Positions 1 to 61,801 of a stretch of DNA of 61,801 bases are shown here, one piece after another. Position 1 is the first letter of the stretch. Every line of letters starts with the position of its first letter. The DNA is from a virus (Duplodnaviria > Caudoviricetes). Made by a program: the position numbers and the translations under genes. The DNA is taken from positions 1 to 61,801 of IMG/VR virus record IMGVR_UViG_3300033076_001439; one strand, written 5' to 3'. The notes beneath the pieces are model-generated. The model had not been told where the DNA came from, ran no database searches, and saw only the letters and a list, made by a program, of their open reading frames with translations.

Positions 1-1632
1 CTGTGGGTAATCACGCAGGCCCGAATCGGACCAAGCAGTGCGGGACATCGTTCCGTAATACCAGACCTTTTCCATGTAGTTGTAGACCACGTATTTGTCA
101 ACAACTGTAGAGTTCTTGGAACAATAGAACCACCAAACTTCGTTGAAGCCTTCATTGGTTCCTGCAAACACTTGCTCCATCTGCAGTTTGTTGAAATCGT
201 TGAATACATACCGGCGAAGATCACAGTCCAACGTCTGAACGCGGCCATCGTAGACATAAAACTTGTCAATACCCATCCAGAAAACCACGCCGGAAGCAAT
301 CACCGCTGCGTTGGGGCTGACAATCGAAACATTGTCTCCCAGCAATTGGCTGCTCCAGACAAAGGGTGTGCCGATATATTGCAGTGAGTACACAGACGCA
401 TCTGTGAACACCACGATTTCTTGACGAGCCTGCACGGAGGTGACGATTTTTGACCCGTGCGACAACCGCAAACTTCCTGCCTGATTAGTGATATCTGGTG
501 TCCAGTTGTATGGGTCTTCTTGGCCAGACCAGCGAATCAATAATGGATCGATGGTTGTTTGGCCATAGTCATTGCAGCCAAAAGCAATGATGAATCGGGA
601 AGAATCCGAAATGGTGAAACAAGTCACCGCCGTAGGGATATCTACCGGGATAATAGTGTGAACGCCAGATTGCGAACCGGACGTGTTGACCACGGCTCCC
701 GCTGCAGTCAGCAGCTTAAAAGTAAATCCTGTTGGGTCGGAGACATAGTACGTGGTCCCCGCAGTGATGCCCGTGGGCAGCGCTCCAGTGGTGCTGAATT
801 TTATGGCTGCCCCATCGGTGTAGGGCACTGTGGACGTCACAACTGCAGGGCTGGCGATGGTGATGGTGGCCGTTCCCCCGAGGCTGTTCAATAAAACCCC
901 ACGGGTATCTACTCCAGTTGTGGCATCCCAATAGTACAGACCACCTTTACGGGGATTGAATACCAGGTCCTCCCCATAATTCATCTGGCTCCAAAGCCTC
1001 AAAGAGATAGTGGATGTTCCGCCTATGCCCCAAGGGCCCTTACCCCAAGTGGATGCCCCCCACCCTGTCATAGGAATTGGGATAGCAGGGCCCACGTTGA
1101 TCTGATAGGTGGCCACCACGGAGGAGCCACCATAGGACCCTGCGGCCAAAGGGCTTGTAGTGGTGATGGTGTAAGTGCTGGAACTGAGCACAGTGACTTG
1201 ATATTCCGCATTCAACTCACTGGCATAGGTGCCCGTGGCACCACTGAATGTGACAAAGTCCCCCGTTACACAACCATGGTCAGCCGCGGTAACCGTGACG
1301 GTTGTTGTACCGTTTGCGGAAAAAGGGTCAGTGCCCAAGGTGGCCGTAGCGCGGATCGGGGTAATGTCGAAGTATTTCCCTCCGCGCTCGAGGTAAAACT
1401 TCAAATTAGTGCCTACGCCAAGAAGGTTTTGCCCTCCTAGCGTTACCCAGTTCCACAAGGAACGGCAGACCCCTTGGTAAGTGTAGGATGAAATAGGGAC
1501 CCAGCCCCCAATAACCTCGGGGTTGCCCTGACGAAACCGAATTTTGTCGCACTCGTACCAACCGCCTTCCGTGGTGTATCGGGTGTTTTCTCGATTTACG
1601 CCAGGTTTAAACAGAATTTTTTTGAGTGGCAC
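1..1632 (-). CDS. Tail tubular/nozzle (DNA stabilization-like) protein, 5' part; continues across the window junction
   Basis: GTG start at 1632 gives MPLKKILFKPGVNRENTRYTTEGGWYECDKIRFRQG; the same frame reaches ...WYYGTMSRTAWSDSGLRDYPQ at position 1. Both ends were read manually; the middle was not fully checked for stops. Follows the lysis genes in the late operon. Confidence 0.8.
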   Translation of the reverse strand, partial: MPLKKILFKPGVNRENTRYTTEGGWYECDKIRFRQGNPEVIGGWVPISSYTYQGVCRSLWNWVTLGGQNLLGVGTNLKFYLERGGKYFDITPIRATATLGTDPFSANGTTTVTVTAADHGCVTGDFVTFSGATGTYASELNAEYQVTVLSSSTYTITTTSPLAAGSYGGSSVVATYQINVGPAIPIPMTGWGASTWGKGPWGIGGTSTISLRLWSQMNYGEDLVFNPRKGGLYYWDATTGVDTRGVLLNSLGGTATITIASPAVVTSTVPYTDGAAIKFSTTGALPTGITAGTTYYVSDPTGFTFKLLTAAGAVVNTSGSQSGVHTIIPVDIPTAVTCFTISDSSRFIIAFGCNDYGQTTIDPLLIRWSGQEDPYNWTPDITNQAGSLRLSHGSKIVTSVQARQEIVVFTDASVYSLQYIGTPFVWSSQLLGDNVSIVSPNAAVIASGVVFWMGIDKFYVYDGRVQTLDCDLRRYVFNDFNKLQMEQVFAGTNEGFNEVWWFYCSKNSTVVDKYVVYNYMEKVWYYGTMSRTAWSDSGLRDYPQ

Positions 1633-1640
1633 GGTTTACC

Positions 1641-2153
1641 TCATGCGGTCATGGTCGAGGCTACGGTTTGCACCTCCGCCACGCGGCGGCTCCAGCCCTT
1701 GCCAAATGTACCCCAATGCGGCAAATCCATCAAGAAAGACAGGCGACGCTTGGCATAGCCCTCCACCAGATCGGCAGGGTTAAACTTGGCCACGGCAGCC
1801 AGCGTCTTGGGGCCAATACCGCCGTCAGGCTCTACACCCACACAGGCTTGCAACCACTTGGCGGCTCGTCCGGGGCCGGAATTTACGGCGGCGTCAAACA
1901 CGGCGTAGTCCACACCTGTCGGCAAATCGTCACCCCTGATCTTGTCCCAGTACTTGGCCTTGTACATTGGAGCCACGGCAGCAGGAGTCAAAGCTCGCAT
2001 GGCTTTTTCGTCCACAGGGTGGCCGACCCACTCTTCCCACACTGCCTTGGTTACGCCCAGATTGGTCATGCCGCCCGGATCGGCGGGGTGGTTTACGAAG
2101 CCGCCTTCATGGTGGAGGACGGCCTGCAGGGCTTCGGCAAAGTTCTCTCTCAT
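1641..2153 (-). CDS. Endolysin, glycoside hydrolase family 108 with peptidoglycan-binding domain
   Basis: HEGGFVNHPADPGGMTNLGVT and VFDAAVNSGPGRA motifs. Confidence 0.93.
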   Translation of the reverse strand: MRENFAEALQAVLHHEGGFVNHPADPGGMTNLGVTKAVWEEWVGHPVDEKAMRALTPAAVAPMYKAKYWDKIRGDDLPTGVDYAVFDAAVNSGPGRAAKWLQACVGVEPDGGIGPKTLAAVAKFNPADLVEGYAKRRLSFLMDLPHWGTFGKGWSRRVAEVQTVASTMTA

Positions 2154-2560
2154 TTCTTACCCTTCATATCTGCCAATTTTTCGACAGTACGGCCACCAAA
2201 GTAGGCCAAGAAGATGATCTGCCCCCACTGGCCAAGCAACTGGACGTAGGACTCCTGCGCGTTGTAACCAAACGCAGACATGGCAGTGAAGATGAAATAC
2301 GCCACAAAGATGGCGATCAGGGCCATAGGCCGGATGTTCTTGGACAGCCAAGAGTCAGACCCCATGTCGGATTTCCAACGGTCTGTGACGTTGCCCTGCT
2401 CTGTTTTGAAGAGCTCTGTGTCGTTGGCCATCTTGGCCAGCTCACCGTCTTGCGCCATCTTGGCCAAGTCCATCTGAGCCTTGGCTTTGGCCTCTGGGTC
2501 CGGGATCAGTTTGTCGATGAGCTGGGAGCCAATGCCCAGCAGTGCTGTTAGTGGAAACAT
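2150..2560 (-). CDS. Holin (3TM, GTA-holin-like)
   Basis: DSWLSKNIRP motif, hydrophobic segments, YFGGRTVEK C-terminus; coupled to lysin. Confidence 0.8.
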   Translation of the reverse strand: MFPLTALLGIGSQLIDKLIPDPEAKAKAQMDLAKMAQDGELAKMANDTELFKTEQGNVTDRWKSDMGSDSWLSKNIRPMALIAIFVAYFIFTAMSAFGYNAQESYVQLLGQWGQIIFLAYFGGRTVEKLADMKGKK

Positions 2561-2829
2561 TATTTCCTCCCCATTTTTTCACGCTCTTCGAGCAAGCGGA
2601 CTTTGACTTGCAGCTCGTTGATGTGCGCCATCAACTGCTCTTTCTGGATGGCTCTGCGCTCCGCAGATATCGGTCTGTCAGTGGGCACGCCCTCTTTGGT
2701 AATCAGCGCAGGCATCGCGCCCTCGATCTTAGTCAGGCGCGTGGAGAAGTCAGCGACCTGCCCCAGCAGCCAAGCAAGCGAGGCCACGATGACCGGTATG
2801 ACCGCCTTTAAAACATCTGACCAGTTCAT
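2560..2829 (-). CDS. Small membrane-anchored coiled-coil protein (lysis-associated)
   Basis: N-terminal TM helix, coiled-coil C-terminus, coupled to holin. Confidence 0.65.
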   Translation of the reverse strand: MNWSDVLKAVIPVIVASLAWLLGQVADFSTRLTKIEGAMPALITKEGVPTDRPISAERRAIQKEQLMAHINELQVKVRLLEEREKMGRK

Positions 2830-2837
2830 TTGTTATC

Positions 2838-4886
2838 CTAACCAAAGAAGAACAAGAAATTTCCAGAAGACCCGACCTGGAATACCCACCCCGTGTTATT
2901 CCCCCCGTCAATTGAGTCTGTGGCAGTCCATGATGCGCCGCCAGTAGCCGCAATGTCTTTGATGTTGAGGTAGCTGACATTAATTGCGCCACTTGCATCA
3001 GACAGAGTTGCCCTTGTCCCGGGTGTTGTGCTCTGCAGCGTCAACAATTTACCGGGAGCCCCAGATGCCGTGAAGCTGGAAACAGTTTGTGTTGTTCCCG
3101 CCGTAAGGGAAATTGTTGTTGCACCTGTTGCGGCGTAGGTGTTGGTAATGTTAGCGAAAGTGTTTGATCCAGTAACTGTCAGCGTTCCCGCACCTGCTTG
3201 ATTAAGCGTCATGCCGGAATAATTAAGGCTTAAACCTCCAAATGTTTTTGCAGATGCGCTGGTCATGTCGACTCTAACAGACCCTGTTATGGTTATAACT
3301 GACCCTGCTGACGTATTCCAAGCAGAGGAACCGGAAGCGTCTATTGTCCAAACCCCTCCAGTGCCAAACGCTAAGGTTTTTGAAGCGGCGCCTCCTTGTA
3401 TAAGAAAACGAAATGTTTGGACAGAATATCCATCAGCATTAAGGGTGCCATATTGAAGAGTAAAATTACCTACTGTGCTAAGATTATCGAGCAAGAGAAG
3501 TGTTCCACCTCCCACTATACTAATATTATTGCTAGTAGGGAACTTCCCGGCAGATTTGAGTGTTCGTGAATTTCTGCTATTAAAGGCTAAATTGCCGCCT
3601 GTTGCAGTAATTGTAAGGCCTGATCCATTACTCCAATTGCCAAGCACATAAAATGTCCCATTTAGCGTGAGGGCGAGCGCCGTTGATCTGGCGGAGGAGT
3701 CAACTGTTCCGTAATTAAATCCGGCAACGATATTTACCTGTGTACCCGCACTGCTATTATCAAAAATTATAGTATCTTGTGGAAGTGGAAAGTTGTTTGC
3801 CGCAGGGGTGCCACCGCTCGTAGTTGCCCATCCAGTAGCAGTGACATCATTAGTGCCCGCAAGGTTCCAATATACGGTCTTTGGTGTAGGAAATGTGATA
3901 TTTGAATTGCCTTCAGCATCTCCAAGACGTGTGCCAGACCATGCGGCTCCCGAAGCAGTAATCCCTGAAAAATCAATGTCCGACTTTGTTGTCCAAGTGG
4001 TGACTGTAAGTGTTACCGAGCCAATCAAAGGAATAGTCCAGCTACCCGCAGAGCCATAGATACCTATGCGCTGGGTTATGCTGGTGCCCGACGCGATTAA
4101 AGTACCTATTGTCTGATTGCCAAAAAACCGGTGAAATGTTGTTCCAGTTGCAGTGGGTGACGTCAAAGTTAGGTTGGTAAACGTATTGCCCGCATCTCTG
4201 ACACCCAGTTGCGTTGTGGCCGAAGTTGTCACTCTATTATAGGTTTTACCTCCACCATCAAAAAGAGCAACCGCTCCAGTTAAGGAGATTGTGGAAGTCC
4301 CTGAGTTAATTGTAGTAGTAGAAGATACAGACCATGCTGCAGCGTTACTAATTCCGTATGTGCATGTTACAGTAGAACCATTTAGTGTAATTGTGCTTGA
4401 GCCAGTGGATGTAAGATATGAACAAGAAAGAGCGTAGTTAGAGGCGCTTGTATTTAATGTCCCACCTCTTACTAATATACCGTCACTGCATGTGACTGCG
4501 CTCGCAAGAGTCAATGTTACGCCCGACCCAACTACATCTAGTAATCCAATTGTTTTTCCAACAGTATTTATAGAGCCACTAGCGTTAAATCGAAAATACC
4601 CTTGAAATGTAAGAGTCATTCCGGTACTTAAAACTAAATTTCCATATAAATTTACGGTTGCGTTGGATGCTCCAGCTAAAGTTCCAGTAAAACCAGTGCA
4701 TGTCAAAGACTTAGCTGCGGTGCCAGTAGATACTGTAATTGTGCCTGCGCCTGAATTGGCATCTAAAAATGCGTCGTCCGCTGAGGTTGGAGCAGTTGTG
4801 TTATTTGCTCCTCCTGAGGACAGCGACCATTTTGTGTTATCGGTGAAATTTGCAGTTCCACCACCTATGCGGTATTTGGCAACCAT
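2838..4886 (-). CDS. Tail spike/receptor-binding protein, G/T/S-rich beta-solenoid
   Basis: 682 aa with two copies of a W..SSGG...PT..D.A.FD module; AT-richer than core genes. Confidence 0.7.
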   Translation of the reverse strand: MVAKYRIGGGTANFTDNTKWSLSSGGANNTTAPTSADDAFLDANSGAGTITVSTGTAAKSLTCTGFTGTLAGASNATVNLYGNLVLSTGMTLTFQGYFRFNASGSINTVGKTIGLLDVVGSGVTLTLASAVTCSDGILVRGGTLNTSASNYALSCSYLTSTGSSTITLNGSTVTCTYGISNAAAWSVSSTTTINSGTSTISLTGAVALFDGGGKTYNRVTTSATTQLGVRDAGNTFTNLTLTSPTATGTTFHRFFGNQTIGTLIASGTSITQRIGIYGSAGSWTIPLIGSVTLTVTTWTTKSDIDFSGITASGAAWSGTRLGDAEGNSNITFPTPKTVYWNLAGTNDVTATGWATTSGGTPAANNFPLPQDTIIFDNSSAGTQVNIVAGFNYGTVDSSARSTALALTLNGTFYVLGNWSNGSGLTITATGGNLAFNSRNSRTLKSAGKFPTSNNISIVGGGTLLLLDNLSTVGNFTLQYGTLNADGYSVQTFRFLIQGGAASKTLAFGTGGVWTIDASGSSAWNTSAGSVITITGSVRVDMTSASAKTFGGLSLNYSGMTLNQAGAGTLTVTGSNTFANITNTYAATGATTISLTAGTTQTVSSFTASGAPGKLLTLQSTTPGTRATLSDASGAINVSYLNIKDIAATGGASWTATDSIDGGNNTGWVFQVGSSGNFLFFFG

Positions 4887-4889
4887 ATA

Positions 4890-5087
4890 TTATTCCTCGA
4901 TCGGCTGTGTATCACTACCATATTCGGTTGGTGTTGTGACAAAACTAATCCAGTTTTTCAAACGCTCTTGCTTCATAGCCTCAATCACATCCTCGCTTGG
5001 CAAGATGTCATCTTCAAAATACAAAGCGTCAGAAAACAGCCCGTATTCTGTTTGAAACTGGAAATCAATTTTCATGTTAGTCCTCAT
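4890..5087 (-). CDS. Small acidic hypothetical protein (possible fibre chaperone)
   Basis: ORF coupled between two fibre genes. Confidence 0.6.
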   Translation of the reverse strand: MRTNMKIDFQFQTEYGLFSDALYFEDDILPSEDVIEAMKQERLKNWISFVTTPTEYGSDTQPIEE

Positions 5088-5983
5088 GCCTGTGTAGTAA
5101 CTGCAATCACATCCCAGCGGGTATTGGCGGTGTTGTAGATACAGCCGACATATGTCATCTTCCCTGCAGTTGTGGCTGTGGGAATGGTTACGCCAACTGC
5201 AGTAAAGGTGCCGTTCCAGCTCAATGTCTGTGATACGCCGTTATCCAAAATGCGAAATACCAGCTTGTCCCCATCCAAGGGGGTACCGATTGGGGCGTTG
5301 ATTGTGAGCGTGGCTGCCTGCGCTGTCCATGCATAAATGTCATACGCGCTGATGTCAGGAGTGACGGCAACGGCGGAGGATGTAGTGCTTAAAACACGCG
5401 GGTCGATCCGTTTGTTTTGAAGAGTAGCTGTCCCTGTTCCAGTGACTGGGCCAGAAGCCGCATTGGCATTGTTGCCAAGCGCTGTGGCAACACCTGTGCC
5501 CAAACCGGATACTCCGGTAGAAATTGGAAGACCAGTGGCGTTTGTCAACGTGCCAGAGGAGGGGGTGCCAAGCGCTCCACCGTTTACAACAAAAGCCCCG
5601 GCTGTTCCTACGTTGACCGCAAGGGCCGTTGAAACGCTTGTTCCAAGTCCGGATATGCCCGTGGAGACAGGCAATCCTGTTGCATTTGTCAATGTCCCAG
5701 ATGATGGCGTACCGAGTGCTCCGCCATTGACCACAAAGGCTCCTGCGGTGCCTACGTTGACACCCAAGGCAGTCAGGACATCTGTGCCTGCTCCAGACAG
5801 TGTGCTGATAGGGACATTCTTGTAGGCGATTGTCTGAACGGCATTGGCGTTATCTTTGTAGAACAGCTTGCCGTCGGTGACGTTAATGGCAAGTTCGCCT
5901 TGCGCCAAAGAACCTGCTACTGGGGCAGCAGACGGTGTGGTGCTACTGTAGAGCTGAATTGGGGTGTAGCCAGTCTGTGCCAT
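5084..5983 (-). CDS. Tail fibre protein with internal repeats
   Basis: GELAINVTDGKLFYK N-terminal fibre motif; repeated GGALGTPSSGTLTNATGLP. Confidence 0.75.
   Translation of the reverse strand: MAQTGYTPIQLYSSTTPSAAPVAGSLAQGELAINVTDGKLFYKDNANAVQTIAYKNVPISTLSGAGTDVLTALGVNVGTAGAFVVNGGALGTPSSGTLTNATGLPVSTGISGLGTSVSTALAVNVGTAGAFVVNGGALGTPSSGTLTNATGLPISTGVSGLGTGVATALGNNANAASGPVTGTGTATLQNKRIDPRVLSTTSSAVAVTPDISAYDIYAWTAQAATLTINAPIGTPLDGDKLVFRILDNGVSQTLSWNGTFTAVGVTIPTATTAGKMTYVGCIYNTANTRWDVIAVTTQA
5480..5790 (-). repeat. Tandem ~49-aa coding repeat (LGVNVGTAGAFVVNGGALGTPSSGTLTNATGLP.STG.SGLGT)
   Basis: Two near-identical peptide copies plus a partial third; synonymous divergence at DNA level. Confidence 0.8.
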
Positions 5984-6411
5984 TAAAAGGTGCCTCCAGA
6001 AGAGATGTTGTTGGCGATGGTAGCAAAGTCAGTGCCATTCCATGCGATGAGCGCTGCACGACCAGGAGGAACTGTGATTCCAGTCGTAGGCCCTGCCCCA
6101 CGAAGAACAACATCCTGGGTGCCCGCGGTAGCGTTGATCAGAATATAAATCTTGCTTCGTGCAGGGGCGGTGATGGCTCTTGTGACTGTTCCATTTGCGG
6201 TCCACAGCAAAACAGCACTTCGAGATTGGTTGGCAACGAGTGCTGTGTCCGTGAGCGTCACATCTGCGTCTGTGCTAAGCGTTACTGTACCTGCAACTGC
6301 TGAATCAATTAATGAGGTGATGGATGTGTTAACCACCGTTCCCCATGTCCCATCCAGTTCACCTTCAACAGGCAGAGCCAGCTTGAGTAAGGAGGTATTT
6401 CCTGTTGTCAT
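5983..6411 (-). CDS. Tail structural protein
   Basis: LKLALPVEGELDGTWGTVVN motif; ends in GGTF like the upstream fibre. Confidence 0.7.
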   Translation of the reverse strand: MTTGNTSLLKLALPVEGELDGTWGTVVNTSITSLIDSAVAGTVTLSTDADVTLTDTALVANQSRSAVLLWTANGTVTRAITAPARSKIYILINATAGTQDVVLRGAGPTTGITVPPGRAALIAWNGTDFATIANNISSGGTF

Positions 6412-6420
6412 GTGTTTTCC

Positions 6421-8847
6421 TTAAAAAGTTCCGCCGCTGATGCTGGTAGATGCCGTCATAGCTCCGGTACCATTGCCATAAACGAAACCAGTCAATGCAG
6501 TTGCCCCAGTGCCCCCGTTAGCTACGGGAAGCGTACCGTCAACATGCGTAGCGAGACCTACTTTACCCCATGTTGGCGCAGCACCTACGCCCCCAGAGAT
6601 CAGTGCATTTCCGACAAGCACATCCGGCAGTTTGGCCAAGGTCGTTGTTGTACTTGCATAGAGTAGGTCACCCACAGCATAAGAAGTCTGGCCAGTACCG
6701 CCGTAAATTGCAGCGATCGTGCTTGCATTCCACGTACCCGCTGCCAGCGTGCCTACACCGGTGATTCCGGTATATGAGCCGCTCAGCCGTGCTGTTGGTA
6801 GCGTGCCGCTTGTAATGTTGGCAGCGTTGGTGGTGTCCGTAGTGGCAGACGGGGCCAGGCCCGAGACATCTGCTGCAGCAATCGTGCCCCATGCGGGCGC
6901 TGCAGAAGCTGCGCCGGTGCCTGTTTGGGTCAGAAATGTTTTGGTGGTAGAAATGCTACCCGCCAACTTGGCCAGCGTATTCGTGGCCGACGAATACAGC
7001 ATGTCGCCCAGTGTGTACGAGGTAATCGCCGTCCCGCCATGAGCAGTTGGAAGCGCCCCAGAAACCGATCCAGCCTGGTCCAGGGCAATTGCATTCCATT
7101 CGACGTTGGTACCTGCCCCGTTCATCACCAGAGCTTTGTAGGCCGAACCTGCTGCGAGCTTGCTCCATGTGTTTGTGGCTGAACCATACAGCAGATCGCC
7201 TGTGGCTACAGTGTTGACCCCTGTGCCACCATTCGTTGCCGCAACGGTACCTGTCAATGAAATGACGCCGCCGGAGATGTCGATGTTTGTGCCCCCTGTA
7301 TAAACAGGAGAAGAGCTGAACAGCGTATAAACAAGCGCTGTGTACCCAATAATGATCGGACCAGAGGTGGTCAGAACGTAGGACTCTGAGTTGGTAGTGA
7401 CAAGGAAGTAGTCACCTTCGCCCAAGCCTGTGGTGTCTTGTGGCGCATACCTGTTTTGATCCGTGGCGCGTGTGAGCCTCCACTTGGAGCTTCCAGAGCC
7501 CAGGCTGGTGATTGTGTACACGCCATCCCACAGTGCTGTGGGCTGCAAATACACCAGAATCCTATCTCCAACTGTCAGCGGGGTTGTGCCAATCGTAAAG
7601 GTCGCGTTGGCCGAGCTCTCAAGATACGAGCCTACACCCGAGTTAGCGCGTGTGTTGTACGCCAGCCCAGTGGCGTTGGTCAACCCAGTCAGAAGCACTC
7701 CACCGTACGTTGTGGACAGTTTGAGCGAAGTGCCAGTCGGTGTCGAATAGACGAAGTATGGCGTGTTGATGGACAGGCCGTTGCCTGCTGTGGTGTACAA
7801 CCAAATTTGATCGTTGACCGACAGCCCGTGCGTTGTGGAGGTAACGACGGTGTCCCCACCAGTGATGTCGGTGATGTTGAATGTGGTGCCGCCTTGCACG
7901 TACACAGCGGACAGCGCAGCACTTGTTTCGGCGTACACCGGTGCATGAATGTGGATGCCTGTCGACGTGGCGGTGTCCACATACGACTTGGTGACAAACT
8001 CATTGTTTGCGGGGCTGGAAACGGAAGCAGATGTGGTTGTGACTGGCGCAGCAAATGATGCTGCTCCTGTGACGTCGAGTGTGCCCCCTACGGTCGCATC
8101 TTTTGCGATAGCTACAGTCTGGTCTACCCCGGAAATTGTCAAACCAATGCTGGTTGTGGCAAAACCACCAGCATGCAGAATCAAATCGTCATCGGCACTG
8201 CCAACAAACATCTTGGACGTCGTGCCCCCTCCGATGGAGTAAACATATCCTGAATTGGGAGTGTAGATTTGGAATGTGGCAGACGTGAATCCGCTGCTGT
8301 TCATGCCCATATCCACGTAATAGGTGGAATCAGTGCCGATGTCATTCAGCGCGACGTAGTCTGCAGATGCATCCGACCCACTGTTCTGGTTCTGAATGTA
8401 CTGCTGAACGTAAGTGTTGACATCCCCAAACATCTCCGCAAAAAAGTTGGAGAACGAGGCGTAGCTTGTGACACCTGTACCAACTACGGTGATAGGGCCG
8501 CCGTTAAAAATGACGTTGCCTGTCGCCTCTTCATAAATAGCTTTTTCAGCAGGGTATGTGACAAATACATCCTTAATGCCCACTGAAAAATCTACCAAGG
8601 TATTGGCATTGCTGGATTCCAGCACCACGTCTCGAGACAAGTACCATGTGCCACTGACCAGCGTCGCAGTGCCTTGGCCAACTTCCCATTCATTGCCTGA
8701 TTGCAATGCAATCGTGTAATAGGTGACATTGCCGTTACCGATTGCAGAAAAGTCCTGGTAGCCATTTGCCGCAGCACCAAGCGTAATAGTTCCTGTACCC
8801 GTGGTCAGGGCAGAAACTTTGACTCGGTCTTTTAAAATAATGGCCAT
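6421..8847 (-). CDS. Long tail fibre protein
   Basis: 808 aa; DRVK...TTGTGTITL N-terminus; repeated GGTG..SY..GDLLYAS fibre motifs. Confidence 0.8.
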   Translation of the reverse strand: MAIILKDRVKVSALTTGTGTITLGAAANGYQDFSAIGNGNVTYYTIALQSGNEWEVGQGTATLVSGTWYLSRDVVLESSNANTLVDFSVGIKDVFVTYPAEKAIYEEATGNVIFNGGPITVVGTGVTSYASFSNFFAEMFGDVNTYVQQYIQNQNSGSDASADYVALNDIGTDSTYYVDMGMNSSGFTSATFQIYTPNSGYVYSIGGGTTSKMFVGSADDDLILHAGGFATTSIGLTISGVDQTVAIAKDATVGGTLDVTGAASFAAPVTTTSASVSSPANNEFVTKSYVDTATSTGIHIHAPVYAETSAALSAVYVQGGTTFNITDITGGDTVVTSTTHGLSVNDQIWLYTTAGNGLSINTPYFVYSTPTGTSLKLSTTYGGVLLTGLTNATGLAYNTRANSGVGSYLESSANATFTIGTTPLTVGDRILVYLQPTALWDGVYTITSLGSGSSKWRLTRATDQNRYAPQDTTGLGEGDYFLVTTNSESYVLTTSGPIIIGYTALVYTLFSSSPVYTGGTNIDISGGVISLTGTVAATNGGTGVNTVATGDLLYGSATNTWSKLAAGSAYKALVMNGAGTNVEWNAIALDQAGSVSGALPTAHGGTAITSYTLGDMLYSSATNTLAKLAGSISTTKTFLTQTGTGAASAAPAWGTIAAADVSGLAPSATTDTTNAANITSGTLPTARLSGSYTGITGVGTLAAGTWNASTIAAIYGGTGQTSYAVGDLLYASTTTTLAKLPDVLVGNALISGGVGAAPTWGKVGLATHVDGTLPVANGGTGATALTGFVYGNGTGAMTASTSISGGTF

Positions 8848-8856
8848 GTACGCCTC

Positions 8857-9777
8857 TTAGTCCTGTGTTTTCACTACGTGCCAAGAAGACCCTTGGCTAT
8901 CATCAATGGCCCCCCAAGAAGCTGAAGAGGGAGTACTGATGCTGCCCCATGTTGCTGTCTGAGAGGCTACCACGCCACCCCATGCCCCATCTTGTGTGTC
9001 ATTCACTCCAGCCCAGTCTGGGGCTTGCCCATCGTTGATTATTTCCCAAAGAAAACGTCCAACAAACTGATCTGCTGCCACTGCGCTATTGGTGATGGTA
9101 GCGAAAAACGCCGCAGTTGCCAAGAAGGTATCCAGGGCAGTTATGGCCTCATCTACCTTTGCATTGAAAATGGAAGCAGCCACGGAAGCAGTCATGCCCC
9201 CTGCCGCTGAAGCACTGACACCAACAGCAATTGATGCATTTACATCAAAAGCATCTGAGCCTGTGGTTTGGTCACTGACAGATGAAAACAATTCGCCAAG
9301 GGCGGAAACAGAATCTAAGGGGGCGGCCATTTCCTGTACCGACGCAAGATACAAAAGGCCTCCGACAAAAATATCACTGGCCGTTGTTGTTTCTGCAATA
9401 GTTCCATTGAATATGGCTGTCGCGGCCAGCATATCGGCAATTACGGAACTGTCTGCTATCGCGGAAAGAAAGACTGCTTGAGCAACAAACGTATCCTGGG
9501 TGGCTACTGTGTCCGAAAAAACTCCTCGGAAGACAACAGCAGCCGAGTTTTCCGCGGTTCCTACGTTCTGTTCGAGCGTAAGTGCGTTAAAGATCGAGGG
9601 AACTACCTGGAAGGAATCTGCGCCAATTGAAGATTCAGCCAAGGAGCTTAAAAAATCAACACGAGCCGCTGCCAAGTCCACTGCAGTGATGGAATCTGTG
9701 GTGGAAACGGCATAGACTATTCCTGCCTCTCCCGTGGCCCCCAGTGGGGCCGCAGCAATTGGTGCGAACCCGAACAC
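8857..9777 (-). CDS. Tail/virion structural protein with periodic repeats
   Basis: MFGFAPIAAAP start, ~19-aa periodicity, C-terminal Trp repeats at ~11-aa spacing. Confidence 0.65.
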   Translation of the reverse strand: MFGFAPIAAAPLGATGEAGIVYAVSTTDSITAVDLAAARVDFLSSLAESSIGADSFQVVPSIFNALTLEQNVGTAENSAAVVFRGVFSDTVATQDTFVAQAVFLSAIADSSVIADMLAATAIFNGTIAETTTASDIFVGGLLYLASVQEMAAPLDSVSALGELFSSVSDQTTGSDAFDVNASIAVGVSASAAGGMTASVAASIFNAKVDEAITALDTFLATAAFFATITNSAVAADQFVGRFLWEIINDGQAPDWAGVNDTQDGAWGGVVASQTATWGSISTPSSASWGAIDDSQGSSWHVVKTQD

Positions 9778-9789
9778 TGGGAAGCCCTA

Positions 9790-10368
9790 TCAAGCCGCGT
9801 CGAGGCTAAAAGTGTATGTGACGTTCAAAGTGTCCCCGGCCACAACAACCCGGTCCCCAGGAGACTGAAAATCGGCCTCAGAAAACAAGATACCAGAAGT
9901 GCCGCTGGCCACAGTGCACAAGAACGCGCCAGCTACTGTTCCGCCACTGCTTGTGATCGAGAACGAAGAAGGCGAAGCGCTATTGCTGATTACTGATGGA
10001 TCGGCACTGGTGGCCGTACCAAAAGTAACTGCCTTACGGGAGCCCGAATAATTGGTGAATTCAGTCCATCCCCCGTGGATGGCCAAACTATCTGTTGCAG
10101 CATATGTTGTCGCAGAAGCAGGTCCTGTGATCAGGCCTAAGTAGAATGCCGCGGTGTATGTTGAGCCCTTGAAGTACTGGGTATTCATGTCCTGCAGGCC
10201 TTCATTGACCACCAGATTGTGCATCTGATCTTCCCATTTCAGATTGCCCTGGCTATCAAAGCATTGAACATGAAAAACCCCGCCACCCTTGGCGGTCTCG
10301 CCAAAGCCTGTTTTTGCCACCAGCCCTGCAGCGGCTGCATCGCCAGAATGTGCTTTGTCTTGGAACAT
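9790..10368 (-). CDS. Virion structural protein
   Basis: GNLKWED..HNLVVNEG and GDTLNVTYTF motifs; late operon context. Confidence 0.65.
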   Translation of the reverse strand: MFQDKAHSGDAAAAGLVAKTGFGETAKGGGVFHVQCFDSQGNLKWEDQMHNLVVNEGLQDMNTQYFKGSTYTAAFYLGLITGPASATTYAATDSLAIHGGWTEFTNYSGSRKAVTFGTATSADPSVISNSASPSSFSITSSGGTVAGAFLCTVASGTSGILFSEADFQSPGDRVVVAGDTLNVTYTFSLDAA

Positions 10369-10379
10369 GGGAAACTCCT

Positions 10380-10796
10380 TTACGAAATGCGAATAAGTGC
10401 GCTATCCGCATTATCCGGTGGAAACTGGATTTGAAACTGCTGGTTGAGCATCGTCTGGTCAAGACCAAAGTTCAACACGCCAACCGACTTATCGCTCTTG
10501 GATGAGTTGTAAATCAGTGCCCCACGTGTCGTGAATGTGGCGGCATTCCAAGCAGGATTGGCAAAAGATACATAAGCGATGTTCCCCGTGCGGGTAACCA
10601 CCGCGCTGGTCAGGACCTGGCCACCAGCCGTGTATCCTGCGCCCACCACTTCACCAACCGTTGTGTACTCAGGTGTTTCTGGCCCCAACACAGCATCCGC
10701 CGTGTACAGAGCAATCTTGATCACGTCTACGTCAAAATCGTGAACACCCAGCAGTAGCTGTTCTTTGAAGCTGTTGGTCAATCCGGCAGTGATCAT
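10380..10796 (-). CDS. Virion structural protein
   Basis: SFKEQLLLGVHDF...KIALYT...RGALIYNSS motif. Confidence 0.65.
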   Translation of the reverse strand: MITAGLTNSFKEQLLLGVHDFDVDVIKIALYTADAVLGPETPEYTTVGEVVGAGYTAGGQVLTSAVVTRTGNIAYVSFANPAWNAATFTTRGALIYNSSKSDKSVGVLNFGLDQTMLNQQFQIQFPPDNADSALIRIS

Positions 10797-10799
10797 GTC

Positions 10800-11645
10800 T
10801 TACCTCACTGGCATCTTAAGTTGACCATCCAGGTAAGCATCTCCGCGCTGCTTACCATCGCCCAGGTTCTTCAAGAGTGCCAGCGCCTCTTTGAACTTGG
10901 TTTCGTAAATACCCATGAGGTCTGCCTCACCCTTCATGTAGGTGTAGGCCTCAACCAGTGTGCCGTACAGCAGAACGCTGTCAAAGTTGTCGCCCAGCCA
11001 GGTGGTCTCAGCGTCCACAATCGACTCGGGGTAGTAGTAGAAATGCAGTTCCGCCATGTAGGCTGCATCTGGTGTGGGGCCCATGATGAAGGTGAGCTCA
11101 TCGACGTTATCGCTGTTCGGGCCAAAGATGGCATAGTACTTCGGCAAGGCACGATACCCAGGGTTGGGATATACCTCGCGGATGTAGTTGACATCCCTGT
11201 TCAGCAAGTAGGTGTAGTCCCCCTGGAACAGCATCGTCCCCGATACCGTGCCTGTGTTGGCCAGACTCAGCGCCACTACGTTGCCCTGAACAGTGGTGAC
11301 TTCCGCGCCTGTGGCAATGCCTGTGCCCGAGACATACATTCCAGGGACGATGCCCGTGGCGCTCGACACAGTGATTGTGAAAGTCCCTGAAGTACCCGTG
11401 GCTGTGGGGGATGCCTGTGGGTACACTGCCAAAGAATAGGCCGAAAGGAAATCGCCCGGACATGCCAGATACTTGTTGCCCGCAGTGAGCGTGCCGGTCA
11501 TGTTCTTTCGGAGGTTGGCAATTTGCACCGTGTTGTAGATGCGCTGCTCAGCCTGCTTCACAAACACTGGAATCTCTGCTTCAAACGCAGAATCCTGGTT
11601 GTCTGTGTAGGCGATTACCGCCTCTTTCAACTGGGTGTAGTTCAT
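10800..11645 (-). CDS. Head-tail adaptor/tail tubular protein A-like, with inserted beta-rich domain
   Basis: FVKQAEQRIY, PKYYA, GPTPD, LLYGTLVEAY motifs; T/G-rich insert around aa 78-140. Confidence 0.75.
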   Translation of the reverse strand: MNYTQLKEAVIAYTDNQDSAFEAEIPVFVKQAEQRIYNTVQIANLRKNMTGTLTAGNKYLACPGDFLSAYSLAVYPQASPTATGTSGTFTITVSSATGIVPGMYVSGTGIATGAEVTTVQGNVVALSLANTGTVSGTMLFQGDYTYLLNRDVNYIREVYPNPGYRALPKYYAIFGPNSDNVDELTFIMGPTPDAAYMAELHFYYYPESIVDAETTWLGDNFDSVLLYGTLVEAYTYMKGEADLMGIYETKFKEALALLKNLGDGKQRGDAYLDGQLKMPVR

Positions 11646-11977
11646 GTGATGCTCGTTGTCACCGTTCCAAGCATGGCTCCAGCCGCCAAAGGCTTTGCAG
11701 GCGGCATCGGCTGCATCCCGATACTAGCAAAAGAAGTGTCCACTGTGAAGCCTACGTAGACCGTCACGCCCATCCGGGGCTCAGGACGCGGCTGATGCAA
11801 CGCCTGAGGCTCGTTGATGTTGCGCTTGGGCTCTAACTGGGGATGCTTGGGCTCGTAGCATTCCGAGCAAACCTTGAAGCCCTTCCAGTCCTTGATGAGC
11901 AGGTTCAGTTTGAACCGCTGGCCACATTGGTCGCACAGCGCAATCGCAAACTTGCCTGATGCGTACCCCGCCGTCAT
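11642..11977 (-). CDS. Conserved phage protein with CxxC...CxxC zinc ribbon
   Basis: CDQCG...VCSECYEPKHPQL. Confidence 0.75.
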   Translation of the reverse strand: MTAGYASGKFAIALCDQCGQRFKLNLLIKDWKGFKVCSECYEPKHPQLEPKRNINEPQALHQPRPEPRMGVTVYVGFTVDTSFASIGMQPMPPAKPLAAGAMLGTVTTSIT

Positions 11978-12657
11978 CAGTACTCTCCTCGGTAGGTAGG
12001 CACGGCGAAGTAGCTGGACCGCTCACGGTCTTCGGCTGCTGCCCGTGCAAACTCTTCCTCATAGAACTGCTTGAGAACCTGGATGCGATCTGGGGCCTTT
12101 TTGATGGCCAGATAGTAGGCCAAGCCCGCGATCAGGCAAGGCAGGAAACGGAAAGAGATGTCCGCTGTGTTCGTGAACGCACCAGTCTCCTGGATACGGC
12201 GGATGGCGTAGTACCGGAAGATGTACTGCTGAGAGGCATCGGGCGCAGGGTACAGGAACAGCTTGGCCGGGACCGTACGCTGGACAAAGTACTGCGCTGG
12301 GCGCGACGGAGTGTATTTGTTGGGCACATGCAGGTATTCAGCACTGCCGATGCGGTCAATGGTGATGTCCTGCTGGTTCGAGGTGCCCGCATTCGTACGG
12401 ATCACCGCGGACAGGGCGTCTACCGTGTCAGCAGGCAGGTCGTACTCATGCACATTCGCCGTCAGCACCACTTCGCGCTGCTCGATCGTCCACAGATTCA
12501 GGCCACGGTTGGCCCACTCTGCAAACATCAAATTCAACGAGCGACGCGCTGTTCTGGCATCGTAGCCATCCCGAACCTGGAGGCCGCAACGCTCATACGC
12601 TTCGAGGAGGATCTCATCGAAGTCCAGGTTGTAGGAGGAGACGCCAGATGTCGTCAT
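11977..12657 (-). CDS. Head-tail adaptor protein
   Basis: ARRSLNLMFAEWANRGLNLWT and RFLPCLIAGLAYY motifs. Confidence 0.75.
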   Translation of the reverse strand: MTTSGVSSYNLDFDEILLEAYERCGLQVRDGYDARTARRSLNLMFAEWANRGLNLWTIEQREVVLTANVHEYDLPADTVDALSAVIRTNAGTSNQQDITIDRIGSAEYLHVPNKYTPSRPAQYFVQRTVPAKLFLYPAPDASQQYIFRYYAIRRIQETGAFTNTADISFRFLPCLIAGLAYYLAIKKAPDRIQVLKQFYEEEFARAAAEDRERSSYFAVPTYRGEY

Positions 12658-12660
12658 GGC

Positions 12661-13074
12661 TTAGTAGATTTTGGCTGTACGGGCACGGGCTGCGCCCACA
12701 CCGCGGACTTGCACGCTGTCGCCAGTGACAGATTTCTTGACGGGCTGGCTCAAGGTCTTGCCTTGTGGGCCTGCCATGTCAGCACCAGAAGCGCTGATCT
12801 GGCCTTCTTTTGGGACGCCCTTCATGGCAACACCGCCCTTGGCAAAGCCTTTTTTGGCAATGCCCTCGCCCTTTTTCGCCAGGCCGCCAGTGGCGTAGCC
12901 TTTTTTAGTTCCACACGATTTCATAGCGTCACCGCCTTTCCTAAATTTCTTGCCCTTGCTCGATTCACTGAAATCCTTGGCAACGGAAACAGGAATCCCG
13001 ACTTTTTTGGCAAATGCAGGGTTGTGCGCCGCCGCATCCATCAAACGCTTTTGCTTGCTACTTACCGCTGGCAT
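12661..13074 (-). CDS. Basic virion-associated protein with xxGG repeats
   Basis: K-rich; FRKGG, YATGG, FAKGG; C-terminal RGVGAA. Confidence 0.7.
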   Translation of the reverse strand: MPAVSSKQKRLMDAAAHNPAFAKKVGIPVSVAKDFSESSKGKKFRKGGDAMKSCGTKKGYATGGLAKKGEGIAKKGFAKGGVAMKGVPKEGQISASGADMAGPQGKTLSQPVKKSVTGDSVQVRGVGAARARTAKIY

Positions 13075-13303
13075 GGTCACCCCTTATGGCGTCAATCTTA
13101 CGCTCAATGCGATCAAATCGGTCCAGTAACTGCTGCATGTCAGCTCGAAATTCCGTGCGCGTGATGTGATCACGTGCCACTTCCTCGCGAGTACGGTTCA
13201 GCAAAATACTGATCCTATGCAACTCGGCGAACTTTTCTTTCACGATGAAACCCAACAGCGCAACAATCGCTGTCAGTACTACGTTCCATACCATCATTTC
13301 CAT
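13058..13303 (-). CDS. Small membrane-anchored coiled-coil protein
   Basis: N-terminal TM, LLNRTREEVARD motif. Confidence 0.7.
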   Translation of the reverse strand: MEMMVWNVVLTAIVALLGFIVKEKFAELHRISILLNRTREEVARDHITRTEFRADMQQLLDRFDRIERKIDAIRGDHASGK

Positions 13304-13306
13304 GAC

Positions 13307-13567
13307 TCAGCACTTCCATGCCCGCAGGCTCTTGTTGATGCGACTGTCCGGGTCACGGGCCGTCTTCTCGCTTGTGAGCTTGGACTTCATCCCCTCCATC
13401 CTTGCACAAAAGGACGCTTTGCGTCCTTTGGCTTCCTTGGTTTTGGGGGATGGCGCGGGAGGCTTCAGGTTCATGCCCTGAGCCTTTGCCGATGCGCGTC
13501 CTTTGGCATTGAGGCCGCCCTTTTCGGACTTGCCTTCTTTGCGCTGCCAAGCGGGAGTCTTGGCCAT
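13307..13567 (-). CDS. Small basic conserved phage protein (DUF6321-like)
   Basis: GGLNAKGRAS...RKASFCARM...SLRAWKC. Confidence 0.75.
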   Translation of the reverse strand: MAKTPAWQRKEGKSEKGGLNAKGRASAKAQGMNLKPPAPSPKTKEAKGRKASFCARMEGMKSKLTSEKTARDPDSRINKSLRAWKC

Positions 13568-13569
13568 GA

Positions 13570-13755
13570 TCAGTACATCTTGCAGGGCTTGTTCCGGGCC
13601 ACGCCTACGCCACGTGGGGACGGAGAAGCGTAAGGCTTCTGGTAGTCCTTGCGTGGAGTCTGCTTGGGACCGCCCTTGGACATGTCCTGTTTGTTGGCAC
13701 CAGGCTGAACTTCACCCTGGTATTGGTCGATTGCCATTTTTGCTGCACGTCCCAT
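13570..13755 (-). CDS. Small basic protein
   Basis: MSKGG and C-terminal RGVGVA, resembling 12661-13074. Confidence 0.6.
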   Translation of the reverse strand: MGRAAKMAIDQYQGEVQPGANKQDMSKGGPKQTPRKDYQKPYASPSPRGVGVARNKPCKMY

Positions 13756-13765
13756 GATGGACTCC

Positions 13766-14062
13766 TTAGCCGTAGAAGAAGGTCACCGAAGAGGGACCGG
13801 TGATGGTGAGATACGGGTCGTCTTTGAACACCACGCCATCGCCTGGAATCAGGACATAGGTGGAGCCGTTCCCCGCAGTGCTGGCAGGCGTGGCCAGAAG
13901 AATCTTCTCTTCGCCGCTCGCGCCGCCATCTTTGAAAGAGATAGAGCCTGCGGTGCCCGCCACGTAGTAAATCGATTTGATACGAGCACGAGGCTGACCG
14001 ATGCCTGTGGCACCGGTCTGGGTCATCGTTTTCGACCGTACGTCAAATTGAAACATAATCAA
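13766..14062 (-). CDS. Small virion protein
   Basis: ARIKSIYY...IPGDGVVF...SVTFFYG; head operon. Confidence 0.65.
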   Translation of the reverse strand: MIMFQFDVRSKTMTQTGATGIGQPRARIKSIYYVAGTAGSISFKDGGASGEEKILLATPASTAGNGSTYVLIPGDGVVFKDDPYLTITGPSSVTFFYG

Positions 14063-14099
14063 TCTCCTTTAAAACAGGGGCCAAAGCCCCCGAGATCAA

Positions 14100-14522
14100 T
14101 TAAGCATTTGCGGCAAGGTCAGAAACAATCGCCAGCCAAGGGGCGGACTGGTTGCCATTGCCCATCCACTGGGTCACTTTGCCTTGGGCCAAGCCAACGC
14201 CAGCGGCGTTTTCGTTGACGGGCTGTGTGCCAAAACCCTTCAGGACGTGTGTAGTGTCATTAGACTGGTTATACACCTGGCCACGGATGCCGTTGTAACG
14301 TGCGTCAGCAGGGTACTGCCCGGGCAGGAAGGTGCCGCTTGTCACTTCTGGCAAAACCATTGTGAAAACACCAGAGGGGCCACCTTGGGAGGCGTCAAGA
14401 ATAACGTATGTGGCACCCGCATTGATGGTCATGGGGGACACGGATGCCGAAGTGATGTATTCGACGGGCTGCTGAAAGCCGTTCAACGAATTGACCGGGC
14501 CAGTAAAGGTAGTTTTTGCCAT
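14100..14522 (-). CDS. Capsid decoration/fibre-like protein
   Basis: MAKTTFTGPVNSLNGF start, immediately downstream of MCP. Confidence 0.65.
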   Translation of the reverse strand: MAKTTFTGPVNSLNGFQQPVEYITSASVSPMTINAGATYVILDASQGGPSGVFTMVLPEVTSGTFLPGQYPADARYNGIRGQVYNQSNDTTHVLKGFGTQPVNENAAGVGLAQGKVTQWMGNGNQSAPWLAIVSDLAANA

Positions 14523-14529
14523 GGTGATT

Positions 14530-14610
14530 TCCTCACATGCGAGTTATGGTGCACCTGTCTGCATGTCGTCGGCCCGGAGCCGTCAGATACACCGGAAAAG
14601 TCCGGGGATG
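14530..14610 (-). ncRNA. Structured RNA element, probably Mu-gpT-DE motif
   Basis: GGTGTATCTG pairs with CAGGTGCACC and encloses a small hairpin; ACATGC/GCATGT potential pseudoknot; lies downstream of the Mu-gpT-like capsid gene. Confidence 0.55.
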
Positions 14611-14627
14611 GCCCCAATATACCCCAA

Positions 14628-14658
14628 ATGAAAAGGGGGCACAAGGCCCCCTTTTCAT
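14628..14658. terminator. Rho-independent terminator after MCP (symmetric)
   Basis: ATGAAAAGGGGGC-ACAAG-GCCCCCTTTTCAT perfect inverted repeat. Confidence 0.85.
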
Positions 14659-14671
14659 GTTTCCCGCGAGC

Positions 14672-15586
14672 TTACGCCGCGCCAGGAGAACCGTAGATAC
14701 CACGTGGGTCAGACCAGCCGAAGCTGTAACGCTCACGGGCCTTGTAGCGCACGTTGCCGGTGTCAAAATCGCCTTCAAAAGCGGTCTTGATGGGCGAACG
14801 GTTGAACATCTTCAGGCCGTTAGGCGCATCAGTGATCAGGAACCAGGCGTCCACGTCGGTCAGGTAGTGGTTGACAGCGTAACCTTCGGGGATCAGGCCC
14901 ATGGACTTGATCGCGTTGATATCGTTGTCAGCAGTGGCAGTGCGCAGAGTGCTCTTCATCAGGCGTTCTGCAGTGAACTGCAGTTCCTTAGGAACGATCA
15001 TCTTGCGAGCTGTCAAGGCAACCTTCAGGCCGCGTTCATCGGTGAACGATGCGATGTCGATGATGCCTTGCTCGAGGGATGTCTCGTTCAAGTCAGCAGC
15101 AACCAGCGGACGGTTGGCAAAGTTGGGGCCCAGTGCGGTGGGGTGGTTAGTGGCCATCAAAGCCACGCCGTCGCCGCCAGCATATTGACCGCCAGTGAAG
15201 CCATTGTTCAACACGGAAGCAGCTTTGACCTGCTTGGTGTTGGCCATGGAACGAGCCAGAGCCTTGGTGTAGCGAGCCGACAGACGGTCGTAGAGGTTGT
15301 CCTCAACGGCTTCTTCGGTCAGCGCGAACGCCATGGCGATGGTTTCGTGGGTGTAGCGAGCAGTGAACGATTCCAAAGCGGTATCGTATGCCAAGCCAGC
15401 ACCTTCGGTCTTCACCGGAGCGGAACCGAAGCCAGTCAACATGACTTCTTCTTCAAACGCACGATCCGAGGTCTCGATGGAGAAAATCTCCTCGTGCTCG
15501 TTTTCGTAGCGCTTGTATTCCAGGCCAAACAGGGCGTTCAGGCCCGGCTCGAGTTCTTTGACAAGTTGGGAACGGGTAATGGCCAT
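14672..15586 (-). CDS. Major capsid protein (Mu gpT-like family)
   Basis: MAITRSQLVKELEPGLNALFG...DFDTGNVRYKARERYSFGWSDPRG. Confidence 0.9.
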   Translation of the reverse strand: MAITRSQLVKELEPGLNALFGLEYKRYENEHEEIFSIETSDRAFEEEVMLTGFGSAPVKTEGAGLAYDTALESFTARYTHETIAMAFALTEEAVEDNLYDRLSARYTKALARSMANTKQVKAASVLNNGFTGGQYAGGDGVALMATNHPTALGPNFANRPLVAADLNETSLEQGIIDIASFTDERGLKVALTARKMIVPKELQFTAERLMKSTLRTATADNDINAIKSMGLIPEGYAVNHYLTDVDAWFLITDAPNGLKMFNRSPIKTAFEGDFDTGNVRYKARERYSFGWSDPRGIYGSPGAA

Positions 15587-15588
15587 GA

Positions 15589-16176
15589 TTATGCTCCTGC
15601 GGAAGCAACACCGACGCTACCGTACTGGTGTTGGTTGAGTTTCACGACGACCACTGCATTTGTGCCCAATTCATTCTCAGGCACGGCATAGAGGCCAACG
15701 ATTTTGAAGGTCAGCGCCGCGTCTTTGGCAATAGTTGCCGAATCCAAGGTGCCATTGGAGATACCGTTGACGGTGCTACCAGTTGTACCGGCAGTTGGGT
15801 CAGCGTTCTTGCCAATGTTGGCCTGTGTCACTGCACCACTGGCTTGAACCAGGAACAGTTGAGATGGATCATCGATGACTTCGCAATAGATTGCGCCGAT
15901 TTCGATGTTGATGCTACCGGGGTAGTAGTTCTTCCAAGTCGGCTTGTTGGCACGAGTTGGATCGTTGTACTGGCAGCCGTTGAACACGCCCGTGGGGGCA
16001 GCGTGGACAGATGCGTCGTACTTGATGATGTAACCGTCGTATACAACGACGAGGTCGCCTTGGAAAATGGCCCCGGCCTGGTTGTCGGCGATCTCGTAAC
16101 CGTATTGCTTTTGAGCACCGGTGGCAGAGAGGTTACCCGACGGACGCAGACCAAAAGGCTTGTTGACGTTTGCCAT
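15589..16176 (-). CDS. Minor capsid/head decoration protein
   Basis: MAN.NKPFGLRP...IFQGDLV...GVFNGC; directly upstream of MCP. Confidence 0.7.
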   Translation of the reverse strand: MANVNKPFGLRPSGNLSATGAQKQYGYEIADNQAGAIFQGDLVVVYDGYIIKYDASVHAAPTGVFNGCQYNDPTRANKPTWKNYYPGSINIEIGAIYCEVIDDPSQLFLVQASGAVTQANIGKNADPTAGTTGSTVNGISNGTLDSATIAKDAALTFKIVGLYAVPENELGTNAVVVVKLNQHQYGSVGVASAGA

Positions 16177-16202
16177 TTGAATCTCCTACAGGATTGAAGT
16201 TA

Positions 16203-16685
16203 TCAGCTTTGTTGAGGCTGACGGAATGTTGTGCGCGAACTCCGCTCTGGTGATTGGATTCGCATTGAAGAGTGTGCGTTCTCACGCATCATCTCGTTGT
16301 CCACAGCATGCAACTGTTCCTGTGCCCTCTGGCGGAAGTAGGCGTTCCGTTCCTCAACTGTCTCGTCGGGAATCTTGGCAAGCAAGAGTCCGCCAACAGA
16401 GATCACGCCAGCGTGTTTGCCGTCGTCCATTGTGGGCAGCGTTGCGCGGTATTCCTCAGGAATATTTTCGGGGCGAACAAGTTCGTATCCCTCACGCAGC
16501 TTGCTGTACACGTTCTGGTTGTCGAGGTTCCCGTTGACTTCAGCGCGAATCCAACGGTACTTGAAACCTTCGGGGGCAGGTGGTGCATCCAAGCGCGAAG
16601 GTGGACGCCATGGCTTGCGACGAGTTTCTTTGTCCCGGCTTTCGGCGGAACGGCTGGCTCGGTCGATAGTGATTTTTTCGCTCAT
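16203..16685 (-). CDS. Conserved head-module protein
   Basis: WRPPSRLDAPPAPEGFKYRWIR...GGLLLAKIP. Confidence 0.7.
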   Translation of the reverse strand: MSEKITIDRASRSAESRDKETRRKPWRPPSRLDAPPAPEGFKYRWIRAEVNGNLDNQNVYSKLREGYELVRPENIPEEYRATLPTMDDGKHAGVISVGGLLLAKIPDETVEERNAYFRQRAQEQLHAVDNEMMRENAHSSMRIQSPERSSRTTFRQPQQS

Positions 16686-16688
16686 GAC

Positions 16689-17636
16689 TTACTCCTTAAC
16701 GTACTTGGCATACTCTTCGAGAGGTACACCCAGTTTTTTTGCAATAGCAACCTGACTCGGCGATAACCGGACAGTTCGGCGCGCACTATTTATTCCGGAA
16801 CTCCGGGATGCAGGGGCAACAGCAGGCGCGGAACGCTGTTGTCTGGTGGATTGGTTAGACGATTGCTCGCCAGCGAAGTGACGCGGGAACTCGTCCCGAA
16901 TTCTTCGATTCAATTCAGTATAGTACTCGTCAGATTGGGGGTCAATACCCTCACGCTCGATCAAGTCTTGATGGATGCCCCATGCCGCATAAGTCATCAC
17001 GCGGTTCTGGCCAAACCATTCGTTCTTGGCGGCCCACTCCTCTGCGCGTTCGTCAGGGGCAGGCTGCTGAACCTGGCGCTGGCGGGCCTGAGGGACTTCT
17101 TGCTGCGCAGGCTGCTGACGTGCAACTTCTTGCTGTTGGAGCCATTGCGAAACCTGAGTCTTTTCCTGGAGCAGCCCAGTCAGACGCTCCTGGGCTTCCA
17201 TCTCGGTGTTGATGTCGCCTTCTTCGCGGGCCTTTTGGATAATCTGGCGCAGTGCAGTTTGCTGCGTCTCCATCCGGGCCTTGGCCTCGTTCAAGCGGCT
17301 GTAGTCGGTATGCACCAGCTTTTGCTGCAACTGCTGCGCCTGGCTCTGCAAGCCCTTGGCGTATTCCACGGCGGCCTGCTCACGGCGCTCGGCCTCACGC
17401 ATCTTGGCGGTCAGCTTGGCAATGCGCTTTTGCACTGCTTCGTTGACGGAGCCTAGCTCATCAGCTTGCGCCGATGACTCTTTCTGCTCAGAAGCGGCAG
17501 CAGATTGTTCAGGCTGGCTGCTTACCTTGCCCGCTTCCTCGTTGCCATCGGCGTCGTTGTCAAAGGTGACCGTGGCTGCCTTTTCATCGGCTCCCAGGTC
17601 GAACTCCAACTGTTCGTTGTCCATTTGATTTGCCAT
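16689..17636 (-). CDS. Capsid scaffolding protein
   Basis: Acidic N-terminus, long coiled coil, C-terminal VRLSPSQVAIAKKLGVPLEEYAK. Confidence 0.75.
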   Translation of the reverse strand: MANQMDNEQLEFDLGADEKAATVTFDNDADGNEEAGKVSSQPEQSAAASEQKESSAQADELGSVNEAVQKRIAKLTAKMREAERREQAAVEYAKGLQSQAQQLQQKLVHTDYSRLNEAKARMETQQTALRQIIQKAREEGDINTEMEAQERLTGLLQEKTQVSQWLQQQEVARQQPAQQEVPQARQRQVQQPAPDERAEEWAAKNEWFGQNRVMTYAAWGIHQDLIEREGIDPQSDEYYTELNRRIRDEFPRHFAGEQSSNQSTRQQRSAPAVAPASRSSGINSARRTVRLSPSQVAIAKKLGVPLEEYAKYVKE

Positions 17637-17644
17637 GATTTGCC

Positions 17645-18097
17645 TTACAGGTGAACGATATCTTCGGGGTTCTGGATCAGGGCCAGGACCTCATCATCAT
17701 TGATGATTCGGATTTCTCCGCCGTCGATCGGCAGGCGTGCACCTGCGTAGCGGCCAAAGACAATCCAATCACCCTTCTTGCACCACGCGCCGGTCGGGAA
17801 CTTGCCCTCGTCTGCGTAGGCCAGTGGGCCAACAGACAGCACATAGCCGCAGACAGTGGCCGCTTGCTCGCGCTGGCGGGTCTGGTCTGATAGCACGATG
17901 CCACCTTTGGTTTTTTCTGCCCCTCGGTAGGGCAAGATGATGATCCGCCAGCCTGTAGGGGCGGGGATTCGATCCATCACCGTCTGTTCGATCTTCTCGA
18001 CATCAAGGCTGCCCTCTTTGTCGTAAGCATCGTCCAGGGACGGCACGTGAGCAGCAGCTTCGTCTGCCCACTTCTTCTCCAACGCAGTCATTTCCAT
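17645..18097 (-). CDS. groES: Co-chaperonin GroES-like protein
   Basis: PTGWRIII...KTKGGIVL...VLSVGP...GDWIVFGRYAG...IINDDEVLA. Confidence 0.88.
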   Translation of the reverse strand: MEMTALEKKWADEAAAHVPSLDDAYDKEGSLDVEKIEQTVMDRIPAPTGWRIIILPYRGAEKTKGGIVLSDQTRQREQAATVCGYVLSVGPLAYADEGKFPTGAWCKKGDWIVFGRYAGARLPIDGGEIRIINDDEVLALIQNPEDIVHL

Positions 18098-18106
18098 GGG
18101 TACTCC

Positions 18107-18292
18107 TTATTGGTCTTGGTTTTTGCTGAGAAGGTCTTGAACCTCCATCTCAACAAACTTGTAGCCCTCAAGGCGTCCCATCAGGAACTTGTACTGCTCC
18201 ATATCCTTCACGTTGCCGCTCACCAAAATCTCTTCCGTCTGGCGACGAAGGCCTTTGATGGCAATCAGCGTTCTCTCGGCGAATTCAAGCAT
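18107..18292 (-). CDS. Small conserved head-module protein
   Basis: DMEQYKFLMGRLEG; between portal and GroES. Confidence 0.7.
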   Translation of the reverse strand: MLEFAERTLIAIKGLRRQTEEILVSGNVKDMEQYKFLMGRLEGYKFVEMEVQDLLSKNQDQ

Positions 18293-18362
18293 GGATTATT
18301 CCAATGAAGCAGACAGATGGGGCCCCTGTCCGTGGGCTTGAGGTGCATTATGCACCTTCTTG

Positions 18363-18506
18363 TTACGTAATCAACACCTTATTGAACGCATCTTTGCGAT
18401 AAACATACGTTTTCTTCGGCTTATCGGTTGGTGTTGCCACCTTTTTGGGACCGGGTAAACGCTTGGAGCTGGGCGTTTTCGCGGGCTTGGCTGTTTTGGG
18501 CTGCAT
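18363..18506 (-). CDS. Small basic protein overlapping the portal 3' end
   Basis: MQPKTAKPAK...AFNKVLIT, with AAGGA upstream. Confidence 0.5.
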   Translation of the reverse strand: MQPKTAKPAKTPSSKRLPGPKKVATPTDKPKKTYVYRKDAFNKVLIT

Positions 18507-20832
18507 TTTGTGATCCTTGCTGTTGAATTTTCTGTCCTTCAAGCGCGAGCTTGGCCTGGTCGTAAGCCTGGTCGCCCTGCACACGTTGGCCTTCGATCTG
18601 GACGCGGGCCTGATCGACCTGGTTCTTGGCCTGGTCGGCAGCGGCATTTGCCTGGATTTCGGCTTCCTTGACCTTGACCAATGGATCGTCTGGTGGTGGG
18701 CCCATGAGGTCTGTCTGGAGCTTCTTGGCCTCCTGATAGTACTCGGCAGTCTTGATGGCGATCATCGCCTCGCGCTGCAAGGCAGAGACCATGCGATCGG
18801 GGTCCACGCCGTACTGCTGGAACAGCTCGGCCTCTGTGGCCTCTTCAGCTTTCAAGCGGATGTGCTCGAAGATGTGCTTTTGCAGCGTCACAGCCACTTG
18901 CGGCATGCCACCAATCATGGGCGACAAGCCAAACAGGATGTGGTTCATGATGTGGGCGTCGTGCTGCTGGCCAGCGAAGGCTTTGAGCGGCGAGCCGTCC
19001 AGAGCCTGCGAGTTTTCGCTTGCCGGGTCCTTGGGCTTGTCCACATTCTGTGTGTTCAAGATGCCGTCAATGTCACGCACGCCGATGGCCTGATACATGC
19101 GGCGGTAGGCCTCGTACATGTTGTGCATCTGCGGGTTGCTCTGCGCCAACTGGAGCTGTGTCTGCGCCATGGTGATGCGCTGGGCCACAGAGAAGATGTT
19201 GGGGTCAGAAACGGGCAGCACATCGATACGGTCATCGAAGTCTTTGCACTTGATGGTGCGGGTCTCGCCGGGGACGTCGTAGGGGTACTCGTCAGGCAGG
19301 TTCTCACCGAAGCCTTTGGCCAGCAGCGCAAACTCAGTCTTCTGCGCGTAGTGCAAACGCTTGTGGATCGCGGACATGACCTGGCCGCCTTTTTCCAGCA
19401 GCGCAATGGTGGTGCCCACGGCAGCATTCTGGTTGCTGTCGCCCACTTGCATGTCGGTGACGCTGGCCAAACGGCGGCCTGCATCGGCACAGAAACCGAG
19501 CAGCGCGAACAGAGTCTGGCTTGGCTCCTTGTAGGGCAGCGGCATGAGCGTCTGGCTCAACTCCACACCACCTGCATCGATGTCGCGGAACTCGCCTGGC
19601 TGCAGCGGCACATCGTCGTTCATGATGCGAGCGCCCTTGGCCTTGAAGCCTGCTGGCAGGTTGACCAGCGTGCCTGCATCGAGCAGTTGACGCAGCGCAG
19701 CGGTGGCTGCCTGGCTCAGGCCCCCCACCAGATGCAAGAAGCCCAAACCATATGCGCCCAAGCCCTGCACCAGCATGTAGTGCACGTAGTATTGCTTGCG
19801 GCGATACAGCTCGTCGCCCTCTTTCCAGTTGCGGCGCACGCCAACAACCGAAGCAGAGGTCTTGTCCACTGTGATGATGTAAGGTAGGCGCAAGCCGGTG
19901 GCCTCGCCGTCCTCATCCTTGTGCTCAAAGCCCTGCAAGTCCCAGTCAATCTGGAACTCCAACAATTCCATTTCCTCATCATCCGCGTTGGGCGAAACCT
20001 TGGTGACGCGGTCGGTTTCTTTCTGGATGATGTTGTTGCCCATGTCAGCAGTGCTGCGTTCCTGGGCGGTATCGAGGTACTGACCGCGCAGCACGGCCTT
20101 GCGGTAATCGTTGACGGACATTGGCACCACGTGCGTGATGCGAGGGCACTCGCTCATGACGGGCGAGCCGTTGTAGGGAATGTACAGGTTGTCCGGCAGG
20201 ATCAGCTTGCTGACCATGCGGCCCTTGTCCTCGTCGTAGTAGACCTTTTTGAATGCCGAGCCGCCGTAGCCTACGTAGAACAGGAGCTGATCGAAGTCAG
20301 GCGTGTACTCTTCCATCACCGTGGTGATTTGGTAGTTCATGAACTCGCGCACGCGGTCCGCTTGCATGAGTTTCTCGCGTGTTTCCTTGCCCAGCACTTG
20401 CGTGCGCACAGGACCGTCGGCAGGCATCAGTTCCTTGAGTGCCTGCGCCTGGAATTGCACGATGGCTTCGGTCAGCAATGGGTGCGTTGCGGCAGCCGCG
20501 CCCTTGAATGGCTTGGTACGCTCGTCAAACGTGAAGCCCAGCAGCTTCAGGCCCTTGCCGTACTGCTCTTCCCAGTCCTTGCGCGATGATTGGTCCGCCT
20601 CAAACAAAGGCATGAGCTCAGAGCTGATTTGGGCCAAGACGCCTGGATCGAGGACCTCGGCCAGGTTGGCATCAAACGGCACTTCGTCGTCTTCTTCCTC
20701 ACCCAGCGCTACTTCAACGCCCCCTTCAGGGTCGAATGTGATTTCGATGTCGGGCAGGTCCTCTGCCACAACATCCTCAACTTCAACATCCGTATTGCCC
20801 GCGGGCAGGTCGTTGTTTTTCTCGATTGGCAT
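18421..20832 (-). CDS. Portal protein (P22-like, with C-terminal coiled barrel)
   Basis: 803 aa; HPLLTEAIVQFQA, GSAFKKVYYD, YGLGFLHL, QPGEFRDID motifs. Confidence 0.88.
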   Translation of the reverse strand: MPIEKNNDLPAGNTDVEVEDVVAEDLPDIEITFDPEGGVEVALGEEEDDEVPFDANLAEVLDPGVLAQISSELMPLFEADQSSRKDWEEQYGKGLKLLGFTFDERTKPFKGAAAATHPLLTEAIVQFQAQALKELMPADGPVRTQVLGKETREKLMQADRVREFMNYQITTVMEEYTPDFDQLLFYVGYGGSAFKKVYYDEDKGRMVSKLILPDNLYIPYNGSPVMSECPRITHVVPMSVNDYRKAVLRGQYLDTAQERSTADMGNNIIQKETDRVTKVSPNADDEEMELLEFQIDWDLQGFEHKDEDGEATGLRLPYIITVDKTSASVVGVRRNWKEGDELYRRKQYYVHYMLVQGLGAYGLGFLHLVGGLSQAATAALRQLLDAGTLVNLPAGFKAKGARIMNDDVPLQPGEFRDIDAGGVELSQTLMPLPYKEPSQTLFALLGFCADAGRRLASVTDMQVGDSNQNAAVGTTIALLEKGGQVMSAIHKRLHYAQKTEFALLAKGFGENLPDEYPYDVPGETRTIKCKDFDDRIDVLPVSDPNIFSVAQRITMAQTQLQLAQSNPQMHNMYEAYRRMYQAIGVRDIDGILNTQNVDKPKDPASENSQALDGSPLKAFAGQQHDAHIMNHILFGLSPMIGGMPQVAVTLQKHIFEHIRLKAEEATEAELFQQYGVDPDRMVSALQREAMIAIKTAEYYQEAKKLQTDLMGPPPDDPLVKVKEAEIQANAAADQAKNQVDQARVQIEGQRVQGDQAYDQAKLALEGQKIQQQGSQNAAQNSQARENAQLQAFTRSQKGGNTNR

Positions 20833-20841
20833 CTTGTTTCC

Positions 20842-23800
20842 TTACAGGTATTTGCGGTGATCAGCCGTCTGGCGCTCAACAGCGCCGCCATCCTTGAATG
20901 GTACGCCCTTTTTCTGGATTCGGGCAGCGGCTTCGGGGCCCCAGACGATGGCCTTGTGCATAAGCTGCTTGCCATCGGGATCACGCAGCGTCACGTCACG
21001 CAGCTCGAATCCCGGACCAAGGTCCTTAACCACGGACTTCAGGTTAGGCCCGAGCTTCTCGTACAACTGTGCTTGCGCAGACTCTGCGCCCGGGAAAGCC
21101 ACAAACTGTTTGCCCATTTGCATCGCACCGCTGACCGCGTTCTTGACCATGAGCTGCTGCACAACCTGTGGCGATGTCTCCATGCCTGCAAAAGATTCGG
21201 GGAGTTGGTACATGCCCGCCTCTCCACGCTCGGCTTTGAGTATGCGACCCATCACGGTAGCGGCTTTCTTTTCCGCCATCTTGGCTTCTCTGCGAAGCCG
21301 GTCGGCCTCGCCCAACTGGTTTGCTTCCTGTGCCAAAACCCGCTGCTGCTCCAGCCTATTGCGCTCACGGCGGTACTGGGCAACCAGTGCCTCGTCTTTT
21401 TGTGTAGAGCCGCCTTTGGTCCCCTGCTTGCGCAAATCATCCAGCAAGTCGGATTGGAGCTCGTTGACGTAAATGCCCTCGGCCTTGCCAATTCCTGGAA
21501 TCTCGGTGGTGTGCTCGGAGAAACGGCTGAATGCAATCGGGCTTGGTGGATTATTCAAGGAAGGATGTTGGCCCTCGTATTTCGCAAGTTCACGGGTATC
21601 GTCCCCGAACATTCGGCGTGCTTCAGTGGCTTCTTTTTTGACTTCCTTCAAAACCTCTCTATTGGCTGCTCGTGCATCGTCAAACCCTACTCTGATTGCC
21701 TTCAACAACTCAGGATTGTTGCTTATGTGAAGCGCAGCATCCTTGACTGCTGTGAAATCCGGGAGGTTTATGGGGGCCGCACCGTTTGCTGCCAGCCATT
21801 GGTTCCCTTTTTGAGCGTAATCTCTTACGGCCATGCCCGTTGCAAGACTCTGGACATCCGAATCATAAAAACCCTTGCCTTGGGCCTCGGACAGTTGCTT
21901 TGCATAATTATTCACCGTCGGCCAGAAATCTGCGTTTAGCGCCGGGTACATGATGTTGGACTTGGCCGCTTCCCATGCCTGATCAAATTCAGCTACTTTA
22001 CGGAACCCCTGAGCAACTTCGGCCATCTTTGCCGCAGTGGCATCAGACAAGGGAACGCCCGGGTTCTGCAAAAAATTGAACAGATCATCAGCGATCTTTG
22101 GATCAGCCGCCGATATGGGGCCGCTCGTGCCAATTCGGCTGAGCGCAAGGCCTGCTTCCTTGATGCGCTCTTGCGATGCTGCCGCTCCTGGGGGCAATTC
22201 TTCAGACAAGTGGATCACGCCCAACGGCTGGCCGTCACTTGACGAGCCGATGTACGGATTGTCCATAGACTGGTAAAACTCGCCTGGTTTTCCTGGCGGA
22301 ATGACAGTTGTCTTGAACTGGCTGGGGTCGTATTGCGTCTTGATCCGGTTAAGCAAGTCAACAGGGTTCAACTTGGCGTTACCAGGCAGGTCCGCGAGCG
22401 TCGATTCAGCGCGAGCAATGTCGTAATCGCGCATCTTGCCCTTGAGCATGCCCAAAAACTGATCTTTTTGCACTGGCCCCTGCAGATTGGCCACCATTTC
22501 GTCCAAACGTCCGACAAAAGGGGCTTCTGCTGATGGGGTAGCTGAAAAAATAGGCTCGGAAACCTTTCCCGGCACCTTGATCGCGCCTAATTGGCTTGCA
22601 GCACTGGTCCCACCGCCCGAACTTGGGGCAAGACGGGCTGCTTTCATCGCTCCGCTTACGAGAGGAGCGACTTGGAGCGCGGTTCCCGCGCCAAAACCGG
22701 CCTGACCGGCTGTTGTGATGCCGGAAATGTCGGGATGCAGAGCAGAAAATCCCTGTTCATCGGGCGGAGTGCCCAAAAAACCGCTTACCGCCGCGTATGT
22801 ACGGGGATCGGGGAGCGTATTGACGTCCCGCATGGCCGCCAGTTTCCTGGCGGCCTCCCCTTGGCGTGCAATTTTGGGGTTGACAGTGGCCGGACGGCTG
22901 GCTGCGGCGATTTCTTCAGGGGTTGGCTCGGCTGATCCGCCGTCTGCACGGCGAACCGGCTTGCCTTTCCAGGCTTTTCCTTCGGTTTTCTCGCCTTGGG
23001 CCTGCTCCGCCATCTGCTGGACCAGGTCTTCCAGGTCTTTTTGGCTCTTGGAGCGGCGGGCCAGTTCAATTCCGACACGGTTGTTGTGCAAATCCTGCTC
23101 GTAATCGATCGGCATCTGCGAAATACCCAGCTTGGAGCCAATCCACTTGCCAGGAGAGGTGGTAATTTCATGCAAATTGCCCAGCATCTCGGCAGCGTTC
23201 GGGCCATATTTGCGAGCCAGAGTGCCTGCAGCCAGCATGTGCCGCGCAGCGTCTTGCTGATCGAACTGACCTTGCTGGCCGGGGTACATATCACGGGCCA
23301 CGGCCCGGGAATAAGGCGACACGGACAGCAGCCCAGGCTCTTCCACTTCCCCACCGTCCGCGAATCGGGGGTTGGACGCCTGCTGGATGATCCAGCGGTT
23401 CTGCTCTTCCGGGGTCAGGCCGACAGGGGGCAGGAAATAGTTGGGGCGGTTGTAGCCTTCTGGAATGGTAGGAACAACAACGGGAGGCGCAACAGGGGTG
23501 GCCGGAGCTGGGGCGGCTGCTGCCGCTGCGGCTGCCTGGCGTGCCTTGAACCTGTTCATGGACTCAAAAGGCCGTTTGAATGGGGGGTTAGACACGGGCG
23601 TGGCCGTACCGGGGATTTCCGTTCCCTCCACTTCACCGCCATCCGCGAACCGGGGCTTGGACGATTGCTCCATGATCCAGCGGTTATGTTCCTCTGGGGT
23701 CAAACCAGCAGGGGGTAGGAAATAGTTGGGGCGATCGTAACCAGCCGGTGGGCCCGCAGGCACAACTGGCGCTGCGACAGGAGCCGCAACAGGAGTTGTA

Positions 23801-25215
23801 GGTTTTGCTGCTGTGGGGGTTGCCGCTGCAGAAGAAACAAGGGGTAGCCCAAAGGCCGAGAGCTTACGAAGAAAAGTGGAAACGGGAGGAGCAGGCTCCG
23901 GCTCTGGGGCAGGAGCAGGCGTCATCGGCATGCCTAGACCCGCAAGTCTACGAAGAAACCCAGAAACGGGGGGAGCAGGCTCAGGCTCTGGAGCGGGAGG
24001 CGGAACCACGGGCATCCCTAGGCGAGCAAGGATGCGGGAAAATGGGGAAGACGATACTTCACCACCTTCTGCAAAGAAGCTGTTGATCGACAGACCGTAC
24101 TGCTCTGGGTTGGCCATGACCTGGAAAGCCAAGTTGCGATTGTTGAGGTCTTTTTTGGCGGCCAAGCCCTTGGCTTGGTACTGCTCAGGCGTCACGCTCG
24201 GGGCAGTGGGCATGGGCGTAGTGAAGTCCGCGGACCGCGGACCGGCGTTATAGGCTTCCGCTGCTTTGTTGTACGCAGTGATCTGGTTGTTGTAGGCATC
24301 GTATTGAGCCTTGATCGCATCCAGCTCCCGCTTGGCAGAGGGGCGGACCATGGCTGTGGGGGTGAACGGTAAACCGCCGCCCGCCAGATGAGCCACTTCG
24401 CCACCGCTTGCCAGAGCCTGAGGCTGCTGAACAGGGGCAGAAGCAAAGGGGGATTTGATGGTAATGTTTCCAACATCGGCCAAGGCGGTGGAAGGAGCAG
24501 GCTGCTCAGCCAGCCACTTCTCCGCGACGCCCGGTTCGCGGTCCACGTCCCGGTCTTCCTTCTCATCCGTATCGGCCAGAAACGACAGAGCCAGCGCCGC
24601 CTGGTAGCCCGCACCGAGGCCCGCTACTTTGTCCGGTGTCGGAGCCTGCGCCGACATGCCCGAGCGCAGGGCCGGTTCCATCATTTTCTCAGCAGGGGTC
24701 TGGCCGGGTGTTTCACGTGAAACAGTGGGGGCCGCCTTGGCTGCCGGAGCGCCACCCATCTTCTTTTCGAGACTGGCCATGACCTGGTCAGTGGTCTTGC
24801 CCTTCAAGTTGGGGTTGGCCTTGATCACCTGCTCAGAGAAAATTTTCTCCATGGGTGTTCCGGGTTCCGCGGACAGGAAACCCTTGACGCCCGAAGGGCC
24901 GAAATAGTGGGCTGCGTAAATTTCCGCGGGCCGGGGATCGCGGTTCAAGAAGCTCTTGAGCGTTTGCGTGTTTTTGGCAATGACGTCCGTGCCCACACGG
25001 ATGTTCTCATCAGGATCAAACTTCTTGCCCGGCGCACCGCCAAACTCTTTCCACGTCTTGTCGACCACCTGGAACAGGCCGCCCGCACTGGAAGTGCCTG
25101 CCTTGGCAGAAGGCGTCATTTCACTTTCCGCACGCGCAATGCGCAAAGCAACATCAGGATCAATACCCTTGGCCTGGGCCGCAGCGCGAATTTTGTCAGT
25201 GAGTTCTTGGGCCAT
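20842..25215 (-). CDS. Large modular virion protein: N-terminal lytic transglycosylase, GG-motif-bounded modules, C-terminal ExQSD domain
   Basis: IARAES...AGGLFQ...Y.AHYFG SLT motifs; repeated FADGGEV; DAARH...HE...DLHNN module; VNELQSD. Confidence 0.8.
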   Translation of the reverse strand: MAQELTDKIRAAAQAKGIDPDVALRIARAESEMTPSAKAGTSSAGGLFQVVDKTWKEFGGAPGKKFDPDENIRVGTDVIAKNTQTLKSFLNRDPRPAEIYAAHYFGPSGVKGFLSAEPGTPMEKIFSEQVIKANPNLKGKTTDQVMASLEKKMGGAPAAKAAPTVSRETPGQTPAEKMMEPALRSGMSAQAPTPDKVAGLGAGYQAALALSFLADTDEKEDRDVDREPGVAEKWLAEQPAPSTALADVGNITIKSPFASAPVQQPQALASGGEVAHLAGGGLPFTPTAMVRPSAKRELDAIKAQYDAYNNQITAYNKAAEAYNAGPRSADFTTPMPTAPSVTPEQYQAKGLAAKKDLNNRNLAFQVMANPEQYGLSINSFFAEGGEVSSSPFSRILARLGMPVVPPPAPEPEPAPPVSGFLRRLAGLGMPMTPAPAPEPEPAPPVSTFLRKLSAFGLPLVSSAAATPTAAKPTTPVAAPVAAPVVPAGPPAGYDRPNYFLPPAGLTPEEHNRWIMEQSSKPRFADGGEVEGTEIPGTATPVSNPPFKRPFESMNRFKARQAAAAAAAAPAPATPVAPPVVVPTIPEGYNRPNYFLPPVGLTPEEQNRWIIQQASNPRFADGGEVEEPGLLSVSPYSRAVARDMYPGQQGQFDQQDAARHMLAAGTLARKYGPNAAEMLGNLHEITTSPGKWIGSKLGISQMPIDYEQDLHNNRVGIELARRSKSQKDLEDLVQQMAEQAQGEKTEGKAWKGKPVRRADGGSAEPTPEEIAAASRPATVNPKIARQGEAARKLAAMRDVNTLPDPRTYAAVSGFLGTPPDEQGFSALHPDISGITTAGQAGFGAGTALQVAPLVSGAMKAARLAPSSGGGTSAASQLGAIKVPGKVSEPIFSATPSAEAPFVGRLDEMVANLQGPVQKDQFLGMLKGKMRDYDIARAESTLADLPGNAKLNPVDLLNRIKTQYDPSQFKTTVIPPGKPGEFYQSMDNPYIGSSSDGQPLGVIHLSEELPPGAAASQERIKEAGLALSRIGTSGPISAADPKIADDLFNFLQNPGVPLSDATAAKMAEVAQGFRKVAEFDQAWEAAKSNIMYPALNADFWPTVNNYAKQLSEAQGKGFYDSDVQSLATGMAVRDYAQKGNQWLAANGAAPINLPDFTAVKDAALHISNNPELLKAIRVGFDDARAANREVLKEVKKEATEARRMFGDDTRELAKYEGQHPSLNNPPSPIAFSRFSEHTTEIPGIGKAEGIYVNELQSDLLDDLRKQGTKGGSTQKDEALVAQYRRERNRLEQQRVLAQEANQLGEADRLRREAKMAEKKAATVMGRILKAERGEAGMYQLPESFAGMETSPQVVQQLMVKNAVSGAMQMGKQFVAFPGAESAQAQLYEKLGPNLKSVVKDLGPGFELRDVTLRDPDGKQLMHKAIVWGPEAAARIQKKGVPFKDGGAVERQTADHRKYL
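23341..23760 (-). repeat. Duplicated ~41-aa module (GY.RPNYFLPP.GLTPEE.NRWI..Q.S.PRFADGGEVE)
   Basis: Two copies at about 23341-23465 and 23626-23750. Confidence 0.85.
23840..24045 (-). repeat. Three-fold Pro-rich repeat (F.R.L..LG.P...PAPEPEPAPPVS)
   Basis: Direct reading of the translation. Confidence 0.8.
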
Positions 25216-25259
25216 GGTCCGCGGTCCTTGAAAAGAGATGGGCCATTTTAGTCCTGCTC

Positions 25260-26726
25260 TCAGTAATACTCAACATCCCCCGTCGTGGGCTCCGACTCCT
25301 CGTTGTCGTCCGTGTCCAGAGCAATGAAGTTGCCCTGACGGAATCGCTGCAGCGCCATGGTCGTCACGTCCACTTGGTCATCGTTGTTGCCGTTGGGAAA
25401 CGCAGCGCACTCCTCCACCAACTCCTCACAGCACTCCAAGCCCTCAGGGTACCAAACCATGCCCGATTCGAGCATCGGGGCCACAGCGTTGGCGCGGCTG
25501 AGCTTGTCCTGATTCTGCCGTCGTCCACCTGGCGAGAACATCGTGACGGGGACCCCGATCCGGCGAAGTTCTTGCTGCAGTGGCGTGCCGGTGGCCTTGG
25601 CTTCGATCAGGACGTTGTCTGGCTTCCAATACAGGTACTCGTCTTTGGCCACCCGTTTGAGCTCAGGGAAATCCCAGCGGCCTTTGCGCACGTTCAGGAG
25701 AATGAGATTGGGCCCCGAATCGTGGTCCGGGGTGAACACGCCCCAGGTCGCGATGACAGAGAAGTCCGCCGTTTCCTTCTTGCTGTAAGCGGTGTCCATG
25801 GTCTGCAGAATGTAGTCACAGAACGGCGGATCGTCGTGCGTCCACTTGCGCCACCAGTTCCGTTTGAGAACAGCGCCTTCGTCGTTCGTGGGCTGCTGCT
25901 GCCACTGGGCGTTCCACTTCTTCAGCCCAATGGAAAACTTGACTTTCTCCAATTCCTCGATCGGCCAATACTCTGGCCAAAGCGGATTGCCAGACGGCAA
26001 GATAGCCGGGAACTCCAGAACCTCCCATTGGTCGGCCTTGAGCTGAGATTGCGCCTTGATGAAGCGACCAGCAGGATCGTCTGTCTTCCATCGGGTGTTG
26101 ATCAAAATCATCGCGCCGCCTGGCTGTAGACGCTGACGTGGACCAGATGTAATCCACTCCCACGTGTTCTCCATCGCCGTCTCGGACAGGGCATCCTGTT
26201 CGTCCAAGATGTCATCCAAAATGATGATGTCACCGCCGCGCCCGGTCATGGCACCGCCCTTACCAATGAAGAAGGCTTCGCCGCCCTGGCTCGTGTTCCA
26301 CCGACCAGCCGCCTTGGAATCCGCGGACAAAGTCATGCCGGGGAAAAGTTCCTTGTACCGGTCTTCGTCTACAAGGTTTCGGATCATCCGGCCAAAACGC
26401 TGAGCAAGTTCCGCGGTGTGCGATCCCACAATCAGCTTGGCATCCGGGCGCTTGCCCATCAGGTATGCCGGGAACAAGTAGCTCCCGAGCTGGGACTTGC
26501 CGTGCCGCGGGGGCATGGCCACGATCAGGCGCTTGCATTCGCCAGAGATGACTCGGTCCAAAGCCTTGGCAATGATTTTGTGGTGCTCTCCGATCAACAT
26601 CTCAGGCCACACGTATTTTGCAAAATCAATGAAGCTGCTCGTTGCGCGGTCATGCATTTCAAGCATCTGCAGCCGAAGCTCCAGACGAAGCATTTCCTCT
26701 TGTGCGTCTTTTGGGGCATCAATCAT
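25260..26726 (-). CDS. terL: Terminase large subunit
   Basis: MPPRHGKS Walker A, ILDD Walker B, FPNGNNDDQVD nuclease motif; ATG at 26726 overlaps the last codons of the HNH gene. Confidence 0.93.
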   Translation of the reverse strand: MIDAPKDAQEEMLRLELRLQMLEMHDRATSSFIDFAKYVWPEMLIGEHHKIIAKALDRVISGECKRLIVAMPPRHGKSQLGSYLFPAYLMGKRPDAKLIVGSHTAELAQRFGRMIRNLVDEDRYKELFPGMTLSADSKAAGRWNTSQGGEAFFIGKGGAMTGRGGDIIILDDILDEQDALSETAMENTWEWITSGPRQRLQPGGAMILINTRWKTDDPAGRFIKAQSQLKADQWEVLEFPAILPSGNPLWPEYWPIEELEKVKFSIGLKKWNAQWQQQPTNDEGAVLKRNWWRKWTHDDPPFCDYILQTMDTAYSKKETADFSVIATWGVFTPDHDSGPNLILLNVRKGRWDFPELKRVAKDEYLYWKPDNVLIEAKATGTPLQQELRRIGVPVTMFSPGGRRQNQDKLSRANAVAPMLESGMVWYPEGLECCEELVEECAAFPNGNNDDQVDVTTMALQRFRQGNFIALDTDDNEESEPTTGDVEYY

Positions 26727-27213
26727 GGCGAGCAAATTCTCCGTGGTGTTTAGTTCGGGCTGCCTGGACCGCGGAGCGGGCCTCGTCCAGAGTCTTGAAA
26801 TATCCGAATGAGAGGCGCTGGCCATTTACCCGCATGCGCACTCGGTATCGTTCCTTGGACTTTTCCCATACTACGCCTTTTACCCTTGTTTGACCATTGC
26901 GGGATTTGGCATTCCACATGTTCTCGGCATGGCTGCTTTCCCTTAAATTTTCAATTCGATTGTCCGCTCTGTCTCCGTTGATATGGTCAAGTCGCGTGGG
27001 CCACTCTCCACGGTTTAGGGCCCACACAATCCAATGTGCTGGGTATTTTTTTCCTAAGAGTTTTACGACAAGGTAGCCGTCCAATGTTTTTGTTCCCGCA
27101 ACAGTGCCTTCTATGGCTTTGTGAGAGAGGGTTATTTTTCGGTACAGCACGCCGTTCTCTTCTCTAAAAAACGTCCTAAGCGCTTCGCATTTGATATTTT
27201 CCATGGAGGGCAT
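26719..27213 (-). CDS. HNH-AP2 homing endonuclease (free-standing)
   Basis: DHINGDRADNRIENLR followed by an AP2-like KGVVWEK...GYFKTLDEA domain. Confidence 0.9.
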   Translation of the reverse strand: MPSMENIKCEALRTFFREENGVLYRKITLSHKAIEGTVAGTKTLDGYLVVKLLGKKYPAHWIVWALNRGEWPTRLDHINGDRADNRIENLRESSHAENMWNAKSRNGQTRVKGVVWEKSKERYRVRMRVNGQRLSFGYFKTLDEARSAVQAARTKHHGEFARHD

Positions 27214-27529
27214 TATGCCATAAAAAGCCTTGGCCCTCCCTATGCTTTAAATTTTTCATAAATTCTGTGGCGAAGTTGCTTACAAAAACAAGGGGCTTGT
27301 TTATGGGGTGGGGGTCAAGTTTTCTTGGACGAATTCTGGGGCAGAAATCGGGACAGGCCTGTTCTCTATTCATGTGGGTCTATTTATGGCCCCTCCCCCT
27401 GTCTGTAAGTCATAGCTATACGTACGCGTAGAGGTATGCGGGCCCACCCACCCCCGCCACCACCATTAGAGGGAAAAGATTCGGGAAAATCGGTTGTCGC
27501 GTGCGCGACAACCGAACGGGCTGCGGTGT

Positions 27530-27551
27530 GATAGGGGCCTAGGCCCCTATC
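27530..27551 (-). terminator. Hairpin just after the last leftward early gene
   Basis: GATAGGGGCC-TA-GGCCCCTATC perfect inverted repeat; no clear U-tract. Confidence 0.5.
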
Positions 27552-27553
27552 AG

Positions 27554-27832
27554 TTAGGCTGTCGCCTCGGTGTCACGCTTGGCGCGGTAGCGTGCATAAC
27601 TCTCTTCGTGCTGCTTCTTGGCTGCTACACGGTCCACCAGTTGGACCGTGTCCACTCGCACCTCGTTGCCCTGACTGGCCAGATGCAGCATGTAGTCGCT
27701 GGTGTCATAGTCATACTCGCTGCTGACTGGTGTCAGTGTCACCAGAAAACCTGCCAGTGCCTGGACATCTTTAGCGCTCATGCCCTCAGGCAGTGCGAAG
27801 CGTGAACCGTTGATGCTGATTATTTTGGTCAT
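27554..27832 (-). CDS. Hypothetical early protein
   Basis: Own promoter and GAAAGGATA leader. Confidence 0.75.
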   Translation of the reverse strand: MTKIISINGSRFALPEGMSAKDVQALAGFLVTLTPVSSEYDYDTSDYMLHLASQGNEVRVDTVQLVDRVAAKKQHEESYARYRAKRDTEATA

Positions 27833-27913
27833 GATCTTTATCCTTTCTAGGTTGTACTGGGGCGGCTGCCCCAGTGCTACTATTATATCACAGCATTCGG
27901 GCCCCGTGTCAAT
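27833..27913 (-). promoter_or_regulatory. Sigma70-type promoter plus hairpin leader (cassette 1)
   Basis: TTGACA-19nt-TATAAT with TGn extension, ACTGGGGC/GCCCCAGT hairpin, GAAAGGATA. Confidence 0.75.
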
Positions 27914-28107
27914 TTATCCACTAGGTCTTGGCCCCCGTTCTTTCCTATCCATCCCCGGCCTATCCATCCCCAATCTGTTTTCTCTGCCGTGATTTGGTTC
28001 TCTCCCCACGTCAGTTGGACCCAAGTATCCCCGGCTTTTGCGGCCTTGATAATCGCAGCACGCAGCGTGGTCACGCTGGGTTTGTTGGTGTATTCAATGG
28101 CTTTCAT
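27883..28107 (-). CDS. Hypothetical early protein
   Basis: MKAIEYTNKP..., GAGG SD, ATGA overlap with upstream stop. Confidence 0.65.
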   Translation of the reverse strand: MKAIEYTNKPSVTTLRAAIIKAAKAGDTWVQLTWGENQITAEKTDWGWIGRGWIGKNGGQDLVDKLTRGPNAVI

Positions 28108-28487
28108 GCTGTCACCTCTTCGAGTGTCCAGGCGGCTGCCCGATACCCGGGAAGAGCATAGATAGCCGTGCGGCGTATCTGATCCACGGCACGCTGGGCA
28201 AGACTGCCCGGGTAGTCCGTCCAGTCGCTGCACTGATAGTCGAGACAGTCGCACGCCTTGAGCACCTGAGCGGTGCTCAAGGCGGCTGCCTCGGGCCGGT
28301 GGGTGTAGCGGTACTCTTCGCCCACGTTCTCCCCGTACCGCTCACGGTACGCGGCGCAGTTCGCCCGGTGCAGCTCCGCGGCCACGCCCCGCGGATCAAG
28401 AGCCCCGGCCCATGGCCCGGCATCATTTGCCACGGCCCACGACACCAGCGCATCAATATGGAAGTCAGGAACAACAAAGCAGCTCAT
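28104..28487 (-). CDS. Hypothetical early protein (CLDYQCS motif)
   Basis: 127 aa preceded by a leader cassette. Confidence 0.75.
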   Translation of the reverse strand: MSCFVVPDFHIDALVSWAVANDAGPWAGALDPRGVAAELHRANCAAYRERYGENVGEEYRYTHRPEAAALSTAQVLKACDCLDYQCSDWTDYPGSLAQRAVDQIRRTAIYALPGYRAAAWTLEEVTA

Positions 28488-28550
28488 TTTCTCTATCCTT
28501 TCAGGTTACCCGGTGCGGGGACCCCCGCACCAGTGCCGCTATTATAGCAC
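28488..28550 (-). promoter_or_regulatory. Extended -10 promoter plus hairpin leader (cassette 2)
   Basis: TGCTATAAT, GGTGCGGG/CCCGCACC hairpin, GAAAGGATAG. Confidence 0.75.
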
Positions 28551-28571
28551 GGCCACCACGCACCGCGGCTA

Positions 28572-28606
28572 ATTGAATTTTTCTATCGGTCCTCGCGGAC
28601 CGATAG
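28572..28606. promoter_or_regulatory. LysR/OxyR-like operator, copy 1
   Basis: ATTG-N7-CTATCG-N12-CGATAG, containing the perfect palindrome CTATCGGTCC-TCGC-GGACCGATAG. Confidence 0.5.
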
Positions 28607-28779
28607 CCGGGGCAATAGCCCCGGACCGGGCCCCGCGGCGCATAAATCACGCACCGCGGCCCGCGAATCACGCGCAAAACGCCACGTTTCAGGGAGAAAG
28701 CGCGGGGGACCGGGGGCCTGGTTTCCCCTTATAAACCTAACCCGGGCACGTTATGCAAAAAATGCATGGTTTCCCCTCT

Positions 28780-28814
28780 ATAGGGCCAGGCTATCGCCGG
28801 GCCCTAATCGATAG
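28780..28814. promoter_or_regulatory. LysR/OxyR-like operator, copy 2
   Basis: ATAG-N7-CTATCG-N12-CGATAG. Confidence 0.5.
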
Positions 28815-28815
28815 G

Positions 28816-29775
28816 TTAATTGGATAGCAGTTCCAGGGCCTTATTTTTCAGCACCGCACCAGTGCCGAACCATGCCGACTCCATACGGGTGTTATTCGAG
28901 CGGCCCCGCTCATGATCTACCATCTCGGTCACCGCATTAAGCATGGCCCAGCGGGTGCCCAGCACGCCGGGGATATCTGCGCCGATTTGCTGGCCGCTGA
29001 ATAATTCCATGATCCGGCGATAGCCCTTAGTCTGAATCAGTGGCTTATCACTGGTGCGCAACGGCTCCAATAGCGTGGTGACAAATGCGTCAGCATCTGA
29101 CGGGGTCATGGATATTTTGGACAGCTTGCGAGACTGGACCAAAAAGCGCTCCCAATTGTCGCCCACAATGCCCAGCTCAAGGCGCACAGCGTCAGGGTTG
29201 AAGCGCTCAGAGTGCAGCACTCGAACGGTGCCGCCATGCTCACGGCCCAGCGCTGCGGTTATGGTGTTATTGCAAACCACGCGAATCGATGTAAATTTTG
29301 CCACGGTGGCCATGGTGCCATCGTATGACGTGCCGAGCAAAACATAAGGCCGCACGGTGTCGCCCTCTACGATATCGGCCCCCTGATTCACTTTGGCCAG
29401 TGCCCAAACCCGGCGGCCATGGCTCAAAACCCCGGCGGTTTCCATTTGAAACCCGCCCAGCTCTACCAATTTCCCAAAAAAGCCCATAACGTCAGCGGGC
29501 TGAACCACGCGGTAACCGTCAGACACTACAGCCAGTGCCCCGCCGGTGTCGCTGCGGTGCAAAACCTTTCGGCCCTTGAATTCCTCCGGCATTGTGGCCG
29601 CGTCAGTCTGAAACAAAACGGGGCTCTCTTGCACGGTGTAATCTAATCCGGCCTCACGTGTCCATGTCTCAATTGATGCATCAGGGCTCAAAGCTTGGCC
29701 CAGTCCATGCCATGGGGTTTGACCAGCGTAAGCGATTGCAGCGGTGCCGGTGGTGGTGTCGATCATGTGTGCCAT
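28816..29775 (-). CDS. DUF932 family phage/plasmid protein
   Basis: TPWHGLG, VVSDGYRVVQP, TSYDGT, IRVVCNNT, WAMLNAVTEMVDH. Confidence 0.88.
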   Translation of the reverse strand: MAHMIDTTTGTAAIAYAGQTPWHGLGQALSPDASIETWTREAGLDYTVQESPVLFQTDAATMPEEFKGRKVLHRSDTGGALAVVSDGYRVVQPADVMGFFGKLVELGGFQMETAGVLSHGRRVWALAKVNQGADIVEGDTVRPYVLLGTSYDGTMATVAKFTSIRVVCNNTITAALGREHGGTVRVLHSERFNPDAVRLELGIVGDNWERFLVQSRKLSKISMTPSDADAFVTTLLEPLRTSDKPLIQTKGYRRIMELFSGQQIGADIPGVLGTRWAMLNAVTEMVDHERGRSNNTRMESAWFGTGAVLKNKALELLSN

Positions 29776-29826
29776 TTCTCTATCCTTTCAGTGTTGCCGG
29801 TTGATTCCGGTGAATAAATTATATAC
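29776..29826 (-). promoter_or_regulatory. Promoter plus hairpin leader (cassette 3)
   Basis: TATAAT, CCGG/CCGG hairpin, CAACACTGAAAGGATAG. Confidence 0.7.
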
Positions 29827-29909
29827 CCAAATTAAACAGCGGTGCTAATCCCCACTAAACAGGTCAACTATTAGCCACAGCAGTAAAAAGATACCCAAAG
29901 CAAAAAACA

Positions 29910-30608
29910 TTAGATTGTCTCCCTGCCAATATCCCCCGCTACATGATGGCGCAACAAGGAACTAGGGGGAAGCGAACGGGCGAACCGGGCGATTGTTTCG
30001 GCGTCATTTGCCGCACCGCTCTTGCGGGTACCGTGCCAGGCGATAGCCGTGGGACCGCTGGCCGCATAGCACCCGCCGCCCTGATCCGAACCTACTTTCT
30101 TGGCCCCGCTGCCATGGGCCACAAAGACGACAACAAAATCACGCTCCCCACGGGCGCACAATGGTTTGCCCCCGCCACATTGTGCACAGGTGAAAGTGTC
30201 AGACAGCTCAGCCGGGCATTGTGCAAACCGGACACCGCGGTGAACCATGGGAAAGCTATCGGCTTCGGATTTTGGGGCGGCATACACAGCCGGGCGGCCA
30301 AGCTCTACAGACCGGACAGCTTCGGCCATGGTGTCGCATGACACATTAAAAACGGTCTTGCCCGGTTTTGGAGCCGGTAAGGCCTCAGCCGCAAAGTGCG
30401 AATAAGTCCAAGCCTGACCGCCACGGGGCACAGCGTCAGCCAGGGCGGCCAAATACTCAGCGTCAACCAGGGCGGTGCCGGTCTCGCTCTTGGGGTGCAG
30501 CTTGCATGATGTCGGGCACGTGCCATAAGTCTCATGGGTGCCGCTGCGATACGTGACAGCGATGGGGCCGGTCTTGCGGTTTGCGGTTACGGCGATGGTT
30601 TTCAGCAT
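29910..30608 (-). CDS. Cys-rich conserved phage protein (DUF7227-like)
   Basis: NRKTGPI..TY...CPTSC, WTYSH, CPAE...TCAQC..C, GCYA, RHHVAGD. Confidence 0.75.
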   Translation of the reverse strand: MLKTIAVTANRKTGPIAVTYRSGTHETYGTCPTSCKLHPKSETGTALVDAEYLAALADAVPRGGQAWTYSHFAAEALPAPKPGKTVFNVSCDTMAEAVRSVELGRPAVYAAPKSEADSFPMVHRGVRFAQCPAELSDTFTCAQCGGGKPLCARGERDFVVVFVAHGSGAKKVGSDQGGGCYAASGPTAIAWHGTRKSGAANDAETIARFARSLPPSSLLRHHVAGDIGRETI

Positions 30609-30660
30609 GGCCCTATCCTTTCTGTGTTGCCGGTCTAATCCGGTGCCGCTATCATAGCAT
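30609..30660 (-). promoter_or_regulatory. Extended -10 promoter plus hairpin leader (cassette 4)
   Basis: TGCTATGAT, AGCGGCACCGG...CCGGCAACACAGAAAGGATAG. Confidence 0.72.
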
Positions 30661-30680
30661 CAAAACAATAGCGGCGCAAA

Positions 30681-31103
30681 TTATTCTATCGGTGATTTCC
30701 CTGACAAGATGTCAGCAAGCTCTTGCCAGGGCATGCCCCGGCTTGGCCAGGCGGCCATGGGTTCAAGGCGCAAACCTTGTTCAGCGAGGGCAATCGCCTG
30801 ACGGCCATGGAAAAGCAATATCTGGCCAGGGCGAACAACCGTGCTCACGTAGTGCACGAGCACAAAGCAAGGGCGACCGGCTGCAGCGTGCCGCGTCAGA
30901 AAAGCGATCTGGTGCGGGCGAAGCGATACCTTCAGGCCGCGAGAAACTGCTTTCAGCTCCACCATGACGAAGCGATCCCCTGCGCCCACAAGCATGTCAG
31001 ACACGCCCAGGTTCACGCGGTTTTCAATCCTCTCGGTGTCCAAGCCCAAAGGGCGAAGCCCATCCCGCACGCGGGTGGCAAAAGCGGCCTCAGGCGTCGT
31101 CAT
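30681..31103 (-). CDS. VRR-NUC/Holliday junction resolvase-like PD-(D/E)xK nuclease
   Basis: RIENRVNLGVSD...VELK...LRPHQIAF. Confidence 0.82.
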   Translation of the reverse strand: MTTPEAAFATRVRDGLRPLGLDTERIENRVNLGVSDMLVGAGDRFVMVELKAVSRGLKVSLRPHQIAFLTRHAAAGRPCFVLVHYVSTVVRPGQILLFHGRQAIALAEQGLRLEPMAAWPSRGMPWQELADILSGKSPIE

Positions 31104-31764
31104 CGTCGGGTCCCAGGTCATTGTCCCGTTCAAAGATATCGGGCGGAGGTTCTGCCACAGGCGAAACAAAAGCGGGGTCTCGTTCACGGTCTACACTTTC
31201 AATCACCTGGCCGGTGCTGGCATCAATCAGGGCGCTCGGGGGCGGTCCGCCATACAGCGCTTTGAGCTCGTCCAATTTGCGCTGCACTTCTTCCTTGCTC
31301 ATGCTGTCGATGGTGCCGTGCCTGATTTCCTTGCGGTCAACATAGATTGTGCCCAGTGCCTGGCCCCGGCGGTACTCTGCCTGAACGGCGGCAGCATATG
31401 CCCCAGCATCCAGGGCCTTGTCCCGAATGGTCTGCAAATCCCGCATGTGGCGCTCATACGAGGTGTTGTATTTGCTGTTCAGCTCTGCCCGGTATGCCTG
31501 GATAGCCGAAACCACGTGCGGGTTGATCTCGGGGTTTGTCAGTTTCCAGGCCATCACCGAAGCGCTGGTGGGTTTGTACCCGGCGCGAATCGCTGCTTCC
31601 TTCATCGTGACACGGCCATCCCCGCTGACCAGCTCGGTCACGAACTTCCATTCTTTGGCATTCAGCACCTTCTGCCTGCGCAAGGGAGCAACCTGGCCAG
31701 ACATGCGTTTTTGCGCCTTATCCCCGATCACCGGGGGCACATTCCAGACATCCCGCTTGGTCAT
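31090..31764 (-). CDS. terS: Terminase small subunit
   Basis: KFVTEL...EAAIRAGY...A..L..P.V HTH pattern followed by an oligomerization helix (AAVQAE..RG..LG.YVD). Confidence 0.75.
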   Translation of the reverse strand: MTKRDVWNVPPVIGDKAQKRMSGQVAPLRRQKVLNAKEWKFVTELVSGDGRVTMKEAAIRAGYKPTSASVMAWKLTNPEINPHVVSAIQAYRAELNSKYNTSYERHMRDLQTIRDKALDAGAYAAAVQAEYRRGQALGTIYVDRKEIRHGTIDSMSKEEVQRKLDELKALYGGPPPSALIDASTGQVIESVDRERDPAFVSPVAEPPPDIFERDNDLGPDDDDA

Positions 31765-31976
31765 GCCATCCTCCACAGTCTCCAGCCGTTCTCAACCCGG
31801 CGCAACTGGAACCGGCGCTCAGGGGCATGCGCCCGAACAAAGCGCAACGCTGCCACCCGGGCGCTGTTGGCCTGTTTGAACTTCGTGAACAGGATGGAGT
31901 CCCCCAACAGCATGTCGCTGAACGGGTACTTTGTCCGGCCCATGGGCATCTCTACCCCGGAATCAATCTGAAACAT
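31761..31976 (-). CDS. Small DNA-binding-like protein (DUF7303-like), paralog A
   Basis: KYPFSDMLLGDS...WRLWR. Confidence 0.7.
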   Translation of the reverse strand: MFQIDSGVEMPMGRTKYPFSDMLLGDSILFTKFKQANSARVAALRFVRAHAPERRFQLRRVENGWRLWRMA

Positions 31977-32025
31977 CTGTGCACTCCTGTACGCTACTGC
32001 ACGGAGTGTACCAGGCAAGTCCGCC

Positions 32026-32241
32026 TTAGGCAACCCGGATGATGCGCCAGCCCTCCCCGGGCACCCGGAGCTTCTCGTACTTGCGCCCAGGGTTGACCTT
32101 GGCATGATGCCGGGCAGAGTTGTATGCGCTCTTGGCCACTTCCTGGATCGTGACCAGGAAATAGTCGCCCACGGCCATGGTGGCAAACGGGTATCGAAAC
32201 CTTACGCCGGTGGCCGGGAACAGGATGTGATCTGGAACCAT
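32026..32241 (-). CDS. Small DNA-binding-like protein (DUF7303-like), paralog B
   Basis: RYPFATMAVGDY...WRIIRVA. Confidence 0.65.
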   Translation of the reverse strand: MVPDHILFPATGVRFRYPFATMAVGDYFLVTIQEVAKSAYNSARHHAKVNPGRKYEKLRVPGEGWRIIRVA

Positions 32242-32545
32242 GTGTCCTCCTATAGGGGTCTACGTACTATTTCAAGAAAAAAAAAATTCAAAAAGCATCT
32301 CGCGGAGCTCCCCTGAATATTTCACCTATTTCACCCCTCTACACCTACTTTTTTTGGTGTAAGGTACCTTCTCTCCTCTGATCATAACGTCTATTACGTC
32401 AAAAAGTCTGTTTTACCAGTCACTTCAATTTTCAACTCATTTTTTTCTGCCAGAACTATATATAGCCTTACTCTCAACTTACAAAAACCCCGATCCGCGG
32501 TCCTCTCCAAGGGTTTACCCCTACGTTTTAAACCACTTTACGCAC
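32242..32545. other. AT-rich divergent intergenic region (candidate origin/control region)
   Basis: A/T tracts, short repeats, transcription direction switches here. Confidence 0.45.
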
Positions 32546-32613
32546 TTGCGCTGTACTACAAGCACCGCTTATAATCCACCTACACTCCCTGCAACTCAAG
32601 AAAGGATAGAGCA
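32546..32613 (+). promoter_or_regulatory. Rightward early promoter and leader (cassette 5)
   Basis: TTGCGC-18nt-TATAAT; CAACTCAAGAAAGGATAG. Confidence 0.7.
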
Positions 32614-32850
32614 ATGAGCGTAAATGACATCGACCTGCAAGCCCTGTTGGCTGACAGCATGGAGGGCGCTGGCAAGCTCCTGACCCGTCTGTCTGCGGAC
32701 ACGGACACCCCCATCGAAGCCATGATCACCCTGATGGCTGCGGTAGCCGTCATGGCCAAGGCCATCGACCTGCCCAAGGAAGCCTACCTGGAGGGCCTGG
32801 AAGCCGCCTATATGTCCATGACCGAGGTGAGCCCCCATGCAACCCACTAA
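32614..32850 (+). CDS. Hypothetical protein
   Basis: First ORF after the promoter. Confidence 0.75.
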   Translation: MSVNDIDLQALLADSMEGAGKLLTRLSADTDTPIEAMITLMAAVAVMAKAIDLPKEAYLEGLEAAYMSMTEVSPHATH

Positions 32851-33049
32851 AGCCCCTTCTGGCCCCATTCAACGCGTTCTGACGCCCTACGACACCGGCA
32901 AGGTCAAGATTGGCCTTCTGTACGACGCTCGTCAGCCCTGGTCCCCGAGCCGCGATTCATACAACTTGCAGACCGCTTTGATCGGCCATCCCGCGGTCCG
33001 CGCTTCATTTACCGACCGCCTGGTCTCTTTTTTCCGGAGTTTTGCATGA
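32837..33049 (+). CDS. Hypothetical protein
   Basis: Coupled ORF, PYDTGKVKIG motif. Confidence 0.7.
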   Translation: MQPTKAPSGPIQRVLTPYDTGKVKIGLLYDARQPWSPSRDSYNLQTALIGHPAVRASFTDRLVSFFRSFA

Positions 33050-33360
33050 CAACCCCTGACCACACAAAAGACGGCCTGGTGTCGTTTGAATTTGATTGTG
33101 CTGAGCTCAATTGTGTGCTGACGTGCTGGTTTGAGCACGAGCCCGCGGAGCGCGGTTCGGCGTTCGAGCCTGCGTATCCGGCGGTTTTTACGTTGATGCA
33201 TGCGTATTTGCCTGGGTCGAGCGTGGATTTGGCTTCTGTTTTGCATGACTCCATCGTTGAGGAAATCAACGAGTGGGTGGATGGGGAGGCTGAGGACGTG
33301 GCCCGGGAAGCCCAGGACGACTTCGAGATTGACCGTTACATCGATTCAAAGGACTACTGA
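33046..33360 (+). CDS. Hypothetical acidic protein
   Basis: ATGA overlap. Confidence 0.7.
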   Translation: MTTPDHTKDGLVSFEFDCAELNCVLTCWFEHEPAERGSAFEPAYPAVFTLMHAYLPGSSVDLASVLHDSIVEEINEWVDGEAEDVAREAQDDFEIDRYIDSKDY

Positions 33361-33361
33361 C

Positions 33362-33565
33362 ATGAAAACCACGATGAAGGAGCTTTTGGACCGGCACGCG
33401 GTGGATGTGCAGGTGTTCAAGGACGGCGGCGAGATGTCCTATGACCTGGAGTCGGCGCTGTGGGAGTACCACTTTGACCAGGGCAACATCCGCAACTATG
33501 GCTGTGACGCGAGTGAATTCCTGTCACGTGATTTGTGTGAAGAGCTGGGTCTGAACAGTAACTAG
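33362..33565 (+). CDS. Hypothetical protein
   Basis: AAGGA SD, MKTTMKELL start. Confidence 0.65.
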   Translation: MKTTMKELLDRHAVDVQVFKDGGEMSYDLESALWEYHFDQGNIRNYGCDASEFLSRDLCEELGLNSN

Positions 33566-33773
33566 GAGCGACAGATGATCAAAAAGCCCCGGTCCGCGAA
33601 GCGTGCGCCTTGGAAGTATTGCAAGAAGTGCGCTGTGGAGATCAAGAGCCCGACGGGCTACTGCCACGCCTGTTACAAGGGCGAGGGATTCACGGCCAGC
33701 CCCTATGGCCTGGTCAATACGAGTTTGGAATTTCGGCTGATGCCGTCGAACAGGAGCGACAGATGATCAAAAA
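33564..33773 (+). repeat. 22-bp direct repeat AGGAGCGACAGATGATCAAAAA
   Basis: Copies at 33564-33585 and 33752-33773. Confidence 0.9.
33575..33766 (+). CDS. Small zinc-finger protein
   Basis: CKKC...CHAC. Confidence 0.7.
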   Translation: MIKKPRSAKRAPWKYCKKCAVEIKSPTGYCHACYKGEGFTASPYGLVNTSLEFRLMPSNRSDR

Positions 33774-34089
33774 AGCAATTTATGTGCTGGCGATGCTGGC
33801 ATCCGTGTCAGCACACGCGGAGTTCCGCACGGGCAACAAGCTGCTGGAGCAGATGAACGGCACGCCGATGGAGAAGATGCTGTCGCTGGGATATGTGATG
33901 GGCGTATCTGACACGCTGCAAGGTGCAACAGTCTGCCCGCCAGAAACCTTGACCGCAGGCCAAGCCTCGGACATGGTGAAGAAGTATCTGGAGGACAACC
34001 CGTCTGTGCGCCACCTTGCAGGCGACGCCATTGTCAACCGGGTGCTGTCTTCAGTTTGGCCGTGTGCCAAGAGAGGTGGTGGGGTATGA
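33763..34089 (+). CDS. Rap1a/Tai-like immunity family protein with signal peptide
   Basis: Signal peptide; TGNKLL, GYVMGVSD, CPP, VKKYLEDNP..RH, WPC. Confidence 0.8.
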   Translation: MIKKAIYVLAMLASVSAHAEFRTGNKLLEQMNGTPMEKMLSLGYVMGVSDTLQGATVCPPETLTAGQASDMVKKYLEDNPSVRHLAGDAIVNRVLSSVWPCAKRGGGV

Positions 34090-34940
34090 GCAAAAAAGAC
34101 GAGGCGCTGAAGCTGGCAGAGGATGCATTAAAGCGTGTACGAACACAAGACATGGAGCTTGTTCAGCTGTCCATGATTGCCCTTGCCGCCATCCGAGAAG
34201 CACTGGCAGAGCAGCCAGCACAAGGGTGTGAGTTCTGTTCACATGCTTTGTACGCAGGAACGAAATGCAAGAACTGTGGGCGTGAGCAGCCAGCTATTAA
34301 GCAAGACTTAACACCTGAGCAGCCAGCACAGCAGCAGCCGTATGGTTACTTCAAGGCCGAACCATTTGGATGGACAGATTGCGCTGAAACCGATGAAGGC
34401 GCAATTGCCCTGTATGAGCACCCACAGCCAGCACAGCAGGAGCCTATGACCACACAAACCGAAGCCGATCGACTGGCCAACCAGCTGGACTACCACCGCG
34501 AGTATGACCTTGGCGTAACCCACACAGGCATCGACGAACAAGCCGCCGCCGAACTGCGCCGCCAGCAAGCTGAGATCGAGCGCCTGAACGAAGCACTGGC
34601 TACGCAGCCAGCACAGCAGGAGCACTTTGACCACAAAGCTGCTGCAAACGCTGCGTTACGTGACGCCCAAAACCGCAGTTATCAGGTTGCAAAGTCAACG
34701 CAGCCAGCACAGCAGGAGCCGGTGGCGTGGTTGCATCCAGCAAACGCAAAATGCGTCACAACAGACCCAACTGCATATGCAAGGGGCCTCCCCCTCTACA
34801 CATCCCCACCACCACAGCGCAAGCCGCTGACGGATGAGGAGATTGAGACGATGGCGAATGATTTTGAAGAAGGCTATGTGTTTCTGTACCGAAGTTTTGC
34901 CCGTGCTATCGAAGCCAAGCTGTGGGAGAAGAACCAATGA
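34086..34940 (+). CDS. Modular hypothetical protein built from QPAQQEP-linked segments
   Basis: Repeated QPAQ(QEP); ends KPLTDEEI...FARAIEAKL. Confidence 0.75.
   Translation: MSKKDEALKLAEDALKRVRTQDMELVQLSMIALAAIREALAEQPAQGCEFCSHALYAGTKCKNCGREQPAIKQDLTPEQPAQQQPYGYFKAEPFGWTDCAETDEGAIALYEHPQPAQQEPMTTQTEADRLANQLDYHREYDLGVTHTGIDEQAAAELRRQQAEIERLNEALATQPAQQEHFDHKAAANAALRDAQNRSYQVAKSTQPAQQEPVAWLHPANAKCVTTDPTAYARGLPLYTSPPPQRKPLTDEEIETMANDFEEGYVFLYRSFARAIEAKLWEKNQ
34212..34720 (+). repeat. Dispersed CAGCCAGCACA(GCAGGAGC) repeats
   Basis: Copies at 34212, 34320, 34425, 34605, 34701. Confidence 0.85.
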
Positions 34941-35071
34941 AGTGGCTCGACAAACTATTCGACTGGTTCATGCCAGTCAAACAAACCGCTGACCCGCACT
35001 GCACCTACTGCAAAGGCACGGGCTATGACGCAAGCGGGTACACCTGCACCTGCGTGAAGGAAGTGAGATGA
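34937..35071 (+). CDS. 44-aa Cys-rich protein
   Basis: Read manually: MKWLDK...CTYCKGTG...CTC; ATGA overlaps at both ends. Confidence 0.6.
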   Translation: MKWLDKLFDWFMPVKQTADPHCTYCKGTGYDASGYTCTCVKEVR

Positions 35072-35274
35072 AAGTAAGGCACCGCAAGGAATTGAAAAGC
35101 GGCAAGCGCCATGTGCTTGTTGAGCTGGATGCCAACGAGACGCTGTTCGCAATTGACGCGGATGGCTATTACCGCCTTGGTGGGCAGGTTGAAGACATTG
35201 TGCAAGGGCACGTCATCACCGAGGCGGACAAAGTCTACTGGTGCAGCATCACGCAGCAATGGGAGCAAGCATGA
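35068..35274 (+). CDS. Hypothetical protein
   Basis: Coupled ORF. Confidence 0.65.
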   Translation: MKVRHRKELKSGKRHVLVELDANETLFAIDADGYYRLGGQVEDIVQGHVITEADKVYWCSITQQWEQA

Positions 35275-35447
35275 ACGACGAAGAATTTTTGGAAGCCATG
35301 GAAGCCAAAGCAATATGGGCCATGCTCAGTGGGTGCTTCACGCAAGACCACTTGGGTGAGAAAAAGTACGATGTGGGTTGCTGGTCTGTGGGCCTACGGG
35401 CAGATGAACTTTCACGGCTGATTGACTTGGCAAGGAGCAACACATGA
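35271..35447 (+). CDS. Hypothetical protein
   Basis: Coupled ORF. Confidence 0.6.
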   Translation: MNDEEFLEAMEAKAIWAMLSGCFTQDHLGEKKYDVGCWSVGLRADELSRLIDLARSNT

Positions 35448-35686
35448 ACAACTATGAACAAGTAACACAAGAAGTGCGTGATGCTTTTGACGCATTGTGC
35501 AAAGGGCGTGTTGAAGTCGCTGTGAAAGCTGAAAGAGAGGCGTGTGCGAAGGTGTGTGAAGAATTTGCACGAAAGTGGTGGAAGATTCATTGTGACAGCA
35601 ACCTGCACTACTCATCAACGCTCAAGGCGCACCAAGATTTCTGCGCTTTACAAGCCGCCATCCGAGCAAGAGGAGAAACAAAATGA
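35444..35686 (+). CDS. Hypothetical protein (AEREACAKVCE motif)
   Basis: Coupled ORF; common phage small-gene motif. Confidence 0.7.
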   Translation: MNNYEQVTQEVRDAFDALCKGRVEVAVKAEREACAKVCEEFARKWWKIHCDSNLHYSSTLKAHQDFCALQAAIRARGETK

Positions 35687-35907
35687 GCAAACTGAAATCA
35701 CTGACATTTGATGAGTACAAAGTTGCGGCCAAGGTCACGCTGAACGAGGCCATTGACGAGGAGCCCGATGCAGTCATCGTGCTGATGTTCCACCGTGGGA
35801 CTGGTCAATTCAAAATCAAGTGCTCCAAGGTTGAGAACCGACTTGAACTTGTCGGCGCATTGGAAGAAGCAAAGAACCATGTATTGGTAACGGGGTACGC
35901 ATCATGA
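35683..35907 (+). CDS. Hypothetical protein
   Basis: AGGAG SD, coupled. Confidence 0.7.
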   Translation: MSKLKSLTFDEYKVAAKVTLNEAIDEEPDAVIVLMFHRGTGQFKIKCSKVENRLELVGALEEAKNHVLVTGYAS

Positions 35908-36137
35908 AGTTAGAACATTGCAGCAGAGAATCCTGCGTCCAGATTATTGACGGGCTTACCGCCAAAATGGAAGCGTACAAAGAACTGATGGACGCACACG
36001 CCAAGGAGCTTGACCGAGCCATGGAACTTCTGAGCCGCGCTGAGAACGAGATGCGTTATGCCGGATGGACAAAGCTCGAGTCGGACAACCCTGCCCGCAA
36101 CGGTGTGTACGAAGACATCAAGGAGTTTCTGAGATGA
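35904..36137 (+). CDS. Hypothetical coiled-coil protein
   Basis: Coupled ORF. Confidence 0.65.
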   Translation: MKLEHCSRESCVQIIDGLTAKMEAYKELMDAHAKELDRAMELLSRAENEMRYAGWTKLESDNPARNGVYEDIKEFLR

Positions 36138-36304
36138 CAGCCGATGACCTGCGCGATGCCAAGCGATTTCTAATGGACTTGCACTTCATTCAGGCCAACG
36201 CCATTGTTGCCACGCAACTGCAAGACAACAAGAAAGCCATCGAGTACATGAAGCGCATTGCCCAAGTGCGCGATGCGATTGAAGCCCAACTGGAGAAGAA
36301 GTGA
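36134..36304 (+). CDS. Hypothetical protein
   Basis: AGGAG SD, coupled. Confidence 0.6.
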   Translation: MTADDLRDAKRFLMDLHFIQANAIVATQLQDNKKAIEYMKRIAQVRDAIEAQLEKK

Positions 36305-36429
36305 CTGAATGCAAACACAACTGGCATCCAAGCAACTTCGGTATCAAGTACCGCACACCCAACCACTACATGTACCAGTGCCAACGGTGCTGGAAAACGA
36401 TCAGCGCAATATTGAAGGAGAAGAAATGA
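36301..36429 (+). CDS. 42-aa zinc-ribbon-like protein
   Basis: Read manually: GTG start, CKHNW...CQRC; overlaps at both ends. Confidence 0.55.
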   Translation: MTECKHNWHPSNFGIKYRTPNHYMYQCQRCWKTISAILKEKK

Positions 36430-36665
36430 GCAGGTCAGTTTGTGGAATCTGCATGTGTCCTTATGGCGATGCCGGGGACTGTGCCTGTAAACCTAAAGGA
36501 GAAAACCCAATGACCAAAGAAGAAGCCCTGAAAATTATCAAGCTGCTGTCCGCGCTGGAGTCGTGGGCGTTCAGTACCAAGAGCCTGCTGCCCGACTACC
36601 TGCATGACGACTTGTGCGATGCGGTGAAGAAGCTGGAAGCGATTGTGCTGGAGGAGAAACCATGA
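36426..36665 (+). CDS. Hypothetical protein (possible internal start at 36510)
   Basis: AAGGAG SD before both starts. Confidence 0.6.
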   Translation: MSRSVCGICMCPYGDAGDCACKPKGENPMTKEEALKIIKLLSALESWAFSTKSLLPDYLHDDLCDAVKKLEAIVLEEKP

Positions 36666-36844
36666 GCCGCGATCCGTACGCCTCTGAAGAAGAGACCCGG
36701 GCCCTGTTGGTCCCCGATACCCGGTCCTCGGCCCAATTCCAGTTGGACGCGCTGCTGGACATGGAAGGAGCCTGGGAGCAGGGCGCAGACCCGTACACGG
36801 TGCTGTACCGCATTGCGATCAAACTGATTGAGGACCAGAAATGA
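36662..36844 (+). CDS. Hypothetical protein
   Basis: GGAG SD, coupled. Confidence 0.6.
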   Translation: MSRDPYASEEETRALLVPDTRSSAQFQLDALLDMEGAWEQGADPYTVLYRIAIKLIEDQK

Positions 36845-37029
36845 AGAAGACCATACGGTGCTGGGCTCTCAAGGTCCGGGGCCGCCGTTTCTACACCACC
36901 GCAAGTGGGGTGCCCTGGACGTTCTTCACGCGCAAGGATGCTGTTGCTTTTGCAGAGGCCATTCAACGCACCACGGATGCCAAGCTGGCGGTCATCCGCG
37001 TTCTGATCAAAGCAGAGGAAGTCACATGA
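36841..37029 (+). CDS. Hypothetical protein
   Basis: Coupled ORF. Confidence 0.6.
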   Translation: MKKTIRCWALKVRGRRFYTTASGVPWTFFTRKDAVAFAEAIQRTTDAKLAVIRVLIKAEEVT

Positions 37030-37235
37030 ACGAAGAGGACGAAGAATTCAACCGCATCGAGCGCGAAGCTGCTATGCGTAAAGCCGCGGTCCACGCAGCG
37101 GTAACCAAGCGCCCGTGGCAAGGACTCACAGATAGCGAGATTGATGACTTGTCACGCGAGATGGTGAAAGGAAAGAAGTCGGTGAACTGGCTGGCTTATT
37201 CCATCGAATCAAAATTAAAGGAGCTCAACACATGA
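37026..37235 (+). CDS. Hypothetical protein
   Basis: MNEEDEEFNRIE...WQGLTDSEI. Confidence 0.65.
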   Translation: MNEEDEEFNRIEREAAMRKAAVHAAVTKRPWQGLTDSEIDDLSREMVKGKKSVNWLAYSIESKLKELNT

Positions 37236-37432
37236 ACATCTATTGGCCAGGAACGAACATCGTCAAGAGCCGCGGCAACGCCTTTGATTGGCGCTCGAGC
37301 CGCGATTCATCAGTCTTGCAAGACAAAGAGTGGAAGCAGTCTGCCACTGGAACGCGCAACGCAGTGCGTTACGGCGATGTGACCAAGTCCACGTCCTTCA
37401 CTGTTTACAGCAAAGCGAGGCCTGCAAAATGA
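37232..37432 (+). CDS. Hypothetical protein
   Basis: Coupled ORF. Confidence 0.6.
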   Translation: MNIYWPGTNIVKSRGNAFDWRSSRDSSVLQDKEWKQSATGTRNAVRYGDVTKSTSFTVYSKARPAK

Positions 37433-37605
37433 AATGGAAAGAGCGAAGTGAGTCCCACTGGGTGCTGGTAGCCCCCGATGGGGAGATCGTGGACGAGATC
37501 AAACGCAACGACGACTACTTCTTTGTCCTCAAGAGCACCGGCAAAAAATACATTGACATCAAGAAAGCAAAAAATGCACGAATCACTGCAACCAAACCGA
37601 CTTAA
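37429..37605 (+). CDS. Hypothetical protein
   Basis: ATGA overlap. Confidence 0.55.
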   Translation: MKWKERSESHWVLVAPDGEIVDEIKRNDDYFFVLKSTGKKYIDIKKAKNARITATKPT

Positions 37606-37873
37606 GCAAATCCGCCTGCGCATGGGCATGACACAGCAGCAGTTTGCCGACATGCTGGGCATCACCCAGGGCAACGTGGGGCACTACGAATCCCGCGATC
37701 AGACCATGATGCCCGAGGGTGCGAAGCGCCTGATCGTGGAAGCCGCGCTGCGCGGTCACCTGGTCACGTACGAGGACATCTACGGCAAGGTGGCGGCCCC
37801 TGTCATCAAACAAAAGCCCCGGCGCGAGGTCCTGGAACAACTGGAAAGGAAGAAACGCAATGCAGAAGATTGA
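37574..37873 (+). CDS. XRE/Cro-like HTH transcriptional regulator
   Basis: LKQIRLRMGMTQQQFADMLGITQGNVGHYE. Confidence 0.88.
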   Translation: MHESLQPNRLKQIRLRMGMTQQQFADMLGITQGNVGHYESRDQTMMPEGAKRLIVEAALRGHLVTYEDIYGKVAAPVIKQKPRREVLEQLERKKRNAED

Positions 37874-38273
37874 ACAGGACGTTTACGTCATCATCACGGA
37901 GCTCGGCGCACAAGCCGAGGTGGTGATCCCACCCCTGGAGCTCAACGACATTCGCCGTGAGCGCGGCGAGTACCTGGCGCAGACAGCCTCTGACCTCTAC
38001 GACCGTGTCGTGTACATGGTCCGAGACAACGAGTTGGAATACGACCCGGAGCTCGATGAAGATGACGAGGGCCCGCAGGTGGAGTTGACGCTCAGAATGG
38101 GCTTCATCTCGGTGTCTTCAACCTTCTGGGAAGAGACACGCAGACAGCGCCAGGACAAGCTCAAGACGACGATCAACGAGCTCTTCAGAATGCTGCTGAA
38201 CATGAAGAAGAACTTTGACGACGTGGGCAGAGAAGAAGAGGAAGCCAAAAGAGCTGAGAAAGAAGCCGAATAA
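37860..38273 (+). CDS. Hypothetical acidic protein
   Basis: GAAAGGA SD upstream. Confidence 0.7.
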   Translation: MQKIEQDVYVIITELGAQAEVVIPPLELNDIRRERGEYLAQTASDLYDRVVYMVRDNELEYDPELDEDDEGPQVELTLRMGFISVSSTFWEETRRQRQDKLKTTINELFRMLLNMKKNFDDVGREEEEAKRAEKEAE

Positions 38274-38279
38274 AAATAG

Positions 38280-38334
38280 TTGCACCAGTTACTGTAACTG
38301 GTGTACACTAGCGGCACTAGAAAGGATAGATCAG
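38280..38334 (+). promoter_or_regulatory. Promoter with palindromic operator and GAAAGGATAG leader (cassette 6)
   Basis: TTGCAC-18nt-TACACT; CACCAGTTAC-T-GTAACTGGTG at 38283-38303. Confidence 0.72.
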
Positions 38335-38844
38335 ATGAGAAAGCGCAGCAAATACCGGCCACGTGGCGTGATCCTGGACACGATGCTTCATGTCACCAGT
38401 GGCATGAAGAAGGTTGGGTCGATCAGTGCGGGGACGACACTGAAGATCAAGAACCATGCGGCCTTAGAGAGCGTGCGCACGGGCGACGGGACGCGAGACG
38501 ACATTGATATTTTGATCACCGCATTCAACATCACAGAGGCGCTGGCCATGATGCGGATTGGGGGTGACTGGAGAGATGAGATTCGGGCCGCGCAAGACGC
38601 GCTACTGGCGGTGGGACGCCGTGGCGCGGAGACTGGCAAGTTTATTTTGCGCGGACCCGAACTCACCCAATTCAATCTGGCGATGCAAGTGCACGATGCT
38701 CAGTTGGATGCCTGCACTGTATCAGAGTTGGAGAAGGCGATTGACATCGTCTCCGACATCATCCGGTCAAAAGGTGCGCGAGCCGTTGTAGAAGGAAATC
38801 ATGAAGCAAAACCAAAACGCTGGAAACAGCAGCGCCTGTTCTAA
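38335..38844 (+). CDS. Conserved hypothetical phage protein
   Basis: MRKRSKYRP...VHDAQLDAC. Confidence 0.75.
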   Translation: MRKRSKYRPRGVILDTMLHVTSGMKKVGSISAGTTLKIKNHAALESVRTGDGTRDDIDILITAFNITEALAMMRIGGDWRDEIRAAQDALLAVGRRGAETGKFILRGPELTQFNLAMQVHDAQLDACTVSELEKAIDIVSDIIRSKGARAVVEGNHEAKPKRWKQQRLF

Positions 38845-38992
38845 GAGCAGCGCCATCCCGTTATCACAAGAGGAGCTCAAGGCCTGGTGGCCCTTTGAGC
38901 GATTGGACCCAAAGCGGTTCCCCAAGCAAGAAAAGGCCACCGATACCAGTCCAGTTTCGGACGTTGAAGACGCACTTTTATAGGAGAGCCCC

Positions 38993-39529
38993 ATGAGTAA
39001 AGCCGAGAAAATCACCCAGTATCTGGCCAAGCATCCGAATGTTTCTGCCAAAGACGCTTCTGACAAGTTTGGCGTGCATGCCAGCTACATCTACGCGCTG
39101 CGCAGGAAGATGAACGAGGTGCCCGAAGACCCGACGCCTGGTCCGACACCGGAGCACGAGGCGGCAGCCCAGACTGAAGCAGCGATGGGACGGGCCAGCC
39201 GCACGGCTGCGGAAGAAGACGAGCGCTTGAGAAAGTACTTTGCTGGCCTTGCCGCCACGAACGTGGACGCGGTCCTCGATTCGCGGGCCAAGGACTACGG
39301 CAAATTCATCGATGGTGCAGAGATCATGCAGATGCTCAAGCGCTTGGTGCACAACTACATTGCAAAGCGCGGCACGCCCCTGGCTTTTGACCAGCGTGAA
39401 GCGATCGACATGATCATCCATAAGCTGGGCCGCATCATCAATGGCAACCCCGACAAGGTGGACCACTGGGTCGATATCGCTGGCTACTCCACCCTGGTCG
39501 CTGACCGCCTGCAAGGGGATGCACGATGA
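38993..39529 (+). CDS. HTH plus DUF6378-like domain protein
   Basis: R.KDYG.F...KLGRIINGNP..VDHWVDIAGYSTL. Confidence 0.75.
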   Translation: MSKAEKITQYLAKHPNVSAKDASDKFGVHASYIYALRRKMNEVPEDPTPGPTPEHEAAAQTEAAMGRASRTAAEEDERLRKYFAGLAATNVDAVLDSRAKDYGKFIDGAEIMQMLKRLVHNYIAKRGTPLAFDQREAIDMIIHKLGRIINGNPDKVDHWVDIAGYSTLVADRLQGDAR

Positions 39530-39987
39530 GCTTCAATCCACTTGCAGGGGACTACGCACCCCAAGACCCATACCGCCAGTACCACCAGTACCACGGCCAG
39601 CCAGAGGCTGAGAAACAGCGGCAGCAATATGACTACAACCCTGCTCAACAGGACGCCCGGTTTGACCCGGTTGCGCACGCCAAGCAGATGGCCAGGATGC
39701 AGCAGGATATTCACGCAGGAGCTCGGCTTGGGGAACAGCGCCAGCAAGGCGGCGTGACCCGCGAGATGCAAGAGCTGGAGAAGAACCTCAGCATATTGTC
39801 AAGCACCATCGATGCGCTAGACAACCGTTTGGCGGCTGCCTGCATTCCTGCACCTGAGATGACATCAGGCTTGCGTGGAACGGAGGGAGGAGGCTGCTCT
39901 TTAGCCAACCAGCTCGCCGCGTTCAACAACATGCTGTCTTACCAAACCACCCGCATTGAAATGCTCTACCAAGGAATCGACTTATGA
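39526..39987 (+). CDS. Hypothetical protein
   Basis: Coupled ORF. Confidence 0.65.
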   Translation: MSFNPLAGDYAPQDPYRQYHQYHGQPEAEKQRQQYDYNPAQQDARFDPVAHAKQMARMQQDIHAGARLGEQRQQGGVTREMQELEKNLSILSSTIDALDNRLAAACIPAPEMTSGLRGTEGGGCSLANQLAAFNNMLSYQTTRIEMLYQGIDL

Positions 39988-40151
39988 ACAGCTTACTCAC
40001 TATCGGCCTGGGACTTTGGGTTGTCCTGTCCTGGCTCACCCACATTTTTGTCTGCTTGAAGACGGCTTCCTGGGGCTTCTTGGTTGCCGGAGCGCTCCTC
40101 TTCCCGATTGCCTGGATTCACGGCACGGGCATCTGGTTTGGGTGGTTCTGA
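39984..40151 (+). CDS. 55-aa membrane protein
   Basis: Read manually: MNSLLTIGLGLWVVLSWLTH...HGTGIWFGWF; absent from the ORF track. Confidence 0.7.
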   Translation: MNSLLTIGLGLWVVLSWLTHIFVCLKTASWGFLVAGALLFPIAWIHGTGIWFGWF

Positions 40152-40441
40152 TGAACAAGATACAAGTCAAACCCGAAGAAGCGCGGGCCAGGGTTCTCGC
40201 TGCTTTGCGGGCGCATGACTACAAGGGCAAGACGTCGGAGTTGGCGGAATGGACGGGTATGCAGTCGTCTGTGGTGCGCCGCGCTGCCCTGTATCTGGCT
40301 TCTCGCAACCAGGTTGTCTCAGTACTTCTCCCGGGCCGCGGCAAGGGAGAGTACCTGTTTCACCTGCAACAACTCGATTTGTTTGAAGACTTCAATCCTC
40401 CGCCAAGCATTTGGCAGAAGATCAGGGGATGGTTTAAATGA
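40151..40441 (+). CDS. Winged-helix-like protein
   Basis: TSELAEWTGMQSSVVRRAALYL. Confidence 0.6.
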   Translation: MNKIQVKPEEARARVLAALRAHDYKGKTSELAEWTGMQSSVVRRAALYLASRNQVVSVLLPGRGKGEYLFHLQQLDLFEDFNPPPSIWQKIRGWFK

Positions 40442-41202
40442 GCCCAATGATCAGGGAGTACGCCTCCCTGGTCCCTTTCAATCCGATTGAGTATGTGTGG
40501 ATCGATTTTGCAACCGGTCCTCCGCCCACGGACGAAAGGGCCAAGGAGATCACTCGGCAACTGGGGCATCTGCCCTATAGCCGACACACGCCCAACGAAG
40601 AATTCCCACTTCCGTTTGAGAAAATCTGTGTTCTTCTGCCTGTTGCCCTTCCTGGTGGAAAAGTCAGGCAGGGCACTGCCATGGTGGCAACGCTGGAGCG
40701 CAAAGGAAACGTCCTGGTTTTCCAGTTTTGGACCAACAGTGACAGGGACCACGGCAGCGTGACGATGACATCTGTCGGGAACATCGAAGAGGGCAGCACG
40801 ATAAAAGTGTCCGGGAAGTATTTGGCTGCCATAAGGAAAACTCGAGAAGAAGCGACGAAGCAGGGTACGGAGGTGTTCATCGTCCTGTTACGCCGCGTGC
40901 TGTCAATGGTGCTGCTCAATGAAAATGCGCCAATCGCACGATGCGCGGGCAACGCTCCAATGAATGCCAGGCGCATTCGCCGCGGCAAGCGCCCGTTCTT
41001 TGAATGGACTACCGTGAAGGTCGAGCCCCGCGTGCCATCTGAGCACCAAGGGGGAACGCATGCCAGCCCCAAGCCTCATGCCCGGCGAGGACATGTGCGC
41101 AGGCTCAAGGATGGCCGAATCATCACCATCAAAAACTCCATTATCAACAAGCACAAGATTCCCGAAGAGGGATTTGTTTTCCACGATTACGTGGTCAAGT
41201 AA
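40438..41202 (+). CDS. Conserved hypothetical phage protein
   Basis: C-terminal GGTHASPKPHARRGHVRRL motif. Confidence 0.75.
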   Translation: MSPMIREYASLVPFNPIEYVWIDFATGPPPTDERAKEITRQLGHLPYSRHTPNEEFPLPFEKICVLLPVALPGGKVRQGTAMVATLERKGNVLVFQFWTNSDRDHGSVTMTSVGNIEEGSTIKVSGKYLAAIRKTREEATKQGTEVFIVLLRRVLSMVLLNENAPIARCAGNAPMNARRIRRGKRPFFEWTTVKVEPRVPSEHQGGTHASPKPHARRGHVRRLKDGRIITIKNSIINKHKIPEEGFVFHDYVVK

Positions 41203-41225
41203 AAAGGGCCCCTCGGGGCCCTTTT
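41201..41225. terminator. Bidirectional rho-independent terminator
   Basis: AAAAGGGCCCC-TC-GGGGCCCTTTT between convergent genes. Confidence 0.88.
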
Positions 41226-41226
41226 C

Positions 41227-43092
41227 TTATTTCGCCTCGCCCCAGCTCGGCCCGACTTCCACGTCACACCGGTTGGGCACTTCCATCTTCACGCAGTTCG
41301 CCATGATCCGGGATGCTTCGACAGCGTCATCTTTGCTCAGCACCGACAGCGCCACTTCATCGTGCACTTGCAAGATTGGATCGAAGCCTGCCTTTTTCAG
41401 GGCCACCATGGCTGCTTTGGTCTGGTCTGCGGCAGACCCCTGGATCAGACGGTTGAGCCCCTTGTATGTGCCCGCACGCTTGATCCGTGAGCCGTATTCA
41501 ATCACTGCCTGCTCACGCGGCAGCGCTTTGTTCACGCCCCACTCCATGGGCTCCCACAGCGGGAAGCGGCACTTGCGGCCCAGCAGCGTGCGGATCGCGC
41601 CGCCAGCCGCCGGGTGGTCGATGCGCTTCATCACCGCGTTGACAGTGCCCTTGAGGAACGGGACATTCTGGTGAAAGCGGGTGATCAGCTCATCGGCTTC
41701 GGTGAGCGCCAAGTCCAACTGCGCAGCGAGCTTGTTTTTGCCCATGCCGTACATCAGGCCCAGGCCAATCGTTTTGGCCGCCTTGCGTTTGATCCCAGCC
41801 ATGTCCGCAACCATCTGGTGGAAGTCGGTGTTGGGGTCGTTGTTGTAGGCGTCCACCATGGTCTCGGCCCCGGGCAGGCCCAGGAGACTGGCGTAGTGCA
41901 CCAGCAGGCGCGGTTCTTGGGACGAGAAGTCATTCGATGCCCACATGTGCCCCTGCTCAGGCAGGAACAGGCCACGCACCATCGGTCCGATGATCTCATG
42001 GCGGGCAGGCACTTGCTGCAAGTTGGGGTTGGCCATGGACAGACGGCCCGTCACCGTGCCGCCGTCATCCGAGCGCATCTGGTTGACGTGCGGGTGAATG
42101 CGGCCAGTCTTGGCGCTGAAGTCCATGTAAGGCTGAAGAAAGGTGCTGTGCGTCTTGTTGGTCTCACGGGCCTCGATGATCATCTTGGCCAGCGGGTGGG
42201 GATGGTTGTCCAGGAACTGCTTGGTGAAGCTAGGCAGGCCGTTGTCGGTCTTGCTGTACTGGATGCCCAGGCGATCGAAGGCGTGGGCAATGGATTGCGC
42301 AGCCCAGATGTCGATCTTGACGCCAGCTTGCTCCTTCATCTCCTTGAGGAGCTGGTGCTCGCGCACCTTCATGCGGTCGATCATCAGGCCACACTTCTCA
42401 CGATCAAAGCGGATGCCCTTGCGGGTCATCTCCAGCAGCACGGGGAACACATCGGTTTCGATGTTAAAGATGGACTCGACTTCGTCCTGGCGCATCTTGA
42501 TCTTGAAGTGCTGCCAGAGCTTGAGCGTCAGCGCCGCGTCTTGCTCCGCGTACTCACCGACGTACATGGCCGGGAGCTTCCAGAGCTCCTTTTTAGGATG
42601 GACACCGAAATCGGCTGCGGCCTGCTTGAGGCCCTGCTCACTCTTGATTTCTTGGAGGTAGTCGAACCCAAGTGCATTGAGGGAATAACTGAACCTGTTT
42701 TCGTCAAGTAAGGGGGCAGCCAGCATGGTGTCGAAAATGCGGCCATTGACTGTGAATCCACTTGCACCCAGCCACCCGGCGTCATAGGCTGCGTTGTGCA
42801 TGATTTTGTCGGCAGGGGTGGCGAGGACGTCCTTGATCCATTTCTCCACCAGTCTCTTGTCCAGGTTACCGCCACCGGCGTGAGCGACAGGGTAATAACC
42901 AGACCAGCCTTCCACGGCAATGGCATATCCGACAATGAAACCGTCACCGCGAGGCCACCCAGGACCGAAAGACTCCAAGTTGGGATCACATGTTTCGAGG
43001 TCAATTGCTATCTCCTTGGCTGTGGATAAGTTGGGGAAAGTTTCTGGGGCGACCCACTCTGTGGGGGTCGGAAAAAGCGGCATGGTTCTCAT
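41227..43092 (-). CDS. polA: DNA polymerase family A with 3'-5' exonuclease
   Basis: IDLET, HNAAYD, TGRLS..PNLQQ, DFSSQEPR, R..AKT, IQGSAAD, QVHDE. Confidence 0.95.
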   Translation of the reverse strand: MRTMPLFPTPTEWVAPETFPNLSTAKEIAIDLETCDPNLESFGPGWPRGDGFIVGYAIAVEGWSGYYPVAHAGGGNLDKRLVEKWIKDVLATPADKIMHNAAYDAGWLGASGFTVNGRIFDTMLAAPLLDENRFSYSLNALGFDYLQEIKSEQGLKQAAADFGVHPKKELWKLPAMYVGEYAEQDAALTLKLWQHFKIKMRQDEVESIFNIETDVFPVLLEMTRKGIRFDREKCGLMIDRMKVREHQLLKEMKEQAGVKIDIWAAQSIAHAFDRLGIQYSKTDNGLPSFTKQFLDNHPHPLAKMIIEARETNKTHSTFLQPYMDFSAKTGRIHPHVNQMRSDDGGTVTGRLSMANPNLQQVPARHEIIGPMVRGLFLPEQGHMWASNDFSSQEPRLLVHYASLLGLPGAETMVDAYNNDPNTDFHQMVADMAGIKRKAAKTIGLGLMYGMGKNKLAAQLDLALTEADELITRFHQNVPFLKGTVNAVMKRIDHPAAGGAIRTLLGRKCRFPLWEPMEWGVNKALPREQAVIEYGSRIKRAGTYKGLNRLIQGSAADQTKAAMVALKKAGFDPILQVHDEVALSVLSKDDAVEASRIMANCVKMEVPNRCDVEVGPSWGEAK

Positions 43093-44669
43093 AGCATGAA
43101 TCCTTTATCTCGAGACTTGGGCAGCACTAAGTGCAGTGATTGCTTCGCCCGGGTAACTCCCACATAGAAAAGGCGATGCACATCGTCCCCGTTCTTCTGG
43201 AAATCCTTGGCGAATTTTGTGGACAGGTCCATGAGCAGCAAGACGTTGTCCGCCTCCCCGCCCTTGGCTCCGTGGATTGTGGATAACTTGATCCGGCCAC
43301 CGTCCGTGAGCTTGGTGCCACGGCGCAGAACAGAGATCAGGTAATCGCGTTTGTCGTGGGCGATCTTGCCCAGCGCTTCGTGCCAGATGGGCGCAGACAG
43401 CAGGCCAAAGTTGTCCTGGAGCTGCTGCAATGTGTGGGGCTCGTTGCGGTCACCCTTGAAGCTCCGATGTCCGCGGGCCACGAAATCCGAATCGAGGTAC
43501 CGGTAGACGTTGGCCACATCCTCACCAAAGACCGCGTAGCCCTTGCGCAGGCGCTCCCAACTGATCACGGCCTTCAGGATGGTCGGGCCCACGCTCGGAA
43601 CACCGCTGCGATCAAACAGCAGGCCCTTGGCCTTGAGCCATTCACCCACGGGGTTGAGCAGGTAGTTGGTGCTGGCCAGAATGAGCCACTGGCCTTCGTC
43701 CACGGGCACGTCTTCAAACCGGTAATAGGTGGACACTTGGCCCTCAAACTCGCGAGGCTTCCATTCTTTCGCCTGTCGGGTGCGGATACGGCTGACGATC
43801 TGGTTGGCCAAGAAGTGCACGGTGCTCGGCACGCGGTACGACTGCTGCAGAACCTTGATGGTGCCATTGAACGACAAGAAGCTCTTGACGTCTGCCCCGG
43901 CCCAGGTGAATACTGCTTGATCGTCGTCCCCGGCGAGGAATACCCGTTTCGCTTTGGCAGCCAGTGCTTCCACCAGTTGCCACTGCAATCGGGATAAATC
44001 CTGCGCTTCGTCCACGATTAGAACCTCCAGTGAAGGTAATCGGTCCGCTTCGCTGACCACCATTTCCAGCAGGTCGGTGAAGTCCAGCAGGTCCTTGCTG
44101 CGTTTGTAGTGGCGGTAGGTCCGCTCCACAAACTCGAAGTGGTACCACTCGATGTCCAGGCCTGAGTCGTTGTAGTGCTGGCGCAGGTCCACGCCACGGA
44201 TGCGGGCCAGGTTGATCTCATTGAGGATGGGGTTGTCCGGCTTGGACAGGTCGGTGTCATCGTCAGCGTTGATCTTGATTTCGATGCCAGCTTGCGCCGC
44301 GAACTCGCGGTAGTGCTCCGCTTGCATGATCAGGTCAGGCTTGATGGCCAGCACATGGTAGGCCAGGCTGTGCAGCGTGCGGAAGAACGGGAAGTCCGTT
44401 TTGGGGTGCAGGTGCGGGAATTTGATGAGCGCACGGTCCCGCGCTTCGTTGGCCGCCTTTCTGGTGAAAGAAAAGTAGCCAATCCTTCCAGAGGAAACCC
44501 CTGACTCCAGCTCCCGGTCCACGACGTTGAGCAAATAGGTTGTTTTTCCGGAGCCTAGTTACGGAGGGCCGAAGACTTTTTCAATCTTCGGCCCATACTC
44601 CTCATGTTGGTGTTGGTAATTTGCCATGCCAGCGGATGTGGTTGTGTAGCGTTCAATGTTCGGTGTCAT
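43089..44669 (-). CDS. UvrD/SF1 helicase whose Walker A is interrupted by in-frame TAA CTA (candidate ribosomal bypass)
   Basis: FGPP*LGSGKTT, SFTRKAA, TLHS, VDEAQD, GDDDQ, QSYR, STIHGAKGGE, YVGVTRA; the ORF track starts after the P-loop. Confidence 0.85.
44563..44601 (-). promoter_or_regulatory. Strong mRNA hairpin immediately 5' of the in-frame stop in the helicase
   Basis: GGGCCGAAGA-TTGAAAAAG-TCTTCGGCCC with perfect 10-bp arms (44566-44594), extendable by GGA/TCC. Confidence 0.7.
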
Positions 44670-44913
44670 GGTCCGTCACTCTATACAGGTCGTTGGTCCA
44701 GACAAGGATAGGTGTGTCCAATCCGATGTATGCGCCCTCGATGTTGTATTCGATGAACTCACGTGCGCCCTCAAAGTCCATGCCGTCACGCGACATCAAG
44801 ATGTTGCGGATGATCTCGGCGTTGTAGACCAGTACTTCCACCTGGCCGCCAGACTTTGTCCAAACCATGGCTGGGCCAATGATGGCCTCGTCGTATCCGT
44901 CCCACTTTTTCAT
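44653..44913 (-). CDS. Conserved small phage protein
   Basis: DGYDEAIIG...AREFIEYNIEGAYIG..TP. Confidence 0.8.
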   Translation of the reverse strand: MKKWDGYDEAIIGPAMVWTKSGGQVEVLVYNAEIIRNILMSRDGMDFEGAREFIEYNIEGAYIGLDTPILVWTNDLYRVTDHDTEH

Positions 44914-45104
44914 TGCTTAGGCTCCTGGATGTTCTGGGAAGCCAGCCACTGCAGTTCCTCTCCGAACTCATAGAAGTTTTCAAGTGGCACGTTGTCGCAG
45001 GTCAACTTGCCGTTGACTAACACCATTTTGACCACGCCTGTGCCGCAGACAAAAGCGTCTTGAATGGCCAGATTAATGGCATGCATATCAGTGTCGATGT
45101 TCAA
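44910..45104 (-). CDS. Hypothetical protein
   Basis: Coupled between primase and next ORF. Confidence 0.6.
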   Translation of the reverse strand: MNIDTDMHAINLAIQDAFVCGTGVVKMVLVNGKLTCDNVPLENFYEFGEELQWLASQNIQEPKQ

Positions 45105-46633
45105 AATGGACTCCCTTCGGTGCGTTGGGTATGGGTATCAAATGGGGCTTCCTGTTTGCCAAAGCGCGGGATGCGCCAGCAGCGCACAGCGCGGCCCTTG
45201 AGGAACAGGCTGATGGGCTCGCCACCGATGTCGCGCAGGCGCTGGGCCATCTTGGGCGCGGTCAGGGCTTTGAAGTTGTTGCGCAGCAGGTGCGCGTCAA
45301 GGTCCTTGATTCGGAAGTAGGTCTTCGCCTCCTCTTCATCTGTCCATGGGCGGCCCATGAGCATCTCTTCGCGGGCCAGGGCCTGCTGCATGTGCGTCGT
45401 GAACTCTTCGAGCAGGTCCATGAAGCGACCGATCACGCTGGTGTCTTCGCTGGCCACGGTGATCTGCTCTGTCTCCACCATCTCTTTCAAGAGGGCGTTA
45501 AGCAGGTTCTCCCAGTCCTGCTTGCGCAAGGTGGGCGGCACGGTGTTGATCTTCTCGAGGCAGGCCTTCTGAAAGGCTGCCTGGTTGTAGAGCATCTCAG
45601 TCTCGAGCTCTACACGCTTGCCGTTGACATCCAGGAACCACAGTGGTGGATCGCTGGCGTACTTGGACAAACTGGCTATCTGAGCCGCATCAGGGGCGTG
45701 AGCCCCGATACCGAACTTGCGAGAGCGGCAGAGTCCAGAGTTACAAAAACTGTTGAGAGGCGCGTCCTTGCACTTGTACTGATAATCTTTTTTGCCAGCC
45801 TGTTTGATGATGAGCTGGACCTCGTTGTTGGGCAGCGGGGGAGCAACGTACTTGAGGTTGTACTCGACCATCTTGTCTTCCCACGCACCCGGGTGGGCAC
45901 GTTTAAGATAGACCCCAATGTTGAATAGCCCATTATTGCGGGTGCCTTCCGGGAACCCTTGGGCACAAAGAGCTTGTAGGCAAGGCGGGCCATCTTTGAT
46001 GGGACTCTCCGCTTGTTTAGGCGGCTCAGGGAATTCGAGTGGCGTGTCTTGGACATTGGCTGCATGGAGCTCATAAAACTCCTCAAGGGTCGCCGCAGAA
46101 CCGTCGGCATTGAATGCATACCTTGTACCCGAGTCCCCACCGAAGTACGGCAGGTTGAGGAAGTTGCCGGTGTCTCCTCGGTCCACGAGGATTTCGGCCT
46201 GCTTCGGGAATATCTCTCGACCTGCCTCGCCAAGCAGCGCGGCAGCATTCTTAAGATAGGTCTGGTAATCGCGTGCAGGCGCGGGCTCTTTTGTGAATAA
46301 AAAGACATGTGCGCCTCCTGATTTGCTGCGGCACACGACGAGAGGCAGCTTCAATTGTTGAATTTTTTCGACCAAGCCTTTGTGGTCGAGCGGGTACTGA
46401 TCGATGTCGATACAGCCCCAGATGCAGGTGTTGTCTGCACGGATTGGGATGATGCCCAGAGACGGCTCTACACCTTCAAGGTGTTTGACCCAGAGGTCGT
46501 CTGTCGGCGGCTTGCGAACGACCGTAGCCTGTCCTGCTTGCTTTCCATCGCCACGCTCCGATTTGATTTTGTAGGTGCCATATGCGATGTCGAGTCCGCT
46601 GAATATGGCTTTTAATCTGGTGATGTCGGTCAT
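45101..46633 (-). CDS. AEP-family primase with PriCT-like domain
   Basis: WGCIDID, RSKSGGAH, GNFLNLPY, PPCL...EGTRNN. Confidence 0.85.
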   Translation of the reverse strand: MTDITRLKAIFSGLDIAYGTYKIKSERGDGKQAGQATVVRKPPTDDLWVKHLEGVEPSLGIIPIRADNTCIWGCIDIDQYPLDHKGLVEKIQQLKLPLVVCRSKSGGAHVFLFTKEPAPARDYQTYLKNAAALLGEAGREIFPKQAEILVDRGDTGNFLNLPYFGGDSGTRYAFNADGSAATLEEFYELHAANVQDTPLEFPEPPKQAESPIKDGPPCLQALCAQGFPEGTRNNGLFNIGVYLKRAHPGAWEDKMVEYNLKYVAPPLPNNEVQLIIKQAGKKDYQYKCKDAPLNSFCNSGLCRSRKFGIGAHAPDAAQIASLSKYASDPPLWFLDVNGKRVELETEMLYNQAAFQKACLEKINTVPPTLRKQDWENLLNALLKEMVETEQITVASEDTSVIGRFMDLLEEFTTHMQQALAREEMLMGRPWTDEEEAKTYFRIKDLDAHLLRNNFKALTAPKMAQRLRDIGGEPISLFLKGRAVRCWRIPRFGKQEAPFDTHTQRTEGSPF

Positions 46634-46652
46634 ACAACTCTCTATGGAAGGC

Positions 46653-46698
46653 GGGGCCGCTGTCCGGTCCACCGGGAACCCCCAGTGGCAGCGGCCCC
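46653..46698 (-). other. GC-rich stacked hairpin between SSB and primase
   Basis: GGGGCCGCTG/CAGCGGCCCC outer stem with CCACTGGG/CCCGGTGG inner stem; no U-tract. Confidence 0.6.
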
Positions 46699-46703
46699 TA
46701 AAC

Positions 46704-47480
46704 TCAGAATGGAGCAGCGCCTGATTCGGCTGCGCCTTCAGCGTGCTCGTGCTTGACCTTCACGTCACCAGAGCTGATCTGTGCAGCGAAAGACTTGGCA
46801 GCAGCGTATGCGTTCATGTCTTCCACAGCGCCGACCTTTTCGATCTCCCAGCCAAACCACTTGCCCTTGTCGTTGGACTCAGCTTGTGTAGTCAGGCGGT
46901 AGACATGGCTGTACATGGGCGGGGTGAACGGACCGTTCTTGCCCATCAGCTTGGTGGACATCAGCATGCTGTTCCACTTGCGGCTCTTCTTGAGCTGGGT
47001 GGACTTCATGGTGATCAAGGCTGGTTCAGGGATGCCTGCATCGTTGATGACCATCACATAGTGGTTGGCCGTGTTCTCGATGTAGTTACCGTTGTCCAGG
47101 TAGTCCTTGTTGTCGCCCGGTTCGCGGTGCGTGCGGCTCAGAATGTCAGACGTGGCAGGGTACACAGCGATTGGAGCGCCGCTGCCCGAGCCGCGTGGTG
47201 CCCACTCAATGTACTGACGCACATAGGCCACAGGGATCACGTTGATGCCGTCTTTGCCGTTGTACAGCTCGCCGGTCACGGTGTTCATGATCATGCCAGG
47301 CATGGCACCATCCATCACACCTACTTCTGGGCTGGTGTTGGTCAACAGGCGCAGGAACGGAAGCGCAAAGTCTTCCTGACCCATGCCGTCGAAGCCACTG
47401 TTGGCATCGTCTTCAAATGCGTTGCCCAATGCAACTGCGTATTCTTTGTTCTCTTGAACTGCAACTTGATTCTTGCTCAT
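46704..47480 (-). CDS. Single-stranded DNA-binding protein (putative)
   Basis: DFALPFLR..SPE, MKSTQLKKSRKWN, acidic tail ending in PF; replication module. Confidence 0.65.
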   Translation of the reverse strand: MSKNQVAVQENKEYAVALGNAFEDDANSGFDGMGQEDFALPFLRLLTNTSPEVGVMDGAMPGMIMNTVTGELYNGKDGINVIPVAYVRQYIEWAPRGSGSGAPIAVYPATSDILSRTHREPGDNKDYLDNGNYIENTANHYVMVINDAGIPEPALITMKSTQLKKSRKWNSMLMSTKLMGKNGPFTPPMYSHVYRLTTQAESNDKGKWFGWEIEKVGAVEDMNAYAAAKSFAAQISSGDVKVKHEHAEGAAESGAAPF

Positions 47481-47493
47481 GATTGATTTTCCT

Positions 47494-48051
47494 TTAGGCT
47501 GATTTAATGGTCGCTTTTTGGCCGATGTACACGCCAAAAAGTTCTGATGGAAACGCGGTGCCGCGCTCCGTCTGCTCACGAACCCAGGCCTTGAGGGTCT
47601 GGGCTTCGATCTTCTGCGCTTGCTCAACAGGATAGTTTTGCTCACGCAGCAGATTCAGTAAGTTCTCGCACAGTTGGTCTTCGCCTCGACCGAACCGCAC
47701 GGAAACTGTGTTCTTGATGATGTCGTCGTAACCGTTGTCGCGAAGCCATTCGTAGGCCTGTGCACGGTTCTCTTCCTTGATGGATGCAGAGTAGAACGGC
47801 TTGACCGTAATCTTGCTGCCATCCGCCATGGTGAAGTCCTTCATCCCCAGCTCTGTGAGCATGTTGGGAATGGATTCTTCTTGCAGCTTACGAAGCTGCT
47901 CCTGGCGCTCTTTGAGGACTGACTCAAATTCCTCGATCTCTTTTTCCAGCATCTTGGCACGCTTAGCCAATGCTGCAATAGAAGACAGGTCCTCGTCCTT
48001 AACGGTCAGGGCACCTGCGTCCTCCTCGAACATGGTGTTGAGGTTACTCAT
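47494..48051 (-). CDS. Conserved replication-module protein
   Basis: WLRDNGYDDIIK...QTLKAWVRE. Confidence 0.7.
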   Translation of the reverse strand: MSNLNTMFEEDAGALTVKDEDLSSIAALAKRAKMLEKEIEEFESVLKERQEQLRKLQEESIPNMLTELGMKDFTMADGSKITVKPFYSASIKEENRAQAYEWLRDNGYDDIIKNTVSVRFGRGEDQLCENLLNLLREQNYPVEQAQKIEAQTLKAWVREQTERGTAFPSELFGVYIGQKATIKSA

Positions 48052-48373
48052 CGCTTTCTCCTTTCTGGGTGACGTCAATCTTGACGGGAATGTACAGACG
48101 CTCGCGGCGATCCCACTTCAGCGCTGTGTAACGGCCATTGTTGAAAAATGCAGCAACAGAGCAGGCCAAGCCTATTGCTACGGGATCACCTGCCAAGAGC
48201 AGGTAGTCCGCGTCTGTGAAGTTGCGCAGCTTGATGCGCAGGCTTCGGATTGTAGGTGCAGTGCTGAACGCGATCTGGGTGTACTGAGGCAGCAAGACTT
48301 TCATCTCACCAAACTTCATTGCAGGAGCCAGATCATGATTTGGCATCTCTTGCACAACATATACGGTTGGCAT
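48044..48373 (-). CDS. Conserved small alpha/beta protein
   Basis: VYVVQE...DYLLLAGDP...LKWDR; first gene after cassette 7. Confidence 0.75.
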   Translation of the reverse strand: MPTVYVVQEMPNHDLAPAMKFGEMKVLLPQYTQIAFSTAPTIRSLRIKLRNFTDADYLLLAGDPVAIGLACSVAAFFNNGRYTALKWDRRERLYIPVKIDVTQKGESDE

Positions 48374-48440
48374 GTTTACGCTATCCTTTCTTTAAACGTG
48401 CATTTAGTGTACACTACTTTCCGAGGGTGTCAACACCCTT
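48374..48440 (-). promoter_or_regulatory. Replication operon promoter and leader (cassette 7)
   Basis: TTGACA-16nt-TACACT; GAAAGGATAG; AGGGTGT-CA-ACACCCT palindrome over the -35. Confidence 0.7.
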
Positions 48441-48461
48441 TTTCAAGAAAGAAAGAAAGCA

Positions 48462-49916
48462 ATGGACTATTTTTTAACCCACTACCCCTTCAAGAACACA
48501 CCGTTCACCCACCAGGCTGCTTTTCTGCAGCGTTTCTGGGAGGTGCCGGAAGTCGCGGTCCTCGCAGAGATGGGCACTGGCAAGAGCTTCATGCTCATCA
48601 ACAATGCCGCGATGCTGTATGACAAGGGCCGAATCAACTCGATGCTCATCGTAGCACCCAAGGGCGTTTACCGCAATTGGTACACGTCCGAGATTCCGAA
48701 GCACATGCCAGAGCACATCCCGCTAGCCATGGCCTGTTGGTCGCCCACGCCGCGCAAGGCGGAGAAGATCGAGATGGAGAAGATGCTGGCCAGCACTGAC
48801 CATCTGCGCGTGCTGGTGATGAACATCGAGGCCTTCAGCACAGAGAAGGGCATGATGTTTGCCCGCACCTTCCTGCGTGTAACCAACGCCTTCATGGCCA
48901 TCGACGAGAGCACCACCATCAAGACGCCCGGGGCCAAGCGCACCAAGAGCATCATCAAGGTCGGCAAGGAGGCCAAGTACCGCCGCATCGCCACTGGATC
49001 GCCCGTCACCAAGAGCCCTTTGGACCTGTACAGCCAGTGCGAGTTCCTGGGCAACGACTGCCTGAACTACCACAGCTTCTACGCCTTCCAAGCGCGGTAC
49101 GCGGTCCTCATCGAACGCAAGATGCCGACCCACACATTCAAGCAGATCGTCGGCTACCGGCACTTGGATGAGCTGCAGAAGAAGCTCAACCGCTTTGCCT
49201 TCCGCGTGACCAAGGAAGAGTGCCTGGACCTGCCCGACAAGGTGTTCGTGCGCCGCGAGATTGAGCTCACCGCTGAGCAAAAGAAGTACTACGAACAGAT
49301 GAAGCTCATGGCCCTGTCCATCCTGGATGACGGCTCGATGATGACCACCAACAACGCGCTCACGCAGATCATGCGCCTGCAGCAGATTTGCTGTGGCCAC
49401 GTCAAGCTGGACGACGGCAGGCAGGAGGACATCCCCAGCAACCGCGTCAAGGAACTGCTTGCGCAGATCGAAGAGGTGGAGGGCAAGGTGATCATCTGGG
49501 CTAACTACCGCCGCGACATTGAAAACATCAAGCTGGCGCTGCAGGAGGCCTACGGCATGACTTCGGTGGCCACGTATTTCGGGGACACTGAGGCGGAGAC
49601 GCGCCAAGAGATTGTCACCAACTTCCAGGACCCGGAGCACGATCTGCGGTTCTTCGTCGGCAACCCCCGCACCGGTGGCTACGGCTTGACGCTCACTGCG
49701 GCCAAGACCGTGATCTACTACAGCAACAACTTCGACCTGGAGGTGCGCTTGCAGTCCGAGGACCGCGCTCACCGCATCGGCCAGACCAACAAGGTGACCT
49801 ACGTCGACTTCATCAGCCCGGGGACCGTGGACGAGCACATCGTCAAGGCCTTGCGCAACAAGATCAACATCGCCAACGCAGTGCTCGGAGAAGAGCTCAA
49901 GGAATGGATCAAATAA
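48462..49916 (+). CDS. SNF2-family helicase
   Basis: EMGTGKS, IDES, TGSP, GLTLT, QSEDRAHRIGQ. Confidence 0.92.
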   Translation: MDYFLTHYPFKNTPFTHQAAFLQRFWEVPEVAVLAEMGTGKSFMLINNAAMLYDKGRINSMLIVAPKGVYRNWYTSEIPKHMPEHIPLAMACWSPTPRKAEKIEMEKMLASTDHLRVLVMNIEAFSTEKGMMFARTFLRVTNAFMAIDESTTIKTPGAKRTKSIIKVGKEAKYRRIATGSPVTKSPLDLYSQCEFLGNDCLNYHSFYAFQARYAVLIERKMPTHTFKQIVGYRHLDELQKKLNRFAFRVTKEECLDLPDKVFVRREIELTAEQKKYYEQMKLMALSILDDGSMMTTNNALTQIMRLQQICCGHVKLDDGRQEDIPSNRVKELLAQIEEVEGKVIIWANYRRDIENIKLALQEAYGMTSVATYFGDTEAETRQEIVTNFQDPEHDLRFFVGNPRTGGYGLTLTAAKTVIYYSNNFDLEVRLQSEDRAHRIGQTNKVTYVDFISPGTVDEHIVKALRNKINIANAVLGEELKEWIK

Positions 49917-50647
49917 TGCAGCTCGTCCCGATCAGAAACAAGTTCGTCTACCCCAAGCTCCAGCGTTTGGACCTGCCCACGGGCCGCGTTTATACATTGG
50001 ATGGCGGCCTGCCTGTGCCGAGCGTCACCACCATCCTGTCGGCCACCAAGGACCGAGCGCATCTGGATGACTGGGTCAACCGCGTTGGCGTGGAGGAAGC
50101 GGAGCGAATCAAGAACGAAGCGGCCACAGTGGGCACGCACATGCACAACGTCGTCGAGCGGATGCTCCTGAACAGGCCTTTGGAGACACCGCGCACGTGG
50201 CTGCAGGTCAAGGGCTATCGCATGGGCTACACGCTGATCGAGAAGTTCTTTCCGCATGTGGACGAGGCGTGGGGCACGGAAGTTCCGCTGATCTACCCGG
50301 GCCGCTATGCGGGGACCTCGGATTTCGTCGGCGTGTACAAGGGGGAGCCCTGCATCGTTGACTTCAAGCAGGCCAACAAGATGAAGAAGCGTGCGTGGAT
50401 CGAGGATTACTTTGTCCAGCTCGCTGCGTACGCTGTCGCACACAACCACCGACACGTCACCAACATCAACCAGGGCGTGATTCTGATGGTGGCACAGGAC
50501 GGAACAGTGCAGGAATTTGTCTCGGTCGGGCGGGAGTTTGATGGCTACTGCGACCAGTGGTGGCGACGGGTCGAGGCACATGCAAAAAGTGGCCCGGGGC
50601 CGGACCCGGGCCAAAGTGCCGCCGGAGGTGGAGAGCCCCTGCCTTAG
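49916..50647 (+). CDS. PD-(D/E)xK exonuclease
   Basis: PSVTTIL, GT.MH, YAGTSD, IVDFK, QLAAY. Confidence 0.85.
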   Translation: MQLVPIRNKFVYPKLQRLDLPTGRVYTLDGGLPVPSVTTILSATKDRAHLDDWVNRVGVEEAERIKNEAATVGTHMHNVVERMLLNRPLETPRTWLQVKGYRMGYTLIEKFFPHVDEAWGTEVPLIYPGRYAGTSDFVGVYKGEPCIVDFKQANKMKKRAWIEDYFVQLAAYAVAHNHRHVTNINQGVILMVAQDGTVQEFVSVGREFDGYCDQWWRRVEAHAKSGPGPDPGQSAAGGGEPLP

Positions 50648-50667
50648 GCGTAGACGGCAACTGCAAC

Positions 50668-50829
50668 TTATTTCTTCTTGGCGGCACGCATGTTGTCCAC
50701 CAAGTTGGGATAGGGACGGCCAGCGGCTTTGGCCGCTGCCTTGGCAGCAGACTTCTTCGCAGGGCTGAGCTTCTTGGGTGCGCCCAGGTCCTTGGGACGG
50801 GCTTTATCCCAGACGGGTTTTGCTTTCAT
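50668..50829 (-). CDS. Small basic protein
   Basis: AKAAAKAAGRPYPNLVDNM. Confidence 0.7.
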   Translation of the reverse strand: MKAKPVWDKARPKDLGAPKKLSPAKKSAAKAAAKAAGRPYPNLVDNMRAAKKK

Positions 50830-50833
50830 GGCA

Positions 50834-51214
50834 TCACTCCAGGTTGCGAAGTTTGTAGAGGGTGGACAGATATGTCGCGATGGCCTCATCGATCAGATTC
50901 TGGATGGCTGTTTCTGTCTTTGGGCAGGCGTCGTAGCGGATTTCGGTGATCCGCTCCATCTGTTTCTCGAGCCACGTCGCAGTGGCCGCGATAGATTTCT
51001 TACCAATCGGGCATGGCAGGTATGGAATTTCATCCATCAGACCATGACGGCCCTGGTAGGCCTCAGCAATCTTGTCCGCGTTGTCGATGATGTCGTCATA
51101 AAACGATCCCAGCGCCTGATGGGCAGCGTAGCTGCCTGGCCCTGTCACAGCCAAGTGGCGGCGATGGGCAAACTCCCGGCTTGCAAACAGGGTGGCAATG
51201 AGTTCTTCCATCAT
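50834..51214 (-). CDS. Ferritin/Dps-like protein (DUF5856-like)
   Basis: H..H...SYAAHQALG.FYD...D.IAEAYQG...LYKL. Confidence 0.72.
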   Translation of the reverse strand: MMEELIATLFASREFAHRRHLAVTGPGSYAAHQALGSFYDDIIDNADKIAEAYQGRHGLMDEIPYLPCPIGKKSIAATATWLEKQMERITEIRYDACPKTETAIQNLIDEAIATYLSTLYKLRNLE

Positions 51215-54200
51215 CGTGGAGCTCCTATTTGTTGCTGACGCTGCTGCAGCATCTGGCTGATTGGGTCATTCGGGAACAGCGTTGGGTACATCAGGTTGGA
51301 TGACGGCGCTGCGGGGGCCGCGGGCGGCGGTCCCATGCGCAAGTTGGGCATACCACGGGTCTGCGGTGCAGGCGGCAGTTGGCGCAGCATCTGCGCGGCT
51401 GTTCCGGGGACCACGGGCCGTTGTGCGGCCTCGGTGGGCAACTGCTGCTCGCCTTTGGCCAAGTCGGCTGCTTCGAGGGCCGTGGCCCGCGCAGCGCGGG
51501 GCACGTACTTCGTAGGCGAGATGCCGATGTCTTGCAGCATGCCAGCGACCTTCTTGGCCTCTGCTGGTGTGCTCATGTGCGTGATCGACTTGGCGAAGTT
51601 GGGGTCTTCCAGTGCCTTGGTGAAGATGCGCTGGTACAACTGGTTCTCAATGCTGCCGGTCAGGCGCAGAGCGAGTGCCAACAAGCCAGTGCTTGGATTG
51701 ATACGGCCCACTGCTGCTTCACGCATCGTGGTGGTCAAGAACTGAATGCCCGAGCCAAACAGCCGCTTCATCGACTCGTCCAGCGAATCAAAGGCAGGAA
51801 TCTGGCCCGTGATGTCTGCGAACGCATTGACCCGGCGCTGGATGTCCGCCAGGGTCTTCAGGTCGTTCAGGTGCGAGGTGTTCTTGAACAGGACGTTCAG
51901 GGACTTCTCATTGTTCTTGAGGAATGACTCCAGTGCCCCGCCGCCCTGGGCACCGCTTGTGGACAGGTCCCAAACCTTGCGGCGCAGGGCAGCCAGGCTC
52001 TCAGGGTCCTTGCCAATTTGGTCCACCAGCACGCGCATGGTGGCTGGATCGCGCAAGGCAGCCGTCAGGATTTGTTGGGGATCAGCATCGGGGCGGCTGG
52101 CCTTGGCCAACAGGGTGTCGAGCTCGTTGTTGGTGGCTTCCACACGGCGGCGATCAATCTCGCCCATCCGCTTGGCAAAATCATCGGCGTTGGCCACTTC
52201 ATCCCGCAGGCGCTGCTGGATATTGCCGGGCAGGGCTTCAACAATGTTTTTGTTGTTGTCCAGGATGCTGCGAATCTTCTTGGGATCGACCAGACCTTCT
52301 GTCGTGACAGCACCCTTGGAGCGCAGCCAGTCGATTGCGCCCTTGGTCAGCAGGTCATCTTTGGCGGGGTTGTTGCCCAGCGTGTTGGTGATCTGGCGCA
52401 GATTGTCCGCAGTCTTGAACGCGGTGCGCAGCAAGTCCTCGTTGGGCAGCAGGAACTCACGGCCACCGGCCTTCTGCGAAGTCATCAGCAGCGGCAGACG
52501 CTGCTCGAAGCCTGCGTTGTAGTCGTCCAGCGCCATCTTCATGGCATCGTACTCTTTGCTGACCTTGGGCACTGCGCTGAGGACCAGGTCCTCGATGTCC
52601 TTGTAGCCTGCGTTGCCGCGATCGAGCTTCAGTTGCGCGTCCGCGATCCGCGTTCCGCGGCCCGACATCAGTGAGCTGTTGAACGAGTTGACTGCATCGT
52701 GGCGCGAGCGCTGTGCGGCAGCCAGCAGGTCCAGTGCTTCGGGGACGTTGATGTCGATGTTGGTGCCGTTGCGGGCGATCATCTCGGCATCATTTTGGAT
52801 TTGCGTGGGATTGACGTAGATCGGACGGCCAGGAATGCCGGTGGATACCGCCACTTCGCCCTTGGCCCCGCCCTTGGTCTCGATACCCGCAGCCTTCTGC
52901 AAAGTCATCTGGCGAGCCAATTCGTCCGCAGCCTTCTTGCCCTTGGCACCAGAGGGAGTGATCAGGGCACGCACGTTGGCCACGGTCTGCTCACGCAGTG
53001 CTTCGTCCAGCGGATAGCCAGCAAGCTGCTCATTCACGCGCTGGTTGATCAGCGATTCGGTGGCCTGCTTCAATGCTTCTTGGCGAGCCTTGTCGGTGGC
53101 CTGCACCATGTTCTGCAGCATCTTGATCGGCTCAGGCATGGGGCCACCCTTGGCTCCCGTTGCGCGGGCCGGGGTGTATTTGGCCACCAGATCACGCGCT
53201 GCCTGCTCAATGTCGTAGGCAGGGAACTGCGGCAGGGACTTGCCTGCGTCGGGGCCTTCACGGAACCGGGTATCGGCCAGGGTGCCATCAGGGTTGACTG
53301 CACGCTTCATGCCCAGCTTGGACAGAATCTTCTGGCGCATGCCAAAGTCTGCTTCCATGTCGGCCATCAAGACTCCGCGCAGCTCGTTGTTGAGCATGTC
53401 CAGGTTCTGTGGACCTAGGCGCTCGGAGATGGCGGCTACTTCAGCGTCAGTCAAATCCTTCTTCTGGCGCAGCAAGCCCTCAAACATGTTCTGGCGCTCT
53501 TGCTGGGCAGCCATGAAGGCCTCTTCGATCGGCTTGCGGGTCTCAGGCGAGAAGGAATCGAACAGGCTGGTGAGCTTTTGCTGGTTTTCGTTGATACGCG
53601 CCTTGACCGACTCCAGTTCCTTGGGGCCGAGCTGCTCGAGCAGTTCCGCCTTGCGCTTGAGCAGGGGGTTGTACATGGTGCGCTCGGACACATCGAACAT
53701 GAACCCGGCTTCCGCGATCCGCGGATCGCTCAACGCGGCTTCCAATTGCTTGAGCGCCTGCTGAGCCTCGGGGCTCTCGTTGATGGGGCCGAAGACCTGC
53801 GCCAGCTTGCTCTCAGCACGCTTGACCAGGACGTTGGGGATGATGTTGACCAAAGGCAGGCGGTAGCCCTTTGGCAGACTTGCAATCGCTTCCTTCTCGA
53901 CACTGCCCAGGCCAGCAGATGCACCCTTGATCTTGTCGATCGTCCAGCCAGCAGCCTTGACGCTGGGCAGGCTCGCGGCAGCCAAGGGCAGGCCCATGAA
54001 CGCGGCGGCGGGCAGCAGGTCCTTGTACAAGCCTTTGTACGGGTTGGTGTCGTCAACATTCTCTTCCACCGCCTGGCGCAGGCCCTCGTAACCTGCACCA
54101 AAAGCAATGTCCGTGGCAGCAGCGGCCACAGGGCTCTTCTGTGCGTACTGGATGGCGCTGTTGGCAATCGACTTCAGAACCCCGGCCCCCGGCTCGGCAG

Positions 54201-54603
54201 CCTTGACCATGGGTGCAGCCTTGGCCGCATAGGCCAAGATGCCGGTAAAGGGCAGCGTGCCCCCAACACCTTCGCCCACTGCGCGGCTGTAGCGCTCTGC
54301 TGCGTTGACCGGGGCCCGTTCGCCTTTGTTGAAGAACTTGGCCAGCGTGGCCACCTGATCTTCCTGCATGCCCAAGCCCTGGCCAATCTTCTTGGCCACA
54401 AAGTCAGGGGCAGCGAACAAAGCGCTGTTGAAGCCCCAGGAGAAGTTGTTGATCAGGCCTTGGGCAGTCTTGCCCTCAGGCGCAGGCATTTCTACGCCTG
54501 CCTTGCGAGGTTCGAGCTCCGTGGGAGCCTCCTCGGTGCGGCCAACAACTTCACCGGTTGTCAGGTCGACAACCTCTCCACGGGCATTGGTCAGCGTAGG
54601 CAT
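51211..54603 (-). CDS. Large internal virion/ejection protein
   Basis: 1130 aa, helical, with Gly/Ala-rich hydrophobic segments; podovirus ejection-gene position. Confidence 0.7.
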   Translation of the reverse strand: MPTLTNARGEVVDLTTGEVVGRTEEAPTELEPRKAGVEMPAPEGKTAQGLINNFSWGFNSALFAAPDFVAKKIGQGLGMQEDQVATLAKFFNKGERAPVNAAERYSRAVGEGVGGTLPFTGILAYAAKAAPMVKAAEPGAGVLKSIANSAIQYAQKSPVAAAATDIAFGAGYEGLRQAVEENVDDTNPYKGLYKDLLPAAAFMGLPLAAASLPSVKAAGWTIDKIKGASAGLGSVEKEAIASLPKGYRLPLVNIIPNVLVKRAESKLAQVFGPINESPEAQQALKQLEAALSDPRIAEAGFMFDVSERTMYNPLLKRKAELLEQLGPKELESVKARINENQQKLTSLFDSFSPETRKPIEEAFMAAQQERQNMFEGLLRQKKDLTDAEVAAISERLGPQNLDMLNNELRGVLMADMEADFGMRQKILSKLGMKRAVNPDGTLADTRFREGPDAGKSLPQFPAYDIEQAARDLVAKYTPARATGAKGGPMPEPIKMLQNMVQATDKARQEALKQATESLINQRVNEQLAGYPLDEALREQTVANVRALITPSGAKGKKAADELARQMTLQKAAGIETKGGAKGEVAVSTGIPGRPIYVNPTQIQNDAEMIARNGTNIDINVPEALDLLAAAQRSRHDAVNSFNSSLMSGRGTRIADAQLKLDRGNAGYKDIEDLVLSAVPKVSKEYDAMKMALDDYNAGFEQRLPLLMTSQKAGGREFLLPNEDLLRTAFKTADNLRQITNTLGNNPAKDDLLTKGAIDWLRSKGAVTTEGLVDPKKIRSILDNNKNIVEALPGNIQQRLRDEVANADDFAKRMGEIDRRRVEATNNELDTLLAKASRPDADPQQILTAALRDPATMRVLVDQIGKDPESLAALRRKVWDLSTSGAQGGGALESFLKNNEKSLNVLFKNTSHLNDLKTLADIQRRVNAFADITGQIPAFDSLDESMKRLFGSGIQFLTTTMREAAVGRINPSTGLLALALRLTGSIENQLYQRIFTKALEDPNFAKSITHMSTPAEAKKVAGMLQDIGISPTKYVPRAARATALEAADLAKGEQQLPTEAAQRPVVPGTAAQMLRQLPPAPQTRGMPNLRMGPPPAAPAAPSSNLMYPTLFPNDPISQMLQQRQQQIGAPR

Positions 54604-57077
54604 TATTTGATCAGAGCTCGCAGTTGAGTTGGGTTGAATGCATCGACTTTACCATTGGGCAGACGCAAATACACCACGGCCCGCGGGTCTTGGAGCTTGC
54701 CCACTGTGCTGCCCAAGAAGGTGAACATGGACTGCTGCTGTGCTGGATCGGTCGGGACCTGGAATGGGTCGTTCTGCGTCCCAGTGTTCGGGGTCCGCAT
54801 GACGTAGTCGTTCTTCTCGTAGCCCAATTGAGTGAGGACCTGCTGACGAGCGTTGCGCAGCATGGCTTCCATACTGCCGAATTGTTTGGCGGCAAGTTCC
54901 TTGTCAGCAAAGAACTTGACTGGGTCAGAGATTCCCTTGGCGGTATCACGTGCCCATTCCTGTTCCTGCACCGCGACTCGGCCACCGTCGTTGGCCGAAG
55001 CGATGTTCTTCAGCACCGAGTTCATGCCAGTGCTGATGCGGGTAGCGGCATCGGCTGTGTCAAAGTTGGGTTTGACCAGCCCTGTTGGATCGACAGGAAC
55101 CAGCAGGTTGTTGACCTTGTCCGAGAACCACGCGCCGGGGCCATAGGCACTGGTGTAGACGCTCTTGAGGTTGTCCAGCGTGGACAGACTATTGTCCAGC
55201 GAGCGCAATGTGCTGCCCAGCTTGACGCGCTCGCTTTTGTCTGTTTCCACAGTCGTTGGGGCCTGGCCACGGTTCTCGACGTACGGGTTGTCAGTGTCGC
55301 GCAGCGTGAAACGGCTGCCGACTGCCGATTTGACGGTTGGGTCTTCTGCATCGATCCCAGTGCCGACAAATGATCCGCCCTTGGTCTTGGTGATGCGCAG
55401 GCCCATGCCGCCGTCTTCGGTGACCCCGCCGCCTTGCTTGGCTTGTTCCTTGAGAATGTCGTAGTCGCCCTTGAGCATCTGCAGTTTGAGCGCCTGGGCA
55501 TACTTGTCCTGGGCATCCACATCGCTGATGGCTTGTTGCAAGGCAGCAGTCTTGACCTTCAGGCCCAGTTCGCGCTCCTGCGCAGCAATGGCAGCAAAAC
55601 CCTTTGGCACACCGGCCATGGCCTCGCCCAGCGCCATGGCAAAAGTGGGCTTGGCAGTACCTGCCAGCTTGAACCCAGCTTCGGCCAGAAGCAGCAGTGC
55701 GTTGGTCTTGGCCGACTCTTTGTCGCCGCCCAAGAGTTCCTGATACAGGGGGGCGTATTCGGCTTGCGCCTCCTTGATCCGCGCCATCTTGGTCTTTTCC
55801 TTGACCGCTTCCTTGATGGCTCCAGCAACGCCTTCTTCTTTCTTAGGCGCAGCTTCCAAACGGCTTCGGATGAAATCCCCCAACTCATCGGTTGGAGCGG
55901 CTTCAGCAGGAGCGGTTTCTGGTGCCACAGCAGCCGGAGCAGAGACGGCCATCGGGGCAGCCATGGGAATAGGCATGGCAGGTTCGCCGGGGCGCTGTTG
56001 CGTGCCAGCCCCCATGTCCAGGGACATGCTGACAGGGCGCTGGCCTGCTGCCACCAACTCTTCACGGGTGTCTGTTGGAATCTGGCTGGCCAGCTCACTG
56101 CCCATAGGTTGGCCAGGAGCTCCTTTTGGAGCAGCCGCCAAGCCCATCATGCCTGCAACAGGCAAAGCCATCTGAGCGGCACGGGGGTACTGCTCAGCCA
56201 AGCGCATGGCGCTTTCAGACATTCCCTGGGTGAGGGTTGGATACATCAGGTTGCCGCCGCGCTGAACTTGCTCGGCCACAAACTTGCCGCCAGGGCCACG
56301 CAGGTTTTCCAAATAGGGCTGCGACATTGAAGGCTGCATGAACATGCGGCCCAAAGCAGTGTTGGCTGCCGCGCCGTACTGGCTGGCCTTGTCGCCCATG
56401 AACTGAGCTGCACGCATGGCAGGAGTGATCAACGCACCGATCGCAGCATGCATCGGAGGCATGCCGTCATGTGTTGGGGGTTCGACCGATCCGCCGTGCG
56501 CGTAGCCCACCGGAATATCCGAGTAGCCAGGCATCATGGCGGGGGCGTTGCTGACGTCGCCGCCGTAGGCATAACCTTGTGGGGCCTCAGCCCCCTGGGA
56601 AAAAGGGGGCGCACTCTCCATGCCCTGGGGCATGGAAATACCACCCTGAGGCATGGCCGGAGCAGGTTGAGGGGCACCCATTTGACCGGGAGCAGCGGCT
56701 TCCGCGCCAGGAGGCATCATGCCTTGGGCCTGGGGCAGCGCACCGATACCACCGGCCTGGGCCGACAGTTGAGGCTGCAGCATGGCCAAAACCTCAGGAG
56801 GTGTTTCCATGGCGGCTTCTTCACCCACCATCTGCGCCAGCTCCATGTAGCGAGCATCCACCGAGCGCATGTCGCCGCGCAGGGTGTTCATCAGGATTTC
56901 AGGATTTTGGGGCGTACGTGCCATCGGAGGCATTTCCTCCATGTCGGCGTTTTCGTCCACATCAGGCGTCTCGCCTGGCTCCTCTTCCATGTCGAAGCCT
57001 GCCATGATGCCCGAGTTGCGAGCATCCTTGGACAGGGGCATTGCAAACATCGCCCGCTTGAGGATTTCTTTGTTCAT
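54603..57077 (-). CDS. Internal virion/ejection protein
   Basis: 824 aa, M/P/A-rich N-half with YAYGG and YAHGG. Confidence 0.7.
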   Translation of the reverse strand: MNKEILKRAMFAMPLSKDARNSGIMAGFDMEEEPGETPDVDENADMEEMPPMARTPQNPEILMNTLRGDMRSVDARYMELAQMVGEEAAMETPPEVLAMLQPQLSAQAGGIGALPQAQGMMPPGAEAAAPGQMGAPQPAPAMPQGGISMPQGMESAPPFSQGAEAPQGYAYGGDVSNAPAMMPGYSDIPVGYAHGGSVEPPTHDGMPPMHAAIGALITPAMRAAQFMGDKASQYGAAANTALGRMFMQPSMSQPYLENLRGPGGKFVAEQVQRGGNLMYPTLTQGMSESAMRLAEQYPRAAQMALPVAGMMGLAAAPKGAPGQPMGSELASQIPTDTREELVAAGQRPVSMSLDMGAGTQQRPGEPAMPIPMAAPMAVSAPAAVAPETAPAEAAPTDELGDFIRSRLEAAPKKEEGVAGAIKEAVKEKTKMARIKEAQAEYAPLYQELLGGDKESAKTNALLLLAEAGFKLAGTAKPTFAMALGEAMAGVPKGFAAIAAQERELGLKVKTAALQQAISDVDAQDKYAQALKLQMLKGDYDILKEQAKQGGGVTEDGGMGLRITKTKGGSFVGTGIDAEDPTVKSAVGSRFTLRDTDNPYVENRGQAPTTVETDKSERVKLGSTLRSLDNSLSTLDNLKSVYTSAYGPGAWFSDKVNNLLVPVDPTGLVKPNFDTADAATRISTGMNSVLKNIASANDGGRVAVQEQEWARDTAKGISDPVKFFADKELAAKQFGSMEAMLRNARQQVLTQLGYEKNDYVMRTPNTGTQNDPFQVPTDPAQQQSMFTFLGSTVGKLQDPRAVVYLRLPNGKVDAFNPTQLRALIK

Positions 57078-57086
57078 GTCGTGTCC

Positions 57087-58310
57087 TTACAGAAGACCTG
57101 CTCTGTTTGCAGCGGCGGCGGTGCCCATGGCACCTGTGGCCAGGCCAGCAATTTGTTGGAAAGGGCTTGGCGTGGCAGTTGCCTGCTGGCTCAGGGCCAT
57201 CTGCGAGGACGGAGCGCCCTTGTAGATGTCGGACATGAAGGCCAGCTTCTGGAACGGCTGCATGGCGGTCTGCATGGCAGATGCGCGTTCCGCGTCCAGT
57301 TTTGCCTGTTCCGCCCGCTGCTGCTCTGTGCCCAGGTTGTACAGGAAGTTGACATCGGTGATGCCCATCTGCTGACCTGTCTGACCCAGCGCTGCTTGCT
57401 GAACGCCCAAGTTGCCGATCTGAGAGCCCAAAGAGCCGAGGCCCGAGGCAGTCTGTGCACCAATACCGAACTGCTGGCCTGCCAGCGATCCAATACCTTG
57501 CGCCAGGCCCTGGCCCAGTTGAGACTGCTGGCCATAAATGTTGGCCTGTTGGGCAGCAATATTGCCGTACATGGGAGCCAAGTTGGCGATCTGAGCCGAT
57601 GCCTGGCCCTGACGGCCTTGCTGTGCCTCGAAAGCCTGCTGGGCCTGCTGCTGGGCAATGCCGTAGCCCTGCGCCAAAGCGTTTGTAATGGCCGCGTTGC
57701 GTTGCCCGGCCAACCCGCGCTCCATTTCGGCACGCTGAATGCCTTCGCGAGAGCCGCCAAACGCGCCTGCTCGGACAGCTTGGCCTTGCATTTCCTGGCG
57801 AGCAATGTCCCCCTGGCGGTTGATCTGGCGCATCGACTCGTCGATGACCTGCTGCTGATAGGGGTTCATGAACTGCTGGGCCATGCGGGGGTCATACTGA
57901 CCCATGGCTCCATACAGGCCACCAATGCCTTGAGCGATCAGGCCAGTGCCCTGACCTGCCTGTTGCGCCAGACCACCCATTTCCTGGATGGGCTGGTATG
58001 CCTGATTCATTGCGGCCTGTGCTGCAGCGAACTGGCCACGAGTATCTGCGCCACGCAGGATGTCGGCGGCTTCCGCCGTCGTGCCCATGCCTGCGCCAAT
58101 TCCGCGAGAACCTGCTTCCAGGAAAGGCTTGTAGCCGCCAATGCCTGCGGCACCTAGTCGGGTAGCTTCCTGTTGAAGCTGCTGCTGACCAGCGACTTGG
58201 TACTGAGGCAGAGTAGGCATTTGCAGACCTGCTGCGGCCCGCATCAGGTCTACTTTTGCTGTTTCAATCGGTAGCGCTTCGCGTACCGTTTGTATGGTTT
58301 CTTCAGCCAT
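57087..58310 (-). CDS. Internal virion (DNA transfer) protein
   Basis: Q/G/A-rich; FMNPYQQQVID, AGAFGGSR. Confidence 0.7.
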   Translation of the reverse strand: MAEETIQTVREALPIETAKVDLMRAAAGLQMPTLPQYQVAGQQQLQQEATRLGAAGIGGYKPFLEAGSRGIGAGMGTTAEAADILRGADTRGQFAAAQAAMNQAYQPIQEMGGLAQQAGQGTGLIAQGIGGLYGAMGQYDPRMAQQFMNPYQQQVIDESMRQINRQGDIARQEMQGQAVRAGAFGGSREGIQRAEMERGLAGQRNAAITNALAQGYGIAQQQAQQAFEAQQGRQGQASAQIANLAPMYGNIAAQQANIYGQQSQLGQGLAQGIGSLAGQQFGIGAQTASGLGSLGSQIGNLGVQQAALGQTGQQMGITDVNFLYNLGTEQQRAEQAKLDAERASAMQTAMQPFQKLAFMSDIYKGAPSSQMALSQQATATPSPFQQIAGLATGAMGTAAAANRAGLL

Positions 58311-58313
58311 GGA

Positions 58314-60458
58314 TCATCCTCGTGTAGCGTTTTTCTCAAGACGGTGCATCAGTGCATACATCTTCTTTGCGCCGTCCCGGCGGCTACCGTTTCCTGCGCC
58401 GCGGACCGCTTTGGCAGTCATCACAAATTCGCCGTCGGAAAGCATGGCAGGGATATCGTCAGAGGTCTCGGTCCCAGGGCCTTCAATTTGACCATTGCGT
58501 CGAGGATACCCGCCTGCAGCCAAATTGGCAATCCCGCCCGCGGCTCTTCTCATGGGTTGACGAGCAGAAGCGTATTGAGGAGGAGGCAGGACGTTGCCGT
58601 ACATCGAATATGTGTTGTAGGGCTGGGGGATTGGAATGCCAGGGGTTCCTGTCATTGGAGCAGGCAAGTAGCTTCCGCCGCCAACGGTGTAGGAAGGGCC
58701 GGTGGGCTCGACCACTGTGGGCTTGGTGAAGGCACCTGCAGACTCTGGTGTCCAAGGAGCCCACGATGTGATCTGGCCCTTGTCGTTGTAAGTTGCACCG
58801 TACCGCTCAAAGCCCTGAGGCGAGAACATGCCGGGGTTTTCCTGCATCATCTGGTTCTCTTTTGCGACACGGTCTTCCATGACATCGATCAGCGGAACTG
58901 CGCTTCTGTCCACAGGCTTTGGAGTGAACCCGCCGCTCAGGGCCAGTGCGCCGATGCCCAGGCCGACGGCAGGGCCGTAGGTAGACAGCATTCCAGGCAT
59001 TGCAGCTTGATAGGCTTTTCCCAACACCGAAGATGCAGGGGCATTCATGACCTGTTCTGCGGTAGCTGTCGGGAACTGCTTTAGCACTTTGGCCATGGCA
59101 TCTTGTTGGCCTGCTTCTTGAATGCCAGAAGGAGAGATGTTCTTGGTGTAGAAATCCTTTGCCTGGTCGAAATAGGAAGGGCCACTTGTTCCGGGAGCCA
59201 CGGCCCCAGGCTCGCGGGCCACGGTATCTGCCAGTGCTTGGGTGTAATTGCTCGGGGCTTGTGTAGCAGGATAGCCTTCAAACTGTGGGCCCGAAACAGG
59301 GGCCGTGGCTCCCGGAGCAGCACTGACGGTTTCCGGGGTCAGTACTGGTGGAGGAGCAGCAGCGCCTGTGGCCTGGCCTACGGCCTCGCCAGGAGTAGCA
59401 ACCTTGGCCAAGGAGCCTTCGGCGGCAGTGGCATCAATGCCTGGTGCAGCAGATGGGCTGACCATGTCCTTGAGCTGATCAAATCGCCCAGCAATAGTAG
59501 TGGGACCTGTGTAGCTGCCTGAAGCAAGGGCGGAGGTACCGCCCATCACAACCGAACCTGCGCCCGCTGTCAGACCGCCCACTGCGCCTGCCTTCAAGGC
59601 ATCGCGCAGACTTCCGCCCCCGGCCAAAGTAGCGCCAGCAGAGCCTACAAAACCGCTGACTGCGGCCACGCCTGCTGCAGAACTCACGCCCAAGAAGTTG
59701 GCAGCCGCTGGGCCCAAGAAGAAGCCCAGGGCCACGGTTGTGATGATCTTGCCGATAGTACTGCTGGCAAATTTCTTGACCGTATTGACCACGCCTTTGA
59801 CCACGCCAGAGATGGCTTTGCCTACGCTTTTAAATACCTTACCCACTGCCTTGACGATTTTTTTCAAGAAGAACTCAGGCAGGCCGGTGTGGGGGTTGGT
59901 GGTGCCGGAGCCGCCCCGGCGGCGCAGCATCCGCGCCTCTGCAGGGGTGATGTGGGCTAGCATGGTGTCGCCGTTTCGGCCATAGCTGGCAATTGCTTTG
60001 GCAATCGGTTTGAGCTCCGCAATACCGCCTTTGGCAAACGCCTGGGGACCTGCGGGGGCCGCGATCATCTGGTCAATGGCCATGTTAAATGCGGCAAAGA
60101 ATTCAGGATCAAACTGCTCCGGCAACACGTCTTCTGGCACACCCGCCTTGATGAACTCCTGGCGTGTTTCCTCGTAATTCTCAGGATTGGCCAAAATCTC
60201 ATCAACCATGTCGTTCAGCGCATCGAGAACCTCGGGCGGCAGGCTCAAGGCCTCGAGCTGCTGCTTGAACTGGGCTACGGCTTCGGGATCGATTTGCTCG
60301 GCTCCCGCCAGCATTTCATCGCTGAATTCCTTGGGGGAGATGGTCTGGCGCATCTGTTCATAAACCGCCGCTGCCTCAGGGGGCATGCCGCCTGCACCTG
60401 CCATTTCTGGGGGCATCAGGTCTTGACGAGGGGCCATGTTCATAGATTGGGGTGCCAT
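58314..60458 (-). CDS. Virion protein with GG motifs and two DxxxAx[LI][ST]xxE modules
   Basis: FAKGG...GDTMLAHITPAE; LAAGG...GPGTETSDDIPAMLSDGEFV. Confidence 0.72.
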   Translation of the reverse strand: MAPQSMNMAPRQDLMPPEMAGAGGMPPEAAAVYEQMRQTISPKEFSDEMLAGAEQIDPEAVAQFKQQLEALSLPPEVLDALNDMVDEILANPENYEETRQEFIKAGVPEDVLPEQFDPEFFAAFNMAIDQMIAAPAGPQAFAKGGIAELKPIAKAIASYGRNGDTMLAHITPAEARMLRRRGGSGTTNPHTGLPEFFLKKIVKAVGKVFKSVGKAISGVVKGVVNTVKKFASSTIGKIITTVALGFFLGPAAANFLGVSSAAGVAAVSGFVGSAGATLAGGGSLRDALKAGAVGGLTAGAGSVVMGGTSALASGSYTGPTTIAGRFDQLKDMVSPSAAPGIDATAAEGSLAKVATPGEAVGQATGAAAPPPVLTPETVSAAPGATAPVSGPQFEGYPATQAPSNYTQALADTVAREPGAVAPGTSGPSYFDQAKDFYTKNISPSGIQEAGQQDAMAKVLKQFPTATAEQVMNAPASSVLGKAYQAAMPGMLSTYGPAVGLGIGALALSGGFTPKPVDRSAVPLIDVMEDRVAKENQMMQENPGMFSPQGFERYGATYNDKGQITSWAPWTPESAGAFTKPTVVEPTGPSYTVGGGSYLPAPMTGTPGIPIPQPYNTYSMYGNVLPPPQYASARQPMRRAAGGIANLAAGGYPRRNGQIEGPGTETSDDIPAMLSDGEFVMTAKAVRGAGNGSRRDGAKKMYALMHRLEKNATRG

Positions 60459-60505
60459 AGGAAATCCTTATGCCGTGCGCAGCAGGTAAAAGTGTTGAAA
60501 TCGTA

Positions 60506-61381
60506 TCATGCGGGGAGCGCCGAGACAAATGTCGCTGTCAGGATGACGGACGGGGAAATTGGGTGGACTGGGGCCGTTCCCGCCGGATATGTGGCACAGA
60601 CGCTGTTGCCTGTGTTGGAAGCAAAGTACAGTTCCACATAATCCGCCACGTCCACATCAATAATGATGTTCCAGGTCACAATGACCGCGCCCGGGGATGA
60701 CCCGTGCTTGGCGTTGACTTGCCCCACCCCCGCGCTGTATGGGATATCCGTGCCATTTTTCTTCCACCACAGCGTCACGTTGTCTTCAGCGGAAGTGAAG
60801 TTAAGTATCTGTGCGCTGAACATGAAGTTGTACACGCCCGCCGTTGTGCACACCACCCGGGTAGGGTTTGTGGTGCTCAGCTCCATCCCGTAACTGGCAT
60901 CTGTCGCCGTGAAAGGCAGCGCAATCGCGCTGGTCGAAGATGCCGTTCCGATGGCCTCTGTTACAGGAACTCCGGCAGTGTGTGCCACATTGGTTGTTCC
61001 AAAGACGCCGCGAGTAATGCCCGTGAAAGAAGTTGAGGTCTTGCCGGTGTAGGCAATCAGCTCACTTTCAATCAGCACATATCCCGGAGCCAGGAACTGA
61101 TCAGTGGATGTGACTTGGATGGCCGCAGTGGACACGTTGGTCATGTTGGCCGTCAGCGTCGTGGCACCATCCTGGTGGAATGCCCCGTATGGAACGAGGA
61201 GCGTGGCAGTGGTGGCTTTTGCCTCAAGCTGCGCCAGTGCGCTTTCTAATCGGTTGAAGTACAGGCGCAAGACGTTGTTCAACTGATCCTGATACTGACG
61301 TGAGTAGTCCTCCGTGGCAAGCGGCAAGTTGGGTGCGGGCACCCGCTTGAGGTCTACCTCGGTAGTGACCAGGAAAGTCAT
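60506..61381 (-). CDS. Tail-associated protein with C1q-like C-terminal domain
   Basis: NVLRLYFN, PYGAF, GVYNFMFSAQ; inserted ITRG..GT...HTAG module. Confidence 0.65.
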   Translation of the reverse strand: MTFLVTTEVDLKRVPAPNLPLATEDYSRQYQDQLNNVLRLYFNRLESALAQLEAKATTATLLVPYGAFHQDGATTLTANMTNVSTAAIQVTSTDQFLAPGYVLIESELIAYTGKTSTSFTGITRGVFGTTNVAHTAGVPVTEAIGTASSTSAIALPFTATDASYGMELSTTNPTRVVCTTAGVYNFMFSAQILNFTSAEDNVTLWWKKNGTDIPYSAGVGQVNAKHGSSPGAVIVTWNIIIDVDVADYVELYFASNTGNSVCATYPAGTAPVHPISPSVILTATFVSALPA

Positions 61382-61801
61382 CGGCGGCCATCCTGTCGGA
61401 TATCAATACGTGGTGCTCCGAGCTGCCACGCGGTGTTGAGCTGATCGGACTCCACCTTCAAAATCATCTGACGTGCACGAATGCGCGTGTAAATTTGTCC
61501 CGTGAATTCTTCAGTGATGACGTAGCTCGATCCCTTTAGAACCGCCTGGCCCGCCTGATCATATACACCGCTGCCTGAGTTATACAGGCCGTACAAAGTC
61601 ATGGTGACCTGTGCAGGCGTATTCCCATCCGATGTGGAGTTCTCAAACGTCAAATCAGGCAGTATGCGCCATACAAACCCGAAGTTGTGGCCGTCATCGA
61701 TGTCGAATTCCGAAGAGGAGATAAACGCTGAAATGGGAAGCTCGGTCCCCGTTTCGTTGTCATTGTTCCCCTGCTCGTGGTTGACAATATTGTTACTGTA
61801 C
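61378..61801 (-). CDS. 3' part of the tail tubular/nozzle gene that begins at 1632
   Basis: YSNNIVNHEQG...SSEFDIDDGHNFGFVWRILPD...PRIDIRQDGRR*. Confidence 0.8.
   Translation of the reverse strand, partial: YSNNIVNHEQGNNDNETGTELPISAFISSSEFDIDDGHNFGFVWRILPDLTFENSTSDGNTPAQVTMTLYGLYNSGSGVYDQAGQAVLKGSSYVITEEFTGQIYTRIRARQMILKVESDQLNTAWQLGAPRIDIRQDGRR

What the first reader, a model, noticed from the sequence alone, without database searches (positions are those of the whole stretch)
44540..44669. Candidate programmed ribosomal stop-hop inside the helicase Walker A motif
Seen: the minus strand reads ...TTC GGC CCT CCG TAA CTA GGC TCC GGA AAA ACA ACC, i.e. FGPP*L-GSGKTT. Removing exactly TAACTA (44556-44561) restores a canonical P-loop GPPGSGKTT. 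The frame upstream is open back to ATG 44627/44669, and every downstream SF1 motif is intact with no other sign of decay. A perfect 10-bp hairpin (GGGCCGAAGA/TCTTCGGCCC, 44566-44594) ends 4 nt before the stop. Established: T4 gene 60 bypassing uses a take-off codon, a stop codon and stem-loops at and 5' of the take-off site, and 6-nt stop-hops occur on synthetic CUU-UAG-CUA constructs. Inference: peptidyl-tRNA-Pro leaves CCG, slides over UAA, re-pairs at near-cognate CUA and resumes at GGC. This would gate helicase dose and also give a 22-36 aa truncated peptide. Plain readthrough would give GPPxLGSGKT with wrong P-loop spacing. I know of no described natural case in a phage helicase.
Basis: partly seen in the sequence, partly recalled or inferred. 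Interest (0 to 1): 0.92.

Follow-up and report, generated by a model that had tools for sequence, protein, structure and literature searches.

The report
Natural ribosome stop-hop in phage helicase
A six-base, stop-containing insert inside the ATP-binding loop of this phage's helicase gene belongs to a widespread conserved family linked to a homing-endonuclease cassette, and the sequence evidence indicates that ribosomes hop over it, which would be the first natural in-frame 'stop-hop'.

Summary
On the minus strand the SF1 helicase reads ...VFGPP-TAA-CTA-GSGKTT (hexamer 44556-44561), preceded by a 12-bp hairpin (z = -4.65). It is not an artefact or a one-off. Pattern scans found 116 carrier entries (55 clusters at 80% identity) in viral, metagenome and MAG contigs. 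54 of 55 clusters have a stop (TAA, TAG or TGA) and 53 of 55 have C-Y-N next. The take-off Pro codon is never CCC (0/55 against 32/95 in uninterrupted relatives). Third bases of take-off and landing codons co-vary. The 5' hairpin pairs the GGNCC of the Gly-Pro codons in 82/82 carriers against 19/150 non-carriers. The helicase downstream is under purifying selection (dN/dS 0.04-0.31). Inserts of 1-5 nt do not occur. Inserts of 7 nt (TAA-T-CCT) and 8 nt (TGA-TG-CCG) put ORF2 out of frame but keep a Pro codon against the resume GGN, which excludes readthrough. A 135-aa HNH endonuclease gene lies just upstream in 31/72 carrier clusters and 0/136 non-carriers. The window keeps only its last 48 nt. 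Best reading: a programmed 6-nt hop by peptidyl-tRNA-Pro, analogous to T4 mobA/gene 60. My literature searches found no report of it. There is no experimental proof.

The parts
44559..44669 (-). ORF1: 36 codons plus TAA (MTPNIE-RYTTTSAGMANYQHQHEEYGPKIE-KVFGPP-stop). The first 6 codons are the original helicase start, the middle is cassette leader, and the last 6 codons are the helicase beta1 strand and the first half of Walker A.
44602..44649 (-). Remnant of the HNH homing-endonuclease gene: its last 15 codons plus TGA (LHNHIRWHGKLPTPT*), in another frame than ORF1. The rest was removed by a deletion of roughly 0.5 kb relative to L017.
44598..44603 (-). Shine-Dalgarno-like GAGGAG just 5' of the hairpin. 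Its GGA can pair with the UCC of the Pro-Pro codons in the MFE. Equivalent AAGGAG/GGAGG motifs occur in most carriers.
44566..44594 (-). Stimulatory 5' hairpin: 5' arm GGGCCGAAGATT (44594-44583), loop GAAAA, 3' arm AGTCTTCGGCCC (44577-44566, the Val-Phe-Gly-Pro codons).
44562..44564 (-). Proposed take-off codon CCG (second Pro of GPP), in the P site when the stop is in the A site.
44559..44561 (-). In-frame stop TAA, first half of the inserted hexamer.
44556..44558 (-). Proposed landing codon CTA, second half of the hexamer. It is near-cognate for tRNA-Pro (C:G, U.G, and A:U if the anticodon is UGG).
43089..44555 (-). ORF2: resume codon GGC, then SGKTT... to the TGA. This is the rest of the SF1 UvrD-like helicase (488 codons). 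The first canonical internal start is the TTG at 44534, which lies after the P-loop.

Best explanation
The hexamer TAA-CTA is the coding gap of a programmed translational bypass, a 'stop-hop'. Ribosomes translate ORF1 to ...Val-Phe-Gly-Pro-Pro. With peptidyl-tRNA-Pro on CCG in the P site and UAA-C in the A site, termination is slow. This step is inferred from recalled knowledge that Pro-Pro-stop and a C after the stop are poor termination contexts. The 12-bp hairpin, whose 3' arm is the Val-Phe-Gly-Pro codons, re-forms behind the ribosome and favours forward movement of the mRNA. This step is inferred by analogy with gene 60. The tRNA un-pairs, the mRNA slides 6 nt, the anticodon re-pairs with CUA, and decoding resumes at GGC. 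The product carries the canonical Walker A GPPGSGKTT. The insert, the new leader and the hairpin arrived together with a free-standing HNH homing-endonuclease gene placed just after the original helicase start. The window later lost most of that gene by deletion. The likely reason for the insert is that it splits the endonuclease's target in the conserved P-loop DNA. That would protect carriers from cleavage, as in the T4 mobA/gene 60 cassette. This last point is inferred and was not tested.
For: Ten lines of evidence support this. (1) The insert is a family, not an accident. A scan with the second hexamer codon left free gave 42/42 viral contigs from 40 datasets with a stop followed by CYN. 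With the whole hexamer free, 38/38 viral hits were the same carriers and 64/66 metagenome hits had a stop. 4/5 MAG hits were carriers. (2) After clustering at 80% identity (55 carrier and 95 non-carrier clusters), the stop codons were TAG 22, TAA 16, TGA 16 and TGG 1. The landing codon was CYN in 53/55 and never ended in C. The take-off codon CCC occurred in 0/55 carriers against 32/95 non-carriers (Fisher p = 5e-8). Take-off and landing third bases were identical in 36/55 against 22.2 expected (permutation p < 1e-4). (3) The length spectrum at TTC-GGN-CCN-CCN^GGN in viral contigs was: 3 nt, 0; 1-5 nt, 0 real and 1 chance match; 6 nt, 24 contigs; 7 nt, 3 contigs reading TAA-T-CCT; 8 nt, 1 contig reading TGA-TG-CCG. 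In the 7-nt and 8-nt forms ORF2 (463-489 aa) is in the +1 or +2 frame and a CCN codon abuts the resume GGN. (4) For the hairpin, the 60-nt MFE averaged -26.9 (n=82) against -10.6 kcal/mol (n=150), Mann-Whitney p = 1e-34. GGNCC was fully paired in 82/82 carriers against 19/150 non-carriers. On an unfitted MAFFT alignment 86.5% of cells paired, 4 pairs changed on both sides, and the covariation score was 0.227 against 0.171 in shuffles (0/500 reached it) and at most 0.12 when slid. The sense strand was more stable than the antisense in 64/82 (p = 4e-9). (5) ORF2 is functional. 76 of 80 complete downstream ORFs are at least 400 aa. dN/dS is 0.04-0.31 inside all-carrier clades and 0.14 for the window against L017. 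Codons between the hexamer and the first possible start codon give sum dN / sum dS = 0.13. (6) Carrier state clusters on the helicase tree, with 18 changes against 51.6 for shuffled labels. All-carrier clades reach 0.74 and 1.61 substitutions per site. (7) An HNH ORF (Pfam HNH_3, E = 1e-14) ends 10-85 nt upstream on the same strand in 31/72 carrier clusters and 0/136 non-carrier clusters. (8) The window carries the endonuclease remnant. (9) TAA is a normal stop here, and no suppressor tRNA gene is present. (10) A preprint reports that pairing of mRNA exiting the ribosome drives forward bypassing in gene 60 (10.1101/2024.12.09.627546, passages read).
Against: There is no protein, RNA or ribosome data, and no RNA run holds the stretch. 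In the window the landing codon CUA is only near-cognate to the take-off codon CCG. Three exceptions exist. L158 has the sense pair TGG-CCG with an intact 470-aa ORF, so two extra residues might be tolerated. L139 lands on TTG and L186 on GCG. One lineage (L126/L144/L175) has a second in-frame TGA, and L168 is damaged. L318 has a 13-nt insert that no hop onto a Pro-like codon explains. My scans required GPP and G[ST]GKTT on either side, so conservation of those residues is partly built in. The codon statistics are not phylogenetically corrected. In some carriers the hairpin also covers the ribosome-binding site and start codon, so it could serve initiation control instead of, or besides, the hop. 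The efficiency of the hop is unknown, and I recall that synthetic stop-hops ran at about 1%.
Confidence: 0.78

Rival explanations
1. Stop-codon readthrough: a near-cognate tRNA decodes the stop and the helicase carries two extra residues (GPP-X-L/P-GSGKTT).
For: In the 6-nt class both ORFs are in the same frame. A C follows the stop in nearly all carriers, which I recall is the leakiest context. One sense variant, L158 (TGG CCG), has an intact 470-aa ORF and the hairpin.
Against: The 7-nt and 8-nt variants put ORF2 in another frame yet keep CCN next to GGN. 3-nt inserts, which would be less disruptive under readthrough, never occur (0 hits). Only 1 of 55 clusters has a sense codon. Readthrough does not predict co-variation of the third bases of the codons on either side of the stop, or avoidance of CCC. 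The conserved structure is 5' of the site, not 3'. UAA, which I recall is the tightest stop, is as frequent as UGA (16 and 16 of 55).
Confidence: 0.07
2. The 6-8 nt are removed before translation, at the RNA level (an unknown editing or splicing step) or from part of the DNA population.
For: Nothing direct. No RNA data exist for this stretch, so it cannot be excluded.
Against: No Rfam family matches. The size is far below any intron class I know. DNA contigs from many datasets keep the insert. The rules observed (a stop, a Pro-like codon next to GGN, no C at the third position, third-base matching) are codon-anticodon rules and have no meaning for splicing.
Confidence: 0.06
3. The helicase is inactivated, or only a P-loop-less ORF2 is made from an internal start. 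On this view the hexamer is a tolerated scar of endonuclease invasion and the hairpin serves initiation control or the endonuclease.
For: The endonuclease association. In some carriers the hairpin covers the ribosome-binding site and ATG. One lineage has a second in-frame TGA and one contig is damaged.
Against: dN/dS is 0.04-0.31 in all-carrier clades with dS up to 1.4 or more. There is purifying selection on codons upstream of any possible internal start. In some carriers the first start codon is 36-76 codons into ORF2. The stop and the CYN codon are conserved while all surrounding synonymous sites vary. A scar under no selection would drift to sense codons.
Confidence: 0.04
4. Assembly or sequencing artefact.
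For: The window is a metagenome-assembled contig.
Against: 116 carrier entries come from viral, metagenome and MAG collections. Contigs of other runs span the site without an indel. Indels of 1-5 nt at the same site are absent.
Confidence: 0.01

Closest known systems
Phage T4 gene 60 50-nt translational bypass with the mobA HNH homing-endonuclease cassette
   Same: A stop-containing insert in an essential DNA-replication enzyme gene arrives with an HNH homing-endonuclease gene and a new N-terminal leader. A stop lies directly 3' of the take-off codon. Peptidyl-tRNA is proposed to re-pair downstream. mRNA structure forms from and 5' of the take-off region. (Passages of 10.1101/2022.08.31.505936, 10.1101/2024.12.09.627546 and PMC5009743 read.)
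   Different: The gap is 6-8 nt, not 50. The tRNA is Pro, not Gly. The landing codon is often only near-cognate (CUN). There is no long nascent-peptide signal, since ORF1 can be as short as 10 codons. The endonuclease is about 135 aa (HNH_3), whereas MobA is 269-279 aa. The host gene is an SF1 helicase and is not split into two genes. The site lies inside the Walker A motif. No sequence homology to the gene 60 cassette was seen.
Synthetic 'stop-hops' in E. coli (Weiss, Dunn, Atkins and Gesteland 1987; cited in PMC5009743 and the 2022 preprint; the original was not read)
   Same: The P-site tRNA leaves its codon, passes one in-frame stop and re-pairs on a similar codon immediately after it, so that 9 nt encode one amino acid. 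This is exactly the geometry here.
   Different: Those were artificial, unstimulated and low-level, as I recall. Here the site is natural, conserved, under selection and accompanied by a covarying hairpin. The review PMC5009743 states that for natural in-frame stop hopping 'no occurences are known' (passage read).
Streptomyces phage Hau3 terminase 10-nt bypass at UUA (PMC10732093, passages read)
   Same: A short coding gap in a phage gene, a slow-to-decode A-site codon, and a proposed 5' stem-loop with a flanking Shine-Dalgarno-like element.
   Different: There the trigger is a rare sense codon and the proposed role is regulatory sensing of the host tRNA. No homing endonuclease is involved, and the gene and tRNA differ.
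Mitochondrial bypass elements ('byps') of Magnusiomyces capitatus (as summarised in PMC5009743)
   Same: Short inserts in conserved genes are rendered harmless by translational bypass, and take-off and landing codons are not always perfectly matched.
   Different: The setting is a eukaryotic organelle with an unused codon in the A site. Bypass there is said to be largely context-independent, and no hairpin or endonuclease is associated.

Membership tests
Programmed translational bypassing (gene 60 type, by mechanism) | Two coding segments separated by a non-coding gap together encode one conserved protein | tested here: met
   GPP | 6-8 nt | G[ST]GKTT restores the Walker A motif found uninterrupted in relatives.
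Programmed translational bypassing (gene 60 type, by mechanism) | A stop codon immediately 3' of the take-off codon | tested here: met
   TAA in the window. 54/55 carrier clusters have TAA, TAG or TGA.
Programmed translational bypassing (gene 60 type, by mechanism) | Take-off and landing codons readable by the same peptidyl-tRNA, with the landing codon adjacent to the resume codon | tested here: inconclusive
   At family level, landing is CCN in 21/55 clusters and CUN in 32/55. It is always adjacent to GGN, including in the 7-nt and 8-nt variants, and the third bases co-vary. In the window the pair is CCG/CUA, which is near-cognate only.
Programmed translational bypassing (gene 60 type, by mechanism) | [quoted passage not shown] | tested here: met
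   Hairpin z = -4.65. It is carrier-specific and covarying. Its function as a stimulator is inferred.
Programmed translational bypassing (gene 60 type, by mechanism) | Nascent-peptide signal in the exit tunnel | tested here: not met
   ORF1 length ranges from 10 codons (MTIRKVFGPP in L098, L104, L117) to over 60. Nothing is conserved beyond the hairpin-encoded residues and the final Pro-Pro.
Programmed translational bypassing (gene 60 type, by mechanism) | A single polypeptide lacking the gap-encoded residues has been demonstrated | not testable with these tools
   No proteomic or RNA data. No RNA holder was listed.
Homologue of the T4 mobA/gene 60 cassette (by descent) | A 50-nt gap, a MobA-type endonuclease of about 270 aa, and a topoisomerase II large-subunit host gene | tested here: not met
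   The gap is 6-8 nt, the endonuclease is an HNH_3 protein of 135-136 aa, and the host gene is a UvrD-like helicase. MobA features are from 10.1101/2022.08.31.505936.
Free-standing homing-endonuclease mobile cassette | The endonuclease gene sits next to a conserved target, with presence/absence polymorphism among close relatives | tested here: met
   The HNH ORF ends 10-85 nt upstream in 31/72 carrier clusters and 0/136 non-carrier clusters. L017 has it, the window has a 48-nt remnant, and L004/L007 have neither. Carriers and non-carriers coexist in run X2.
Free-standing homing-endonuclease mobile cassette | The endonuclease cleaves the insert-free allele, and the insert protects the carrier | not testable with these tools
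   Inferred by analogy only.
Programmed stop-codon readthrough | The downstream ORF is in the same frame as the upstream one in all members | tested here: not met
   The 7-nt (L319, L322, L323) and 8-nt (L320) variants have ORF2 in the +1 and +2 frames.
SF1 UvrD/Rep-like helicase | UvrD N- and C-terminal domains with Walker A (motif I) | tested here: met
   PF00580 at 8.8e-24, PF13361 at 9.1e-11 and PF13245 at 3.6e-11 on ORF2. Walker A is complete only if the hexamer is skipped.
HNH_3 endonuclease (PF13392) | Profile match above the gathering score | tested here: met
   L017 ORF scores 54.7 bits and L038 ORF 51.6 bits against a cut-off of 24.8. The window holds only the C-terminal 15 codons, identified by alignment to L017.

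The most novel reading that the evidence does not exclude
This is the first natural, selected family of in-frame 'stop-hops'. Peptidyl-tRNA-Pro skips a stop plus 0-2 nt and re-pairs on a CCN or CUN codon inside the Walker A motif of phage SF1 helicases, driven by a refolding 5' hairpin. The device travels with, and outlives, a small HNH homing endonuclease, whose target it probably destroys. It would be a second, independent invention of the 'endonuclease plus bypass' cassette known only from T4 gene 60. It is far simpler (about 45 nt of signal, with ORF1 as short as 10 codons) and is spread over many uncultured phage lineages from different habitats.
Probability: 0.72. Interest if true: 0.93.

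Novelty: new variant of a known kind. Interest (0 to 1): 0.9.

Why it matters
Efficient programmed bypassing has rested for decades on one bacterial-virus example, T4 gene 60 and its close homologues. The 2016 review PMC5009743 notes that natural in-frame stop hopping had no known case. A minimal natural hop site would give a tractable system for studying take-off, sliding and landing without a nascent-peptide signal. It has dozens of natural variants in stop identity, landing codon, gap length (6, 7 or 8 nt) and hairpin sequence. It also suggests that homing endonucleases repeatedly recruit recoding to make target-destroying inserts harmless. In practice, gene callers truncate these helicases or mark them as broken, so such sites are probably under-reported in phage genomes.

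Tried and rejected
- **Near-identical phage records:** megablast of the gene found none.
- **tRNA and Rfam scans:** nothing found.
- **RNA evidence:** no RNA holder was listed, so expression could not be examined. Only contigs, not raw reads, could be laid.
- **Cultured carriers:** tblastn with the HNH protein found only distant partial relatives, at best 33.6% identity over 90% of the query. A 66-nt blastn across the hairpin and hexamer found only 18-19-nt P-loop matches in PhoH genes. No cultured carrier was identified, but the phage collection could not be searched by pattern, so absence is not shown.
- **Group I intron or intein reading of the cassette:** rejected. No choice of splice sites removes the hexamer while keeping KVFGPP, and the HNH ORF is out of frame with the helicase.
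- **Code reassignment:** rejected. All three stops occur at the site, and TAA ends the polymerase gene.
- **Reinitiation after the stop:** rejected. CCN and CUN are not start codons, and the first canonical starts lie after the P-loop.
- **Structure or complex prediction:** not attempted, as it would not discriminate between the models.
- **Supplementary files of the 2022 gene 60 preprint:** They could list other bypass cases. I read only passages of that paper.
Full report
**What is in the window.** The window is a complete 61.8-kb viral contig. On the minus strand it has primase (45101-46672), two small ORFs, an SF1 UvrD-like helicase and DNA polymerase I (41227-43092). The helicase frame from ATG 44669 to TGA 43089 holds one internal stop. 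It reads GTC TTC GGC CCT CCG TAA CTA GGC TCC GGA AAA ACA ACC, i.e. VFGPP*LGSGKTT, with the hexamer at 44556-44561. A 12-bp hairpin spans 44594-44566. Its 3' arm is the Val-Phe-Gly-Pro codons and it ends 4 nt before the stop. Its MFE is -25.5 kcal/mol and z = -4.65, with 1 of 200 shuffles as good. The closest non-carrier relative has only a weak native stem there (z = -1.21). TAA ends the polymerase gene, so it is a normal stop here. There is no tRNA gene and no Rfam match.

**Not an artefact.** Contigs of three sequencing runs cross the site with no indel. X1 is identical but may be the source. X3 record 19 has 0 differences. X2 record 9 has 4 substitutions and no gap. In X2, more abundant contigs join 44533/44550 to 44652 through letters that I read as an uninterrupted KVFGPPGSGKTT. 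Carriers and non-carriers therefore coexist in that sample.

**Relatives.** Named phages DSL-LC04 (61% aa identity) and 023Pt_psg01 have uninterrupted GPPGSGKTT and GPPGTGKTT. One search kept 80 related viral loci out of 191 relatives. Four of them (L017, L038, L039, L043) read FGPP*LGSGKTT, 74 have an uninterrupted site, and the rest lack the region. This set was found through ORF2 alone, so it is unbiased for the P-loop.

**The cassette.** In L017 and L038 the original helicase start (MTPNIEKV...) is orphaned. It is followed by a 135-136-aa ORF matching Pfam HNH_3 (E = 7.6e-15 and 7.2e-14). Then come a new leader, the hairpin, KVFGPP, the hexamer and GSGKTT. L017 has TAG CTA where the window has TAA CTA. 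The window aligns to L017 on both sides of a deletion of roughly 0.5 kb. That deletion removed all but the last 15 codons plus stop of the HNH gene (44649-44602, LHNHIRWHGKLPTPT*).

**A large family.** A scan of 2.9 million viral contigs for GGN CCN CCN TRR NNN GGN WSN GGN AAR ACN AC gave 42 loci from 40 datasets. All 42 have TAA, TAG or TGA (none TGG), and all have C-[T/C]-N as the next codon, although that codon was left free. With the whole hexamer free (preceded by TTY), 38 of 38 hits were the same carriers. A 3-nt insert gave 0 hits. The same free-hexamer pattern in the metagenome collection gave 66 loci. Of these, 64 have a stop, one is an unrelated protein (L181), and one (L158) has TGG CCG. 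A scan of species genomes gave 4 carriers in MAG contigs and one chance match, L129.

**Pooled statistics.** I pooled 116 carrier entries, after dropping L181 and L129 as non-helicase, with 178 helicase-like non-carriers, after dropping 16 non-helicase pattern hits. I then clustered them by identity of the first 150 nt. At 80% identity this left 55 carrier and 95 non-carrier clusters.
- Stop codons: TAG 22, TAA 16, TGA 16, TGG 1.
- Landing codons: CTG 14, CTA 13, CCA 10, CCG 9, CTT 5, CCT 2, TTG 1, GCG 1. None ends in C.
- Take-off codons: CCG 34, CCA 14, CCT 7, CCC 0. Non-carriers use CCC in 32 of 95 (Fisher p = 5e-8).
- Third bases of take-off and landing are identical in 36 of 55 against 22.2 expected (permutation p < 1e-4).

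These are the properties expected if one tRNA-Pro must read both codons. G35 and G36 of the anticodon pair with C or U, and a U34 or C34 wobble base reads A, G or U. Neither readthrough nor splicing predicts them. The tests are not corrected for phylogeny.

**Length spectrum.** With a TTC start, viral contigs gave the following insert lengths: 1-5 nt, 0 real cases (one chance match, L324); 6 nt, 24 contigs; 7-30 nt, 7 hits. Of those 7 hits, L317 and L321 are chance matches in another frame. L319, L322 and L323 come from three datasets and carry CCG | TAA T CCT | GGT, with ORF2 in the +1 frame (489 aa in two of them, 174 aa in L319). L320 carries CCA | TGA TG CCG | GGC, with ORF2 in the +2 frame (463 aa) and a -35.6 kcal/mol hairpin. 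In both variants a true Pro codon abuts the resume GGN regardless of frame. A simple +1 slip in the 7-nt form would need tRNA-Pro to pair with CGU. Readthrough cannot join these ORFs, but a hop can. L318 (13 nt, TGA followed by 10 nt) is not explained.

**The hairpin.** Over the 60 nt ending at the take-off codon, the MFE averages -26.9 kcal/mol in carriers (n = 82 clusters at 97%) against -10.6 in non-carriers (n = 150), Mann-Whitney p = 1e-34. The GGNCC of the Gly-Pro codons is fully paired as the 3' arm in 82/82 carriers against 19/150 non-carriers. Carriers with different beta1-strand residues (KLYGPP, IVLGPP, IIIGPP, RLFGPP) have matching 5' arms. On an unfitted MAFFT alignment of 37 distinct segments, 86.5% of cells pair and 4 pairs show double-sided changes. 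The covariation score is 0.227, against 0.171 for shuffles (0 of 500 reach it) and at most 0.12 for slid registers. The sense strand folds better than the antisense in 64 of 82 (p = 4e-9), and 95 of 1409 pairs are G.U, which points to an mRNA structure. A Shine-Dalgarno-like AAGGAG/GAGGAG precedes the 5' arm. In one group the ATG lies in the 5' arm and ORF1 is only MTIRKVFGPP, so no long nascent-peptide signal is possible. The hairpin may also influence initiation.

**The helicase is maintained.** Of 80 carrier entries with a complete downstream ORF, 76 are at least 400 aa. The rest of the 116 run off their contigs. The four short ones are L126/L144/L175, one lineage with a second TGA at a conserved Trp, and L168, which has a local frameshift pair. 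I built a tree of 199 complete helicases, 59 of them carriers. Incomplete ORFs, ORFs under 400 aa and non-carriers over 700 aa were left out. It needs 18 changes of carrier state against 51.6 for shuffled labels. All-carrier clades reach 15 tips (0.74 substitutions per site) and 7 tips (1.61) with varied hexamers. Non-carrier sampling around those clades is thin. Within all-carrier clades dN/dS is 0.04-0.31. For example, L098 and L117 are both without the endonuclease, share the hexamer TGA CCA, and give dS = 1.40 and dN/dS = 0.048. The window against L017 gives 0.14. To avoid the circularity of my patterns I also tested codons after GTGKTT and before any ATG/GTG/TTG in the 15-tip clade. They give sum dN / sum dS = 0.13 (76 usable pairs of 105). 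In some carriers the first possible start lies 36-76 codons into ORF2. Translation therefore enters ORF2 from upstream of the hexamer.

**Endonuclease link.** A homologous HNH ORF on the same strand ends 10-85 nt before the P-loop in 31 of 72 carrier clusters that have at least 600 nt of upstream sequence. It is present in 0 of 136 non-carrier clusters. In the first 43 carriers the count was 19 of 43. The endonuclease never occurs without the insert. The insert often persists without the endonuclease, as in the window. I infer, by analogy with T4 mobA/gene 60, that the insert splits the enzyme's target and protects carriers, and that this protection may explain why it persists. This was not tested.

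**Mechanism proposed.** The shown facts are the anatomy, the conservation rules, the selection on ORF2 and the out-of-frame variants. The inferred steps are as follows:
1. The ribosome pauses with peptidyl-tRNA-Pro on the second Pro codon and a stop followed by C in the A site.
2. The hairpin, whose 3' arm has just left the ribosome, re-forms.
3. The anticodon dissociates, the mRNA slides forward by 6 (or 7 or 8) nt, and the anticodon re-pairs on CCN or CUN.
4. Decoding resumes at GGN, giving GPPG[ST]GKTT.

A short ORF1 peptide would be the by-product of termination. The efficiency is unknown.

**Comparison with the literature.** I made four full-text searches and read passages of six papers. 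They turned up no report of bypassing in a helicase or P-loop, and none of an HNH cassette with a 6-nt insert. The review PMC5009743 says that in-frame stop hopping was shown with synthetic constructs but 'no occurences are known' in nature. The closest system is T4 gene 60 with mobA (10.1101/2022.08.31.505936), whose cassette likewise adds a leader and a bypass element. The present family shares the logic, but not the sequence, gap length, tRNA, nascent-peptide requirement or host gene. Only passages were read, supplements were closed, and subscription journals are not covered, so prior description cannot be fully excluded.

**Verdict.** It is extended by the homing-endonuclease context and by natural variants that exclude readthrough. 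What remains open is direct proof of the product, the efficiency of the hop, and the endonuclease's target.

Noticed in passing
L158 (metagenome locus), P-loop site: This is the only sense variant of the insert: CCG TGG CCG (GPPWPGTGKTT), with an intact 470-aa ORF and the hairpin. Its distant relative L085 has TGA CCG. It could be a recent mutation, an error, or a sign that two extra residues are tolerated.
   Followed up: partly
L126, L144, L175 (one lineage, three contigs), 73 codons after the resume codon: There is a second in-frame TGA where relatives have a conserved Trp (..VDEWNRD..), and the frame continues to a full-length helicase. It may be decay, TGA read as Trp, or another recoding site.
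   Followed up: partly
L168: There is a local pair of frameshifts near AVDRYGP. A probable intein appears to be inserted in the GDDDQ helicase motif (sequence continuing ..DDDQASLPGSMVLTEGG..). This suggests the gene attracts several kinds of mobile elements.
   Followed up: no
L318, P-loop site: A 13-nt insert (TGA followed by 10 nt that partly duplicate the GGA AAG ACA of the P-loop) puts ORF2 (536 aa) in the +1 frame, with no Pro-like codon next to the resume GGN. The simple hop model does not explain it.
   Followed up: partly
L139 and L186, landing codon: Two carriers break the C-Y-N rule: TGA TTG and TAG GCG. L186 is a short contig fragment.
   Followed up: no
L004:2935-2994 (closest non-carrier) against window 44566-44594: The native start region of uninterrupted relatives (..CCG AAC ATT GAA AAG GTG TTC GG..) already forms a weak 9-bp stem (z = -1.21). 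The cassette leader resembles this sequence with an extended, stronger 5' arm, so the hairpin may have evolved from the native 5' end of the gene.
   Followed up: partly
window 44200-44950, run X2: In one sequencing run, contigs with the cassette leader and hexamer (depth about 4.6) coexist with more abundant contigs of uninterrupted relatives (depths 58.6 and 17.7). This is the situation in which a homing endonuclease, and immunity to it, would matter.
   Followed up: no
window 44910-45104 (-) and 44653-44913 (-): Two small ORFs (64 aa and 86 aa) without a Pfam match lie between the primase and the helicase. DSL-LC04 has only one (85 aa, annotated there as a sigma-G factor). L017 has a 107-aa ORF in place of the 64-aa one.
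   Followed up: no
L319 against L322 and L323: Of the three contigs with the 7-nt insert, L319 has ORF2 ending after 174 aa while its near-identical twins run 489 aa. This is probably a mutation or error in that contig.
   Followed up: no
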